DNA from: Eubacteriales bacterium | Lineage (GTDB): Bacteria > Bacillota > Clostridia > Oscillospirales > CAG-272 | Length of the DNA stretch: 52,700 bases | NCBI GenBank assembly: GCA_045536865.1 | Contig: JAZSOK010000089.1 | Span: 1 to 52,700, forward strand | Reading direction: 5' to 3' | Shown: piece after piece, positions 1 to 52,700 of the stretch | How positions within the stretch are numbered: position 1 is the stretch's first letter | How the letters are laid out: each line of letters begins with the position of its first letter | The notes under the pieces: model-generated | What the model saw: the letters and a program-made list of their open reading frames with translations, nothing else | Databases searched by the model: none | What the model was told of the DNA's origin: nothing | Made by a program: the position numbers and the translations under genes

Positions 1-464
<464 letters not shown>

Positions 465-546
465 TTATCGAACCTTTCTGATAAAAGCGACCTTTTAGCG
501 GTCCTTTACTGTGTTTTGAAGCGGTCAAGAAAATTGCAAAAACGAG

Positions 547-1800
547 TTAACGAAAGAGAGGGAAGCGGCGGCAGAGCTCTGCCACTCTTGCGCGCACCTC
601 GTCGGCGGTTCCTTCAAAGTCGCGCGTGGTCATGCCTATCAAACGGGCGATTTCCTTCATCTCCTCTTCCTTGAAGCCGCGACTGGTGACGGCGGGCGTG
701 CCGATACGGACACCGCTTGTGACGAAGGGCGTTTCGGGATCGTTCGGAATGGCATTTTTGTTGACGGTGATATGAACGGCATCCAAGCGGCGTTCAAGTT
801 CCTTGCCCGTAACGCCGAAGGGGCGGAGGTCAAGGAGCATCAGATGATTGTCCGTGCCGCCCGAAACCAAATCAAAGCCCTCTGCCAAAAACGCCTCTGC
901 CAAGGTGCGCGCATTTTTGACGATCTGCGTTTGATATTCACGGAAGGAGTCCTTCAATGCTTCGCCAAAGCAAACGGCCTTGGCGGCAATGATATGAAGC
1001 AAAGGACCGCCCTGAATGCCGGGGAAAATTGCCTTGTCAATTTGCTTTGCCAGTGCCTCACGGCAAAGAATTAAGCCACCGCGAGGACCGCGCAGGGTTT
1101 TGTGCGTGGTGGACGTGACAACGTCGGCATAGGGAACGGGATTGGGATGCAAGCCTGCGGCGACAAGTCCTGCAATGTGCGCCATGTCAACCATGAGGTA
1201 AGCACCGACCTTGTCGGCAATTTCGCGCAGGCGCGCAAAATCAATAACGCGCGGATAAGCAGACGCACCCGCAACGATCAGTTTCGGCTTGTTCTCGATG
1301 GCGAGACGCTCCACTTCATCATAGTCGATGAGGTGTGTAACGGGGTTCACGCCATAGGGCACGAAGTGATAGTAAAGGCCCGAGAGGTTGACGGGGCTAC
1401 CGTGTGTCAGGTGACCGCCATCCGCCAAACTCATACCGAGTACGGTGTCGCCCGGATGAAGAAGTGCGACGTACACGGCGGTGTTTGCCTGCGAGCCGCT
1501 ATGGGGTTGCACGTTGGCATGCTCGGCACCGAAAAGTTGTTTGGCGCGCTCAATGGCGAGGCGCTCGACAACGTCGACACGCTCGCAACCGCCGTAATAG
1601 CGGCGGCCGGGATAGCCCTCGGCGTATTTGTTCGTCAAAATGGTTCCTGCGGCAAGCAAGCATGCTTCCGACACAACGTTTTCGGAGGCGATCAACTCAA
1701 TGCCGTTTTCCTGACGGAGATATTCCTCGTGAATGGCTTCACCGATCTCTTTGTCAAAGCCGGTCAGTCTTTCAATGGTATTTTCAATGGAATTTGTCAT
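547..1800 (-). CDS. glyA: serine hydroxymethyltransferase
   Basis: 417-aa ORF with [10 protein letters not shown] and the PLP-lysine motif [12 protein letters not shown]. Length is typical for SHMT. Confidence 0.97.
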
Positions 1801-2236
1801 GGGTTTTCCTTTCTTTTGTCGGCGCGCACCGTAACGCGATGCCGATTATATTTATATTTTATATAATTATACTTATTATACAGCATGTCTTTCCCGTTTT
1901 CAAGAGGAGAGGGCAAAAAAATGAGGAAAAACAAGTAAAAATATCCATTAAATTATAGATGACGGATGACACCCCGACAAAGTTGGTGGACGTGGCGTGG
2001 CAAAGGAAAAAGCGGTCTTTGCCGTTGCCTTTGCTATTCTTTCCAAAAAACGCATTTTTACTACTTTATAAATAAGAAAAGCAAACGGCCACGGCACGTG
2101 CGATAAAAACCAAAAGAACGAGCCTCTTTTGTTGCAAAAGAAATTGTCAACGAAAGAAAAAAGAGGAAGACTTGCATATTTTCTGTTTAAGAGGGAAAAG
2201 TAAGGGTAACGATGACAAGGAAAGGAAAACTTGCTT

Positions 2237-3550
2237 ATGCTCAAAAGAAAAAACAAAGCGTGCTTAGTGTTGGCAACGTCGCTCTTGCTCGTGTTCATCT
2301 TGGTGTTCTCCCTGTCTGTTTTTGCGGCGAATGACGACGAGGTGATGCCGATTTCATTTACTCAACTTTCCGATGACATTCCGATGGTCAAAAGCGGATT
2401 GCGCGAAAATGCGGGTGTCAATATGGCGATCAGTGATTTCCAACAGGCGATGGGAATATCTGATTTTGAGGCAATTACCGTTAAAGAGTTGCCCGACAGT
2501 CGCGACGGCGTGTTGAAACTTTCGGGAATGCGCGTGCAGGCAGGACAAACCATTCGCCGCGAATATTTGTCGTTGCTCTCCTTCGTCCCTGCGGCGAACA
2601 CCGTTTCGGAGGCTTCGTTCACCTTCACCTGCAAGGAGTTTGCGGGAGGCGCACCCATGCAATGCCAAATTCGTATTCTTGACGCCATCAATTATGCCCC
2701 CAAGGTAGATAAGGAGGAAAGCGCCCTGTCTGTTTCCACGCAAATGGGGGTCGCCGTTTACGGCAATTTGGTCACCCTTGATCCCGAAAACGATGAGTTG
2801 ACGTATATCGTCACGAACTATCCGACAAACGGCACTTTGACAATGGAAGATTTGCATAACGGTGCATTCTGCTACACGCCGAAGGACGATTTTCGCGGCA
2901 AAGACTCATTCACCTACGTGGTACGGGATGCGTGCGGAAACTATTCGTATGAGAACTGCGTGCAAATCAACGTCAAAGAGCGCGAGATAGACATGGACTA
3001 CAAGGACATGGCAGGACACGCGGCGTATAACGCCGCCCTGACTGCGGCGGCAAACCGCTGGATGCTCGGTGAACTTTCGGGGGCAGGCATGTATTTCTCG
3101 CCCGAAAAGACGGTCAGTCGCGGAGAATTTGTTGCCATGGCGATGAAGGCGATGAAGATAGCGCCGATGTCGAATTTGACCGAAACCTGCTTTGACGATA
3201 ATGAGAAAATCCCTGTTTCCGTCCGTCCTTATATTGCGACGGCGCAGGAAAAGGGATACGTCACAGGCTCCTTTGAAAAGGATGGTCTGTATTTCCACGC
3301 CGAAAAGCCCGTCACACGTGCCGAGGCGGCGGTCATTCTCAACCGTATGCTAAAACTTGCAACGCCCACCTTATCGCCCGTTTACAGTGATCCCGAAAGC
3401 GTGCCCGTGTGGGCAGACGACGCGGTGGCGGCTTTGTACGACGCGGGGATTTTGCCGTTGACGGGGAAGGGCATTGCGGCATCCTCTCCCCTTAACCGTG
3501 CCGATGCCGTCGTCATGTTGTGCGAATCGGCAAACGAACGCAATAAGTAA
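2237..3550 (+). CDS. secreted cell-surface protein with a cadherin/Ig-like middle region and C-terminal SLH-like repeats
   Basis: The ORF track starts at TTG 2231; ATG 2237 follows a GGAAAGG RBS. It has an N-terminal signal peptide (KRKNKACLVLATSLLLVFILVFSLSVFA). The DPENDELTYIVTNYPTNGTL...FTYVVRD segment is typical of cadherin-like repeats. Three C-terminal ~60-aa repeats contain SRGEF/TRAEA/NRADA, as in S-layer homology domains. Confidence 0.7.
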   Translation: MLKRKNKACLVLATSLLLVFILVFSLSVFAANDDEVMPISFTQLSDDIPMVKSGLRENAGVNMAISDFQQAMGISDFEAITVKELPDSRDGVLKLSGMRVQAGQTIRREYLSLLSFVPAANTVSEASFTFTCKEFAGGAPMQCQIRILDAINYAPKVDKEESALSVSTQMGVAVYGNLVTLDPENDELTYIVTNYPTNGTLTMEDLHNGAFCYTPKDDFRGKDSFTYVVRDACGNYSYENCVQINVKEREIDMDYKDMAGHAAYNAALTAAANRWMLGELSGAGMYFSPEKTVSRGEFVAMAMKAMKIAPMSNLTETCFDDNEKIPVSVRPYIATAQEKGYVTGSFEKDGLYFHAEKPVTRAEAAVILNRMLKLATPTLSPVYSDPESVPVWADDAVAALYDAGILPLTGKGIAASSPLNRADAVVMLCESANERNK

Positions 3551-3642
3551 TTTTTCTATCCGGAGGCGCTTATAAACGGCGATATGACAACCGCTTTATT
3601 GTAAAAACAGAGCACAAACAGTTGCTTTTATCAAAGAAAAAA

Positions 3643-3684
3643 GGTGTTGAAAAGTCATTTGATTTTTCAACACCAAATTTTTTT
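3643..3684 (+). terminator. intrinsic terminator
   Basis: 11-bp stem GGTGTTGAAAA/TTTTCAACACC followed by AAATTTTTTT. Confidence 0.6.
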
Positions 3685-3705
3685 AAAAAATTTTTTAAAA
3701 ACCTA

Positions 3706-3738
3706 TTGACAAATGGTCTTAAATAGGATATAATCCTA
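3706..3738 (+). promoter_or_regulatory. sigma-A-type promoter with an overlapping palindromic operator
   Basis: TTGACA (3706-3711), 17-nt spacer, TATAAT (3729-3734). The palindrome TAGGAT-ATA-ATCCTA (3724-3738) straddles the -10, as expected for a Fur/PerR-type repressor site. Confidence 0.7.
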
Positions 3739-3792
3739 ATAGAAAGAGAAAAAGGAGGGAGAACACTGGAAAGACAGACCATTCAGAAGACG

Positions 3793-4152
3793 TTGGTTTA
3801 CGACACGGTTTGCACCCTTCGCAATCATCCGACGGCACAGGAAGTGTACGACCGATTGCACCGTGATCATCCAACCGTTAGCCGCGCAACAGTCTATCGC
3901 ATACTGGGTGGACTTGCGGCGCAGGGACAACTTTTGAAAATTCCCATAGCAGACAGTGCCGACCACTTTGACCACAATACGGAAAGTCACGTTCATTTTT
4001 TCTGCCGTATGTGCGGATGTGTCGGTGACGTGGACGTGGCGGTGCCCGAACTTCTCTTACCTCCGGAAAATTCCCGTTACCTATTGGAGGGGTACACGGT
4101 CCTTTATCATGGACTGTGCGATGCTTGCCGCCGCGGCAAAGAAAACAAATAA
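3793..4152 (+). CDS. Fur-family transcriptional repressor (PerR-like)
   Basis: 119-aa ORF with a winged helix (ATVYRILGGLAAQG) and two CxxC pairs (CRMCGC..., CDACRRG). It sits upstream of rubrerythrin. The TTG 3793 start has no RBS; an in-frame CTG at 3766 lies 7 nt after AGGAGG (3753-3758), so the true start may be upstream. Confidence 0.8.
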   Translation: MVYDTVCTLRNHPTAQEVYDRLHRDHPTVSRATVYRILGGLAAQGQLLKIPIADSADHFDHNTESHVHFFCRMCGCVGDVDVAVPELLLPPENSRYLLEGYTVLYHGLCDACRRGKENK

Positions 4153-4191
4153 GTTTACAAAAAATATTACATATTAAAGGAGAAACAGAAA

Positions 4192-4731
4192 ATGAAATTT
4201 GTATGTCAAGTATGCGGTTACGTTCACGAGGGAGATGCAGCACCCGAAAAGTGCCCCGTTTGCAAGGCACCTGCCGCAAAGTTTACGGCGCAGAGTGAGG
4301 AAATGGCTTGGGCCGCAGAGCACGTTGTCGGTGTGGCAAAGGGCGTTTCCGAGGATATCCTCGAGGATTTGCGCGCTAACTTCAAGGGCGAATGCACCGA
4401 GGTCGGCATGTATTTGGCAATGGCAAGAGTGGCACACCGTGAGGGCTATCCCGAAATCGGTATGTACTGGGAGAAGGCGGCTTACGAGGAAGCAGAGCAT
4501 GCTGCAAAGTTTGCAGAACTTCTCGGTGAGGTCGTGACCGACTCCACGAAGAAGAACCTCCAAATGCGTGTTGAAGCCGAGAACGGCGCAACGGCAGGCA
4601 AGGCCGATTTGGCAAAGCGCGCCAAAGAGGCAGGCTTGGATGCCATTCACGACACCGTTCACGAAATGGCTCGCGACGAGGCTCGCCACGGCAAGGCATT
4701 TGAGGGACTTTTGAACAGATACTTCAAATAA
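4192..4731 (+). CDS. rbr: reverse rubrerythrin (N-terminal rubredoxin-like domain plus diiron ferritin-like domain)
   Basis: N-terminal CQVCGY...CPVCKAP. Diiron ligand motifs EEAEHAAKF and [22 protein letters not shown] lies upstream. Confidence 0.9.
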
Positions 4732-4759
4732 GAAAAAACGCATAAACCCCGCGTGAAAA

Positions 4760-4795
4760 GGACATCCGCCATTTTGGCGGATGTCCCTTGTTTTT
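4760..4795 (+). terminator. intrinsic terminator of the rubrerythrin operon
   Basis: GGACATCCGCC-attttg-GCGGATGTCC followed by CTTGTTTTT. Confidence 0.75.
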
Positions 4796-4954
4796 ATATA
4801 AAACACAGGATGGGGTGTGAAACACACACCAAAAATAACATTTATTTTAATACATCCTTGTTACAGAAGTTTTATTTAATTATACATAATAATTTTTTAT
4901 TTGTAAATAGTTTATAATTATATATATAAAATAATTGTGTAAACAGGTATTTTT

Positions 4955-5203
4955 ATGAACTATTATAATGAAAAAGAATATCAAATGTTTATAATAAAAG
5001 TTGGGTTGAAAGTTGGTTATTATAGAAGACTTGCAAATATGACACAAGAGCAGTTAAGCGAAAGTTGTGGCATGTCATTAAACTTTATTTCACAGTTAGA
5101 AGGCCATTCTGCTCCTTATGTTCCATCATTGAAATCTTTATTTAAGATAAGCAAGGTTTTAGGTGTTCCGGTAAGCAAATTAGTAGATGTTGATAATGAT
5201 TAA
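4955..5203 (+). CDS. small XRE-family helix-turn-helix protein
   Basis: 82 aa with the HTH_3-like segment RRLANMTQEQLSESCGMSLNFISQLEG. It is embedded in a visibly AT-rich islet. Confidence 0.6.
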   Translation: MNYYNEKEYQMFIIKVGLKVGYYRRLANMTQEQLSESCGMSLNFISQLEGHSAPYVPSLKSLFKISKVLGVPVSKLVDVDND

Positions 5204-5229
5204 AGACTGCCCAACGGCAGTCTTCTTTG
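5204..5229 (+). terminator. intrinsic terminator
   Basis: AGACTGCC-caac-GGCAGTCT followed by TCTTTG. Confidence 0.55.
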
Positions 5230-5283
5230 AAACAATTAAAACTCGACATTTGAATGACAAATTCCAATAGACAGAGCAGATAT

Positions 5284-5318
5284 AAAAATGCTATGAGGGA
5301 ATTTCCTCATAGCATTTT
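5284..5318 (-). terminator. intrinsic terminator of the ZIP transporter gene
   Basis: ATGCTATGAGG/CCTCATAGCAT hairpin followed, on the minus strand, by TTTTATAT. Confidence 0.6.
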
Positions 5319-5371
5319 CTTTTGCCTATTTCTTTGTGTTTGGTGCGGATGGCGCGCTTTGTCTTGCATCG

Positions 5372-6175
5372 CTATCCGAGCAGTACGTCCAAAAGCATCA
5401 TTGACGCAAAGCCGAGCACGATGCCCATGGTGGCGGTGTAGGGTTGCGCGCTTCGGTTTCTTTGGCATTCGGGAATCAACTCGTGGACGGCGACCAAAAT
5501 CATGGCACCTGCCGCAAAGGAGAGCGCATAGGGAAGAAGAGGCTCCATGTAGACAACGAGCAGTGCGCCGAACACGCCTGCAATCGGCTCGACCATGGCC
5601 GATGCCTGCCCGATGAAAAAACTTTTTTTGCGGGAATATCCCTCCCGTCGCAAGGGAAGGGAAACGGCGGCACCTTCGGGAAAGTTTTGCAGACCGATGC
5701 CGATTGCCACCGAAATGGCACCAAGCAACGCCTCGGGGGCGCAACCCTTTTGCGGTAAAGCACCGAAAGCCACGCCGACCGCCAACCCTTCGGGGATGTT
5801 GTGCAACGTAATGGAGAGGGTGAGCATGATGATGCGATTGATTTTTTCGTTATGAGGCCCCTCCGTTTTATCGGCGCTCTTTCTTGCGTGGGTGACGATT
5901 TTATCGGAAATCCACATAAAGATGGCACCGAGCAGAAAGCCGACCGTTACGACGACGGATGGAGGGAAGGGGGAGACGGCCGCCGCGCGGTCGAGGGCGG
6001 GTTGCAGAAGGGACCAAAAACTGGCGGCAATCATCACACCGGCGGCAAAGCCGAGCATGAGATTGAGAATTCTTGGATTGGGGGACGAAAAGAAAACGAC
6101 GGTTGCGGCACCGAGGGCGGTCACAAGCCAAGTTCCCAGGGTGGCAAGCAACGCAAGTAAGACGAAATGATTCAT
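5372..6175 (-). CDS. zupT: ZIP-family divalent metal transporter (ZupT-like)
   Basis: 267 aa and multi-TM. HNIPEGLAVG and QNFPEGAAV are the signature ZIP TM4/TM5 motifs. Confidence 0.85.
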   Translation of the reverse strand: MNHFVLLALLATLGTWLVTALGAATVVFFSSPNPRILNLMLGFAAGVMIAASFWSLLQPALDRAAAVSPFPPSVVVTVGFLLGAIFMWISDKIVTHARKSADKTEGPHNEKINRIIMLTLSITLHNIPEGLAVGVAFGALPQKGCAPEALLGAISVAIGIGLQNFPEGAAVSLPLRREGYSRKKSFFIGQASAMVEPIAGVFGALLVVYMEPLLPYALSFAAGAMILVAVHELIPECQRNRSAQPYTATMGIVLGFASMMLLDVLLG

Positions 6176-6368
6176 AAAGATCTCCGTTCCGAGGGGGCAA
6201 AGAATGTATGCTACCTTTCGTTTAGGTATCCTTATGTCAGTATATGCTCTAAAAGCAAAGAGTGCGCGCCATCATCCCCCACCGCGACAGGGGTGTCTTT
6301 TTCATGGCACGTCCCGTAAAAACAAAACTTCTTTTTCCCGTTTTCACCTCCATTCGACAAAGGGGGCG

Positions 6369-6377
6369 TGCTATAAT
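6369..6377 (+). promoter_or_regulatory. TG-extended -10 element (TGcTATAAT)
   Basis: cgTGcTATAATag lies ~30 nt upstream of the phosphoesterase start. No good -35 is present. Confidence 0.4.
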
Positions 6378-6404
6378 AGAAAAAAACGAAACGGAGGGAC
6401 GACT

Positions 6405-7082
6405 GTGACCTATGTAATGAGTGATATACACGGCCGTTACGAGGCCTTTAAGGAAATGCTTTCCATCATTGAATTTAGTAATGAGGATATTCTTTTTATA
6501 AACGGGGACTTGCTTGATTATGGCGAGGCACCGCTAAAACTGCTTTTGGACGTCAGTTATCAAAGCAATATTTTTACCGTTCTTGGCGACCATGAATACC
6601 GTGCGCGGCGCTTTTTGCACGCGCTTTACGACGGTGGCGCTACACCCTCTCGGTGCGAACTGGACGCATGGCTTTCGGACGGCGGAGAAAGCACCATATT
6701 GGACATGGAAACACTTTCTTCGGAGGACAAGCGAAGCGTTCTTGATTATCTTGACGACCTGCCCGCCTTTGAGGCGCTCTCTCTTTTGGAGCGCAATTAT
6801 ATGATGGTGCACGGAGGCTTTGCCCACTTCTCACCCAAAAAGCCCCTTGAATGCTATACCCCCGAGGAACTGATATACGACACCGCCCCCTTTGGCCGCC
6901 GCTATTACAAAAACTCTTGCGTTTTGACGGGGCACGTCCCCACGTACAAGATGGGCGAATTTTATCGCGGAAGGATGATTTGTACCCCTGACAGAGTGGC
7001 GCTTGACTGCGGTGCGGCGGAGGGCATCTACCTTGGTTGCTATTGCCTTGAAAACGGCGAGGAATACTATGTACGCCTATGA
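6405..7082 (+). CDS. metallophosphoesterase (PPP-family Ser/Thr phosphatase-like)
   Basis: The ORF track begins at 6204, but that N-terminal stretch looks non-coding. GTG 6405 lies 6 nt after GGAGGG. Motifs SDIHGR, GDLLDYG and GDHE are present. Confidence 0.8.
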   Translation: MTYVMSDIHGRYEAFKEMLSIIEFSNEDILFINGDLLDYGEAPLKLLLDVSYQSNIFTVLGDHEYRARRFLHALYDGGATPSRCELDAWLSDGGESTILDMETLSSEDKRSVLDYLDDLPAFEALSLLERNYMMVHGGFAHFSPKKPLECYTPEELIYDTAPFGRRYYKNSCVLTGHVPTYKMGEFYRGRMICTPDRVALDCGAAEGIYLGCYCLENGEEYYVRL

Positions 7083-7094
7083 AGGCGTGTGCAT

Positions 7095-7739
7095 TCAATA
7101 TAGGGAAAAATGCAGGCGGTGAATATAGGCATAGGCGCTATTAAACGACAAATCAAAAAGAAAAGAGAAGGTTAGCGGCACTAAAATGAGATAAAGCGTG
7201 CTTTTCTCTATTTTCTCTATATAGGACAGGACGGGCGGAAAAATATAGCGCATAAAGGCAAGCATAAGCACGCCCCAAATGAGCGCAAAAGGCAAGCAAA
7301 TATACCCGTATAGTGAAAGCGGCATACCCCTGTAATCCCACATGACAACACCGAAAAAGCCATCCAGTGCAACCCCGACGAGCCCCTCCCAGAGTGTGGC
7401 AATGGTACCGCCCAAAACGAGATACAAAAGATACCTTGCGGGCAGGGAAAGGTGGGAAAGCGAACGGCGACCGAGGTGCATCTTTTGCGGTGTTCCCAAA
7501 AGAAGAAAGGTGCTGACAATGGACACCCCGTAGACAGGGCAAAGCGGTAAGGAGAGAAATCCCCTGTCCGTCAGGCCCTTGCCCTTTGCGACAAAAAAGA
7601 CGATTTCCAACACCCATCCGAATAAAGAAAAAAGCAAAAAGAGGGCGTAGAGAACAGATAAGCGCCAAAGGCGCGTGCCCTCTTGCTTTTCGATGGACAA
7701 AACGCCTCCATTTTCCATCAAATCACGTTGTTTTCCCAT
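7095..7739 (-). CDS. polytopic membrane protein of the 'putative ABC-transporter type IV' (CmpB/DUF1113-like) family
   Basis: ATG 7739 is preceded by GGAGG at 7-nt spacing; the ORF track extends to 7871. It has about 6 TM helices, with GWVLEIVFF...RGFLSLPLCPVYG typical of that family. Family assignment is from memory only. Confidence 0.55.
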   Translation of the reverse strand: MGKQRDLMENGGVLSIEKQEGTRLWRLSVLYALFLLFSLFGWVLEIVFFVAKGKGLTDRGFLSLPLCPVYGVSIVSTFLLLGTPQKMHLGRRSLSHLSLPARYLLYLVLGGTIATLWEGLVGVALDGFFGVVMWDYRGMPLSLYGYICLPFALIWGVLMLAFMRYIFPPVLSYIEKIEKSTLYLILVPLTFSFLFDLSFNSAYAYIHRLHFSLY

Positions 7740-7899
7740 GCTTGTACCTCCAAAATATCCTTTCCCTTGCAGTATGAGCAAAAAAAGGAAGGATATACAC
7801 CAAAAAGCGGTAGGGCGCGCCTTCTCTTGACGAGGGCTTCGCAACACTTCTTTTTTTAGACGCGCACGCATACATTTTTTCTATATAGGGGGGCGTTTT

Positions 7900-9237
7900 A
7901 TGGAAAAAATACTGACTTTACTGTATGATCGAGTGCTATGTTTGAGTGTCACGGTGCTTTTGTTTGTCGTGGGGCTTTTTTTCTGGCTTTATTTGCGCTT
8001 TACACCCTTTCGTCGCTTGCGTGACAAGCGAGAACGAGGGAGTCTCGGCGCATCCTTTCGTGCGCTCTCCGTTGCCTTGGCGGGCACGTTGGGCATCGGG
8101 AATATTGCGGGCGTATGCCTTGCCTTGATGGCGGGTGGCGCGGGTGCGGTTTTTTGGATGTGGGTGAGCGCCCTCGTTGCCATGATCGTTAAATATGCGG
8201 AAATCATACTTGCTTTTCGCTTTCGTTCGGCGGACGGGCGTGGCGGTGCCATGTACTATATGCGAGAGGGGCTTGGCGGTGTCGGCGGTAAGTTGATGGG
8301 CGGCCTTTTTGCTTTTTTATGTCTTGCCGCCTCCTTGTCCATGGGCGGTCTTTTGCAAGCGGACACCGTTGTTTTTTGTGCCGTACAGGCAATTGGCGGC
8401 AAAAAGGAGATATACGGGTTAGCGTTGGCTATTTTGACCGCCATCGTGATTTTTGGCGGCGTGCGTGCCGTGTCGGGCGCGACGTCGCGGCTCGTTCCTT
8501 TGATGAGTGCACTGTATATCGGCATGTGCGTGTCGGTGCTCGTTGCCTACCGTGCGGAATTGCCAAACGCCATGCACCGCATCTTTTCGGAGGCATTGTC
8601 GCCCCTTTCCGTTGGCGGCGGCATCGGTGCCTTTTTCACTTCTCGGGCGGTGCGCGCAGGTGTGTCGCGCGGACTTCTCTCCAATGAGGCGGGTTGCGGC
8701 ACGGCACCCCTTGCCCACATCACGTCGGGTGCGGTGCATCCCGTCCGTCAGGGGCGCATGGGCATGGCGGAGGTGTTCGTAGATACGTTGCTCATCTGCA
8801 CGCTTACCGCGCTTGCCGTGTTGGTTACACACGAAACAATACCGCAAAACGGTGCAGGAATGCTACTCATTTCAGAGGCGTTTGCATCCGTCTTTGGCTC
8901 TGCGGCAGAATGGCTTCTTTGCCTATCCGTCTTTTTCTTCGGCTATGCGACCATTATTTGCTTTGCCTATTACGGTGAAGCCTGCCTTGCGTACTTTACT
9001 GCATCGCACAGGGCAAAAAATGCTTTTCGGCTACTGTTTTCCGCCTTCGTGTTTGTTTCTTGTCTTGTCAGTTCAAATTTGATTTGGACGCTCACAGACG
9101 TCGTTTTGGCTATCATGACGCTTTTGAATTTGGCAACGCTTCTTTCACTTGCCGTACACGTGTCGGGGAGGCCTTTTTTGCATAAAAAAAGGAGCCGTTC
9201 TTCCGAAGAAAAACGGCTTCCGTTTCTTTCAAATTAG
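7900..9237 (+). CDS. agcS: sodium:alanine (amino acid) symporter, AGCS family
   Basis: 445 aa and multi-TM. SFRALSVALAGTLGIGNIAGV is the AGCS signature. Confidence 0.85.
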   Translation: MEKILTLLYDRVLCLSVTVLLFVVGLFFWLYLRFTPFRRLRDKRERGSLGASFRALSVALAGTLGIGNIAGVCLALMAGGAGAVFWMWVSALVAMIVKYAEIILAFRFRSADGRGGAMYYMREGLGGVGGKLMGGLFAFLCLAASLSMGGLLQADTVVFCAVQAIGGKKEIYGLALAILTAIVIFGGVRAVSGATSRLVPLMSALYIGMCVSVLVAYRAELPNAMHRIFSEALSPLSVGGGIGAFFTSRAVRAGVSRGLLSNEAGCGTAPLAHITSGAVHPVRQGRMGMAEVFVDTLLICTLTALAVLVTHETIPQNGAGMLLISEAFASVFGSAAEWLLCLSVFFFGYATIICFAYYGEACLAYFTASHRAKNAFRLLFSAFVFVSCLVSSNLIWTLTDVVLAIMTLLNLATLLSLAVHVSGRPFLHKKRSRSSEEKRLPFLSN

Positions 9238-10454
9238 TCAAGAATGCGAATGTGTGAGACCGGTTGAGCGCCGATGGTTTCCAAGCGCGCGATAGAGTCG
9301 CGCACGTGATTTTCCGTCATGCTCTCGGTCACGACCCACAGTTCATCCGTTTCGGCACTCGGCAGAATTTGGCAATTGCCGAAAACGACGTGTGCCGCGG
9401 TTGCGTCCGCTTTTTTGAGGGCAAGGAAGTGACGGCACGCGAAGAAACCAAAATCGGTGGGCATGTCGTCGGCACGCTCCCATACCGTTTTTTGCACATC
9501 GGCGTTCCCCTTCAATGCCGTGAGAATGTCGGACACCACCGCAGAGGCGGTGGGCAAAGCACCTGCGCCCGCGCCATAGAACATCACGTCACCGACGGCA
9601 GAGCCTTTGACAGAAATGGCGTTGAACACGCCCGAAACGTGCGCTAGGGGCGAACTTGTCGGTACAAAGAAGGGCGCAACCATCATGAAGAAATCACCGT
9701 TTTGACCTCTGACGGCACGGCCGAGCAGTTTGATCTCCGCGCCATAGGCACGCGCGGCGGCGACGTCCTCCGTACGGATAGCGGTAATGCCCTCGGTGTA
9801 GACACGCTCGGCGGGGATGAGTTTGCCAAACGCCACGGCCGCCAAAATGCAAATCTTACGGCAGGCATCCATGCCCTCAACGTCGGCGGCAGGGTTTGCC
9901 TCCGCGTATCCCAGTTTTTGCGCCTCGGCAAGCGCTATTTCAAAACTGACACCGCCTTGGAACATGCGTGTCAGAATATAGTTGGTGGTACCGTTCATAA
10001 TGCCCTTGATAGAGAGCACGTCATTGCTTTGCATGTCAACGGAGAGCGGACGAATGATAGGAATACCTCCGCCGACGCTGGCTTCAAAGAGATAGGACAC
10101 ACCGTGTTCGGCGGCCAAACGGAGAAGTTCATCACCGTGAGTGGCAACCAACTCTTTGTTTGAGGTGACGACGTGCTTTCCTTTTTCGAGTGCCTGACGG
10201 GTAAATTCGTATGCAGGATGCAAGCCGCCGATGACCTCTGCCACCAACTGCACCTCGTCGTCCTCTAAAATGCGACTATAATCATGGACTATCAGGTCAT
10301 GATAGGGGCTATCGGGCAAATCGCGGATGTCAAGAATGTACTTGATGTCCACTTCGTCCCCGACGCGCGCGGCGAAAATATCCTTATGGCTTGTTAAAAG
10401 ATCGGCAGTGCCGCTGCCGACAGTGCCTAATCCTAAAATGGCAATGCGAATCAT
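9234..10454 (-). CDS. hom: homoserine dehydrogenase
   Basis: ATG 10454 follows AGGAG; the ORF track extends to 10526. It has the N-terminal Rossmann motif IAILGLGTVGSG, a catalytic core and a C-terminal ACT-like domain. Confidence 0.93.
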   Translation of the reverse strand: MIRIAILGLGTVGSGTADLLTSHKDIFAARVGDEVDIKYILDIRDLPDSPYHDLIVHDYSRILEDDEVQLVAEVIGGLHPAYEFTRQALEKGKHVVTSNKELVATHGDELLRLAAEHGVSYLFEASVGGGIPIIRPLSVDMQSNDVLSIKGIMNGTTNYILTRMFQGGVSFEIALAEAQKLGYAEANPAADVEGMDACRKICILAAVAFGKLIPAERVYTEGITAIRTEDVAAARAYGAEIKLLGRAVRGQNGDFFMMVAPFFVPTSSPLAHVSGVFNAISVKGSAVGDVMFYGAGAGALPTASAVVSDILTALKGNADVQKTVWERADDMPTDFGFFACRHFLALKKADATAAHVVFGNCQILPSAETDELWVVTESMTENHVRDSIARLETIGAQPVSHIRILD

Positions 10455-10539
10455 GGTGCATCTCCTTGCGTTTTTTGCTTTACGCGCCGTGCTTTCGGCG
10501 GCGATTTTTCGGGCTTGTCCGCCCATATATCAATAAGTT

Positions 10540-10692
10540 ATTATATCACAAGTATTATATCACAAGTAAAAATGTTTGCTTGCAAGGACATTTTTACGCC
10601 TTGCATCAATGACGCAGGTGTGCGATAGCACACGTAGGGCGAAGCCCAAAGTCTTGCAGTGCAAGATTTTCTGCGTATATTATATCATCATT
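10540..10692. repeat. intergenic repeat block A: tandem 14-bp ATTATATCACAAGT x2, conserved TTGCAAGG cassette, then three mini-hairpins
   Basis: The 14-mer occurs at 10540-10553 and 10554-10567. Hairpins are GTGTGCgataGCACAC (10618-10633), GGGCgaaGCCC (10637-10647) and CTTGCagtGCAAG (10653-10665). The word TATATCATCAT lies at 10681-10691. Confidence 0.5.
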
Positions 10693-10854
10693 TGAGGAAA
10701 AAAGCAACCTGCACAATAAAAAAACTTGCGTACCCCGTGAAAAAACTGCAATTTTTGCAAAAAAACGGTCTTTTCGTGTGAACAATAAAAAGTTCAACTC
10801 AAAAAAATCCCAAAAAAATGCAGAATTTCCACGCGAAAAAAAAGAAAAAAGGTA

Positions 10855-10883
10855 TTGACAAAGGAAAAGTGATATGCTATAAT
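10855..10883 (+). promoter_or_regulatory. strong sigma-A promoter of the tRNA-Thr/Tyr unit
   Basis: TTGACA, 17-nt spacer, TATAAT, with an A-rich UP-like region upstream. It shares the 15-mer TTGACAAAGGAAAAG with the promoter at 52570. Confidence 0.75.
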
Positions 10884-10912
10884 ATAGTCCGTTGTGAGTT
10901 CGCTTTGCTTAT

Positions 10913-10988
10913 GCTGGTGTAGCTCAGTTGGTAGAGCAGCTGATTTGTAATCAGCAGGTCGGGGGTTCAAGTCCGTCCACCAGCTCCA
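10913..10988 (+). tRNA. tRNA-Thr (anticodon TGT)
   Basis: Cloverleaf by eye: acceptor GCTGGTG/CACCAGC, D arm GCTC-AGTTGGTA-GAGC, anticodon arm GCTGA-TTTGTAA-TCAGC, T loop TTCAAGT, encoded CCA. There is one G-G mismatch in the T stem (GGGGG/CCGTC). Confidence 0.9.
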
Positions 10989-11020
10989 GTATATTCTAAG
11001 CCACAACGCCAATTTTATAG

Positions 11021-11105
11021 GGGGGAATTCCCGAGCGGCCAAAGGGGGCAGACTGTAAATCTGTTGTCACTGACTTCGCTGGTTCGAATCCAGCTTCCCC
11101 CACCA
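11021..11105 (+). tRNA. tRNA-Tyr (anticodon GTA), long variable arm
   Basis: Acceptor GGGGGAA/TTCCCCC, anticodon loop CTGTAAA, 13-nt variable arm, T arm GCTGG-TTCGAAT-CCAGC, encoded CCA. Confidence 0.93.
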
Positions 11106-11148
11106 AAAAAGAAGTAACTTTTGTTTACCAAAAGTTACTTCTTTTTTT
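11106..11148 (+). terminator. intrinsic terminator of the tRNA unit
   Basis: GAAGTAACTTTTG...AAAGTTACTTC hairpin followed by TTTTTTT. Confidence 0.85.
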
Positions 11149-11150
11149 AT

Positions 11151-11321
11151 CCATTGCGGAGCAATGGCATATCATCACTCCGTAGGAGTGCATATCATCG
11201 CCGCAGGCGCATATCATCACCGAAGGTGTATTCCGCTCCGCAATGATGATATACAACACTCCGTGTTGATGATATGCAATCCGCAAGCGGATTGATGATA
11301 TACACGCCTCTCGGCGTGATG
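11151..11321. repeat. word + mini-hairpin array B (3 units, then 3 inverted units)
   Basis: CATATCAT x3 (11168, 11191, 11210) are followed by CACTCCgtaGGAGTG, CGCCgcaGGCG and CACCgaaGGTG. ATGATAT[AG] x3 (11246, 11269, 11295) are followed by CAACACtccGTGTTG, CAATCCGcaagCGGATTG and CACGCCtctcGGCGTG. An outer inverted repeat CATTGCGGAGC/GCTCCGCAATG lies at 11152-11162 and 11235-11245. No ORF. Confidence 0.8.
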
Positions 11322-11398
11322 CGGTACGCGCCCGAAATTCATTAACACACCGCTGATTTTGTGATATACTTAAATGACTAATTTGAAAGGAGTGTATT

Positions 11399-11686
11399 AT
11401 GAAGAAAAATCCATTACTCGAACAATCGGAAGCAATGGCAACGCAGATAGAATTGCTTTGCCAAAATGTTAAAATCCCTTCAAATACCGCATTTCAAATT
11501 CAAAAATCTTCATCAAGCGTTTATGCCAACATCAGGGAAGCAAATTACGGGCAAAGCACCGCGGATATAATTTCAAAGTTTGAGATTGCTATTAAAGAAT
11601 GCTCTGAAACAGAAGGTTGGCTCAGGTTATTATTTAACGGTGGACAAATTGACGGATTTTTACGATTTCTTGAAATTTTTTCATAA
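11399..11686 (+). CDS. four-helix-bundle protein (23S rRNA-intervening-sequence protein / Avd-like family), apparently C-terminally truncated
   Basis: 95 aa. VYANIREANYGQSTADIISKFEIAIKECSETEGWLRLL matches the family core (ANIaEA...S..DF..K..IA.KE..ET.YWL.LL). Family members are usually ~120 aa, and this ORF ends where the padR promoter begins. Confidence 0.7.
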   Translation: MKKNPLLEQSEAMATQIELLCQNVKIPSNTAFQIQKSSSSVYANIREANYGQSTADIISKFEIAIKECSETEGWLRLLFNGGQIDGFLRFLEIFS

Positions 11687-11702
11687 ATTTTTCAAAAACT
11701 TA

Positions 11703-11731
11703 TTGACAATCGCAATACTTCGTGATATGAT
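11703..11731 (+). promoter_or_regulatory. promoter of the padR operon
   Basis: TTGACA, 17-nt spacer, TATGAT, with a TG-extended -10 (gTGaTATGAT). Confidence 0.7.
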
Positions 11732-11755
11732 GTATTACGGAAGGAGGAGTATTCT

Positions 11756-12076
11756 ATGGATATTCAATTAAAGCGAGGTCTCTTAGACGTATGCGTCTTG
11801 GCGGCTATTAAAAGCGAAGAATCATACGGCTATAAAATCATTAAGGACATGAAACCCTATCTTGAAATGTCAGAATCAACGCTATACACGATTTTGAAGC
11901 GATTGGAACTTGCAGACATGCTTACGGTTCGCAGTGCGGAACACGGCGGTCGTCTCCGCAAATATTATCAAATTACAACCGCAGGACTTAACCGTATTGA
12001 GGATTTTAAGAATGAGTGGCGTGAGGTTATGTCCATTTATCGGTTTGTTACCAAGGAGGAATGTGGGAATGAATAA
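11756..12076 (+). CDS. PadR-family transcriptional regulator
   Basis: 106 aa. LDVCVLAAIKSEESYGYKIIKDM...STLYTILKRLE...RKYYQIT is the canonical PadR winged helix. Confidence 0.9.
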   Translation: MDIQLKRGLLDVCVLAAIKSEESYGYKIIKDMKPYLEMSESTLYTILKRLELADMLTVRSAEHGGRLRKYYQITTAGLNRIEDFKNEWREVMSIYRFVTKEECGNE

Positions 12077-12668
12077 ACAAGAATTTTTAACAGTTCTCGA
12101 AAGAAAACTGTCGGACTTGCCCGAGAAAGAAGTCAAAGAACGGCTTGCTTTTTATAGTGAAATGATAGACGATAGAATAGAAGAAGGGCAGACGGAGGAG
12201 GCCTCTATTGCGGATATCGGCTCCGTGGACGAAATTGCGGCACAGATCGTGGCGGACATTCCTCTTTTGAAAATTGCAAAAGAGAGAATGAAGCCGAACA
12301 GGCGATTTAAGGCGTGGGAGATCGTGCTTTTGGTACTCGGATCTCCTATATGGCTCTCGCTTGCGATTGCTGCTTTTGCCGTTATTATTTCGCTTTACGC
12401 TGTGCTATGGTCTGTGATGATTTCCTTGTGGGCGGCCTTTACATTGCTTGCCGCCTGTGGGTTTGCAGGGGTGGTCATGGGCGCTTTTTTCGCCGTTACA
12501 GGTTACGGGCTGACGGGAATGTTTATAATTGGCGCGGGCCTTTTCTCGGCAGGACTTTCCATATTCCTGTTTTTTGCTTGCAAGGCGGCAACAAAGGGCA
12601 TGATTCTGCTTGCCAAGAAAATTGTCTTGGGTATCAAAAAATGTTTCATTAGAAAGGAGAACGCGTAA
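12069..12668 (+). CDS. DUF1700-family membrane protein
   Basis: ATG 12069 overlaps the padR stop by 8 nt; the ORF track's 11910 start is an artefact. MNKQEFLTVLERKLSDLPEKEVKERLAFYSEMIDDRIEEG is followed by C-terminal TM helices. Confidence 0.8.
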   Translation: MNKQEFLTVLERKLSDLPEKEVKERLAFYSEMIDDRIEEGQTEEASIADIGSVDEIAAQIVADIPLLKIAKERMKPNRRFKAWEIVLLVLGSPIWLSLAIAAFAVIISLYAVLWSVMISLWAAFTLLAACGFAGVVMGAFFAVTGYGLTGMFIIGAGLFSAGLSIFLFFACKAATKGMILLAKKIVLGIKKCFIRKENA

Positions 12669-13690
12669 TGAGTAAAAAGGTTAAAATATGGCTTATTATA
12701 GCATCTGTGCTCGTCATACTCGGCACGGCCATTTCCGTGGTGGCCATCGCTTCCGTCGGTTGGGGCTTCACCAAACTCAACACAAAAAATTATAAAACGA
12801 ACACTTATGATATCACCGAAGAATTTACCGATATATCCATAAAAACAGACACGGCGGGAATTGCTTTTCTGCCTTCGGATGACGAAAAATGCAAGGTTGT
12901 CTGCTATGAGGAGGCAAAAACGGGGCACGCGGTTTCTGTTTCGGACGGGGTTTTAACCGTTTCTATGGTTGATGAACGGAAGTGGTATGATTATATCGGT
13001 ATGCATTTTAATTTTCCGATGATAACGGTCTATTTGCCCAAAAACGAATATTCTTCACTCGTCATAGATGAAAGCACGGGAAACATTGATATTGAGAAAG
13101 AGTTTACGTTTGAGAGCATTGACATTTCCGTTAGTACAGGTGACGTGGAGTGTTATGCATCCGCCAAGAAAAATGTTAAGATAACGGCAAGCACGGGAGA
13201 TATTTACGTTAAAAATATATCCGCTGCTTCACTAAACGCGTCCGTATCCACGGGTAAGATAACCGTTTCGGATTCGACTTTTGAAGGTGACGTCAAAGCG
13301 AACGTAAGCACGGGCAAGACAGTTTTGGGCGAGGTTAAATGCAAAAACGTCATATCAAGAGGTAGCACGGGCAATGTATCCTTGAAGGACGTATTTGCCA
13401 CGGGTGAATTTTCGATTAAAAGAAGCACGGGCGACGTAGAATTTGAATCATCCTATGCGGGCAAAATTTACGCAGAAACCAGTTCGGGCGACGTCGAGTT
13501 TGAAGCCTCGGATGCGGGTGAAATTTACGTCAAAACAAGTTCGGGCGACGTTGAGGGAAGCCTGCTTTCGAATAAGGTGTTTATTATTGACACGAGTTTG
13601 GGTGACATCGATATTCCAAGATCCATTACAGGCGGCAGATGTGAGATTACGACAAGTTCTGGCGATATTTCCATCAAAATAAAAAAGTAA
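12668..13690 (+). CDS. DUF4097-family beta-strand repeat protein (putative adhesin / LiaG-like)
   Basis: ATG overlaps the upstream stop (TAATG). It has an N-terminal TM helix and many STG(D/K/N)(I/V) repeats (STGDVE, STGKIT, SSGDVE). Confidence 0.8.
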   Translation: MSKKVKIWLIIASVLVILGTAISVVAIASVGWGFTKLNTKNYKTNTYDITEEFTDISIKTDTAGIAFLPSDDEKCKVVCYEEAKTGHAVSVSDGVLTVSMVDERKWYDYIGMHFNFPMITVYLPKNEYSSLVIDESTGNIDIEKEFTFESIDISVSTGDVECYASAKKNVKITASTGDIYVKNISAASLNASVSTGKITVSDSTFEGDVKANVSTGKTVLGEVKCKNVISRGSTGNVSLKDVFATGEFSIKRSTGDVEFESSYAGKIYAETSSGDVEFEASDAGEIYVKTSSGDVEGSLLSNKVFIIDTSLGDIDIPRSITGGRCEITTSSGDISIKIKK

Positions 13691-13804
13691 AAACGTTTAT
13701 CCTGCAATATACAATAAATCGGATAAATTCCGTACTTTGAAAAAACACGATAGCGCCTTTAAGGGCAATTTTCAATTGAATAGAATGTGTTACCTACCGA
13801 AAGA

Positions 13805-13842
13805 AAAAGGACGAAGAATGTAAAAATTCTTCGTCCTTTTTT
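13805..13842 (+). terminator. intrinsic terminator of the padR operon
   Basis: AAGGACGAAGAAT...ATTCTTCGTCCTT hairpin followed by TTTTT. Confidence 0.8.
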
Positions 13843-13873
13843 CTTGACAAGCACTGCATTTGTGCTCACAATT

Positions 13874-14109
13874 GCGATACTGGCGATATGTTTGCTTCGC
13901 AAACGCGATATATTTTCGCCATTTGCTCCGCAAATGAATGCTCAAATGCGATATAACCTCCCTTGCGGTCGGTAGCGATATGATATAAATCCCCCCAACG
14001 CCCCGGAGGGGCATATCGCTTGCAGAAGGCAAATATCGCTTCCGAAGGAAATCTCGCAAAACCCATAAGGGATTTATATCGCTACGTAGTGTCCTTGAGG
14101 ACACTACGT
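13874..14109. repeat. word + mini-hairpin array C (GCGATAT units, then inverted ATATCGC units)
   Basis: GCGATAT occurs at 13883, 13905, 13948 and 13975, with a variant GCGATAC at 13874. It is paired with TTTGCttcGCAAA (13891-13903) and ATTTGCtccGCAAAT (13921-13935). ATATCGC/ATCTCGC occur at 14013, 14033, 14051 and 14076. They are paired with GCCCCggaGGGGC, TTGCagaagGCAA, TTCCgaaGGAA, AAACCCataaGGGATT and an 11-bp-stem hairpin at 14084-14109. Confidence 0.75.
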
Positions 14110-14205
14110 TAAAGCAAGTCCTGTTTTTTATTTGTTATGAAAGCAAGGGGAATTATCGCCCGTTTGCCAAAAGGGCAGGGGGCTTTTATGAAGAAGGGCG
14201 GCTAC

Positions 14206-15303
14206 TTAAAAATCCAAGATGAATTTTCTTATAAACACGCAACTCCAAGAAAAATGGTCGCAACAAAATCCTTCGCCCGTTTTTGAATCGTAATTTTCGT
14301 GAATGTAATCGCCGTCGTTTGCTACCCATTGAATAATTTGAGAACGAATGACGTTTGCCGTATCAACAAAACCGTAGTCGTACAATCCCTTCGTTGCAAA
14401 ATAAGCAACGTTTAACCACGTTGGGCCGCGCCAATAATTTCTTCCGTAAGAGGGATCGTCATAAGCAACGGTCGGCATGCCCGGTAAAAAATGCTTGACG
14501 GCAATATCGTTCATGTGCTTTGCGCGCTCGTTGGATGCAACCTTTGCAAACAAGGGCATAAACGATGCGGGGGTGAGAACGTTGATATGCTTTTCGCGCT
14601 TGAAGTTATAGTCTGTATAAGAATTTAAGTTTTCGTTCCACAAAAGGGTCTCGATTTTTTCGCATAATTCTTTTTCTTTTTCATCCCACTGACTTTTGTC
14701 ATATCCCAGTGCATCTGCCATATAACTCAAAGAGCGATACGTAAGCACCATGAAGCAGTTCAAATCAATGGCCCAACAATTTTGCGGCTCATTATCCCAT
14801 CGTGGAGAATTGTCCCATCCCGACTCATAACCTACCCACACAGGATATCTTTCTTCATTGCTTTTATCTGCATCATAATGAAATAGGTCTTTGTATTTTC
14901 TGTTCTTCACCCAAAATTCTTCATTCAAGACCAATTTAGGGTATACCGTTTTCAAAAACTCCAAATCATTTGTTGCTTTGAACACCTCACAGGCGGCGTA
15001 TGCCATGACGGGCGGCTTTGTAAAATGGTCTTCGATGCCGCCATTTTCCCAAATGACATCAGGCAAAAGGCCATTTTCTTTTTGGAAGGAAAGGAAGCCG
15101 AGAATTTGCTCCTTGGCAATGTCCTTGTCAAAATCGATCATGCCCAAGGCGTGAAACGCCGTATCCCAATTCCATATGCCCTTAAAGTAGTTTTTTCCCG
15201 GGGTAATCATTCTATACCCATCCCACAAATAGCCTTTTTCGGTATAGATATTGGCCTTTAATAGTCTTTCGGCTTTTTCAAGAACGCTTTTATTGTCGCA
15301 CAT
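14206..15303 (-). CDS. (alpha/alpha)6-barrel glycoside hydrolase, GH63 / trehalase / MGH1-like
   Basis: 365 aa. GIWNWDTAFHALG, FTKPPVMAYA and GWDNSPRWD motifs are typical of GH63/GH37-clan enzymes. Substrate is not inferable. Confidence 0.7.
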   Translation of the reverse strand: MCDNKSVLEKAERLLKANIYTEKGYLWDGYRMITPGKNYFKGIWNWDTAFHALGMIDFDKDIAKEQILGFLSFQKENGLLPDVIWENGGIEDHFTKPPVMAYAACEVFKATNDLEFLKTVYPKLVLNEEFWVKNRKYKDLFHYDADKSNEERYPVWVGYESGWDNSPRWDNEPQNCWAIDLNCFMVLTYRSLSYMADALGYDKSQWDEKEKELCEKIETLLWNENLNSYTDYNFKREKHINVLTPASFMPLFAKVASNERAKHMNDIAVKHFLPGMPTVAYDDPSYGRNYWRGPTWLNVAYFATKGLYDYGFVDTANVIRSQIIQWVANDGDYIHENYDSKTGEGFCCDHFSWSCVFIRKFILDF

Positions 15304-15313
15304 AATATCACCT

Positions 15314-16159
15314 CTATATGATTTCTATTTCTCTTGCAAATCCGTCAAACGAGCCTGCCGTCACAAGTTGGACAAGTCCGTTTTCAAACTCACAAACGTA
15401 ACTATTGTGTGTATGTCCTGCCAAAATCAGTTTGATCGCATCACAATGCAAAACATAATCAATGAATTCCATTGTCAACTCATTGGCTTTTTGCTGTTCG
15501 TACCGTGTCGGCGCGTACTCTTTAATCAGGTCATCCGGCGCCCCACACAGGTAGGTTACTTTCGTGGCGTCGCCGCCCTGTTGAAACTCGAAATACTCTT
15601 TATGATAAATAGGGGTATGCATACACAAAACGATAGGGTAGCCTCTCGTTGCCTCCACCTTCAAAAGTTCAAGTTGTTTCAAGGTGAAATCGTAATATAC
15701 GTTATCAAGAGCGATAAAATTGACGCCGTTGATAATTTTGGAATCAAATTCAAGATTACAGCCAACCGCCTTTTGAACGTCGGTATAATATTGCATTTTA
15801 TAATGAAAATCTTCCTTTGCCTCGCCCACGTATTGACTGAATTCGTGATTGCCAACGGCAAAGACGTATTGATTGCGCAGGCACTCCTTTTGCAGGATAT
15901 CAAAGGCGGCGTTTGAGGTGAAGTCAATTAGGTCACCCGTGCAGACCATCACGTCGCAATTCTCCCTGCCGTATGCGGTGATTTCATTGTAGAACTCGTC
16001 ACATTTTTCTTCTCCAAACTCCTTTTTGCGGCGCAGGGAGAGCGCATGCTTTCTCTCGTTGTCGCGGGCGTCCACGGGGGTTAAGTGACAGTCCGTGACG
16101 TGGAGAATCTTAAAGGGTTTTTGGACACCGATAGTAACTTTATTTTTGAGAATATCCAA
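15314..16159 (-). CDS. calcineurin-like metallophosphoesterase
   Basis: I place the start at TTG 16159, 5 nt after AGGAGG; the ORF track start at 16228 has no RBS. Motifs HVTDCHL, GDLIDF, GNHE and GHTH are present. Confidence 0.8.
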   Translation of the reverse strand: MDILKNKVTIGVQKPFKILHVTDCHLTPVDARDNERKHALSLRRKKEFGEEKCDEFYNEITAYGRENCDVMVCTGDLIDFTSNAAFDILQKECLRNQYVFAVGNHEFSQYVGEAKEDFHYKMQYYTDVQKAVGCNLEFDSKIINGVNFIALDNVYYDFTLKQLELLKVEATRGYPIVLCMHTPIYHKEYFEFQQGGDATKVTYLCGAPDDLIKEYAPTRYEQQKANELTMEFIDYVLHCDAIKLILAGHTHNSYVCEFENGLVQLVTAGSFDGFAREIEII

Positions 16160-16438
16160 GAGAACCTCCTTCGTGCAAAAAACGCACGGTTTTTTCTGCA
16201 ACATGGTAGTGATACACCAACATGCCAAAAAAGCAATATTTTTTAGATTATTTTAGCATAGAGGGGGAGGGATTGTCAAGGCTTTGGGGCTACAAAAAGG
16301 GTTGAACGGCACGGGATATTTGTCAAAAAGGGAAGAATAACGCCGAAGGGGAGGTGGCATTGTCGAATAGCGCAAAACGGCTCGGATTTTAGAGCACCGA
16401 AAACTTACCGTATGCATTCACAAACGGCGTACCGACAC

Positions 16439-16467
16439 TTGACATCGGAAGGGTGATATGGTATGAT
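16439..16467 (+). promoter_or_regulatory. promoter of the large membrane-protein gene
   Basis: TTGACA, 17-nt spacer, TATGAT. Confidence 0.65.
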
Positions 16468-16549
16468 TTTATTAAGAGAAAAGACCTCTTTGAAGTGAAA
16501 CGGAAGCCTTTTTGCAAAAAACGATGCGAGTAAAGAAAGGAACAATAGC

Positions 16550-18751
16550 ATGGTTGCCTATTTCATTACTTTTGCCCTGTTGCTTTGCCTATGCTTACTG
16601 ATCCCGAAAAAATCAAAGGAAGCGAGCGATCAAAAAGCGCCTTTTTTGCGTGGAGCAAGACGCTTTGGCTTGATACTGCTTTGCGCGGCGCTTCTTTTTG
16701 AGGTGTTTGTGGCAAACTTCCGTTCCTTTCATCTACTGTTCGGCGACTATGAAACTGTGGCAGTTGACCTGCAAGGCGAGAACGTCAAGGTGTCGGGCAC
16801 GGAGAAAGACGGCTCACTGACGTCTCAAAACGGCGGACAAACGGTCGTCCTTGAAATGGTAGACATTGGCCGCCCCGTGGGCACGTTGCACATTGAACTC
16901 GATATGCCAAAGGCAAACTACGAGGGGGAGGCACCCGACCACGGCACGCCCTACGTCAACGTCGGCGTGGATGCCAAGGACGTCACCCAAATGGCCACTT
17001 ACCGTTACGGTGTTGCGAACGGTCAAATTATCCGCGGCGATCGGCGTTCGGCTTACGTCAATTTGGATTTGTCGGGGGACGTGGAGGCGCTTCGTATCGC
17101 CTTGACGGCACAAAACGGACAGGTCTTTACGGTGAAGAGCATCACTTTCAATAAAACCGTACCCATGCAGTTCTCGGCAATTCGGCTTCTTTTGATCGTC
17201 GGCATCGCCTTCGCCATTTACGCACTATTCAAGTGCCCGTCCATGCTATCCACCTACGGTGACAGACAAAAAGCACTTCGCATCGGCGTATTCGTCATGA
17301 CGGTGGTGATGGTTTTGATGGCCGTTTCTCTCAACTTCCTTCGCAACTACGGTGAGGGCGGCAACATCATTTTGGGTGATGGCGGCAACCAAATGACAAA
17401 GGATTTGGTGGAGGCCTTTGAAGCAGGTCAGGTGCATCTTTTGGAAGAGCCGCCGAAAGAACTCCTTGACATGGAAAATCCCTATGACTGGAGCGAAAGA
17501 GTTGCGGCGAATTTGTACTACAAATGGGATCATCTCCTATTTGAAGGGAAGTATTACTCCTACTACGGCATCGCGCCCGTGGTGACGCTATTCTTGCCCT
17601 TCCACATGGTCACGGGGCAGTATTTTGACACCTCTTTTGCAGTTCTTTTGTTCACGGTACTGGGCATCATGTTCTTGTCGTTACTGTTCCTTGAATTCTG
17701 CAAACGGTACGGCAAAAGTCTTCCTGTCAACGTTTTGCTCTGCACGCTATTTATCATGCAGATGTCCTCGGGTGCATGGTACAATCTTGTTTACGATAAC
17801 TTCTATGAGATCGCGCAATCCTCCGGCTTTATGTGCGTGTGCGCGGGATTTTATTTCCTGCTTAAATCCAATCTCATCGGTGAGGGGATCATAAAATACC
17901 GACACATTGTATTTGCGACGCTATTTTTAGCCATGGGCGTTTTGTGCCGCCCGACCTTGGCGGTGTATTGCGTGGCGGCGCTCGCTTTCCTCGTTTGGGG
18001 ATTTTTCAAGCAAAGAGATGCGCTCGCAGATAAGGATAAAGCCACCAGAAACAAAGAGGTGGTCAAATACGCCCTGGCGTCGCTTTCCTGCTTTGTACTG
18101 ATTGGCGGCGTACAAATGTGGTACAACTACGCGCGGTTTGGCAATATCTTGGACTTCGGCATTCAATATTCCTTAACCATCAACGACTTTACCCGTGCGC
18201 AATATCACACTGACTTTGCCATGATAGGCTTTTGGAACTTCCTGTTTGCCTTCCCCATCATCAGGCCCGAATTCCCCTACGTGTTCTCCAATTTCTCGAC
18301 CTTGGATGCAAACGGCTACTATTTTATCGCCAACACAAACGCGGTGGGGCTGTTCATCCGCGCCCTGCCTACGCTCGGCTTTGCAGGCGGTTTTTTGGCG
18401 TGGCGGCAATTAAAGAAAAAAGAGAAGTGGCAGGCGGCAACGCTTTTGCTTCCCGTGTGCGTTATTTGCCCCTTGGTGATCATTTTCTCCATTTGGGAAA
18501 GCGGCTACGGCGTGCGCTACTGTTGCGACTTTGCATGGCAACTGATTTTGGGCGGTGCGGCGGTTTTGTTCTTCCTATATGCCAAAAAAGCACAACCCCA
18601 AACCAAAAAAATCATGCAAGGCTTCTTCGTGGTCTCGGCGGTGCTGGCACTATTCATCAACGGTGCAATGGTCTACGATTATCTTGACAAGGGCGGCTAC
18701 CTCACGGCAGAATTTTTGAGTTTTGAAAGAATGTTTGACTTTTGGATATAA
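16550..18751 (+). CDS. large polytopic membrane protein, possibly a GT-C-fold (PMT/ArnT/YfhO-like) glycosyltransferase
   Basis: 733 aa: an N-terminal TM helix, a ~190-aa extracytoplasmic domain, then at least 10 TM helices with aromatic-rich loops. Coding is confident, but the function is a guess from architecture and neighbours. Confidence 0.55.
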   Translation: MVAYFITFALLLCLCLLIPKKSKEASDQKAPFLRGARRFGLILLCAALLFEVFVANFRSFHLLFGDYETVAVDLQGENVKVSGTEKDGSLTSQNGGQTVVLEMVDIGRPVGTLHIELDMPKANYEGEAPDHGTPYVNVGVDAKDVTQMATYRYGVANGQIIRGDRRSAYVNLDLSGDVEALRIALTAQNGQVFTVKSITFNKTVPMQFSAIRLLLIVGIAFAIYALFKCPSMLSTYGDRQKALRIGVFVMTVVMVLMAVSLNFLRNYGEGGNIILGDGGNQMTKDLVEAFEAGQVHLLEEPPKELLDMENPYDWSERVAANLYYKWDHLLFEGKYYSYYGIAPVVTLFLPFHMVTGQYFDTSFAVLLFTVLGIMFLSLLFLEFCKRYGKSLPVNVLLCTLFIMQMSSGAWYNLVYDNFYEIAQSSGFMCVCAGFYFLLKSNLIGEGIIKYRHIVFATLFLAMGVLCRPTLAVYCVAALAFLVWGFFKQRDALADKDKATRNKEVVKYALASLSCFVLIGGVQMWYNYARFGNILDFGIQYSLTINDFTRAQYHTDFAMIGFWNFLFAFPIIRPEFPYVFSNFSTLDANGYYFIANTNAVGLFIRALPTLGFAGGFLAWRQLKKKEKWQAATLLLPVCVICPLVIIFSIWESGYGVRYCCDFAWQLILGGAAVLFFLYAKKAQPQTKKIMQGFFVVSAVLALFINGAMVYDYLDKGGYLTAEFLSFERMFDFWI

Positions 18752-18792
18752 AAGGCAAGGCGAAAAACATGCCGCTCTACTGCAATGAATAG

Positions 18793-18828
18793 AAAAATCC
18801 TCGTTTCGTACGAAACGAGGATTTTTTC
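18793..18828 (+). terminator. bidirectional intrinsic terminator
   Basis: AATCCTCGTTTCG-ta-CGAAACGAGGATT, flanked by an A-run and a T-run. Confidence 0.85.
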
Positions 18829-19383
18829 GTGGGCTAAAAAACGCATACCGTGGCTTTTAGGATTTTAGGCCGATTTGGAAATGCAGTATGCGTTATTTCG
18901 TTATCCTTTATATACCGATAGGCTCATCGGTGTATAACTTTTCTTTGTAACTTGGAATGCTTTCAAGTTCAAGTGCCTTGGCAAGATGCAAAAGGACTTG
19001 GTTTGTTTTGAGTAAATTATAGCACAAGGAATGGGGGGAGGTCAATGTTTTTGTTTGAAAAAACAATGCCTTTTTTGAGAATTTAGTCTGTCAAATGGGC
19101 ATGAAACTTTATGAGAGGGAAACCGTGGGATTATAGTATATATCAATGTATTTGAAGCGCCCCGCACTGTTGCGGGGCGCTTATGTTATAGGGGGGATAT
19201 CTTTTTATAATGAAACAGACGACCGTTAAAGCAAACGCAAACCAAAAAAGTTTCACAAAACGCAGACAACTCCTAAAAATATCGTTATTTGCGCCTATAT
19301 GAGTGCAAAGACGTCGCCACACAGACATATAATATTATCAAGTGTGTTGCACCAAAATAAGTGCAAAAGGAAGGGGATTGTCA

Positions 19384-19617
19384 ATGAACGCAGAATATGA
19401 GAAAACGGTGGGGAATAACATCAGAAAAATAAGAGAAAGCGCAAAAATGACGCAAGAAATTTTGTCCGCAAAATTACAGTTGTCAGGGTGCGACATAACG
19501 AGAAGCGCCGTTGCCAAAATAGAAGTTGGACAACGGCACTTATATCCCGATGAAATCAAGTTGATAAAGGAAATATTGGACACGACTTTTGATAAAATAT
19601 TTTACGGTGTGGAATAG
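19384..19617 (+). CDS. XRE-family helix-turn-helix protein
   Basis: ATG 19384 follows AAAGGAAGGGG. IRKIRESAKMTQEILSAKLQLSGCDITRSAVAKIEVGQR is an HTH_3 segment. Confidence 0.75.
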   Translation: MNAEYEKTVGNNIRKIRESAKMTQEILSAKLQLSGCDITRSAVAKIEVGQRHLYPDEIKLIKEILDTTFDKIFYGVE

Positions 19618-19700
19618 GGAATATAAGATTATGTTTGTCCGTTTGGTTCAAGTACCGTAAGCAGTTGTGCAAAAATATCTCTTTTGTAGCCTTCTCATAA

Positions 19701-19730
19701 GAAAAACCACTTCTTTGGAAGTGGTTTTTC
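19701..19730 (+). terminator. intrinsic terminator
   Basis: AAAAACCACTTC-tttg-GAAGTGGTTTTT. Confidence 0.8.
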
Positions 19731-19733
19731 AAT

Positions 19734-19880
19734 TATATTCGCCTGCGGCGAGGTATATTGCATCGCAGTTATATTCGGCTTACGCCGAGTTATATTGCCT
19801 GCGGGGCACATAGGGGTAAACATCGCATCATATCGAGCAAAGCAAGCGACATCATTTTGAACGAAGCGAAATACATCATT
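19734..19880. repeat. word + mini-hairpin array D (TATATT units, then 24-nt CATCAT units)
   Basis: TATATT occurs at 19734, 19754, 19770 and 19791, followed by CGCCtgcGGCG, TGCatcGCA, CGGCttacGCCG and GCCtgcggGGC. CATCAT occurs at 19826, 19850 and 19874 with a 24-nt period. Confidence 0.65.
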
Positions 19881-20056
19881 GAAAAACATTAAAGTAGCGG
19901 TACCGTAAACTTTTTTACGTATTTTCATAAAAATCTTCAAACATAATTCTTTTCATTGTTTGGGTATGTTTTGCTATTTGGGTTTGTCAAAAGTCCCATA
20001 CTGTAAAAGAAGAAGCTAAAAGAGTAAAAAACGCTGATAGAAACATTTTTATAGGT

Positions 20057-20248
20057 ATGTCCGAAGAAGCGGTTATTAACATTTTGGGGGAGTCGGATAA
20101 TACAGGATATGGCGAGGACGGTTCTCAAATCCTGACCTGGAGTGTGGATACAAAGTATTTCAGTAGCATTTTTGCTACACAAACTTATCATTGTTTCAAA
20201 GTTGTTATAAAAAACGGCGTGGTAGTTGCATACGATGGCAACTCTTGA
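20057..20248 (+). CDS. hypothetical small protein; the ORF may start upstream with a TM anchor
   Basis: 63-aa ORF. The frame stays open back to 19931 and would encode a hydrophobic N-terminus (IILFIVWVCFAIWVC), but there is no canonical start codon there. Confidence 0.35.
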   Translation: MSEEAVINILGESDNTGYGEDGSQILTWSVDTKYFSSIFATQTYHCFKVVIKNGVVVAYDGNS

Positions 20249-20367
20249 TTGCCTTGATTATCAAAATCATTTATAAAACTTCTCGAAAGTGTTTACTTTT
20301 TAACTTTTCTATGATACAATATTAGGCGAAATTGTTAGACCATAAAAACACGCACGAGGAGAGAAAA

Positions 20368-20667
20368 ATGGCAGAAATACTTGAAATAACGATGATAGTC
20401 AGTTTTGGCATTTCGTGGCCGCTGAACGTTTTGAAATCATACAAAGCAAGAACGACAAAAGGGAAGAGCCTTGCGTTTTTGCTCTTGATCCTTTTTGGAT
20501 ACGTGGCAGGCATTGCATCAAAACTCATCAATGAGGCGTATATGTCGCAATTTGCGGAAAAATGGTACGTTTTATTTTTCTATGTTCTCAACTTCGTGAT
20601 GGTGGCGACGGACCTCGGTTTTTATATCAGAAACTATATGCTTGATAAAGCGAGAGGCCAGATGTGA
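20368..20667 (+). CDS. 3-TM PQ-loop / SemiSWEET-like small membrane protein
   Basis: ATG 20368 follows GAGGAGAG. TM1 is followed by SWPLNVLKSYKARTTKGKSL (PQ-loop-like) and two more TM helices. Confidence 0.55.
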   Translation: MAEILEITMIVSFGISWPLNVLKSYKARTTKGKSLAFLLLILFGYVAGIASKLINEAYMSQFAEKWYVLFFYVLNFVMVATDLGFYIRNYMLDKARGQM

Positions 20668-20682
20668 TATAAATATGGTTCC

Positions 20683-20717
20683 AAAAGCCCTTGAGAAATC
20701 AAGGGCTTTTGTTGTTT
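20683..20717 (+). terminator. intrinsic terminator
   Basis: AAAAGCCCTT-gagaaatc-AAGGGCTTTT followed by GTTGTTT. Confidence 0.75.
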
Positions 20718-20861
20718 GCAAGGCGAAATTTGTATGTCAAAATTACAGATATAAAACAGGCAAAGTGGCACTTTGGGGGGGGATTGAAACTAAAACATTT
20801 TAAAACGTTCTTTGCACTTATTATAAAACTTTATATATTATCTTTTAGGATAAGAAGTTTA

Positions 20862-20890
20862 TTGACAATTGGAGAAATTGGTGTTATAAT
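20862..20890 (+). promoter_or_regulatory. sigma-A promoter
   Basis: TTGACA, 17-nt spacer, TATAAT, with an extended TG (gTGtTATAAT). Confidence 0.75.
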
Positions 20891-20925
20891 AAATTCAAAT
20901 TATTTTACAAAAGGCAGGACTTCTA

Positions 20926-22005
20926 ATGTTAAAAGAACTTGTAAGTGAAAGAAAATTGCCGAAACTTTTGAGCGCCGAGGATATGAAGCATCTTTTGCTA
21001 CAAGACGAATACGGGTTTTTGCCAAATGTGTCGTACAAAATGAGTGTGTCAGAGCCTGTATCCATTGAAAAAGCCTACTGCTCGGAGAGGGCAGAGCATT
21101 CTTACGTGGATATGACGATCACCGTTGAAGATCGCTCCCACACATTTCGCGTGAACAGATTACTTCATTCCGATGGTAAAAAGCATCCGTTCTTTGTGTT
21201 AATTAACTTTTACTCCGATTTGCCAAATCGATATTGCCCACTGGAAATGATTGCCGAGGAAGGGTTTTCTCTTTTATCCGTCTGCTATCAGGATGTTGCA
21301 AGTGATGATGCAGACTTTACAAACGGTCTGGCAAAGGTGCTTCTGCCCAATGGACAGGAAACGGACGAGACAGGCGGCAAAATCGCTATATGGGCTTGGG
21401 CACTTATGAGGGTTATGGACTATGCTCAAACATTAGATAGTTTGGACTTGTCTCAAGCGGCGGTTATCGGGCATTCAAGACTTGGAAAAACAGCGCTTTT
21501 AACATCTATGTTAGACAACAGATTTCGCTATGCATTTTCCAATGACTCGGGTTGTAGCGGTGCGGCTCTTGCCAGAGGAAGTTCCGGACTTTCCAAAACG
21601 GAAAACTACCGTGGAGGAGAGACTATCGACGTTATTACAACAGTCTTCCCCTATTGGTTCTGTAAAAAATATCGTTCTTATGCCAAGGACGGTTTTGTTC
21701 CCGGTTGCGATCAGCATTTTCTTCTTTCATCGATTGCCCCGCGCTTTGTCTACGTGGCATCTGCTTCTATGGACGATTGGGCCGACCCCACCTCCGAATT
21801 TTTATGTTGCGTGGCCGCTTCGGAGCAATATGAAAAACTTGGCTATTCGGGACTGGTACATTTGGATCGTCTGCCAAACGTGCCTGAACATTTCCATGAA
21901 GGCAGAATAGGTTACCATAAACGTGAAGGCGCGCATTTCTTGTCAATCAAGGATTGGGACTTATACATGAAATATATTCGTTTGCACGAACATGATTCTA
22001 TATGA
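20926..22005 (+). CDS. alpha/beta hydrolase, glucuronoyl-esterase (CE15)-like
   Basis: 359 aa. GHSRLGKTAL resembles the CE15 nucleophile motif G-C-S-R-x-G-K. No signal peptide is present. Confidence 0.6.
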   Translation: MLKELVSERKLPKLLSAEDMKHLLLQDEYGFLPNVSYKMSVSEPVSIEKAYCSERAEHSYVDMTITVEDRSHTFRVNRLLHSDGKKHPFFVLINFYSDLPNRYCPLEMIAEEGFSLLSVCYQDVASDDADFTNGLAKVLLPNGQETDETGGKIAIWAWALMRVMDYAQTLDSLDLSQAAVIGHSRLGKTALLTSMLDNRFRYAFSNDSGCSGAALARGSSGLSKTENYRGGETIDVITTVFPYWFCKKYRSYAKDGFVPGCDQHFLLSSIAPRFVYVASASMDDWADPTSEFLCCVAASEQYEKLGYSGLVHLDRLPNVPEHFHEGRIGYHKREGAHFLSIKDWDLYMKYIRLHEHDSI

Positions 22006-22065
22006 TAACGATCCGTTAGATTACATCCCGTAAGCAAAACGGCCACAAATCTTTTTGAGATCTTT

Positions 22066-22107
22066 AAAAAAGAAAACCAACCTACGTGGGTTGGTTTTTC
22101 TTTTTTT
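22066..22107. terminator. bidirectional intrinsic terminator
   Basis: AAAACCAACC...GGTTGGTTTT hairpin flanked by an A-run and a T-run. Confidence 0.8.
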
Positions 22108-22109
22108 CA

Positions 22110-22856
22110 TTACCAAATAAATTTTTCTGCGTATTTTGCGGAAAACTCCGATGAGATATCGCGTTCGGAAACCACGTGCGTGATATCGTCCAAGGTACAA
22201 AGCGTATTCAAGCAAGGGGCACCTATTTTTTGAGAATCGAGCATCAAAACGCTTTTTTTCGATTGTGCAATCATGGCTTGGCGCACGGCGTTTTCGGCAA
22301 TGGCATTATCGGTAAGACTGCCGTCACGGGTCAGTCGGCGCACGGAAAAGAAGCAAATATCCGCATTAAACGAGCGTATAAAAGACTCGGCATACGGACC
22401 GACAAGGGCGTAAGTACCGTGGGCAAGCTCGCCACCCGAAACAAATGCCTTGATTTTTGTTTCCGCAAGAACCCTTGTCGCACCCGCGTTATTGGTAATG
22501 ATGACGACGGAGAGTTTTCCCGGCAAGAGTTTTAGCAGTTCAAAGGCGGTTGACGAGGCGTCTATAATGACGGTGTCGCCGTTTTTTATCAGAGAAAGAC
22601 AACGTTTTCCTATCGCGGATTTTGCGTTTGCATGCTCTCTTTCACGAAAGCCAAGCGGCAAGTTTTCGCCCGGCCGTTCCAAATAGACGGCACCGCCGTG
22701 CGTGCGGAGGATCTTGCCTGCACCCTGTAATGCCAACAGGTCGCGGCGCATGGTCGGCTCGCTAACGAAAACCGTGCGGCAAAGTTCTGCCACGGTGGCT
22801 TCCTTCTTGTTTTGCAAATATTCCAAAATGGCGCTTTCTCTTTCTTTGAACGACAT
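22110..22856 (-). CDS. DeoR-family transcriptional repressor
   Basis: 248 aa with an N-terminal HTH (ATVAELCRTVFVSEPTMRRDL) and a DeoR C-terminal sugar-phosphate sensor domain. Confidence 0.9.
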   Translation of the reverse strand: MSFKERESAILEYLQNKKEATVAELCRTVFVSEPTMRRDLLALQGAGKILRTHGGAVYLERPGENLPLGFREREHANAKSAIGKRCLSLIKNGDTVIIDASSTAFELLKLLPGKLSVVIITNNAGATRVLAETKIKAFVSGGELAHGTYALVGPYAESFIRSFNADICFFSVRRLTRDGSLTDNAIAENAVRQAMIAQSKKSVLMLDSQKIGAPCLNTLCTLDDITHVVSERDISSEFSAKYAEKFIW

Positions 22857-23007
22857 CCTCTTTTCCTCGCTTTCGGGTGAGTGCGCTCATGCCTTTTGCG
22901 CTACCTTTGGCTCTGTTTTCATAGCGCTTTAATTCATGAGCGTTTGATCGCTTTTTTCAAGTTATCATCAAAATAATGAATAATTTGATTGTTTTTAGGG
23001 AGCGGTA

Positions 23008-23036
23008 TTGACTTTTTTGATTGAAACGATTAAAAT
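23008..23036 (+). promoter_or_regulatory. promoter of the Ldh_2/malic-enzyme operon, with TTTGAT[TC]G boxes
   Basis: TTGACT, 17-nt spacer, TAAAAT. Direct repeats TTTGATCG (22943), TTTGATTG (22984) and TTTGATTG (23016) are present, the last inside the spacer. Confidence 0.6.
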
Positions 23037-23090
23037 TCAAGTAGTATAATTATAACATAAAGAATCATAAAAAGCAAGAAAGGGAGAAAA

Positions 23091-24203
23091 ATGGCAAAGG
23101 TTATTTTGGATTGGAAAACGGCGGAGGACTTTATTACCGACGCATTTATTGGAGTGGGCGTTCCCAAAGACGATGCCAAAATCGTTACCGACGTTCTTTT
23201 AGAGAGCGACAGACGCGGCATTGAATCGCACGGATGCAACAGATTTAAGCCCATTTACATCGACCGTATCAAGGCGGGCATTCAACAACCCGTTACTAAT
23301 TTTGAAATTATCAAGAAAACACCGACCACTGCCGTTATTGACGGTCATCACGGCATGGGACAGGTCATTGGTTACAAGGCCATGTCTATGGCGATTGAGA
23401 TGGCAAAGGAGTACGGCATGGGCATGGTCGCGGTACGCAACTCCTGCCATTACGGCATTGCGGGATATTACGCAACGATGGCGACGAAGGCAGGTTGCAT
23501 CGGTATGACGGGAACGAACGCCCGCCCCTCCGTTGCCCCCACGTTTGGCGTTGAAGGAATGTTCGGCACGAATCCCTTTACCATAGGCATTCCCTCAGAC
23601 GAAAAGTTTGATTTTATCTTTGACTGTGCGACCTCTATCACCCAAAACGGAAAAGTTGAGTATTACGAGCGTATCGGTGAGCCTGTTCATCCCGGAACTA
23701 TCATTGACATTGACGGAAACGCCGTTGAAGGGGATGCCGGGGTGGCACTGAAAAAGATCCGTAACGGCACCGCCGCCCTTACCACGCTTGGCGGTATTGG
23801 CGAGGCGCTCGGCGGATATAAAGGCTACGGATTTGCAGTAGCGGTTGAGTTGATGTGTGCCGCTTTGCAGGACGGTATGTACGGCAAGGACCTTGACGGC
23901 AAGGACGAGAACGGAGATATCCGCCCCTATCACTTGGGACACTATTTTATTGCCATTGATACCGAGCATTTCCTCGGCGAAGCGCTTTGCAGAAAAAAGG
24001 CGGGCGACATTTTACGCAGTATTCGCGCCTCCAAGAAATCTCCCGATGCGGAGCGCATTTACACGGCAGGCGAGAAGGAATACGACATCTGGATGTCACG
24101 CAAGCAGACGGGTGTTCCGATTAACGAGTCGGTACAGGCAGAAATGATCAAGGTCAGAGACGAACTCGGACTGTCACAATACGTTTTCCCTTGGGAAAAA
24201 TAA
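23091..24203 (+). CDS. Ldh_2-family oxidoreductase (malate/L-lactate/sulfolactate/ureidoglycolate dehydrogenase type)
   Basis: 370 aa. DRRGIESHGCNRF...IDRIKAG and the overall pattern fit the Ldh_2 family. Confidence 0.85.
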   Translation: MAKVILDWKTAEDFITDAFIGVGVPKDDAKIVTDVLLESDRRGIESHGCNRFKPIYIDRIKAGIQQPVTNFEIIKKTPTTAVIDGHHGMGQVIGYKAMSMAIEMAKEYGMGMVAVRNSCHYGIAGYYATMATKAGCIGMTGTNARPSVAPTFGVEGMFGTNPFTIGIPSDEKFDFIFDCATSITQNGKVEYYERIGEPVHPGTIIDIDGNAVEGDAGVALKKIRNGTAALTTLGGIGEALGGYKGYGFAVAVELMCAALQDGMYGKDLDGKDENGDIRPYHLGHYFIAIDTEHFLGEALCRKKAGDILRSIRASKKSPDAERIYTAGEKEYDIWMSRKQTGVPINESVQAEMIKVRDELGLSQYVFPWEK

Positions 24204-24235
24204 AAACACCAAAACGACGGTAGAATGGAGAGAAT

Positions 24236-25408
24236 ATGAATTACGCAGAAGAATCTCTGAAAAAGCATGGAGAGTGGGGCGGCAAAATCGAAGTGGTCGC
24301 CCGTGTTGAAGTTAAAAACAAAGAGGATCTTTCCCTTGCTTACACCCCCGGTGTTGCCGCCCCGTGCTTGGAAATCCAAAAGGACGAAGCAAAATCGTAT
24401 GATTTAACACGCCGCTTTAACACTGTTGCCGTGATTACAGACGGCACGGCCGTTTTAGGTCTTGGCGATATAGGCCCTGTGGCAGGAATGCCCGTTATGG
24501 AAGGGAAGGCGCTACTGTTTAAGGCGTTTGCCGACGTTGACGCCATTCCGCTTTGTATCAAGAGCAAAGACGTTGACGAGATCGTCCGCACTATCTATTT
24601 GCTTTCGGGCAGTTTCGGTGGCATTAACCTTGAAGATATCGCCGCACCGCGTTGCTTTGAAATCGAGGCGCGCTTAAAGGAACTTTGCGACATTCCCGTG
24701 TTCCACGACGACCAGCACGGTACCGCTATCGTTTTGGGTGCGGCCTTGATTAACGCACTCAAAGTTGTGAAAAAGAATATTGGGGATATCAAACTTGTGA
24801 TCAACGGCGCGGGCAGTGCAGGTATTGCCATTGCCAAATTCCTTTTAAGCCTTGGCGTTAAAAACATGCTCCTTTGCGATAAAATCGGCATCCTTGTTGA
24901 AGGTAAGGAAGGCATGAACGCCGACCAGGCGAAGATGGCGGGCATAACCAATTTCGATAAGCAGGACGGCACCTTGGCAGATGCCATGAAGGGGGCGGAC
25001 GTTTTCATCGGCGTGTCGGCTCCCGGAATTGTCAGCAAAGAAATGGTTGCCTCTATGAACCGCGGCGCGATTGTTTTCCCGATGGCAAATCCCGTTCCCG
25101 AAATTGATCCGGGGCTTGCCAAAGAGGCGGGCGCGGCCGTCGTTGGTACGGGCAGAAGCGATTTCAACAACCAAATCAACAACGTTCTGGCATTCCCGGG
25201 AATTTTCCGTGGCGCACTTGATGCGAGAGCCACCGCCATTACGGAGGAAATGAAGCAGGCCGCCGCATACGGTATTGCCTCTTTAATTCGTGACGAGGAA
25301 CTTTCCGCCGATTATATCATACCGAATGCGTTTGATCCGCGCGTTGCGAAAACGGTGGCAGACGCCGTCAAAAAATGTGCACAAGAGCAGGGAATTTCCA
25401 AAATTTGA
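24236..25408 (+). CDS. NAD(P)-dependent malic enzyme (short form, no PTA domain)
   Basis: 390 aa with [13 protein letters not shown], the Rossmann motif [10 protein letters not shown] and [15 protein letters not shown]. Confidence 0.92.
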
Positions 25409-25466
25409 TTTGAGAACGCACTATGCACTTTTCGTTTATTAGAGAGAAAACATCACTAAAAATGCG

Positions 25467-25508
25467 AAATATGGGGTGGCTGCTCTTGTGCAGCCACCCC
25501 ATATTTTA
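25467..25508. terminator. bidirectional intrinsic terminator
   Basis: AAATATGGGGTGGCTGC-tcttgtg-CAGCCACCCCATATTT. Confidence 0.85.
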
Positions 25509-25635
25509 ATACTTATTCGAAACGTATCACGGCAAATTGCGTGTCGTCGCCGCGTGCTTCGACCGTCGGGGACGTTTCGTCACCGTATAAAAAATGTGTG
25601 TCAACGATAAATCGGACAAGTCGTCTGTTTTTTAA

Positions 25636-27162
25636 TCACAAATGATTTAAAAATTCAGTTTCTGCATGTAAGCAAGACACAAATTTTTCGGTGTATTTTT
25701 CAAATCCTTCTACGGTTTCCTTGCTCGGTTGACACGTTGTCGCTTTTACGTCGGCAAAAACATCATGATCGAGATAATCCTCAAGATTTTTCTCGCTATT
25801 ATCTAAATAGGAAGCCAAGAGAGCCATGCCATACGGTCCGCCTTCCCCCGATGCCTCCAAAACCTTGACAGTCGTGTTCAGTGCGGCACAAAGATATTCT
25901 TGCGCCACGCCTTTTGTTTTGAACAGTCCGCCGTGACCGACAATGGAATCGATTTTAAAATGTTCCTTTTCGAGAATTTTCATCCCGAGTTTTAGGGTAA
26001 CGAACGTGGAATAAATTTGGCTTCTCATGAAGTTGGCAAGAGTAAATTTAGCATCCGGCAAGCGCACAACAAACGGGCGACCGCCGTCAAAGTGGGTTAC
26101 TCCCTCACCTGCGGAATAGTTTAGCGTGACAACACCGCCGCAATCCTTGTCGCCCAAAAGGCTACACTCGAAAAGTTTGGAGTAAAGGTCGTTTGCGGAA
26201 GGGGTTGCACCAAACGTATTGATGCCTTCCAAGAGCAAGGAAACCCATTCGTTCATATCGTTTGTGCAGTTGTTGCAGTGAACCATGGCAACGGGCTTTC
26301 CCGTAGGCGTTGCCACAACATCGATTTCCTCATAAACTGATTTTAACGGTTTTTCGAGGACGAGCATGGCGAAAATCGAAGTTCCCGCAGACACGTTTCC
26401 CGAACGTTCTTTCACGGAATTGGTAGCCACCATTCCTGTGCCTGCATCGCCCTCGGGGGGCGCAAATCTGGTTCCCGCTTTTAGTGCTCCAAGCAGCAAC
26501 TTTTCCCCATCGGCCGTAAGGGCTCCGGCAATTTGGCCGGCAGGAAGAATTTTTGGTAGAACCTCACGAATATTCCATGCCAAATGGTATTTTTTAACCA
26601 GCCTATCAAACTTGTTAAGCATGGAAGCGTCGTAATCCATGGTGTCGGCATCAATTGGAAAGATGCCGCTCGCTTCCCCAATGCCAACGACATTTTCGCC
26701 CGTTAGGAGATGATGAACGTATCCTGCCAGTGTGGTGATGTGTGCAATGCTATGAATATGTGCTTCGTCATTCAACAAGGCCTGATAAAGATGTGCAATG
26801 CTCCAACGCTGCGGTACGTTAAAGCCAAACTCCTCGGTAAGTCTTTTGGCAGACTCGGCAGTGATTGTGTTTTGCCATGTCCTGAACGGAACGAGCAGGT
26901 TCCAATCTTTGTCAAAGGGAAGGTATCCGTGCATCATTCCCGAAATGCCAACGGCGGCTATCGGTTGATCAAAGTCTTTTAACGCTTTTTTCAGAGTTTC
27001 TTTTAGACCTGTGATTGCTTCGTCAAGTGAATAAGACCATATGCCATTGGTATATTCGCTTTTCCAAGTATAATCACCGGAGGCGACAATTTTATAACTT
27101 TCATCAGTTACTACACATTTTATTCTTGTAGAGCCGAATTCTATCCCCAAGTAATTTTTCAT
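25636..27162 (-). CDS. FGGY-family carbohydrate kinase (xylulokinase/ribulokinase-like)
   Basis: 508 aa with the N-terminal actin-fold motif GIEFGSTRIKCV and C-terminal VGHGGLFKT. Sugar specificity is not inferable. Confidence 0.8.
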   Translation of the reverse strand: MKNYLGIEFGSTRIKCVVTDESYKIVASGDYTWKSEYTNGIWSYSLDEAITGLKETLKKALKDFDQPIAAVGISGMMHGYLPFDKDWNLLVPFRTWQNTITAESAKRLTEEFGFNVPQRWSIAHLYQALLNDEAHIHSIAHITTLAGYVHHLLTGENVVGIGEASGIFPIDADTMDYDASMLNKFDRLVKKYHLAWNIREVLPKILPAGQIAGALTADGEKLLLGALKAGTRFAPPEGDAGTGMVATNSVKERSGNVSAGTSIFAMLVLEKPLKSVYEEIDVVATPTGKPVAMVHCNNCTNDMNEWVSLLLEGINTFGATPSANDLYSKLFECSLLGDKDCGGVVTLNYSAGEGVTHFDGGRPFVVRLPDAKFTLANFMRSQIYSTFVTLKLGMKILEKEHFKIDSIVGHGGLFKTKGVAQEYLCAALNTTVKVLEASGEGGPYGMALLASYLDNSEKNLEDYLDHDVFADVKATTCQPSKETVEGFEKYTEKFVSCLHAETEFLNHL

Positions 27163-27195
27163 ACGTTCTCCTTACAAAATACGAATGCTTCTCCT

Positions 27196-27254
27196 TTTAT
27201 ATCACAAGTAAAATGCTTGCAAGGACATTATAACATAAAATTCAGCATCTGTAA
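27196..27254 (-). promoter_or_regulatory. promoter plus conserved leader cassette upstream of the FGGY kinase
   Basis: On the minus strand: TTACAG (27249-27254), 16-nt spacer, TG-extended TATAAT (27227-27232). This is followed by GTCCTTGCAAGCATTTTACTTGTGATATAAA, which contains a second TGaTATAAA. Confidence 0.6.
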
Positions 27255-27265
27255 AGTGATGCCGC
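27206..27265. repeat. 60-bp perfect direct repeat, copy 1
   Basis: AAGTAAAATGCTTGCAAGGACATTATAACATAAAATTCAGCATCTGTAAAGTGATGCCGC is identical base for base to 32941-33000 (offset 5,735 bp). Confidence 0.95.
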
Positions 27266-27313
27266 TCGTTAGGGTCAAGGAAAAATCAATAAAGAAATCA
27301 TACTCTGCACGAT

Positions 27314-27407
27314 GGAATCCACCCATTCGCGCCGAGCGGATTTCACTGCCCGAAGGGCAATTTCATCGCCACAGGCGGTTTTACCCACCCGTAAGGGTGA
27401 ATTTAAC
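27314..27407. repeat. word + mini-hairpin array E (ATTTCA[CT]-type words)
   Basis: Elements are GAATccacccATTC, CGCgccgaGCG, GATTTCAC-TGCCCgaaGGGCA, ATTTCAT-CGCCacaGGCG, GTTTTAC-CACCCgtaaGGGTG and AATTTAAC. Confidence 0.65.
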
Positions 27408-27503
27408 AGAAAAAAAGCACTTGCTTTAGGGTCGTGCCCTAAAGGACAGTTTTGCAAGAATACGGTATATCTCGAAAGAGGTATGCCGTGTTCTTGTTTT
27501 TGT

Positions 27504-28049
27504 TTAAGCGCTTTTGGCACTTTGGATTTCTCGCATCATTTCAATAAGTTCCTTTTCACCGGGGATATCAATAAGCCCTACCGCGGTAAAGTAAACATCA
27601 AGACGTACTTGCTTTCTTCCGTCGATCTTTTCGCTATTATGCACTTCTATACGCCGAATGAGCCTATTAACAATGGCGGGTGTTAGTTCTTTAATGTCAG
27701 TACATTGGCGAATCGTTTCAAGAAACGCGCGGAGATCCACCTTGTCTTGTTCCATCGTCTTTAAGGATTCTTCAGCTTTTGCTGTTTCTGTAACCAACTG
27801 ATTTTGTTCTGCTTCATAGCTCGCCATCATTTTGGAGAAACGTGCATCGGGGATCTTACCAAGTACGTTATCTTCGTAAATGCGTTCGATCAGTTTATCA
27901 AGCTCCTTTATTCTTCGCTTGTTTCGCTCGATAGTGGCTTTCATATTACGGGAGTTTACCTCTTTCGTAATATTATGCTTCTTGGCGTACATATATCTCT
28001 GCACTAATAATTCCCACGGCGTCGTCCGAGTTGCAAGAGGTAAGCGCAC
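27504..28049 (-). pseudogene. C-terminal remnant (DUF4368-type domain) of a large serine recombinase
   Basis: The 181-aa ORF contains IERIYEDNVLGKIPDARFSKMMASYEAEQ...ELTPAIVNRLIRRIEVHNSEKIDGRKQVRLDVYF. That pattern is typical of the C-terminus of TnpX/TndX-like recombinases. The N-terminal resolvase and recombinase/zinc-ribbon domains (~350 aa or more) are missing, and only ~60 nt separate it from the next gene. Confidence 0.75.
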
Positions 28050-28111
28050 CGATTGAACCGAACAGTAAGAATATTACGCAAATGATTGAACAAAATCTTG
28101 TTTTCATAATT

Positions 28112-28771
28112 TTAAGCCCTTTTTTTCTTGCCCGATATTTTCGTCAGCTCATATCTTTCGTCGCACATATCGGCAACGTCGGGAGAATGGCTGACGAGAA
28201 TAACGCATTTGCCCTGATTTGTAAGCTCACGGAAGATATCCATGATCTCTTTCTGCGTATCACGGTCAAGGTTGCCCGTAGGCTCGTCTGCAAGGATAAT
28301 GTCGGGATCGTAAGAGAGCGCACGAGCGATTGCCACTCTCTGCTGCTGACCGCCCGAGAGCTTCAGCACACGGCGGCATGCCTCATCCTCGTCAAGCCCT
28401 ACGCTATCAAGAAGCTCTAAGGCTTTTTCCTTTTTATCCTTGATTTTTGCGCCCGAAACGTCCATAGAAAGAACAACGTTCTCAAGGGCGGTATATTTTG
28501 TGATCAGATTGAAGCTTTGGAAAACAACACCGATATAACGGGAGCGGAAGGTGTACTTGTCGATCTTGGCAATGCTCTTGCCGTCGTAGATAATGTCACC
28601 TGCGGTGGGCTTTGCCAGTCCCGATAAAAGGGAGAGGAGCGTGGTCTTACCTGCGCCCGATTTGCCGATGATGCAGTACATTTTGCCTTTCTCAAAGTCA
28701 TAGGAAATATCCCGGAGTACGGGCGTTTTATCATAAGAGAAGCTGATATTTTGAAGCGATAATAAAGCCAT
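28112..28771 (-). CDS. ABC transporter ATP-binding protein (MacB/FtsE-LolD type)
   Basis: Walker A GKSGAGKTT, signature LSGGQQQRV and Walker B ILADEPT. ATG 28771 follows AGAGGTG. Confidence 0.92.
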   Translation of the reverse strand: MALLSLQNISFSYDKTPVLRDISYDFEKGKMYCIIGKSGAGKTTLLSLLSGLAKPTAGDIIYDGKSIAKIDKYTFRSRYIGVVFQSFNLITKYTALENVVLSMDVSGAKIKDKKEKALELLDSVGLDEDEACRRVLKLSGGQQQRVAIARALSYDPDIILADEPTGNLDRDTQKEIMDIFRELTNQGKCVILVSHSPDVADMCDERYELTKISGKKKRA

Positions 28772-28789
28772 TTTACACACCTCTTTTCA

Positions 28790-30457
28790 TTAATCTCTGT
28801 TAGCGAGGATCTTGAGTGGATCGTATCGCATAATGAACAGCACCGATGCCGCACTTGCGATCAGCGTGAGTAAGAGACCTACGCCGATCATTTGGAATAC
28901 GACGGTCAGATTCATCGCGCTATCCACCTCGGTAATATAGTCGGCAGCACCGCCGAACATATCGCCAAAGGGATTCTTTCCGCCGCCCATATCGGGTATA
29001 TCGGACGGCATATCCGAAGGCATATTGCCACCGGGGAAGCCACCGCCAAAGTCACCGGGACGACCAAAGTTCTGTTCCATTTGACTTTGCTGATTGCTCT
29101 GACTCTGTGCCTGACCTTCAAGTAAAGCGTTGGTAACGGGAACCGCGCTTACCGCGCCGATGCCTGCGCCGATGATAACGGCAAGCATCGTGACCACGAG
29201 TATCTCGCACATAAACTGTGCGGCAACCTTCCACTTTTTCATACCCATTGCGGTGAGCACTCCAACCTCGTATTTGCGCTCACGCACGTTGAAGATGTTC
29301 AGCACCACAAGGATAATACCGCCGATAATGAGAATGACAAGTAAGAACCAGCCTGCCATCGTGCCGAGAGTATTAAGCGGTGCAAGGCTGCTCTCAAAAG
29401 CGGAAATATCAGAAGAAGATACGGTATAGGACTCGTCAAGACCGAGGGCGCGAACTTCTTCCTCAAACTTTTCATAAGATTCAACGTCGGCAAAGGAGTA
29501 GGTTGCGGAAAGCGTACCCTCGATCTTTGTTTCTGTTTCTCTGCCGTAATCGTCGGTCGTGGTCGTGGAATTTTCCTCGGACAGATCAAGCACCGCCTGC
29601 AAAGCGTCGGCACTCATATAAATTCTGTTAGCAGGGTCTTGGCTTGCGCCGAACATTGACATAGAGAAATCGTTATTCTCGTTGCTTGTATAAATGCCGG
29701 AAACCGTGAGCGTGTAGGTTTCGGTGTCAAGATTGGGATTGGTAATGACGATCGTGTCCCCAACCGAAAGGCCGTTATACATAGCAAGCTCCTCGGAGAT
29801 GACACAAACAAGCTCGCTTGTTCCTTCTTCAAACATCGAGCCGTCCACGATAGATGCGTTACCGTTAATGAAAGCGGTCATTGAACTGTCGCTTGAGTAT
29901 CCGATAATGGAGAAATCTCCCGAGGAGAACGCGCCGCCCATCATACCGCCCATACCGTCAGGTCTGCTCGGTCTGTTGCTCTCTTCTCCGTCAAGGCTGC
30001 CGTCAAGCGTTCCGTCGCTATCCTCGGAGTCATCTGCCGTTTCATCGCTGACGGGATTAAAGTTTTCCGAACCGTTAAAATAAGCGGTCAAGGTATAATA
30101 AAAATCCTGCACGCTCTCGGCTTGTGCGTATTTTTGGTATTCTTCAAGCGTGAGGGACGAGCCTTTTCCCATAATATCTCCGAACTGACTCGGATCAAAG
30201 CTACCGCCCATAAATCCGCCGCCACCCATTCCGGGTCTACCGCCTGCCATATTTCCCATCGCACCGGCACGGTCATACGAGATGGTTGCGGTTATACTCA
30301 TTCCGTCAAGCGCACTTTTCTTGGCGCTTTCCGACGCCTGTCTTATCGAAAGACCGATGCAAGCGGATACGGCGATCACGAGCGCGATAATGCCGATCAA
30401 AATGTTTCGACCTTTGGATCTACCAATGCACCGAAGCGCGTTTTTGATAATGTACAT
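28790..30457 (-). CDS. ABC transporter permease, FtsX/MacB type, with Gly/Met/Asp-rich low-complexity inserts
   Basis: ATG 30457 (MYIIKNALRCIGRSKGRN) follows GGAGG; the ORF track starts at 30481. Order of parts: TM1, a large extracytoplasmic domain, the FtsX TM triplet, and a ~75-aa insert between the last two TM helices. Confidence 0.85.
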   Translation of the reverse strand: MYIIKNALRCIGRSKGRNILIGIIALVIAVSACIGLSIRQASESAKKSALDGMSITATISYDRAGAMGNMAGGRPGMGGGGFMGGSFDPSQFGDIMGKGSSLTLEEYQKYAQAESVQDFYYTLTAYFNGSENFNPVSDETADDSEDSDGTLDGSLDGEESNRPSRPDGMGGMMGGAFSSGDFSIIGYSSDSSMTAFINGNASIVDGSMFEEGTSELVCVISEELAMYNGLSVGDTIVITNPNLDTETYTLTVSGIYTSNENNDFSMSMFGASQDPANRIYMSADALQAVLDLSEENSTTTTDDYGRETETKIEGTLSATYSFADVESYEKFEEEVRALGLDESYTVSSSDISAFESSLAPLNTLGTMAGWFLLVILIIGGIILVVLNIFNVRERKYEVGVLTAMGMKKWKVAAQFMCEILVVTMLAVIIGAGIGAVSAVPVTNALLEGQAQSQSNQQSQMEQNFGRPGDFGGGFPGGNMPSDMPSDIPDMGGGKNPFGDMFGGAADYITEVDSAMNLTVVFQMIGVGLLLTLIASAASVLFIMRYDPLKILANRD

Positions 30458-30596
30458 GGATAAATTCCTCCGTTTTCCCATTGTTTTCTGTATTGTACCA
30501 TACCGCGCTAAAGACAGACTAAAGGCGAGCGTGAATATTTTGTGAAGTATATGAAAAAAGCCCTCGAACCTTGTCGGAACGAGAGCTTAAAATCTA

Positions 30597-31118
30597 TCAT
30601 TCTTTGTTTTTTACGATATAATATGTTTCCTGTACTGCTACAATCGTTGCGACAGTACACACAAGTGCAAAGCTATACGTTGGTTTAATAAATTGTAGTG
30701 TTAACGGCAGAAGAAAGAGCAACAATCCCGTAGTTTTGTTCAAAACCGTATGTAAAGCCACGAGTTTCTTTCTGCGAACAAATCCCAGAACAATATTGGT
30801 ACCCTTAATAATTGCTATAACGGCTATCCATGTCCACAGCCAAGTGGAAAGGTTGATCATAGGCAACAGTTTAACTGCGCATACTGCCATAAAAACGAAG
30901 TCAGCAACCATATCAAGTTTTGCTCCAAAATTACTAACCGCACCCGTCTTTCTCGCTATCGTTCCGTCTATCATATCGCTGAAGCCGCAAAGCAAATATG
31001 TAATATAGAATGGGAATGAAGGCACATCAAAGAAGAATAATACAATGCTGCCTATTATGCGCAAACCTGTGATTATATTAGCCAAGTATTTTACCATAGT
31101 CAGCTTTGTCAATGGCAA
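30597..31118 (-). CDS. minimal CDP-alcohol phosphatidyltransferase-family protein
   Basis: 173 aa. DMIDGTIARKTGAVSNFGAKLDMVAD is a perfect D-x2-DG-x2-AR-x8-G-x3-D-x3-D motif. The TTG 31118 start overlaps the NTase stop; an alternative ATG lies at 31097. Confidence 0.85.
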   Translation of the reverse strand: MPLTKLTMVKYLANIITGLRIIGSIVLFFFDVPSFPFYITYLLCGFSDMIDGTIARKTGAVSNFGAKLDMVADFVFMAVCAVKLLPMINLSTWLWTWIAVIAIIKGTNIVLGFVRRKKLVALHTVLNKTTGLLLFLLPLTLQFIKPTYSFALVCTVATIVAVQETYYIVKNKE

Positions 31119-31783
31119 TTTGTTTCGTTACCTTCAGCAATACATTTCTTTGACCAATCAAACAATGCTTCGGACATCAAATTGAAGTCTACCGTTCCGC
31201 CATTTTTCAAGTTCAAGAAGGTGTCGACGATAACTCTTTCATTAGTTGAAACAACATCCCGCAATTCGCTTTGATGTTTTATGTATTTGCCCGTTTGCTT
31301 GAAAGCGATAGCCTGCACAACGAAAGAGGCGTATTTATATAATCCTTTCAAAATAATCTCGCTCTTTTCGTGCAGCATATTGTGAACGCATCCGTGATAG
31401 ATGTTGCAAGCACCGATTTTAATTGCTCTGTTAACAGCAGATTCATCAATCACCGCAAGCAATTCATCAAGTCTGCCTTTTATGGGTGTGGTGTCATAGT
31501 AAAACTGAAAGAGGTCGGAAGGCTCCCAATGGAGAAGCTCGTCCTTTCCCGAAAGAAAACCGCAGATCAGTTCCCTATGAGGTAAAGCATCCAACATTGT
31601 ATTATATTTTTGAATGTCAGAAGCGGATAACTCGTCAAGTATCACGACAATATCAATATCGCTCGTTTCAGTTGCCTCACCGCGACCGTAGCTACCTTGC
31701 AAGCCGACAAACCACACGCGATTTTCAAAAGTATCGTGTAAGGCTTTCAAAAAGCCCTCCATCCAAGTAGTTATTTGTATCAT
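31109..31783 (-). CDS. Pol-beta-superfamily nucleotidyltransferase with a helical C-terminal domain (KNTase/ANT-like architecture)
   Basis: 224 aa. GLQGSYGRGEATETSDIDIVVILD is the G[SG]-x9-13-DxD NTase core. RBS GAGGTGA is present. Confidence 0.8.
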   Translation of the reverse strand: MIQITTWMEGFLKALHDTFENRVWFVGLQGSYGRGEATETSDIDIVVILDELSASDIQKYNTMLDALPHRELICGFLSGKDELLHWEPSDLFQFYYDTTPIKGRLDELLAVIDESAVNRAIKIGACNIYHGCVHNMLHEKSEIILKGLYKYASFVVQAIAFKQTGKYIKHQSELRDVVSTNERVIVDTFLNLKNGGTVDFNLMSEALFDWSKKCIAEGNETNCH

Positions 31784-31804
31784 TTATCTCACCTCGTTAT
31801 TAAC

Positions 31805-32311
31805 TCACTGTGATTCGCCCGAAAATGCTACCTTGTATTTGGGTAATACAACTTTTATAAATATCAATGTGTTGACTAACAAAATAACACCGTAAATAAT
31901 TCGAGCAACGACCTCGGGAACAAGAAGTTTGATGCCGTTCATATCTCCGCCCCCGAAAAATCCGCAAAGAATACTTAAATAAAGCGGATCGATCAGTAGC
32001 ATTGCGATTGTGATATAGTAGGAGCAAGCCTTGACCACTTTAGAGGATAATTTTGCGATCTTTCCTATCAAAGCAATCAAGATATAAGCGCACAGTAAGG
32101 TCGCAATAGAACTTATAAGACAAAACACACCAAGCTGTGTTTGTGTCATCTTTTCAGAATATATATCAATTTGCATTCCCAATCCCTTAAGGTTAATTTG
32201 CTTAAATGCACCGATAGATAGGGCGTATAGCAAATGAGTACCTTCGTGTATCAGATAATATGCAATGACCGCCGAGATCAATCCAACATATTGCCTTACT
32301 CGTTTGTTCAT
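31805..32311 (-). CDS. DUF3267-like integral-membrane putative zinc metallopeptidase
   Basis: 168 aa and 4-5 TM helices, with HEGTH (HExxH) at the end of TM1. RBS GAGGTAA is present. Confidence 0.6.
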   Translation of the reverse strand: MNKRVRQYVGLISAVIAYYLIHEGTHLLYALSIGAFKQINLKGLGMQIDIYSEKMTQTQLGVFCLISSIATLLCAYILIALIGKIAKLSSKVVKACSYYITIAMLLIDPLYLSILCGFFGGGDMNGIKLLVPEVVARIIYGVILLVNTLIFIKVVLPKYKVAFSGESQ

Positions 32312-32337
32312 TCGCTTTACCTCATTAAGTTTGTTTA

Positions 32338-32502
32338 TTATTTATTATTACCTTGTTTAGAAGCCAAAACAATTGAGCCGACAAGCAAAGCAACACCAAG
32401 CGTGAAAAACACGCATCCAATAACGGTATTTAATTGATTAGCAAAAAAGCCAATCATTCCGGCGCCGGTAGCGCAGCAAATTACTTGAAATACCTTTTTC
32501 AT
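32338..32502 (-). CDS. 54-aa two-TM small membrane protein (below the ORF-track cutoff)
   Basis: My translation is MKKVFQVICCATGAGMIGFFANQLNTVIGCVFFTLGVALLVGSIVLASKQGNNK. RBS GGAGGGTG lies 4 nt upstream. Confidence 0.5.
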   Translation of the reverse strand: MKKVFQVICCATGAGMIGFFANQLNTVIGCVFFTLGVALLVGSIVLASKQGNNK

Positions 32503-32513
32503 AAATCACCCTC

Positions 32514-32705
32514 CTATAATTGCCTAATTAAATCAGCCCATTGATCTTTTGAAATTGCAAACACCTTCGTAATTTCATTTTCGTCATCTTTATATTCATC
32601 AACTTGTTTGCAACCATAAGAAATCGCAGTTTTTACTGATGGTTCATTGGTGTACTTCATGTAGGAATAGACTATCTGAAACGGTGTGTTGTATAATAGT
32701 GCCAA
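32514..32705 (-). CDS. hypothetical small acidic protein (start uncertain: TTG 32705 or ATG 32660)
   Basis: 63-aa ORF with no convincing RBS. It overlaps the upstream small ORF in another frame. Confidence 0.35.
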   Translation of the reverse strand: MALLYNTPFQIVYSYMKYTNEPSVKTAISYGCKQVDEYKDDENEITKVFAISKDQWADLIRQL

Positions 32706-32796
32706 GAATTGGCCAAATAGCTTCTAATATAGCAACCACTACTATGAGCAACGCTCCGCCGCCACCATGATTACCTGTTTCTAACCATACCCACAT
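32644..32796 (-). CDS. 50-aa single-TM small protein (below the ORF-track cutoff)
   Basis: My translation is MWVWLETGNHGGGGALLIVVVAILEAIWPILGTIIQHTVSDSLFLHEVHQ. AGGAGG lies 11 nt upstream. Confidence 0.4.
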   Translation of the reverse strand: MWVWLETGNHGGGGALLIVVVAILEAIWPILGTIIQHTVSDSLFLHEVHQ

Positions 32797-32940
32797 AAAT
32801 CATCTATCCTCCTAAACTTCTCAAGAAAGCCTCAATGCTTTTAGAATCAAGTATACACTGTTATACACTGTTGAAACTTTTGTCAACCATTAAAATAGAC
32901 TATCTTCAATATTTTATAGTTCTCTGTTTGAACAAATAAT

Positions 32941-33000
32941 AAGTAAAATGCTTGCAAGGACATTATAACATAAAATTCAGCATCTGTAAAGTGATGCCGC
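32941..33000. repeat. 60-bp perfect direct repeat, copy 2 (includes a promoter facing the small-ORF operon)
   Basis: Identical to 27206-27265. On the minus strand it carries TTACAG (32984-32989), a 16-nt spacer and a TG-extended TATAAT (32962-32967). Confidence 0.95.
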
Positions 33001-33118
33001 ATACTGCGTATGCTATGATGCATATCCGTTCCCTCATGCGCGGAGCGTATATCATCGCACGATAGTGCGATATCATACCGAAGGTATATCATCCGTGACT
33101 GTAAGGAACGGATATCAT
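32999..33118. repeat. word + mini-hairpin array F (ATATCAT words)
   Basis: Elements are GCATACtgcGTATGC (32999-33013), TATATCAT-CGCACgataGTGCG, ATATCAT-ACCgaaGGT, ATATCAT-CCGTgactgtaaggaACGG and ATATCAT. A long-range inverted repeat ATATCCGTTCC/GGAACGGATAT lies at 33022-33032 and 33105-33115. Confidence 0.75.
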
Positions 33119-33120
33119 TG

Positions 33121-33152
33121 AAAAAGACCTTGTCAAACGACAAGGTCTTTTT
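33121..33152 (-). terminator. intrinsic terminator of the tRNA(CAT) gene
   Basis: AAAAAGACCTTGTC-aaac-GACAAGGTCTTTTT. Confidence 0.85.
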
Positions 33153-33153
33153 C

Positions 33154-33230
33154 TGGTGGGCCATTAGGGACTTGAACCCCAGACCAACCGGTTATGAGCC
33201 GGTAGCTCTAACCAACTGAGCTAATGGCCC
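33154..33230 (-). tRNA. tRNA with CAT anticodon (elongator Met or, more likely, lysidine-modified Ile2)
   Basis: The reverse complement is GGGCCATTAGCTCAGTTGGTTAGAGCTACCGGCTCATAACCGGTTGGTCTGGGGTTCAAGTCCCTAATGGCCCACCA. The G1-C72 pair excludes an initiator. The CTCATAA loop and overall look resemble Ile2. Confidence 0.88.
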
Positions 33231-33246
33231 CAAAATGGGTGTTACT

Positions 33247-33255
33247 ATTTTATCA
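33247..33255 (-). promoter_or_regulatory. TG-extended -10 (TGaTAAAAT) upstream of tRNA(CAT)
   Basis: Minus strand aTGaTAAAATagtaacaccc lies ~17 nt upstream of the tRNA 5' end. Confidence 0.4.
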
Positions 33256-33337
33256 TAGATATATGAACAAATATACATATTTTTGTATCTAAAAAAAGAA
33301 TATCGTTTGCGTGCGGGCAATAGAACGTGTCTTTTTT

Positions 33338-33379
33338 GAAAAAAGCAGAAGGGAGGGGCGCAAAAGCGCTCCCTCCCTT
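33338..33379 (-). terminator. intrinsic terminator of rnpB
   Basis: Minus strand AAGGGAGGGAGCGC-ttttg-CGCCCCTCCCTT, followed by CTGCTTTTTTC. Confidence 0.8.
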
Positions 33380-33380
33380 G

Positions 33381-33771
33381 GCGACCAAGCATATAAGCCG
33401 TGTTCTGTTCCCGCATGGCGGGCTGCAATCATCTATCTTTGCGCCGTGTTACCGCGGCGCTCGGAGCCGATTGGCTCGCTGCCACAAGCAGAGGCACAAG
33501 GGGCGGGCCGCCCCGACGCTATGCGTCGTCCTCCGGTGTTGCTTCGGATAGGGTTTACATTTGCAGACAGTCGCCTGTACTGCCGGTGAGCTCTTACCTC
33601 GCCTTTCCATCCTTGCCGTCAAAGTTTCCTTTGATGGCGGTTTATTTCTGTTGCACTTTCCCTGAGGTCACCCTCGGCGGACGTTATCCGTTATCCTGCC
33701 CTGTGAAGCACGGACTTTCCTCACGATAAGACCTTTCGGCATGATATCGCGCGATTGCACCGCTTACTCGC
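33381..33771 (-). ncRNA. rnpB: RNase P RNA
   Basis: The minus strand contains the universal P4 strands GAGGAAAGTCCG (revcomp of 33714-33725) and ACAGAACACGGCTTAT. It also has AGGGTGACC..GGGAAAGTGCAACAGAAA and GGTAAGAGCTCACC modules. The ends are approximate. ORF-track ORFs at 33311-33729 are spurious. Confidence 0.88.
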
Positions 33772-33863
33772 TTTTTTATTATACCACAAAAGCGTGTTTT
33801 GTCAAGTTTTTTTCATCCTTCGCTTCGGTTAAGAAAAATATTTGAAAAATTTTTAAAAACCCC

Positions 33864-33892
33864 TTGATATTCTTTGATAAATGTGCTATAAT
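33864..33892 (+). promoter_or_regulatory. promoter of rpsT
   Basis: TTGATA, 17-nt spacer, TATAAT, with an A/T-rich UP-like region. Confidence 0.75.
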
Positions 33893-33974
33893 GCGAAGAC
33901 GTATGGAAAAAATGATGTTAGAGGACCCTCTCAGCCGCTATCATCTGAACTATTCTAAATAGGAGGAAACAAAA

Positions 33975-34238
33975 ATGCCGAATATCAAGTCTGCAAAGAA
34001 GCGCGTTAAAGTGAACGCCCTCAAGGCTTTGCATAATCAAATGTTCAAGAGCCGTATGCGTACACTTGTGAAAAAGTATGATGCAGCGTTGGCTTCCGGT
34101 GATAAGGCTGCTGCTCAAGAAGCATACAAGAGCGCCGTCAAGATTATCGACCAGGCTGTATGCCGCGGAATTCTCCATAAGAACAACGCCGCTCACAAAA
34201 AGAGCAGCTTTACTGTGAAATTGAACAAGATGGCGTAA
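33975..34238 (+). CDS. rpsT: 30S ribosomal protein S20
   Basis: 87 aa. MPNIKSAKKRVKV...HKNNAAHKKS is canonical bS20. Confidence 0.95.
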   Translation: MPNIKSAKKRVKVNALKALHNQMFKSRMRTLVKKYDAALASGDKAAAQEAYKSAVKIIDQAVCRGILHKNNAAHKKSSFTVKLNKMA

Positions 34239-34247
34239 GGCTATCAC

Positions 34248-34287
34248 AAAAAAGCGCACCGCATGCTCCGCGGTGCGCTTTTTTTGT
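34248..34287 (+). terminator. intrinsic terminator
   Basis: AAGCGCACCGC-atgctcc-GCGGTGCGCTT followed by TTTTTT. Confidence 0.85.
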
Positions 34288-34358
34288 CCTTTTAACCTTT
34301 TTGAAGCAAAAGGCAGGGGAAGTGTGTGAAGTAAAATTAAAAAAACAATGAAGTTTTG

Positions 34359-34387
34359 TTGACAGTGGTATAAAAACATGGTATAAT
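34359..34387 (+). promoter_or_regulatory. consensus sigma-A promoter of putP
   Basis: TTGACA, 17-nt spacer, TATAAT. Confidence 0.8.
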
Positions 34388-34401
34388 GTACGCATAAAGT
34401 T

Positions 34402-34433
34402 TTGCAAGTAAGCATTTTTACTTGTGATAATAT
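34402..34433 (+). promoter_or_regulatory. conserved leader cassette (TTGCAAG..CATTTTTACTTGTGATAAT) in the putP 5' region
   Basis: TTGCAAGTAAGCATTTTTACTTGTGATAATAT contains the inverted repeat CAAGTAA/TTACTTG. It is related to the cassettes at 10540-10590 and 27196-27226. Confidence 0.5.
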
Positions 34434-34483
34434 TTTATACCGACGACAAGTTGGAAGGTTAAAGCAAACGAGGAGTACGAACA

Positions 34484-36046
34484 ATGACGGATACGATGCA
34501 AATTATGATTTCGATGCTCTTTTACATGGCGGTGGTATTACTGATAGGTTTTGCCTTCGCTCGGAGAGCAAATAAGAATTCCAGTGAATTTTTCCTTGGC
34601 GGACGGAGCCTTGGACCGTGGGTAACCGCGATGAGTGCCGAGGCGTCGGACATGTCCGGTTGGCTCTTGATGGGCTTGCCCGGCGTTGCCTATTGGTGCG
34701 GTCTTGCCGACGCGGCTTGGACTGCCATCGGTTTGGCCGTGGGTACATACCTAAACTGGCTAATTGTGTCCAAGCGCCTGAGACGTTACAGTGAAAAAGC
34801 AGGCGGCGCAATTACCCTGCCCGAATATTTTTCCAACCGTTTCCACGAAAAAAGCAAGATAGTGATGTCCATTTCCGCTATCTTTATTTTGATTTTCTTT
34901 ACAGTTTATGCGGCAAGTTGCTTTGTGACGTGCGGTAAATTGTTTGCAACGATTTTCGATATGCCCTATGTTCCCATGATGATTTTGGGCGCGGTATTTG
35001 TTTTATTGTATACCATTTTGGGTGGCTTTTTGGCAGAGTGCGTTTCGGACTTTATGCAGGCCATCGTCATGATCGTTGCGCTCGTCGTTGTGGTTATCGT
35101 GAGTACCGTTGCCGCAGGCGGCATTGGCGCGGTCATGGAGAATGCACAGTCCATTCCCGGATTCTTTGAATTTTTCGGTATTGCAAGCCCCACGGTTGTT
35201 GACGGCACACAACAGGTTGTGAACGGCGCGCCCTTGTTTGGAGAGGCTGGCGCTTACAGTTTACTGACTGTCATTTCCACCTCGGCTTGGGGACTTGGCT
35301 ACTTCGGTATGCCGCAGGTGCTTTTGCGCTTTATGGCTATCCGCGATGAAAAGGAATTGACTCGTTCGAGAAGAATTGCCACGGTTTGGGTCGTTATTTC
35401 CTTGGCCGTTGCCGTGCTACTCGGCATCATCGGCCGTGCGGTATATCCCACGGAGTTGTTGACCGCGTCAGGCGCGGAGAATATCTTCATCGTTTTGTCC
35501 ACAAGACTTCTGCCGCCTCTGCTTGCAGGTTTGATTATGGCAGGTATTTTGGCCGCCACGATCAGTTCGTCCGATTCGTATTTGTTGATTGCCGCGTCCG
35601 CCTTTGCCAAGAATATTTATCAAGGCATCTTCAAAAAAGACGCATCCGAGAAGCGCGTCATGACGATTTCCCGCTTGACGCTCTTGCTCATTGCCGTGGT
35701 TGCCGTTCTCATTTCTTTGGATGAAAATAGCGTTATTTTCACCATCGTCAGTTTTGCATGGGCGGGCTTTGGCGCGACCTTCGGACCGACAATGCTATTT
35801 AGTTTGTTCTGGAAGCGCATGAACCGTGCGGGCGCTATTGCAGGTATGCTCAGTGGCGGTATTTCCGTTTTTGTCTGGAAACTGGTCATTCGCCCCTTCG
35901 GCGGCATTGTGGACATCTATGAATTGTTACCCGCATTTATTATTTCTTGTCTGTTTATCGTTGCGGTTTCTTTGCTTACCGCACCGCCGTCAGAGGAAAT
36001 TGCGGCCGAATTTGAAGAGGTCAGAAAGCCTGCCGTCAATTCCTAA
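34484..36046 (+). CDS. putP: sodium/proline symporter (SSS family)
   Basis: 520 aa. FFLGGRSLGPWVTAMSAEASDMSGWLLMGLPG closely matches the PutP N-terminal signature as I recall it. Confidence 0.88.
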   Translation: MTDTMQIMISMLFYMAVVLLIGFAFARRANKNSSEFFLGGRSLGPWVTAMSAEASDMSGWLLMGLPGVAYWCGLADAAWTAIGLAVGTYLNWLIVSKRLRRYSEKAGGAITLPEYFSNRFHEKSKIVMSISAIFILIFFTVYAASCFVTCGKLFATIFDMPYVPMMILGAVFVLLYTILGGFLAECVSDFMQAIVMIVALVVVVIVSTVAAGGIGAVMENAQSIPGFFEFFGIASPTVVDGTQQVVNGAPLFGEAGAYSLLTVISTSAWGLGYFGMPQVLLRFMAIRDEKELTRSRRIATVWVVISLAVAVLLGIIGRAVYPTELLTASGAENIFIVLSTRLLPPLLAGLIMAGILAATISSSDSYLLIAASAFAKNIYQGIFKKDASEKRVMTISRLTLLLIAVVAVLISLDENSVIFTIVSFAWAGFGATFGPTMLFSLFWKRMNRAGAIAGMLSGGISVFVWKLVIRPFGGIVDIYELLPAFIISCLFIVAVSLLTAPPSEEIAAEFEEVRKPAVNS

Positions 36047-36122
36047 AAACACAATCTTTTGCAAAAATAAAAAGCCTTTGAAAATTTCGTTTTCAAAGTG
36101 GTGTTGGTTAAATAGCATATAT

Positions 36123-36154
36123 AAAAAAGGAGCCTCGCAGAGGCTCCTTTTTTC
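36123..36154. terminator. bidirectional intrinsic terminator
   Basis: AAAAAAGGAGCCTC-gcag-AGGCTCCTTTTTT. Confidence 0.85.
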
Positions 36155-36168
36155 TTTTAAAACAGAAA

Positions 36169-36429
36169 TTATTTTTTCGGTTTTTCGAAAATCAGGTCGT
36201 CTACACTGACATTGAAGACGAGGGATAGTGCCTTCAATTCAATATCCGTGACAAAGCGCTTTCCGCATTCAATGCGTTGAATGGCATTTTTGTCCACGTC
36301 AATGCCCAAAAGTTGCAATTTTTCTGCCAGTATTCGTTGGGACATTTTCACGGATGCGTTTTTTCGCAAAAAGCAAACGTTTTCTCCGCAAATATTGTTT
36401 TTTCCGCCGTCTGTTTTGTTTTTAAACAT
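36169..36429 (-). CDS. XRE-family helix-turn-helix repressor
   Basis: ATG 36429 follows GGAGAG; the ORF track's 36459 start has no RBS. VKMSQRILAEKLQLLGIDVDKNAIQRIECGKR is an HTH_3 segment. Confidence 0.75.
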   Translation of the reverse strand: MFKNKTDGGKNNICGENVCFLRKNASVKMSQRILAEKLQLLGIDVDKNAIQRIECGKRFVTDIELKALSLVFNVSVDDLIFEKPKK

Positions 36430-36453
36430 TTTTTCTCTCCAATTCAACTTTTT

Positions 36454-36521
36454 TGACATTCAGTGCTTGACAAAAATATTATATTGTGTTATAATGCGAT
36501 TATGACATTCAGTGAATGTCA
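36454..36521. promoter_or_regulatory. divergent control region: two TGACATTCAGTG operators flanking/overlapping a consensus promoter
   Basis: TGACATTCAgTGAATGTCA (36503-36521) is a perfect 9-1-9 palindrome. TGACATTCAGTGCTTGACA (36454-36472) overlaps the -35. The promoter is TTGACA (36467-36472), 17-nt spacer, TATAAT (36490-36495). Confidence 0.65.
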
Positions 36522-36550
36522 AAAAACAATATTAGGAGCGAATAGAAAAA

Positions 36551-36886
36551 ATGGATCAGCAAAAAATTGATATGTTTCTTATGACAAATAAGGAATATTT
36601 TCCCGCGGAAAAAATGGTTTTTTTAAAGGAAAAACTGAAAAACGTTACCGAAGAACAGTTTAACATGATTTCGATTATGGAATTCAAAAATCCCACGACT
36701 CTCCTTCTTCTGTCTCTTTTCCTTGGCGGCTTGGGTGTTGACAGATTTATGTTGGGAGACACGGGAATGGGCGTTCTCAAGTTATTAACGGCAGGTTGTT
36801 GCGGTATTCTTACAATTATTGACTGGTTTAGTGTCAGCAAGAAGACAAAGGAACTCAATTTTAATAAAATCATGCTCATGCTTTGA
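36551..36886 (+). CDS. TM2-domain membrane protein
   Basis: 111 aa. LLLLSLFLGGLGVDRFMLGDTGMGVLKLLT...GILTIIDWF is the TM2-domain signature. Confidence 0.85.
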   Translation: MDQQKIDMFLMTNKEYFPAEKMVFLKEKLKNVTEEQFNMISIMEFKNPTTLLLLSLFLGGLGVDRFMLGDTGMGVLKLLTAGCCGILTIIDWFSVSKKTKELNFNKIMLML

Positions 36887-37254
36887 TTTTGCGTTATAAA
36901 GGAAGAACGATTAAGTTGACAAAACTGAAAAAATTCCTTTTGCTCAACGTGAGTGTCATTTTGACGGTGGTACTCTATGTTTTCGTGTTGTCTTTCTTAC
37001 ATATTGGGTGTCCGATAAAAGCGCTGATACGTGTTGATTGTCCCACCTGTGGCGTGACACGAGCGCTTTTTTCTTTACTGAAAGGTGATTTTTGCGCTTC
37101 TATAAGGTGGCACCCGATGGCGGTGCCGCTTCTCTCGGTTTTTATTTTGCAAATCAATCGAACTTTCTTTTGTAAAAAGGCATTGCTTGCCGTTGACATT
37201 GCGACGGTGACGGTTGCCCTTGCCAATTTCACCATTTATCTTTTAAGGTTTTGA
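36883..37254 (+). CDS. DUF2752-family membrane protein
   Basis: 123 aa. CPIKALIRVDCPTCGVTRA is the family CxxC motif. The start TTG overlaps the TM2 stop. Confidence 0.7.
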   Translation: MILRYKGRTIKLTKLKKFLLLNVSVILTVVLYVFVLSFLHIGCPIKALIRVDCPTCGVTRALFSLLKGDFCASIRWHPMAVPLLSVFILQINRTFFCKKALLAVDIATVTVALANFTIYLLRF

Positions 37255-37363
37255 GTAATACATAGCCTTTTTGCATTGGACATTCAACCGAGAAACGGTA
37301 ATGCTCATAAGTGACACGGCAAGGCGCGGTTGCTTAAAGCACGAACGTAGAAAAAAGAGAAGA

Positions 37364-37413
37364 GCAGGAATTGACGTACCTACTTTATGGGTGCGCCGAT
37401 TCCTGCTTTTTTT
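37364..37413 (+). terminator. possible terminator (large-loop hairpin plus T-run)
   Basis: GCAGGAAT ... ATTCCTGC followed by TTTTTTT. The loop is ~27 nt, so it is weak. Confidence 0.45.
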
Positions 37414-37512
37414 CTTTCGTTTTCAGAGCATATGAACGAAGAAGGTACGATGCCTTTTTTGAAAAATGTTCGTCAAAAGAGCGCGGAAACGGAAAAAGTT
37501 TGCAGATAGGTG

Positions 37513-37541
37513 TTGCATCTCTATCAAAAATCGTCTATAAT
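37513..37541 (+). promoter_or_regulatory. promoter of murD
   Basis: TTGCAT, 17-nt spacer, TATAAT. Confidence 0.7.
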
Positions 37542-37550
37542 GTATTATGG

Positions 37551-37580
37551 AACATTTCTGCTTATATAAGCAGAAATGTT
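37551..37580. promoter_or_regulatory. perfect 30-bp palindrome in the murD leader
   Basis: AACATTTCTGCTTAT|ATAAGCAGAAATGTT starts ~10 nt after the -10. No T-run follows. Confidence 0.6.
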
Positions 37581-37608
37581 ATTGAACAAGTGAGGAGAGG
37601 TATCTGTT

Positions 37609-39048
37609 TTGTTTGCATTTCCTATTCTTGAAGATATCGTTTCCAAGCCCATTGCAGTGATCGGCTTGGGAATTTCCAATTTTCCACTGATCGACTATTT
37701 ATTAAATCACGGTGCCAAGGACGTGACAGCAAGGGACCGTAAGGAATTTGAGCAATTGCCCGAGGCGGTACGCGCGCTTGGTGAGCGCGGCGTGCGCTTT
37801 GTGTTGGGCGAGGATTATCTAAAAAACATGGACGAGGCGACTATCTTCCGTTCGCCCGGTATTCGTCCCGACGAGCCTGCGTTACTTGCGGCGATGGCAC
37901 GCGGCGCGCGCATCACGAGCGAAATGCGCCTCTTCTTTGAACTTTGCCCCGCGCACATTTTCGGCATCACGGGCAGTGACGGAAAAACGACGACGACAAC
38001 CTTGACGAAACTCCTTTTAGAAGGGGAGGCAGAGGCGCAAAATCATGCTTTCCGTGTGTTTTGCGGCGGCAATATCGGTCAGTCGCTTTTGCCCTTTGTC
38101 GACGAGATGACGGAGAATGATTATGCGGTGGTTGAACTATCCAGTTTCCAGTTGATGGACATGACGTGTACGCCCGAGGGGGCGGTCATCACGAATATCA
38201 CGCCCAATCACTTGAACTGGCATCCGCATTACGATGAGTATATTGCCGCCAAGCATCGCATTGTTCCGTCGGGGGGCAGGATCGTACTCAATGCGGACAA
38301 CGAGGAAACGGTCAAACTTGCGCGCGCATTGATTGCTAAGGGCACACGGCCCGTTTTGTTTTCCTCCCGTCAACCCTATTCGGATTTGCATGCGCGCTTT
38401 GGCGACGGCCATTACGTTTATTTGCAAAACGGTTGGATGATTTACACGCACGACGGCATTTCCGAGCCGCTTTTGAAGACGGAGGACATTCTGATCCCCG
38501 GGCGGCACAATATAGAAAACTACATGGCGGCGACGGCACTGACGTATACGGTCGTTCGGCGCGAGGTGCTTCGCGCATTGGCACCCACCTTTTCGGGGGT
38601 ACGGCACCGCTTACAACACATCCGCACCTTAAACGGCGTGAAGTATTATAATAGTTCTATTGATTCCTCACCGACAAGAACGCGCGCATCGCTTCTTGCC
38701 TTGGACAGAAAGCCCATCGTCATTTGCGGCGGTGCCGCCAAGGGGCTCAGTTTTGATGAATTGGCGGACACCTTGGTGTCACACGCAAAGGCAGTTGTTT
38801 TAACGGGCGCGACGGCCGGACAGATTGAGGAGGAACTTTTAAGGCATCCCTTCTTTGACGAAGACGAGTTGACGGTGCGCCGAGAGGGCGATTTCAAAAA
38901 TGCCGTATTGACGGCATCGTCCTTGGCAACGGAGGGGGACATCGTGCTTTTATCGCCTGCCTGCACCAGTTTTGACGCTTTTAAGAACTTTGAGGAACGG
39001 GGCGACGTTTTCTCCGCCATCGTCAGGGAACTGCCCGAGCGCAACTGA
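37609..39048 (+). CDS. murD: UDP-N-acetylmuramoyl-L-alanine--D-glutamate ligase
   Basis: TTG 37609 lies 8 nt after GAGGAGAGG. It has the Mur-ligase P-loop GITGSDGKTTTT and the MurD-like N-terminal Rossmann motif VIGLGISN. Confidence 0.9.
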   Translation: MFAFPILEDIVSKPIAVIGLGISNFPLIDYLLNHGAKDVTARDRKEFEQLPEAVRALGERGVRFVLGEDYLKNMDEATIFRSPGIRPDEPALLAAMARGARITSEMRLFFELCPAHIFGITGSDGKTTTTTLTKLLLEGEAEAQNHAFRVFCGGNIGQSLLPFVDEMTENDYAVVELSSFQLMDMTCTPEGAVITNITPNHLNWHPHYDEYIAAKHRIVPSGGRIVLNADNEETVKLARALIAKGTRPVLFSSRQPYSDLHARFGDGHYVYLQNGWMIYTHDGISEPLLKTEDILIPGRHNIENYMAATALTYTVVRREVLRALAPTFSGVRHRLQHIRTLNGVKYYNSSIDSSPTRTRASLLALDRKPIVICGGAAKGLSFDELADTLVSHAKAVVLTGATAGQIEEELLRHPFFDEDELTVRREGDFKNAVLTASSLATEGDIVLLSPACTSFDAFKNFEERGDVFSAIVRELPERN

Positions 39049-39083
39049 CGAAAGACATACATAAAAAGGATGAACGAAAGACT

Positions 39084-40340
39084 ATGGAAGAAAAAGATAT
39101 TGCCGCCTTGGTGCGTGAGGCGGAAGAGAAACTTGCGCCTCGGTTTGCCAAACTTGACGAGGTTTCACAAAAGAGGACGGCAGATATTTTAGATGCCTTC
39201 CGCGAGGAGCACGTCAGTGCCGCCATGTTTGCGCCGACGGACGGTTACGGCTACGATGACCGCGGCCGCGACACGTTGGACAGAATTTACGCGCGCGTTT
39301 TCGGCGCGCCGTCCGCGTTTGTCCGTCATAGCATCGCCAGTGGCACACACGCCTTGACGATTGGGCTTTTCGGCTTGCTTCGTCCGGGGGACATTCTTCT
39401 TTCGGCGACGGGTAAGCCCTACGATACCCTTGACGAGGTGATTGGTCTGCAAGGGGCGGCAGGGCGCGGCTCGCTTGCTGATTTTGGCGTGGAGTACCGT
39501 CAAGTGGAACTTTTGCCCGACGGGCGTATTGATATTCCTGCCATTCTTGCTCTATGCCGTGAGTACGGCGAACGCGTGCGCGTCATTTTCTTTCAACGCT
39601 CCAAGGGATATATGAACAGAAAAACCTTGTCCGTCTCGGAGTTGGGGGAGGCGTTTCGCGCACTTCGCCCGCATACCGATGCGTATTTCACCGTGGATAA
39701 CTGTTACGGCGAATTCGTTGAGGAGAAAGAGCCGACGGCGGTCGGCGCGGATTTGATTATCGGCTCGCTGATTAAAAATCCCGGCGGCGGCATGGCAGAG
39801 TCGGGTGGCTATTTGGCAGGAACACCGCGTGCCGTTGAGTTATGCGGTTACCGTCTGACGGCGGTCGGTGTCGGTCTTGAAATAGGCGCTACGCTCGGCA
39901 ATACAAAATCCATGTATAAGGGGTTTTTCTATGCACCGCATACGGTGAAGGAAGCCTTGAAAACGGCGCATCTTGCTGCTTACCTCTTTGAGGCCATCGG
40001 GATGAAAACAGAGCCGTCGTGGGACACGCCGCGCGCCGATATTATTCAGGCGGTGCAATGCCAAACGGCAGAGGGCTTGATTGCCTTTTGCCGCGGCATT
40101 CAGGCAGGCTCACCCGTTGATGCCTTTCTTACCTGTGAGCCGTGGGACATGCCCGGCTATCAAAATCCCGTCATTATGGCGGCAGGAACGTTCACGCAGG
40201 GCTCATCACTTGAACTTTCGGCGGATGGCCCCATCCGTCCTCCCTATACCGCGTATTTGCAAGGAGGGCTCACCTACGAGAGTGGCAAAATCGGCGTTCT
40301 CAGTGCGCTTCGCGCCGTTCTTGCGGGGAGAAACGGGTAA
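39084..40340 (+). CDS. methionine-gamma-lyase-like PLP protein of the 'aluminium resistance' (YnbB) family
   Basis: 418 aa. LDAFREEHVSAAMFAPTDGYGYDDRGRDTLDRIYARVFGA and IGSLIKNPGGG are typical of this family. Confidence 0.8.
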   Translation: MEEKDIAALVREAEEKLAPRFAKLDEVSQKRTADILDAFREEHVSAAMFAPTDGYGYDDRGRDTLDRIYARVFGAPSAFVRHSIASGTHALTIGLFGLLRPGDILLSATGKPYDTLDEVIGLQGAAGRGSLADFGVEYRQVELLPDGRIDIPAILALCREYGERVRVIFFQRSKGYMNRKTLSVSELGEAFRALRPHTDAYFTVDNCYGEFVEEKEPTAVGADLIIGSLIKNPGGGMAESGGYLAGTPRAVELCGYRLTAVGVGLEIGATLGNTKSMYKGFFYAPHTVKEALKTAHLAAYLFEAIGMKTEPSWDTPRADIIQAVQCQTAEGLIAFCRGIQAGSPVDAFLTCEPWDMPGYQNPVIMAAGTFTQGSSLELSADGPIRPPYTAYLQGGLTYESGKIGVLSALRAVLAGRNG

Positions 40341-40415
40341 AGCATTCAAATAATGGACGTTGCCCATTTTCCCACAAAGAAAAACAAGGAGGGGGCGGTT
40401 ACCGCCCGTGAAACG

Positions 40416-41498
40416 ATGAAAAAAACGTGGTACAGATGTGGCATGCTTGCCTGCATGCTTACGCTTCTTTTTGTGGTGTTGACTGCCTGCACGGGCGGCG
40501 CCGAGCCCATTCCCGCAGGAATGCAGGTGGTGGATTGCGAGGGCTTGCCCTATAAGGTCTATATGCCCGAGGCGTGGGAGGTCAAGCGTGTCGATGAGCA
40601 TATCGAGGCGGCAGTGACCGCATCAACGCCCGCCGCCATCACCGTTTATCATACAAAAACCGAGGCAACGGACGTATCCGCTTACGTAGAGAGCATGGTG
40701 CCGCGATTAGAGAAGCAGTACGGCGGTTTTCAGTTTGAAACGTCACCCGAGGCGTATACTCTGGGGGACGCGGACGGGCTATCCTTCACGTATAGCGGCA
40801 CGCTAAATAATGTTTTTTATCGTGTGTTTCAGGTGGTGGCGTTAAAGGACGGTCATGCGTATTTCGTGACCTTTGCCGCCGCCAAGACAGAAAACGGCAG
40901 AGATTTATTTGAGGAATATGCAGACGATGCCTACCGTGTGGCAAATGAATTTGTCTTTGTTGGCGGCGAAGCCACGCCCGATACGCCGAGCACGGAGGGC
41001 GAGGTTACCTTGACGGCGAAGGAATATGAGACCTATTCCTTGACGGTGCCTGCGGGCTTTTTGGACGAAAGTAAGGGCGCGGCGCTTATCGCGCGTGAGC
41101 CATTGCGCGGTGCCTCTGTGACAATGGTTTCCGAGACAACGGCGGCAAACACCTTTGAGGAATACTGGCGCGGTGTCCTAGATGCAGTTCTTGCGCTTTA
41201 TCCCGAAAGTGAAATTCCGCGCGCAAACAGTGAGGCGGCGGATGAAACGACCGAGGAAAACGCTTTGGCCTACGCCTATACGGAAACCAAACTTGACGGA
41301 TTGGCGGCGGAGCGCGTGGACTACGTACTGGTGACGGAGGCGGCGCGTTATCGCGTTGTCAAAATCGGTGTGGCGAGAAACTATCGCGTGTATATGTTGA
41401 CATTGACTCTCCCCGAAGAAGGGTATACCAAGGAGGAGGGCGATACACTGATCACCTCCGTTGTGAACTCCTTCCGCTTTGTAAAAGAAAACGGGTAA
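40416..41498 (+). CDS. hypothetical lipoprotein
   Basis: From ATG 40416 the sequence is MKKTWYRCGMLACMLTLLFVVLTAC with lipobox LTAC; the ORF track starts at 40353. I recognise no family. Confidence 0.6.
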   Translation: MKKTWYRCGMLACMLTLLFVVLTACTGGAEPIPAGMQVVDCEGLPYKVYMPEAWEVKRVDEHIEAAVTASTPAAITVYHTKTEATDVSAYVESMVPRLEKQYGGFQFETSPEAYTLGDADGLSFTYSGTLNNVFYRVFQVVALKDGHAYFVTFAAAKTENGRDLFEEYADDAYRVANEFVFVGGEATPDTPSTEGEVTLTAKEYETYSLTVPAGFLDESKGAALIAREPLRGASVTMVSETTAANTFEEYWRGVLDAVLALYPESEIPRANSEAADETTEENALAYAYTETKLDGLAAERVDYVLVTEAARYRVVKIGVARNYRVYMLTLTLPEEGYTKEEGDTLITSVVNSFRFVKENG

Positions 41499-41530
41499 TA
41501 GAGACAAGGCATACAAACAAAGGAAAAAAC

Positions 41531-42700
41531 ATGACAGATACGAAAACAATTTATCTTGACAACAGTGCGACAACGCCCATTTCAGAGGCGGCGCTTGACA
41601 CCTATTGCCGCGTCAGTCGGGAGCATTTTGGCAATCCCTCGTCCCTTCATAAGACGGGGTTGGATGCCGAGCATGAGTTGTGCCGTGCGCGGGAGGCCGT
41701 GATGACCTCGCTATGCGCAAGGGGCGGTCGCGTGATTTTTTTGGGCAGTGGCTCCGAGGCGAACAATTTGGCTATCTTCGGACGCATGGGTGCCAAGGCG
41801 CGCTATCACGGCAAAGCCATCGTCACAACGGCGGGCGAGCATGCTTCTGTCGGCATGCCGCTTGCGCGCTTAAAGGAGGAGGGCTTTACCGTTCGCGAGG
41901 TGAGCACGACGGGCGGTACGCTTGACAGGGCATCGCTTGAAGCGGCGCTTTTGCCCGATACGGTACTGTTGACCATGATGCTCGTCAACAATGAAACGGG
42001 CGCTCTATACGACGTAAAAGAGGCGGCGACCTTGATGAAGGCGCGTTGCCCCGATGCCGTTTTACATTGCGATGCGACACAGGCTTTTTTGAAAATTCCG
42101 TTCAGTCCTGCCGACCTCGGCGCGGACATGGTGACGGTCAGCGCACACAAGGTAGGGGGGCCGAAGGGCGTGGGCGCGCTTTGGATTTCCGATGCTCTCT
42201 TACGCGCAAAAGGTGTGCGCGCACACATTTTAGGCGGTGGTCAAGAGGAGGGCATGCGTGCGGGAACGGAAAACGTCCCTGCCATTGCCGCCTTTGGAAC
42301 GGCGTGCACGGAGGGGACGGCGACGCTCTCTGCAAGGGGGGAAAAACTGTCTTCGCTTCGTGACTGTCTTTTGGCAGGACTTTCGGCACGCATTCCCGAG
42401 ATTGTGCCCCTTTTGCCAAAAAAGGCGGCACCGCACATTTTGACGTTATGCTTGCCGCGCATCAAAAGCGAGGTCATGCTGCATTTTCTTTCCGCACGTG
42501 GCATTTCGGTGTCAAGCGGCTCTGCCTGCTCTTCGCATGGACGGCACGGCGCGCACCCGCTTTTGGCATTCGGTTTGGACGAAAAACAGGCGGACACCTG
42601 CATTCGCATCAGTTTTTCCGATAAAAACACCAATGAAGACGTTGACTGCCTGCTCGATGCGCTTTCGGTGGGTGTGCAGTCCCTATCAAAAATGAAATAA
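41531..42700 (+). CDS. cysteine desulfurase (NifS/IscS class)
   Basis: 389 aa with the PLP-lysine motif SAHKVGGPKGVGAL and the C-terminal active-site loop SSGSACSS. Confidence 0.88.
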   Translation: MTDTKTIYLDNSATTPISEAALDTYCRVSREHFGNPSSLHKTGLDAEHELCRAREAVMTSLCARGGRVIFLGSGSEANNLAIFGRMGAKARYHGKAIVTTAGEHASVGMPLARLKEEGFTVREVSTTGGTLDRASLEAALLPDTVLLTMMLVNNETGALYDVKEAATLMKARCPDAVLHCDATQAFLKIPFSPADLGADMVTVSAHKVGGPKGVGALWISDALLRAKGVRAHILGGGQEEGMRAGTENVPAIAAFGTACTEGTATLSARGEKLSSLRDCLLAGLSARIPEIVPLLPKKAAPHILTLCLPRIKSEVMLHFLSARGISVSSGSACSSHGRHGAHPLLAFGLDEKQADTCIRISFSDKNTNEDVDCLLDALSVGVQSLSKMK

Positions 42701-42746
42701 GCGGGCGGCGTTTTTGCCGACACCCGACAAACGAAAGGATATACAT

Positions 42747-44000
42747 ATGAAAACCTCTTGCTTTTCCGCTGCCGATATTCTTTTGCCCGATTTTTCCAAA
42801 ACGGACGGAACAAAATGGGCGGTGATTGCCTGTGACCAATACACGAGTGAGCCTCATTACTGGGAGGGCGTTGCCGATTACGTGGGCAAGGCACCTTCAA
42901 CGCTTTCGTTAATTCTCCCCGAGTTGTACCTTTCCGATCGCCGTGCAGAGCGTGTGGCGGAAATCAACGCGCAAATGGAAAAGGCCCTGCAAACGGTGCT
43001 TTGCGAGCATAAAAACAGTATGATTTATTTGCGCCGTACGTGCCAAAACGGCACGGTTCGTTCGGGACTTGTCGGCAAACTTGATTTGACGGCATACAGT
43101 TTTTCGCCCGAGGATAAGGCGCTTGTGCGCGCAACGGAGGGAACGGTCATTTCCCGTATTCCGCCACGCGTAGAGGTGCGCCGCGGCGCACCTATCGAGT
43201 TGCCCCACGTCATGCTTTTGACAGACGATCCACAGGATGAGTTACTCGCACCCTTGGCGGCAAACAGGGAACAGTATGCGCTTGCATACCGCTTTCCTCT
43301 GCAAGCGGGCGGCGGCGCGGTCGAAGGGTGGTTTTTGCCCGCATCCGAAATTGAGCGCGTGAACCGCGTGCTTCTTGGGCGCGAGGCGGCAGGTGGCGAG
43401 ACACCTTTTCTGTTTGCCGTGGGTGATGGCAATCACTCTTTGGCATCGGCAAAGGCGCATTACGAGGAAATCGCCAAGAATTTGACACCCGAGGAGGCGG
43501 CGGTTCATCCCGCACGGTATGCGCTTGTTGAACTTGTAAACATTCATGACGCTTCTTTGCATTTTGAACCGATTTATCGCGTGGCTTTCCATGCGGACAA
43601 GACGTTACTCTCCGAACTTGCCGCTTATGCCGAGGCATGCAAGAAAGACAAGGCGTGCGAGGCAAACGGCAAGCAGACGATTCATTACGTGACAAAGGAC
43701 GAAGAAGGCGATATTGTCTTTGAGGCGGGCGCGCACTCTCTGACCGTGGGAAGTCTGCAAATTTTCCTCGACGCATATTGCAAGACACACCCCGAGGTGG
43801 AAGTTGACTACATTCACGGCGAGGATTCACTTCGCGCTTTGGCAAAGAACGAGGGGGCGATAGGGTTTCTCTTTGACGGCATGCAAAAGGATGAACTGTT
43901 TTCTTCCGTTGCAAAGGACGGCCCATTACCGCGCAAGACCTTCTCCATGGGCGAGGCATATGACAAGCGCTATTATTTGGAGGCGCGTCGTATTCGATGA
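42747..44000 (+). CDS. DUF1015-family protein
   Basis: ATG 42747 follows AAAGGA. The N-terminal region (ADILLP...WAVIACDQYTSEP) and the FAVGDGNHS motif fit DUF1015, from memory. Confidence 0.7.
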   Translation: MKTSCFSAADILLPDFSKTDGTKWAVIACDQYTSEPHYWEGVADYVGKAPSTLSLILPELYLSDRRAERVAEINAQMEKALQTVLCEHKNSMIYLRRTCQNGTVRSGLVGKLDLTAYSFSPEDKALVRATEGTVISRIPPRVEVRRGAPIELPHVMLLTDDPQDELLAPLAANREQYALAYRFPLQAGGGAVEGWFLPASEIERVNRVLLGREAAGGETPFLFAVGDGNHSLASAKAHYEEIAKNLTPEEAAVHPARYALVELVNIHDASLHFEPIYRVAFHADKTLLSELAAYAEACKKDKACEANGKQTIHYVTKDEEGDIVFEAGAHSLTVGSLQIFLDAYCKTHPEVEVDYIHGEDSLRALAKNEGAIGFLFDGMQKDELFSSVAKDGPLPRKTFSMGEAYDKRYYLEARRIR

Positions 44001-44476
44001 TTGCATTGACCATATTGACGGTGGGGACGGTTAAAGAGCCCTACCTACGACAGGGAATTGACGAGTACGTCAAGCGGCTTTCTGCCTACGCAACGGTAGA
44101 TATTCGTGAAATACGCGAGGAAAAGATTGCAAACGAGCAGAATGTGGCGGAAGTTCGCACGGCACTGATAGCAGAGGGTCAAAAACTGTTGGCGGCGGCC
44201 CCGAAGGGCGCGTATCGCGTGGCACTTTGCGTGGAGGGCAAACTTCTTGCCTCCGAGGAACTTGCCGCGTGCATTGACCGCGCGGTGAGCGAAACGGGAA
44301 AAATCTGCTTTTTTATCGGTAGTTCGCACGGGCTTTCGGATGAGGTCAAGCATGCCGCCGATTTGCGCCTGTCCGTGTCGCCACTCACCTTTCCGCATCA
44401 ACTCATGCGCCTCATATTAACGGAGACGCTCTATCGCTCCATGACCATTTTGGCAGGGAAAACGTATCATAAATAA
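43997..44476 (+). CDS. rlmH: 23S rRNA (pseudouridine1915-N3)-methyltransferase
   Basis: 159 aa. LTVGTVKEPYLRQGIDEYVKRL...FFIGSSHGL...LSVSPLTFPHQLMRLIL is the SPOUT RlmH pattern. Confidence 0.92.
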   Translation: MIALTILTVGTVKEPYLRQGIDEYVKRLSAYATVDIREIREEKIANEQNVAEVRTALIAEGQKLLAAAPKGAYRVALCVEGKLLASEELAACIDRAVSETGKICFFIGSSHGLSDEVKHAADLRLSVSPLTFPHQLMRLILTETLYRSMTILAGKTYHK

Positions 44477-44559
44477 AAAATGCGCGCCGAGTTTCGGTAC
44501 ACGGGCGCATGGCGATAGGCAAGTCTTATTTTCAAAAACAAAAAGAATTGCATAAAATA

Positions 44560-44606
44560 AGAGGATATGAATTTGTACCGTGCAAATTCATATCCTCTGT
44601 TTTTTA
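44560..44606. terminator. bidirectional intrinsic terminator
   Basis: 16-bp stem AGAGGATATGAATTTG/CAAATTCATATCCTCT followed by GTTTTTT. Confidence 0.85.
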
Positions 44607-44626
44607 ACCTTACAGATGAAAAGTCG

Positions 44627-45595
44627 TTATGCCCAATGGATAGAACCCGGTTTCGGGTTTCTGATGATTGATTCGCGAAGGAACTCAACGGCGTGGGTAA
44701 GTCCCTCTTCGGTCGTCATCAAACTGTCCTCGTGCTCAATGCTCATCACTTTGTCGTAGCCGACAAGACGGAGCGCGGAAATCATATCACGCCAGTAATC
44801 AAGGCCGTTGCCGTAGCCGACCGTACGGAAGATCCAAGAGCGATGCGCCTCATCCGTGTAGGGTTTTGTGTCGAGAACGCCGCACTTTGCGGTGTTATAC
44901 TTATCAATTTTCGTGTCCTTTGCATGGAAGTGGTAGATAGCCCCTTCAAGTTCACGGATAGCGGCAACGGGATCGATGCCCTGCCAAATGAGGTGAGAGG
45001 GATCGAAGTTTGCACCGATGACGTCACCGACTGCACGGCGCAGACGGAGAAGTGTTTCGGGGTTGTAGACGCAGAAGCCGGGGTGCATCTCAAAGGCGAT
45101 TTTGGTAACGCCGTGAGACTTGGCAAATGCGGCGGTCTTCTTCCAGTAGGGAATCAGTACTTTTTTCCATTGGTAGTCAAGGATTTGCAGAAAATCCTCT
45201 GGCCAAGGGCAGGTCACCCAGTTGGGGGTCTTATCGCGAGAGGAACCGCCGGGGCAACCCGAGAAGGTGATGACGGTGTCAATGCCGAGTTTTTCGGCAA
45301 GCAACACGGCGTCCTCAAAGTCGCTTTGGAAAGCGGCGGCAATGTCGCGGTTCGGGTGGATGGCGTTTCCGTGTACGGAAAGCGCGCAAATCTCAATGCC
45401 GTGAAGGGCGAAGGTTGCCTTGAAATCGGCAAGAGCCTTGTCGTCTGCAAGAAGTTTTTTGGGATTGCAATGTGCATTGCCGGGGTAACCGCCACAACCG
45501 ATTTCCACACAGTCAATGCCGAGTTTTTCAAATTTGGCAAGAGCCTCGTCAAGAGAAAGATTGCCGAACAGGTTGGTCAATACACTCAGTTTCAT
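44627..45595 (-). CDS. sugar phosphate isomerase/epimerase (xylose-isomerase-like TIM barrel)
   Basis: 322 aa with the AP-endonuclease-2/TIM-barrel family look (LGIDCVEIG..., FEMHPG, EHED). Confidence 0.8.
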   Translation of the reverse strand: MKLSVLTNLFGNLSLDEALAKFEKLGIDCVEIGCGGYPGNAHCNPKKLLADDKALADFKATFALHGIEICALSVHGNAIHPNRDIAAAFQSDFEDAVLLAEKLGIDTVITFSGCPGGSSRDKTPNWVTCPWPEDFLQILDYQWKKVLIPYWKKTAAFAKSHGVTKIAFEMHPGFCVYNPETLLRLRRAVGDVIGANFDPSHLIWQGIDPVAAIRELEGAIYHFHAKDTKIDKYNTAKCGVLDTKPYTDEAHRSWIFRTVGYGNGLDYWRDMISALRLVGYDKVMSIEHEDSLMTTEEGLTHAVEFLRESIIRNPKPGSIHWA

Positions 45596-45640
45596 TTCAT
45601 AATTCCTTTCAGATTATATGTTTTTATAGATACGGAGACG

Positions 45641-46987
45641 TTACGGTGTCAAGCGTTCCACGTCGCGGGGGAACAGGGTTGCCAAGCGGATATTATCCAA
45701 CTTTAAGAGTTTCATGGTGAAGCGTTCAAGGCCAATGCCGAGACCGCCGTGCGGAGGCATGCCGTACTTGTGCATCATGAGATACGATTCAAATTGAGAA
45801 ACGTCCATGCCGAGGCGCTGCATCTTTGCAAGTTGGGCGTCGTAGTTGTGAATGCGTTGACCGCCCGTCGTGATTTCACTACCGTTTAAGAGCAGGTCAA
45901 AGGAGCAGGTGTAGTTTTGGTCCTCGGGATCGTCCATGGTGTAGAAGGGACGTTTTTTGGTGGGATAGTGGGTGACGAAGACGAGTTCGCTACCGTACTT
46001 TTTCTTAAAGAGGTCGCCTATCAACTTTTCTTCCTCGGGCTCCAAATCAAATTCGGAACGGAACTCACGCTTGTACTGCTTGGCGACCATTTCCTTTGCC
46101 TCGCTAAAACGAACCTTGGGAATTTCGTCAAAGACGGGGAGTTTCACGTTTAAGAGGGCAAGTTCGGGGGCGCAATGCTCGGTCACATAGTCGAAGACCG
46201 TGCGGAGCGCGCGCGCCTCGGCAAGCATGATGTCCTCAAAGGAACGGATGAAGCCCATTTCCAGGTCGATGCCTTGGAACTCCGTAATATGACGGTTTGT
46301 GTGGCTCTTTTCCGCGCGGAAGACGGGGCCGATGGTGAATACCTTTTCAAAAACGCCCACCATCATTTGCTTGTAGGTTTGCGGGCTCTGGTTCAAAAAG
46401 GCACCCTGACCGAAGTAATCGACGGAGAACATGTCCGCGCCGCCCTCGGCGCCCACGGAAACGATTTTAGGCGGAACGATTTCGGTAAAGTCGTTTTCCG
46501 CAAAAAACTTGCGGAAGCCTGCCTGAATTGCCGCACTGATTTTGAAGATGGCGCGCTCGGAGGGATTGCGCAAAGAAATGGGACGGTAGTCCAGTCTCAT
46601 GTCCATGCCGAGGTCGAGTTTGGCTTTGTTGAGAACAAAGGGCAACGGCTCGTGCGGACGGGATAAGACGGTAACGTCACGAAGTCCGAAATCATAGCCG
46701 ATTTTGGAGCGCTCTTCAACGATAAGAACGCCTGTCATGCGGACAAAATCGCCCTCTGCAATTGCATCGAGAGGGAAGGTTGCCGTTTTCGGATCGTAAA
46801 CACCTTGTAAAAGGCGGCGGCCCGTACGGAGAATGACGAAAGCAAAATCGCTCATATCGCGGATGCGGTGGATGCAGCCCTCCACCGTGACGGTGGTGCC
46901 GTCTTGGACCTCGCGCCGTTCTAATTTGGCGTAGAGGTCTTCAAATTCGTTAAAATTTCTGTCGGAATGAATGTTGATGACGTCCAT
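45641..46987 (-). CDS. aspS: aspartate--tRNA ligase, archaeal/type-2 form (possibly non-discriminating)
   Basis: 448 aa, class II motifs. The C-terminal GGLGIGLERFTMKLLKLDNIRLATLFPRDVERLTP (FPRD..RLTP) favours AspRS over AsnRS. Confidence 0.82.
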   Translation of the reverse strand: MDVINIHSDRNFNEFEDLYAKLERREVQDGTTVTVEGCIHRIRDMSDFAFVILRTGRRLLQGVYDPKTATFPLDAIAEGDFVRMTGVLIVEERSKIGYDFGLRDVTVLSRPHEPLPFVLNKAKLDLGMDMRLDYRPISLRNPSERAIFKISAAIQAGFRKFFAENDFTEIVPPKIVSVGAEGGADMFSVDYFGQGAFLNQSPQTYKQMMVGVFEKVFTIGPVFRAEKSHTNRHITEFQGIDLEMGFIRSFEDIMLAEARALRTVFDYVTEHCAPELALLNVKLPVFDEIPKVRFSEAKEMVAKQYKREFRSEFDLEPEEEKLIGDLFKKKYGSELVFVTHYPTKKRPFYTMDDPEDQNYTCSFDLLLNGSEITTGGQRIHNYDAQLAKMQRLGMDVSQFESYLMMHKYGMPPHGGLGIGLERFTMKLLKLDNIRLATLFPRDVERLTP

Positions 46988-47063
46988 AGTTTTATTCCTT
47001 TATTATTTAAGTCAATCCATAGGGGATGTGCTTTTTACATTTTAGCATGAAAAAGTCTTGTTG

Positions 47064-48086
47064 TCAACTGTTTTTAGGAGAATCAAGGGCGGCAATTAAG
47101 GCGGGGCGCACGGTTTCCCATGCCGTTTCGGCATCGGGTGCAAGGAGTGTCATTCCTGCCGCCAAACGGTGACCGCCGCCGCCAAAGGAGGCGGCAACCG
47201 ATGCGACGTCCGCAGAACGGGCGCGCAAGGAAATTTTGTATTTACCAGGCTCTATTTCCGTTTCGCGGACGACGGCGGCAATTTCCACCCCTTCGAGCGA
47301 ACGGACAATGTCAACGGCGGTTTCAAAATACTCGTCGCGCAGACCTGCCGCTTCACGTTCCTTGCCCGTAATGCCAATGTGGGCAAGACGGCCGTCGCAT
47401 TCGGCGGTCAGTTTTTGAAGTGCGATGGCTTCCGCACGCAAGAGTTCTTTGGATTTCGTATCAAACAAAAGACGGTTGATGTCCGCCGCGTGGGCACCGC
47501 GCGCCAAAAGCGTAGCGGCGGCGCGATGCGTTTCGGCGGTGGTGTTTTGAAAACGGAAGCAACCCGTATCAGAGGCGATGGCGGCATAAAGGCCGTCAAT
47601 GCAGGCGGTGGGAATTTCTTCAATCATTCCTTCGTTTTCCATAAGATAGAGAAGGGAGAAAAGCACTTCGCCTGCCGCCGAGGCGTGCGGTAAAATGAAA
47701 TTGTCGGCAAATTGCTCGCCGCGCTCGTGATGGTCAATTTGAAGATGAGGGGCAAGGGATGATTTCTCCAAAAAGGTGCGGATAGCGCCGAGTTGGGGAC
47801 GGGATGCCACGTCAATGGAAATGATGGTATCAAACGTGTGCGCGGCAAGTTCATCGACAGTACAGACGGCGATGCCTTCCGTCAAGAAGGTCAATCGGGT
47901 GGGCAGTGCATCGTCGGGTGAGCAAAGAAGTGCGCTTTGCCCGCGCGAGGCAAAGAAATGGCAGAGTGCCGCGCCCGAGCCGATGGCATCCCCATCGGGG
48001 CGGGTGTGGATGAGAACCAAAGGATTTTTGGCATCAAGAAGCCGCTTGGCCGTGCTCTCTGCCGTCAGGGCGGTGTATGAGGTCAT
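47064..48086 (-). CDS. nrnA: DHH/DHHA1 phosphoesterase (NrnA-type oligoribonuclease / pAp phosphatase)
   Basis: HTRPDGDAIGS, DHH-type motifs and C-terminal GGGGH. I favour ATG 48086, 9 nt after AAAGGA; the ORF track's 48185 start overlaps rbfA. Confidence 0.8.
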   Translation of the reverse strand: MTSYTALTAESTAKRLLDAKNPLVLIHTRPDGDAIGSGAALCHFFASRGQSALLCSPDDALPTRLTFLTEGIAVCTVDELAAHTFDTIISIDVASRPQLGAIRTFLEKSSLAPHLQIDHHERGEQFADNFILPHASAAGEVLFSLLYLMENEGMIEEIPTACIDGLYAAIASDTGCFRFQNTTAETHRAAATLLARGAHAADINRLLFDTKSKELLRAEAIALQKLTAECDGRLAHIGITGKEREAAGLRDEYFETAVDIVRSLEGVEIAAVVRETEIEPGKYKISLRARSADVASVAASFGGGGHRLAAGMTLLAPDAETAWETVRPALIAALDSPKNS

Positions 48087-48114
48087 AAGTGACATCCTTT
48101 CGATGGCGGTGAAA

Positions 48115-48510
48115 TTATTCGCCGTCCTCTTGTTCGTTTTGGGCATCGGCTTCGGGGGCGTTGCGTGCGACGCGCTCGTCTTCAATTTGCTTCAAGAGCG
48201 TGGCAATGCGCGCGCCGTGAGAAATGGAGGAGTCGTGGCAAAAGGTGAGTTGGGGAGTGAGCCGCAAATTGAGCGTTTCTGCCAAATGATGGCGCAAAAC
48301 GCCGCTTGCACGGCTAAGACCGAGCGAAACCTCATCGGGGTCATCCATTGTGGAAAAATAGATTTTCGCTTGTTTTAGGTCGGGGGTGACCTCGGCGCGG
48401 GTAATACTGATCAAAGCGGTACTGACACGCGGATCGCGCACCTTTCCGAGTGCGATGGACAATTCGTTGGCAATGGCCTCGTTTAAGCGGCCCTGTCTGT
48501 ATTTTGGCAT
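48115..48510 (-). CDS. rbfA: ribosome-binding factor A
   Basis: 131 aa. RQGRLNEAIANELSIALGKVRDPRV...ITRAEVTPDLKQAKIY is canonical RbfA, with an acidic C-terminal tail. Confidence 0.92.
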   Translation of the reverse strand: MPKYRQGRLNEAIANELSIALGKVRDPRVSTALISITRAEVTPDLKQAKIYFSTMDDPDEVSLGLSRASGVLRHHLAETLNLRLTPQLTFCHDSSISHGARIATLLKQIEDERVARNAPEADAQNEQEDGE

Positions 48511-48564
48511 GATTTCGTGCGCTGTTTGCGCATCCTTTCTAATAATGGTTCTTTGTTTTTTCGG

Positions 48565-49353
48565 TTAATAAGATTCAATATTGATTTTGCAGAGGGGCAC
48601 ATCAAAGCGTTTGCCAAGAAAGATGGAGGCAATATCGCGAAAGTTTTCGGGGTTGTCGCTAACGTAACAGGAAAGAGCGCCGTGCCCCTTCGTCGCTTCG
48701 GCAGGTAAAGTATCGGCAAGTGCGCGCGCCGCCTCCAAGCCACTGTTTATCAAGGTGACGTTCGGCAGGATTTTTTGAATGCAGGGCGCGATGATGGGGA
48801 AGTGCGTGCAACCGAGAATTAAGGTGTCCGCGCCAAAGGCGGCGATGGGTTCAAGATAGCGGCGCGCCACTTCCAACGTGACGTTGTCGTTTTCGTCAAT
48901 GAAGCCGTTTTCTACGAGAGGTACGAATAAAGGGCAGGCTTCACCCATTGTCTTAATGTCGGGCGAAAGACGGTGTAGCGCCTTGTCAAAGGAGCCGCTT
49001 TTGATGGTGGCGCCCGTACCGATGATACCGACGCGACCGTTTTTGGTGGTTGCAACGGCGGCGCGCGCGGCAGGCTCTACCACACCGATGATGGGAAATT
49101 GACAAAAGGAACGGAGTGTATCAAGCGCAACGGAACTGACGGTACCGCAGGCGGTTAAGACTGCTTGCACCTTCATTTCCGCCAAAAAGTGCATGATTTG
49201 GGTGGCGTAGTGGACGATGGTATCGTTTGAACGCGGGCCGTAAGGCACGCGCCCCGTATCACCGAAGTATACAAAATCTGCATCGGGCAACAACTGTCGT
49301 GCCGCGCGCAGGGCGGTCAGACCGCCGAGGCCGCTGTCAAAAACACCGATCAT
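48565..49353 (-). CDS. murI: glutamate racemase
   Basis: ATG 49353 overlaps the ddl stop (ATGA). Motifs VFDSGLGGLT and LGCTHFP carry the two catalytic Cys. Confidence 0.93.
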   Translation of the reverse strand: MIGVFDSGLGGLTALRAARQLLPDADFVYFGDTGRVPYGPRSNDTIVHYATQIMHFLAEMKVQAVLTACGTVSSVALDTLRSFCQFPIIGVVEPAARAAVATTKNGRVGIIGTGATIKSGSFDKALHRLSPDIKTMGEACPLFVPLVENGFIDENDNVTLEVARRYLEPIAAFGADTLILGCTHFPIIAPCIQKILPNVTLINSGLEAARALADTLPAEATKGHGALSCYVSDNPENFRDIASIFLGKRFDVPLCKINIESY

Positions 49354-50420
49354 GTACGTGATGCCTCCTCTATCAATAGTTCTGTCAAGCGCGAAAAGGG
49401 AATGCCACACGTCTCCATAAGTTTGGGATACATGCTAATGGAGGTAAAACCGGGCATGGTATTGATTTCATTAAAAAGAACACGGCCTTCGCCCGTTACA
49501 AAAAAGTCAACACGTGACAAATGACGGCAACCGAGGGCGGTAAAGACGGTTGCGGCGTAATCGGAGACGGTTTTTAAGAGTTCCGACGGCAAGCGCGCGG
49601 GAATATAGGTGCGTGCGCTCGTGCTTTTGTATTTGGTATCGTAGTCGTAAAAGGCGGCGCACGGCTCGATTTCACCGGGGACCGACACTGTCAGTTTGCC
49701 TCCGTTTTCAAGGACGGCAACCTCAATTTCCCGTCCGCAAATAAATTCCTCCGCCAACACGCGCGTATCAACTTTGGCGGCATCAAGGAGTGCTTTTGAG
49801 AGGGCGGCACGGTCATCGGCGCGGAAAGCACCGACGGAACTGCCCGAATTAACGGCCTTAATAAATACAGGATATGTTGGAAAGCGCTCTTCGATACGGC
49901 AGAGGCAGTGCTCGTGCGTTTTGCCGTCAACAATTTCTTCACGGGAAAAGAGCAACCAATCGGCAACGGGAACGCCGACCGATTGTGCAATGAGTTTGGC
50001 GTTTGCCTTGTCCATGCCGAACACGGAGGCGGCGCAACCGCACCCGACGTAAGGGATGCCGAGCGTGTCAAGAAAGCCCTGCAAGCGGCCGTCCTCACAG
50101 TTTTGACCGTGCAAAACGGGGAAGATGACGTCGGGGTGAAGCACGGTATCACCTGCACGCAGACAGGTGCCTTTGCGCGAAAGCGTGACGGACAGGGGCG
50201 ACAGTAATGCGTCGTAGTTTAACCAAGTGTCATTTTCCAGTTCGGCGACATCTCCCGAAAAGAGGAGCCAATCTCCCTTTTTGGTGATGCCGACAAGATA
50301 CGTTTGGATATCCTTCGGTAGGTGGCGGCAGACTGCGGCGGCAGAGCGAAGAGAAACCTCGTATTCGTTACTGACACCGCCAAATAAAACGAGAACAGTT
50401 TTCATAGGAGCAAATCTCAC
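49350..50420 (-). CDS. ddl: D-alanine--D-alanine ligase
   Basis: ATP-grasp fold with VLFGGVSNEYEVSLRSA. GTG 50420 (GGAG 4 nt upstream) overlaps the prmC stop; an alternative ATG lies at 50405. Confidence 0.93.
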   Translation of the reverse strand: MRFAPMKTVLVLFGGVSNEYEVSLRSAAAVCRHLPKDIQTYLVGITKKGDWLLFSGDVAELENDTWLNYDALLSPLSVTLSRKGTCLRAGDTVLHPDVIFPVLHGQNCEDGRLQGFLDTLGIPYVGCGCAASVFGMDKANAKLIAQSVGVPVADWLLFSREEIVDGKTHEHCLCRIEERFPTYPVFIKAVNSGSSVGAFRADDRAALSKALLDAAKVDTRVLAEEFICGREIEVAVLENGGKLTVSVPGEIEPCAAFYDYDTKYKSTSARTYIPARLPSELLKTVSDYAATVFTALGCRHLSRVDFFVTGEGRVLFNEINTMPGFTSISMYPKLMETCGIPFSRLTELLIEEASRT

Positions 50421-51265
50421 TTTTCTCCGGCGACGAGTGGGCGACAGAGCACCACGCGGTCACGTCCGGCAAGATCGGGGAAACATTCGGCAGAAAAGCC
50501 ATATTGCGCCGCCAATGCCGATAAGGCGGCAAACTGACCGCACCCGATTTCAAACAAAAACAGGGGCGGTACAAAACTATCCTTTTGCGTGGGAGCAGGG
50601 GCGTACAGGGATAGAAAGGTACGGTAAAAGGAAAGACCGTTCGTACCGCCGTACAGTGCCGTTCTCGGCTCGTAGGACAATTCGGGTGCCAAGGTCGTCA
50701 TTTCTTCCTCTGTAATATAAGGAGGGTTGGCAAGGATAGCGGCGACACCCGTTGTCGGCACACGGCTTTTGCGTAGGTCGCGGCAGAAAAAGCGCACGCG
50801 CGAGGACACGCCGTTTCTTTTTGCATTTTCTTCGGCAATGGCAATCGCTTCTCGGGAAATGTCATATCCTGTTGCCAAGCAATCCTTGCGCGCGGCAAGG
50901 ACGGAGATGGCGATACAACCGCTTCCTGTGCAAAAATCGAGAAAATGGGCACTTGGCGGGAGGATGCGAATGGCGGTTTCCACAAGAATTTCCGTATCCG
51001 AACGGGGAATGAGAACGGCGGGGGAGACGCTGTATGTTTCGTTGAAAAAGGCGGCCTCACCGAGAATGTAGGCAAGAGGCTCATGCTTTAACCGCCTTTT
51101 CACACCCGACAAAAGCAAGGGATTGTCCGAATCTGGATTTTCACCGAGCAAGCGATAGGCGGGGATGTCTGTGTAGGCGGCGAATAATCGGCGCGCTTCC
51201 TCTTTTGCATCGTCAATGCCAGCGGCGGCAAAAGCCGCTTCAATATCAGAAAGTCGCATCGTCAA
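50417..51265 (-). CDS. prmC: peptide chain release factor N5-glutamine methyltransferase
   Basis: 282 aa with the SAM motif LDFCTGSGCI and the catalytic NPPY (ILANPPYI). Confidence 0.9.
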   Translation of the reverse strand: MTMRLSDIEAAFAAAGIDDAKEEARRLFAAYTDIPAYRLLGENPDSDNPLLLSGVKRRLKHEPLAYILGEAAFFNETYSVSPAVLIPRSDTEILVETAIRILPPSAHFLDFCTGSGCIAISVLAARKDCLATGYDISREAIAIAEENAKRNGVSSRVRFFCRDLRKSRVPTTGVAAILANPPYITEEEMTTLAPELSYEPRTALYGGTNGLSFYRTFLSLYAPAPTQKDSFVPPLFLFEIGCGQFAALSALAAQYGFSAECFPDLAGRDRVVLCRPLVAGEK

Positions 51266-52379
51266 CTCCGTTTTTGCCGTCCTTTGGCGCGTCGGTGTCT
51301 TCTATATTTATATTGCTATCACTTTCGACAGTTTCGGTTGCCGTTTCTTTTCCTTCTTCTGTGTCCGCTGTGCTATCCTTTTTTGCGTTTTCAAGGTAGG
51401 GGGCGGGATTAAAATCGGGGAACTCCTCGGGTAAGGCGCATTTCGTTGCCACGATGGCGACCTCAAGTTGTGAGTCGTCCGGCTCCTTGGTCGTCAGGCG
51501 TTGCATCCAAAGACCGGGGGCGGAGAGGGTGCGCGTAAAGACGTTTTCGTGCTTGCCCGCGAACATAATGAATTCATATCCCAGTCCAACGACCAAAGGA
51601 AGAATTAACAGGCGAATGAGCACGTAGACGATGTTGGGAACGTGGGGAAGCGCCATGCGTACGAAAAAGCCCGCAAAAATGCCGAGCAGGATCATGACGA
51701 ACATAAAACTTGTACCGCAACGGGGATGGAAACGGGAGTGTCGCCGTGCGTTTTCGGGGGTGAGTTCCTCGCCTGATTCAAAGCAAGCAATCGTTTTGTG
51801 TTCGGCACCGTGGTATTCAAAGGTGCGGCGAATGTCCTTCATTAGTGAAACGAGTATAATATAAGATATGAAGATAAGGATTTTCATGACACCTTCGATA
51901 AGGGCGCGGAAGGCGGCATGGTGGATGCCTGTTAAATAGGAAATCCCTTTGGCGGCAAGCGTGGGCAGATACATGAATAGGAAAAGACAAAGCGCCACGC
52001 CAAGAATGGAGGCGACAACCATCAAAACGTCAAAGACGCCGATGCCAAGATGCTTTTTCATCCATTTTTCAAAGCGGCCTTCTTCCACGTCCTCGTCAAT
52101 GCCCATCATTTCCGCAGAGAGCGTCAAAATGCGGAAACTGAGAATGAGCATTTCTACAAAATTGATAATACCGCGCAAAATCGGTATGTTGAGAGCCTTG
52201 TGTTTTTTACGCACGGATACAAAGGTGCGCCTGTCAACGGCAATGCTACCGTCGGACTTGCGGCAGGCGGTGGCGCATTCGTTTCCTGCACGCATCATAA
52301 TACCTTCAAGCACGGCCTGACCGCCCACGCGGTTGCGCCGTGTGCAAAGCGTTTCGTTCGTTTCTTCCTTTTTTGCCAT
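51246..52379 (-). CDS. DUF1385-family membrane protein (YqhQ-like, usual prmC neighbour)
   Basis: 377 aa. VGGQAVLEGIMMR and EYHGAEHK motifs are present. The acidic C-terminal tail overlaps the prmC start. Confidence 0.8.
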   Translation of the reverse strand: MAKKEETNETLCTRRNRVGGQAVLEGIMMRAGNECATACRKSDGSIAVDRRTFVSVRKKHKALNIPILRGIINFVEMLILSFRILTLSAEMMGIDEDVEEGRFEKWMKKHLGIGVFDVLMVVASILGVALCLFLFMYLPTLAAKGISYLTGIHHAAFRALIEGVMKILIFISYIILVSLMKDIRRTFEYHGAEHKTIACFESGEELTPENARRHSRFHPRCGTSFMFVMILLGIFAGFFVRMALPHVPNIVYVLIRLLILPLVVGLGYEFIMFAGKHENVFTRTLSAPGLWMQRLTTKEPDDSQLEVAIVATKCALPEEFPDFNPAPYLENAKKDSTADTEEGKETATETVESDSNINIEDTDAPKDGKNGVDDATF

Positions 52380-52569
52380 GTTTTTAACCTTTCCTTTGGC
52401 AGAAGCCGCATGCTGATTTATAGCGAATAAAAATCTATTTACGGGATATAATCATCGTAAATGCGAAAAAACCGCACGCGTCTTTACTATGTCCTTACAT
52501 TATATCACAGTTTGATGCTAAAAGAAATATCTTTTGCAAAAAAAACTTAAAAAAATTGCAAAAACCCCC

Positions 52570-52598
52570 TTGACAAAGGAAAAGCGAGATGATATAAT
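52570..52598 (+). promoter_or_regulatory. stable-RNA-type consensus promoter (first of a tandem pair)
   Basis: TTGACA, 17-nt spacer, TATAAT, preceded by A-tracts. A second TTGACA at 52688-52693 lies at the window edge. It shares the 15-mer TTGACAAAGGAAAAG with the tRNA promoter at 10855. Confidence 0.7.
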
Positions 52599-52700
52599 AG
52601 ACGAGCCTCTCGAAAAGCGGCAACGCAGCGGGAGGGAACCACACGAAAAACTTTTTGAAAAATCTTTACAAAAGGTATTGACAAAAGGGGAAGTGTGTGG

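Follow-up and report, generated by a model that had tools for sequence, protein, structure and literature searches.

What kind of element occupies positions 11151-11321 of the 52.7 kb stretch of DNA analysed here (the window), and is it read as RNA or as DNA? An earlier note had described this block as an ORF-free array in which a short word stays constant and the hairpin next to it varies in sequence but pairs perfectly, and had proposed a new class of elements. The genes for tRNA-Thr and tRNA-Tyr and then a terminator (11106-11148) all lie upstream of the block, and the gene downstream of it encodes a truncated four-helix-bundle protein (23S_rRNA_IVP). No overlapping ORF reaches 60 aa, although ORFs of 23-53 aa do overlap, and the description of the block as free of ORFs holds to that extent. 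Its anatomy is as follows:

11021..11105, plus strand: tRNA-Tyr gene (ARAGORN, Rfam tRNA model); the module adjoins its CCA end
11106..11148, strand not applicable: bidirectional terminator, with A5, an 18-bp stem including A:T pairs, a TTTAC loop and a T-run
11151..11167, plus strand: hp0, a 7-bp hairpin without mismatch, CCATTGC-GGA-GCAATGG
11152..11162, plus strand: 5′ strand of helix P1, CATTGCGGAGC
11168..11228, minus strand: left triplet, three reverse-orientation units
11168, 11191 and 11210: left words, CATATCAT in plus-strand reading
11176-11190: left hairpin h1, CACTCC-GTA-GGAGTG, plus-strand loop GTA
11199-11209: left hairpin h2, CGCC-GCA-GGCG, plus-strand loop GCA
11218-11228: left hairpin h3, CACC-GAA-GGTG, plus-strand loop GAA
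11229..11234: spacer TATTCC between h3 and P1, which varies in the alignment and is not conserved
11235..11245, plus strand: 3′ strand of P1, GCTCCGCAATG, the exact reverse complement of 11152-11162
11246..11321, plus strand: right triplet, three forward units
11246, 11269 and 11295: right words, ATGATAT plus one purine (A/G)
11254-11268: right hairpin 1, CAACAC-TCC-GTGTTG
11277-11294: right hairpin 2, CAATCCG-CAAG-CGGATTG
11303-11318: right hairpin 3, CACGCC-TCTC-GGCGTG
11319-11321: truncated word ATG at the right end of the right triplet
11342..11370, plus strand: promoter of the downstream four-helix-bundle (IVP) gene, TTAACA-N17-TATACT with TG

Seven perfect mini-hairpins are present in 11151-11321, six of which are word-tagged and arranged in two inverted triplets. 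The unit consists of the 7-nt tag ATGATAT, one purine and a GC-rich hairpin that starts with CA and ends with TG. The units of both triplets agree with those described earlier, and the 11-bp inverted repeat noted at 11152-11162 and 11235-11245 is exact. The 5′ arm and loop of hp0 have an alternative pairing partner in 11235-11245, and the helix so formed, P1, encloses the left triplet in a domain that resembles a cloverleaf. No tRNA-like cloverleaf was called at the block, since ARAGORN and the Rfam tRNA model gave genuine tRNAs only. The promoter at 11342-11370, which has the same sequence in the related locus L001, lies outside the element and forms its right boundary.

Such arrays are found more often than expected by chance. 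When they were defined as at least three similar 7-mers with gaps filled by perfect hairpins, three were counted in the window and none in 60 dinucleotide shuffles. Word-hairpin-word links number 81 in the window, compared with 25 ± 7 in dinucleotide shuffles, and an independent count of the same type gave 53 against 14 ± 4. The comparison with shuffled controls that the earlier note had set as a test thus comes out in its favour for both arrays and links, its unit grammar (constant word; variable, perfectly paired stem) is right, and the word-hairpin family does recur at several loci in the window. Genomes and viral contigs were additionally scanned with the pattern ATGATAT-N8-22-ATGATAT-N8-22-ATGATAT. 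Both gaps held perfect hairpins in 60 of the 178 matches in genomes, and the genuine arrays among them came from MAGs of gut or rumen Clostridia in nearly all cases; among the 218 matches in viral contigs, essentially a single one was a genuine array of GC hairpins (L164).

At 70-81% identity, about 30 species-representative genomes of gut Clostridia share the element in full, as a module of about 215 bp that includes the bidirectional terminator (Acutalibacteraceae and ‘Eubacteriales’ MAGs). The copies share a grammar that starts with an A-run, a variable terminator hairpin, a T-run, ATCC and hp0, and the first three of these stand ahead of nearly all homologous copies. After hp0, there are three reverse units ([C/T]ATATCAT plus a CA...TG hairpin) and a short spacer; the centre matches the 5′ arm and loop of hp0 exactly when read as reverse complement, and the right half is made of three (at times two or four) forward units, each with ATGATAT, a purine and a CA...TG hairpin, and of a truncated word.

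Pairing is retained throughout these copies. P1 has 10-13 consecutive Watson-Crick pairs with its own partner in 31 of 32 copies, against a mean of 3.2 consecutive pairs with partners taken from other haplotypes, and it covaries through eight haplotypes, the loop bases of hp0 included; the arms of hp0 covary across species as well. For the right triplet (alignment A1), observed values were compared with 500 shuffles and with slid controls. Paired cells amounted to 92.6% (73.2% in the shuffles), cells changed on both sides to 89 (21.8), and the covariation score was 0.473 (0.128 in the shuffles and at most 0.086 in the slid controls); none of the 500 shuffles reached the observed values. One-sided changes of the G-U type numbered 4, against the 89 two-sided ones. 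The P1 haplotypes and the covariation in A1 bear out the earlier prediction that stems change by pairing-preserving substitutions, and the inverted repeat is a real helix, as it covaries in copies across species. The larger fold through pairing between the words of both halves, which had also been envisaged, is not upheld, as the variants ATCTCAT (left) and ATGAGAT (right) never co-occur. A single long word-word hairpin is preferred by single-sequence folding, but it was rejected because the word variants do not covary between halves.

The architecture is shared by arrays with other words. A second family, at 33022-33130 of the window, has the mirror order, with a terminator, four forward units closed by CCGTTCC/GGAACGG and then three inverted units. 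Other loci use words such as GCGATAT, GTTATAT, ATGAAAT, TCGATAT or TATGTAAT in the same architecture, and several of the fetched loci hold more than one array copy.

Is the class new, as had been proposed? The Gut-1 motif (Rfam RF01706) was described from 43 examples as found in ‘human gut only’, with no sequenced organism and no function, and was rated ‘certainly RNA’ on the basis of covariation (Weinberg et al. 2010, PMC2864571). Its consensus, three variable small-loop hairpins with GUGAAAU between them, follows the same word-plus-hairpin logic that the earlier note had recognised. The gathering score of RF01706 is 50 bits; under relaxed thresholds, its model matched every array named in that note, with graded scores:

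27335-27409, minus strand: 67.2 bits, above the gathering score; a true Gut-1
33044-33120, minus strand: 46.6 bits, sub-threshold
19730-19800, plus strand: 39.7 bits, sub-threshold
14008-14084, minus strand: 35.5 bits, sub-threshold
11187-11261, minus strand: 25.3 bits, E 0.018 in a 941-nt search; the target block

The target block falls short of the gathering score (25.3 against 50 bits). It shows the Gut-1 trait of three tandem hairpins with covarying variable stems and a 7-nt word between them (AUGAUAU, not GUGAAAU), and that of gut origin, given the provenance of the genuine arrays. Furthermore, the Gut-1 seed alignment contains GUGAUAU-word arrays directly behind a tRNA and its terminator, followed by inverted AUAUCAC units. 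Considering the graded matches and these seed arrays, the proposal of an unknown element class does not hold: the block is a divergent branch of Rfam Gut-1, and, within the Gut-1 motif superfamily, the module forms the branch that carries the AUGAUAU word. The five matches in 52.7 kb represent a REP-like density, and a related P1-closed three-hairpin domain at 10612-10677 is additional to them. We found no later work on Gut-1 and no comparable tRNA-linked repeats in the literature. Four points appear to be undescribed: AUGAUAU as the word, the composite architecture closed by P1, the association with the ends of tRNA/tmRNA operons, and the evidence for a structured strand opposite to the one modelled by Rfam.

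Before the next promoter is reached, the module is attached without intervening genes to the bidirectional terminator in which tRNA/tmRNA operons end. Of about 33 copies of the target family, 16 immediately follow a tmRNA gene or a tRNA gene, the latter of many isotypes, and the same applies to about 9 of 13 copies of the second (33044) family. The A-run of the terminator begins right behind the CCA. At least three exact words are present within 330 nt downstream of 33 of 45 operon-terminal tRNA/tmRNA genes, and three more have other-word versions, in a census of the fetched loci and the window that is biased because the loci were fetched for containing ATGATAT arrays. To the right of the element, there is usually a plus-strand promoter, and in several species the TTGATT of the last hairpin is the -35 of this downstream promoter. 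No minus-strand promoters were found at the element or at homologous loci, and no promoter driving transcription into the element was found on either strand. The combination of a GC-rich hairpin and a U-run that defines a terminator occurs only at 11106-11148, the hairpins of the array being followed by ATGATAT or ATATCAT words.

Various candidate identities were discarded. As no minus-strand promoters were found, an sRNA gene on the minus strand with its end at the bidirectional terminator was rejected; so were codon- or anticodon-like words tied to the adjacent tRNA, because the same word stands behind more than 12 tRNA isotypes. The K-turn or C-box reading of UGAUGA was dropped because snoRNA matches were at chance level and had no D-box partner. 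Plasmid and phage collections held no copy of the element, and an origin from either was rejected accordingly. Neither transposase nor cas domains were found among the 21 window proteins (Pfam scan or existing record); those with a Pfam match represent ordinary chromosomal genes except for a DUF4368 fragment, and several are without a Pfam match. The earlier suggestion of an unseen HUH/Y1 enzyme gained no support, as a crude regex for the IS200/RAYT N-terminal motif gave no match in 890 kb of related sequence. Two smaller observations were retained in part: CGAAG cores do recur, but CGAAG is frequent in the window (48 + 65 copies) and informative inside hairpins only; similarly, TGATAT does lie within or adjoin the extended -10 at each of the four promoters cited for it, but this is mere resemblance.

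How the element evolves can be followed at the IVP locus of close relatives, where, upstream of the orthologous IVP gene, the element stands behind tRNA-Tyr (window), tmRNA (L247) or another tRNA (L001). In L247, the terminator behind the tmRNA gene is the same but for one compensatory change from T:A to C:G, and hp0, h2 (with one G.T), h3 and the central segment are retained; h1 is different, h4 is missing and h5 is CAGTCG-CAAG-CGACTG. The h5 of L242-246 is CAGCCG-CAAG-CGCCTG, with a C.C mismatch. In L001, all the stems differ and the flanks are 97.5% identical; the left half is foreign and hp0 is unmatched to the retained central segment. Hypervariation in situ, to which L001 might have pointed, was rejected, and we read this locus as mainly recombination between copies, because its hp0 no longer matches the central segment and the other orthologues change stepwise; for h4 and h5, this is less firm. 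L117 holds the left half alone, flanked by a duplicated 31-nt terminator, and five independent assemblies break at one identical point inside the element. Taken together, the relatives show stepwise compensatory change, gain and loss of units and recombination between copies, and the elements appear to be junctions for the exchange of flanking stable-RNA genes between close relatives, at which short-read assemblies break. Among the window genes used to look for related contigs, only PadR and three IVP homologues gave any; exact-protein look-ups for strains with six window genes gave no match, and a metagenome scan with a 25-mer of the right flank gave 0 matches.

The pairs and loops of the hairpins bear on whether RNA or DNA is folded. 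In 197 distinct hairpins with 1118 pairs, there are 40 mismatches: 12 would be wobble pairs when read on the word-sense strand and 15 when read on the opposite one, and the remaining 13 are of other types. As the small number of one-sided changes in A1 also indicates, G-U pairs are tolerated on neither strand, and the stems are strictly Watson-Crick. Loops start with T on the word-sense strand and consequently read GNA or GNNA on the ATATCAT strand, and the closing pair is C-G in 85% of the array hairpins, as expected from the polarity rule of the earlier note; the CAAG loop, which it had listed as an exception, reads CTTG on the ATATCAT strand. About 53% of the array hairpins have triloops, mostly GNA on that strand, where the GNYA tetraloops (25) are about equal in number to the GNRA ones (19); the neighbouring terminator hairpins have 59% tetraloops (including UUCG and GNRA) and 18% triloops. 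Classic hyperstable DNA mini-hairpins have C(GNA)G triloops or cGNNAg and gCNNGc tetraloops, and the loops preferred by RNA are GNRA, UNCG and CUUG. Of 150 hairpins, 46-47 are more stable when folded from the ATATCAT strand and 7-8 when folded from its complement, a result that is alike with RNA and DNA nearest-neighbour parameters and, thus, does not discriminate between the two. Stems of 4-7 bp are very short, probably too short, for cruciform extrusion from duplex DNA. Both orders of the triplets occur behind tRNA terminators: reverse units come first in the target family, and forward units do so in the 33044 family as well as the Gut-1 seed.

Selection clearly acts on pairing and on the tag, and the element clearly behaves as a module attached to stable-RNA terminators. 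As to its role, we tentatively favour a strand-symmetric boundary or ‘punctuation’ element of the REP/BIME type, read through folded single strands, because both triplet orders occur and pairing is strictly symmetric. Strictly Watson-Crick stems kept by selection would allow folding on both strands, and one triplet in each composite would place the ATATCAT tag next to highly stable loops of the C(GNA)G, C(GNNA)G or G(CTTG)C type. Such a triplet could be offered on either strand, whether in unwound or replicating DNA or in RNA leaking from either side. A putative factor would read tag and hairpin together, and the effect might be to isolate a heavily transcribed stable-RNA operon from its neighbour; the insulator idea of the earlier note therefore remains viable. 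This boundary role has counter-points in the shortness of the stems, in P1, which needs more than 100 nt of single strand, a situation most easily met by RNA, and in the classing of Gut-1 as RNA by Rfam and by Weinberg 2010. It is possible, although we regard it as doubtful, that the Gut-1 motif and its relatives constitute a DNA-level punctuation system of gut Clostridia and are not RNA genes. The mini-hairpins would then be selected for structure alone and be legible on either strand; bound by a putative tag-plus-hairpin protein, they would flag the places where stable-RNA operons end, and other terminators as well.

In the main rival reading, the element would be a strand-specific RNA of the Gut-1 class, either an sRNA or a cis-acting part of the RNA made when transcription runs past the tRNA terminator. 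The hairpins, closed by P1, would expose three single-stranded AUGAUAU/AUAUCAU linkers that an RNA-binding protein or RNase could use, for instance in order to process, degrade or stabilise the read-through RNA. The Rfam matches and the rating by Weinberg 2010 speak for this, as do the strong covariation and the long-range P1, the ease with which short stems fold in RNA and the GNRA and CUUG loops on the ATATCAT strand. However, the element starts just behind a strong terminator and has no promoter into it on either strand, units are oriented oppositely to the upstream tRNA in the two tRNA-linked families, and G-U pairs are no commoner than other mismatches and show no strand asymmetry. Additionally, GNA triloops and GNYA tetraloops are atypical of stable RNA hairpins, and the array density of the window, roughly one in 10 kb, is high for copies of an sRNA gene. 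We consider an RNA of this kind rather unlikely.

The rearrangements seen among relatives could also suggest a REP-like non-autonomous mobile element, whose tag and hairpin would be the ssDNA substrate of a putative HUH/Y1 (RAYT/IS200-type) or hairpin-specific enzyme that spreads or rearranges units. Its tagged palindromes and inverted clusters resemble REP dimers and BIMEs (for REP features, see PMC3733652), one terminator and array stand behind different stable-RNA genes in close relatives (tRNA-Tyr, the tmRNA of L247, the tRNA of L001), L117 has a half element between terminator duplicates, units are gained and lost, and a common break point in five assemblies is what a repeat would produce. 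By contrast, the stems differ among copies and have no family consensus, the stepwise, compensated changes of h5 and the terminator stem indicate old, selected sites, and the GTAG/CGTC tag is absent, as are an IS200/RAYT motif in the 890 kb (crude regex), a transposase among the 21 window genes and the element itself from plasmid and phage collections. Homologous recombination between copies can explain the rearrangements, and we deem mobility quite improbable. Very improbable, in turn, is a protein-binding array in double-stranded DNA, with words acting as iterons or as near-consensus extended -10 sequences (TGATATAC against TGnTATAAT; a regulator site or an RNAP/sigma decoy) and hairpins as incidental spacers. 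Invariant words with variable spacers would fit such an array, and so would the presence of TGATAT inside or beside the extended -10 at four strong window promoters and the -35 formed by the TTGATT of the last hairpin in several species. Nonetheless, it leaves the perfect, covarying palindromic spacers and P1 unexplained, the words are 19 to >30 bp apart, which excludes helical phasing, the -10-like TATACA is without the critical last T, and other loci have different words (GCGATAT, GTTATAT, ATGAAAT and TATGTAAT). The decoy idea would derive from the resemblance to TGnTATAAT alone.

These results place Gut-1, an orphan since 2010 (‘human gut only, no sequenced organism’), in identifiable lineages of gut Clostridia, and show that the family in which it forms a single branch is much larger and uses words that differ by locus. 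They also reveal a composite architecture (terminator, P1-closed triplet, inverted triplet) with a strong link to the 3′ ends of tRNA/tmRNA operons, and the strict Watson-Crick, strand-symmetric pattern casts doubt on its RNA nature. If the boundary role that we favour is true, the element would represent the equivalent of REP/BIME in Firmicutes, with selection on structure instead of sequence, and a natural insulator part ready for use. Were the whole Gut-1 superfamily a DNA-level punctuation system, this structure-only counterpart of REP/BIME might serve topological or transcriptional insulation or recombination between tRNA loci.

Among known systems, CRISPR arrays likewise alternate a conserved repeat with a variable segment. 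However, their repeats have about 23-50 nt, their spacers are unique and non-palindromic and cas genes are nearby, whereas the target has a 7-nt repeat and self-complementary segments that are conserved across species and covary between them, its arrays comprise 3-5 units and the scanned neighbours include no cas domain. Intrinsic terminators likewise have GC-rich hairpins in which structure is selected and sequence is not, and the module starts with a genuine one, but the hairpins of the array are followed by an AUGAUAU-type word and not by a U-run, and their loop statistics differ.

REP/BIME are closer: they are short extragenic palindromes with a conserved tag at one end and form direct and inverted clusters, they follow genes or terminators in many copies per genome, and roles have been proposed for them as DNA and as RNA. 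The trait of clustered, multicopy palindromes in both orientations is present in the window, with its Gut-1-model matches and the domain at 10612-10677. REP stems follow a family consensus, whereas conservation in the target is limited to the tag and to two bases at each end of the stem, every array stem in the window being different. The REP tag is GTAG or CGTC (PMC3733652), and this REP survey describes no elements of the target's kind for Firmicutes; the tag of the target is ATATCAT or a locus-specific variant. The target also differs in its strong link to tRNA/tmRNA operon ends and in that no RAYT was seen in the 890 kb (crude regex). With no stem consensus and no GTAG/CGTC tag, the target fails the definition of REP.

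Comparison with single-stranded DNA signals involves the d(C-GNA-G)/d(GCGAAGC) mini-hairpins, the telomere palindromes of Streptomyces and the complementary-strand origins of the G4 type. Like the hyperstable mini-hairpins, the target has triloops (GNA) and tetraloops (GNNA or CTTG) with a C:G or G:C closing pair, and, like the multi-palindrome signals, it has several adjoining small hairpins inside a longer helix. Those signals are located at telomeres or at phage and plasmid origins and have known enzymes, whereas the target is chromosome-internal, multicopy and without a known partner.

The nearest relative is Gut-1, with the same three tandem hairpins, freely varying stems, small loops and conserved 7-nt word between them, and with the same position just behind a terminator (including that of a tRNA), inverted units that follow in the seed, and occurrence in gut Clostridia. 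The word is GUGAAAU or GUGAUAU in Gut-1 and AUGAUAU plus a purine in the target, and the Rfam model does not contain the composite of the target, in which an hp0/P1-closed triplet is combined with an inverted triplet and the terminator. Finally, the loop and stability evidence of the target points to the strand opposite to that of the Rfam Gut-1 model.

Apart from the element at 11151-11321, which follows the tRNA-Tyr terminator, hairpin arrays are found at several other positions of the window:

10612-10677, three hairpins forming a compact domain, with hardly any linker words between them
13860-14100, array with a different word
19730-19880, array with a different word
27335-27409, minus strand, bona fide Gut-1 RNA motif (RF01706, 67.2 bits)
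33022-33130, second conserved array family, directly after tRNA-Met and its terminator

The Gut-1 copy is flanked by a terminator on one side and by an FGGY kinase gene's promoter on the other. The 5′ flank of its first hairpin, AAUUCACCC, is able to pair with GGGUGGAUU, beyond the third hairpin, and this pairing produces a closure similar to P1, the long-range helix of the left triplet at 11151-11321. The copy adjoins an ORF of 181 aa (27504-28049, minus strand) whose sole domain is DUF4368. Since DUF4368 is the domain found at the C terminus of large serine recombinases, this ORF may be a gene remnant.

The array at 33022-33130, located near the RNase P RNA (33378-33770, just upstream of it), reaches 46.6 bits with the Gut-1 model, slightly below the threshold. 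In other species, arrays of this family are followed by three inverted units further on; in the window copy, the inverted part has shrunk to a single hairpin, GCATAC-TGC-GTATGC (32999-33013).

Additionally, a 65-nt segment is present at 27201-27265 and 32936-33000 with 97% identity between both loci, each time with an array just upstream; it includes a minus-strand promoter, TTTACA-N17-TGTTATAAT, and a leader. Partial copies, at two further promoters (10558-10585 and 34402-34429), share a shorter piece, TATCACAAGTAAAAATG..TTGCAA.

The terminators adjacent to arrays belong to a few recurrent types (one with the loop region TTTGTCTACC, others being TCGACAAGTTTCGACTTGTCGA and CCTCGTTCGNAAGAACGAGG) that are common to various species and different tRNAs and are joined to either array family; examples are found at 11106-11148 and at the array-containing loci L013, L033, L063, L067, L084 and L105.

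Regarding relatives of the element at 11151-11321, locus L117 (2339-2599, minus strand) holds a half element, formed by the leading hairpin hp0 and three reverse units, with an identical 31-nt terminator, TCCGAAAGCGTATGCTTTCGGATTTTTTTAT, on either side, which looks like the footprint of a duplication or insertion. In five Logan assemblies (L242-L246), all five contigs stop at one common position within the element (...ATATACAACAC), as expected if its left part recurs elsewhere in the genome at 31-mer identity. In the window, downstream of the element, the 23S_rRNA_IVP four-helix-bundle gene (11399-11686) codes for 95 aa, compared with 114-116 aa in its homologues (91 aa in the L001 version), its C terminus having probably been truncated through an indel.

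The hairpins of the 10612-10677 domain, upstream of the tRNA-Thr promoter, are GTGTGC-GATA-GCACAC, GGGC-GAA-GCCC and TCTTGC-AGT-GCAAGA, with ACGCAG/CTGCGT as closing helix. Of the arrays with different words, one lies between convergent genes and has GCGATAT/ATATCGC units that point towards each other, and the other consists of GTTATAT units behind a terminator. The GTTATAT array starts with TTATATTCGCC-TGC-GGCGA, which is very similar to the 5′ flank seen in the Gut-1 seed sequences of Weinberg et al.
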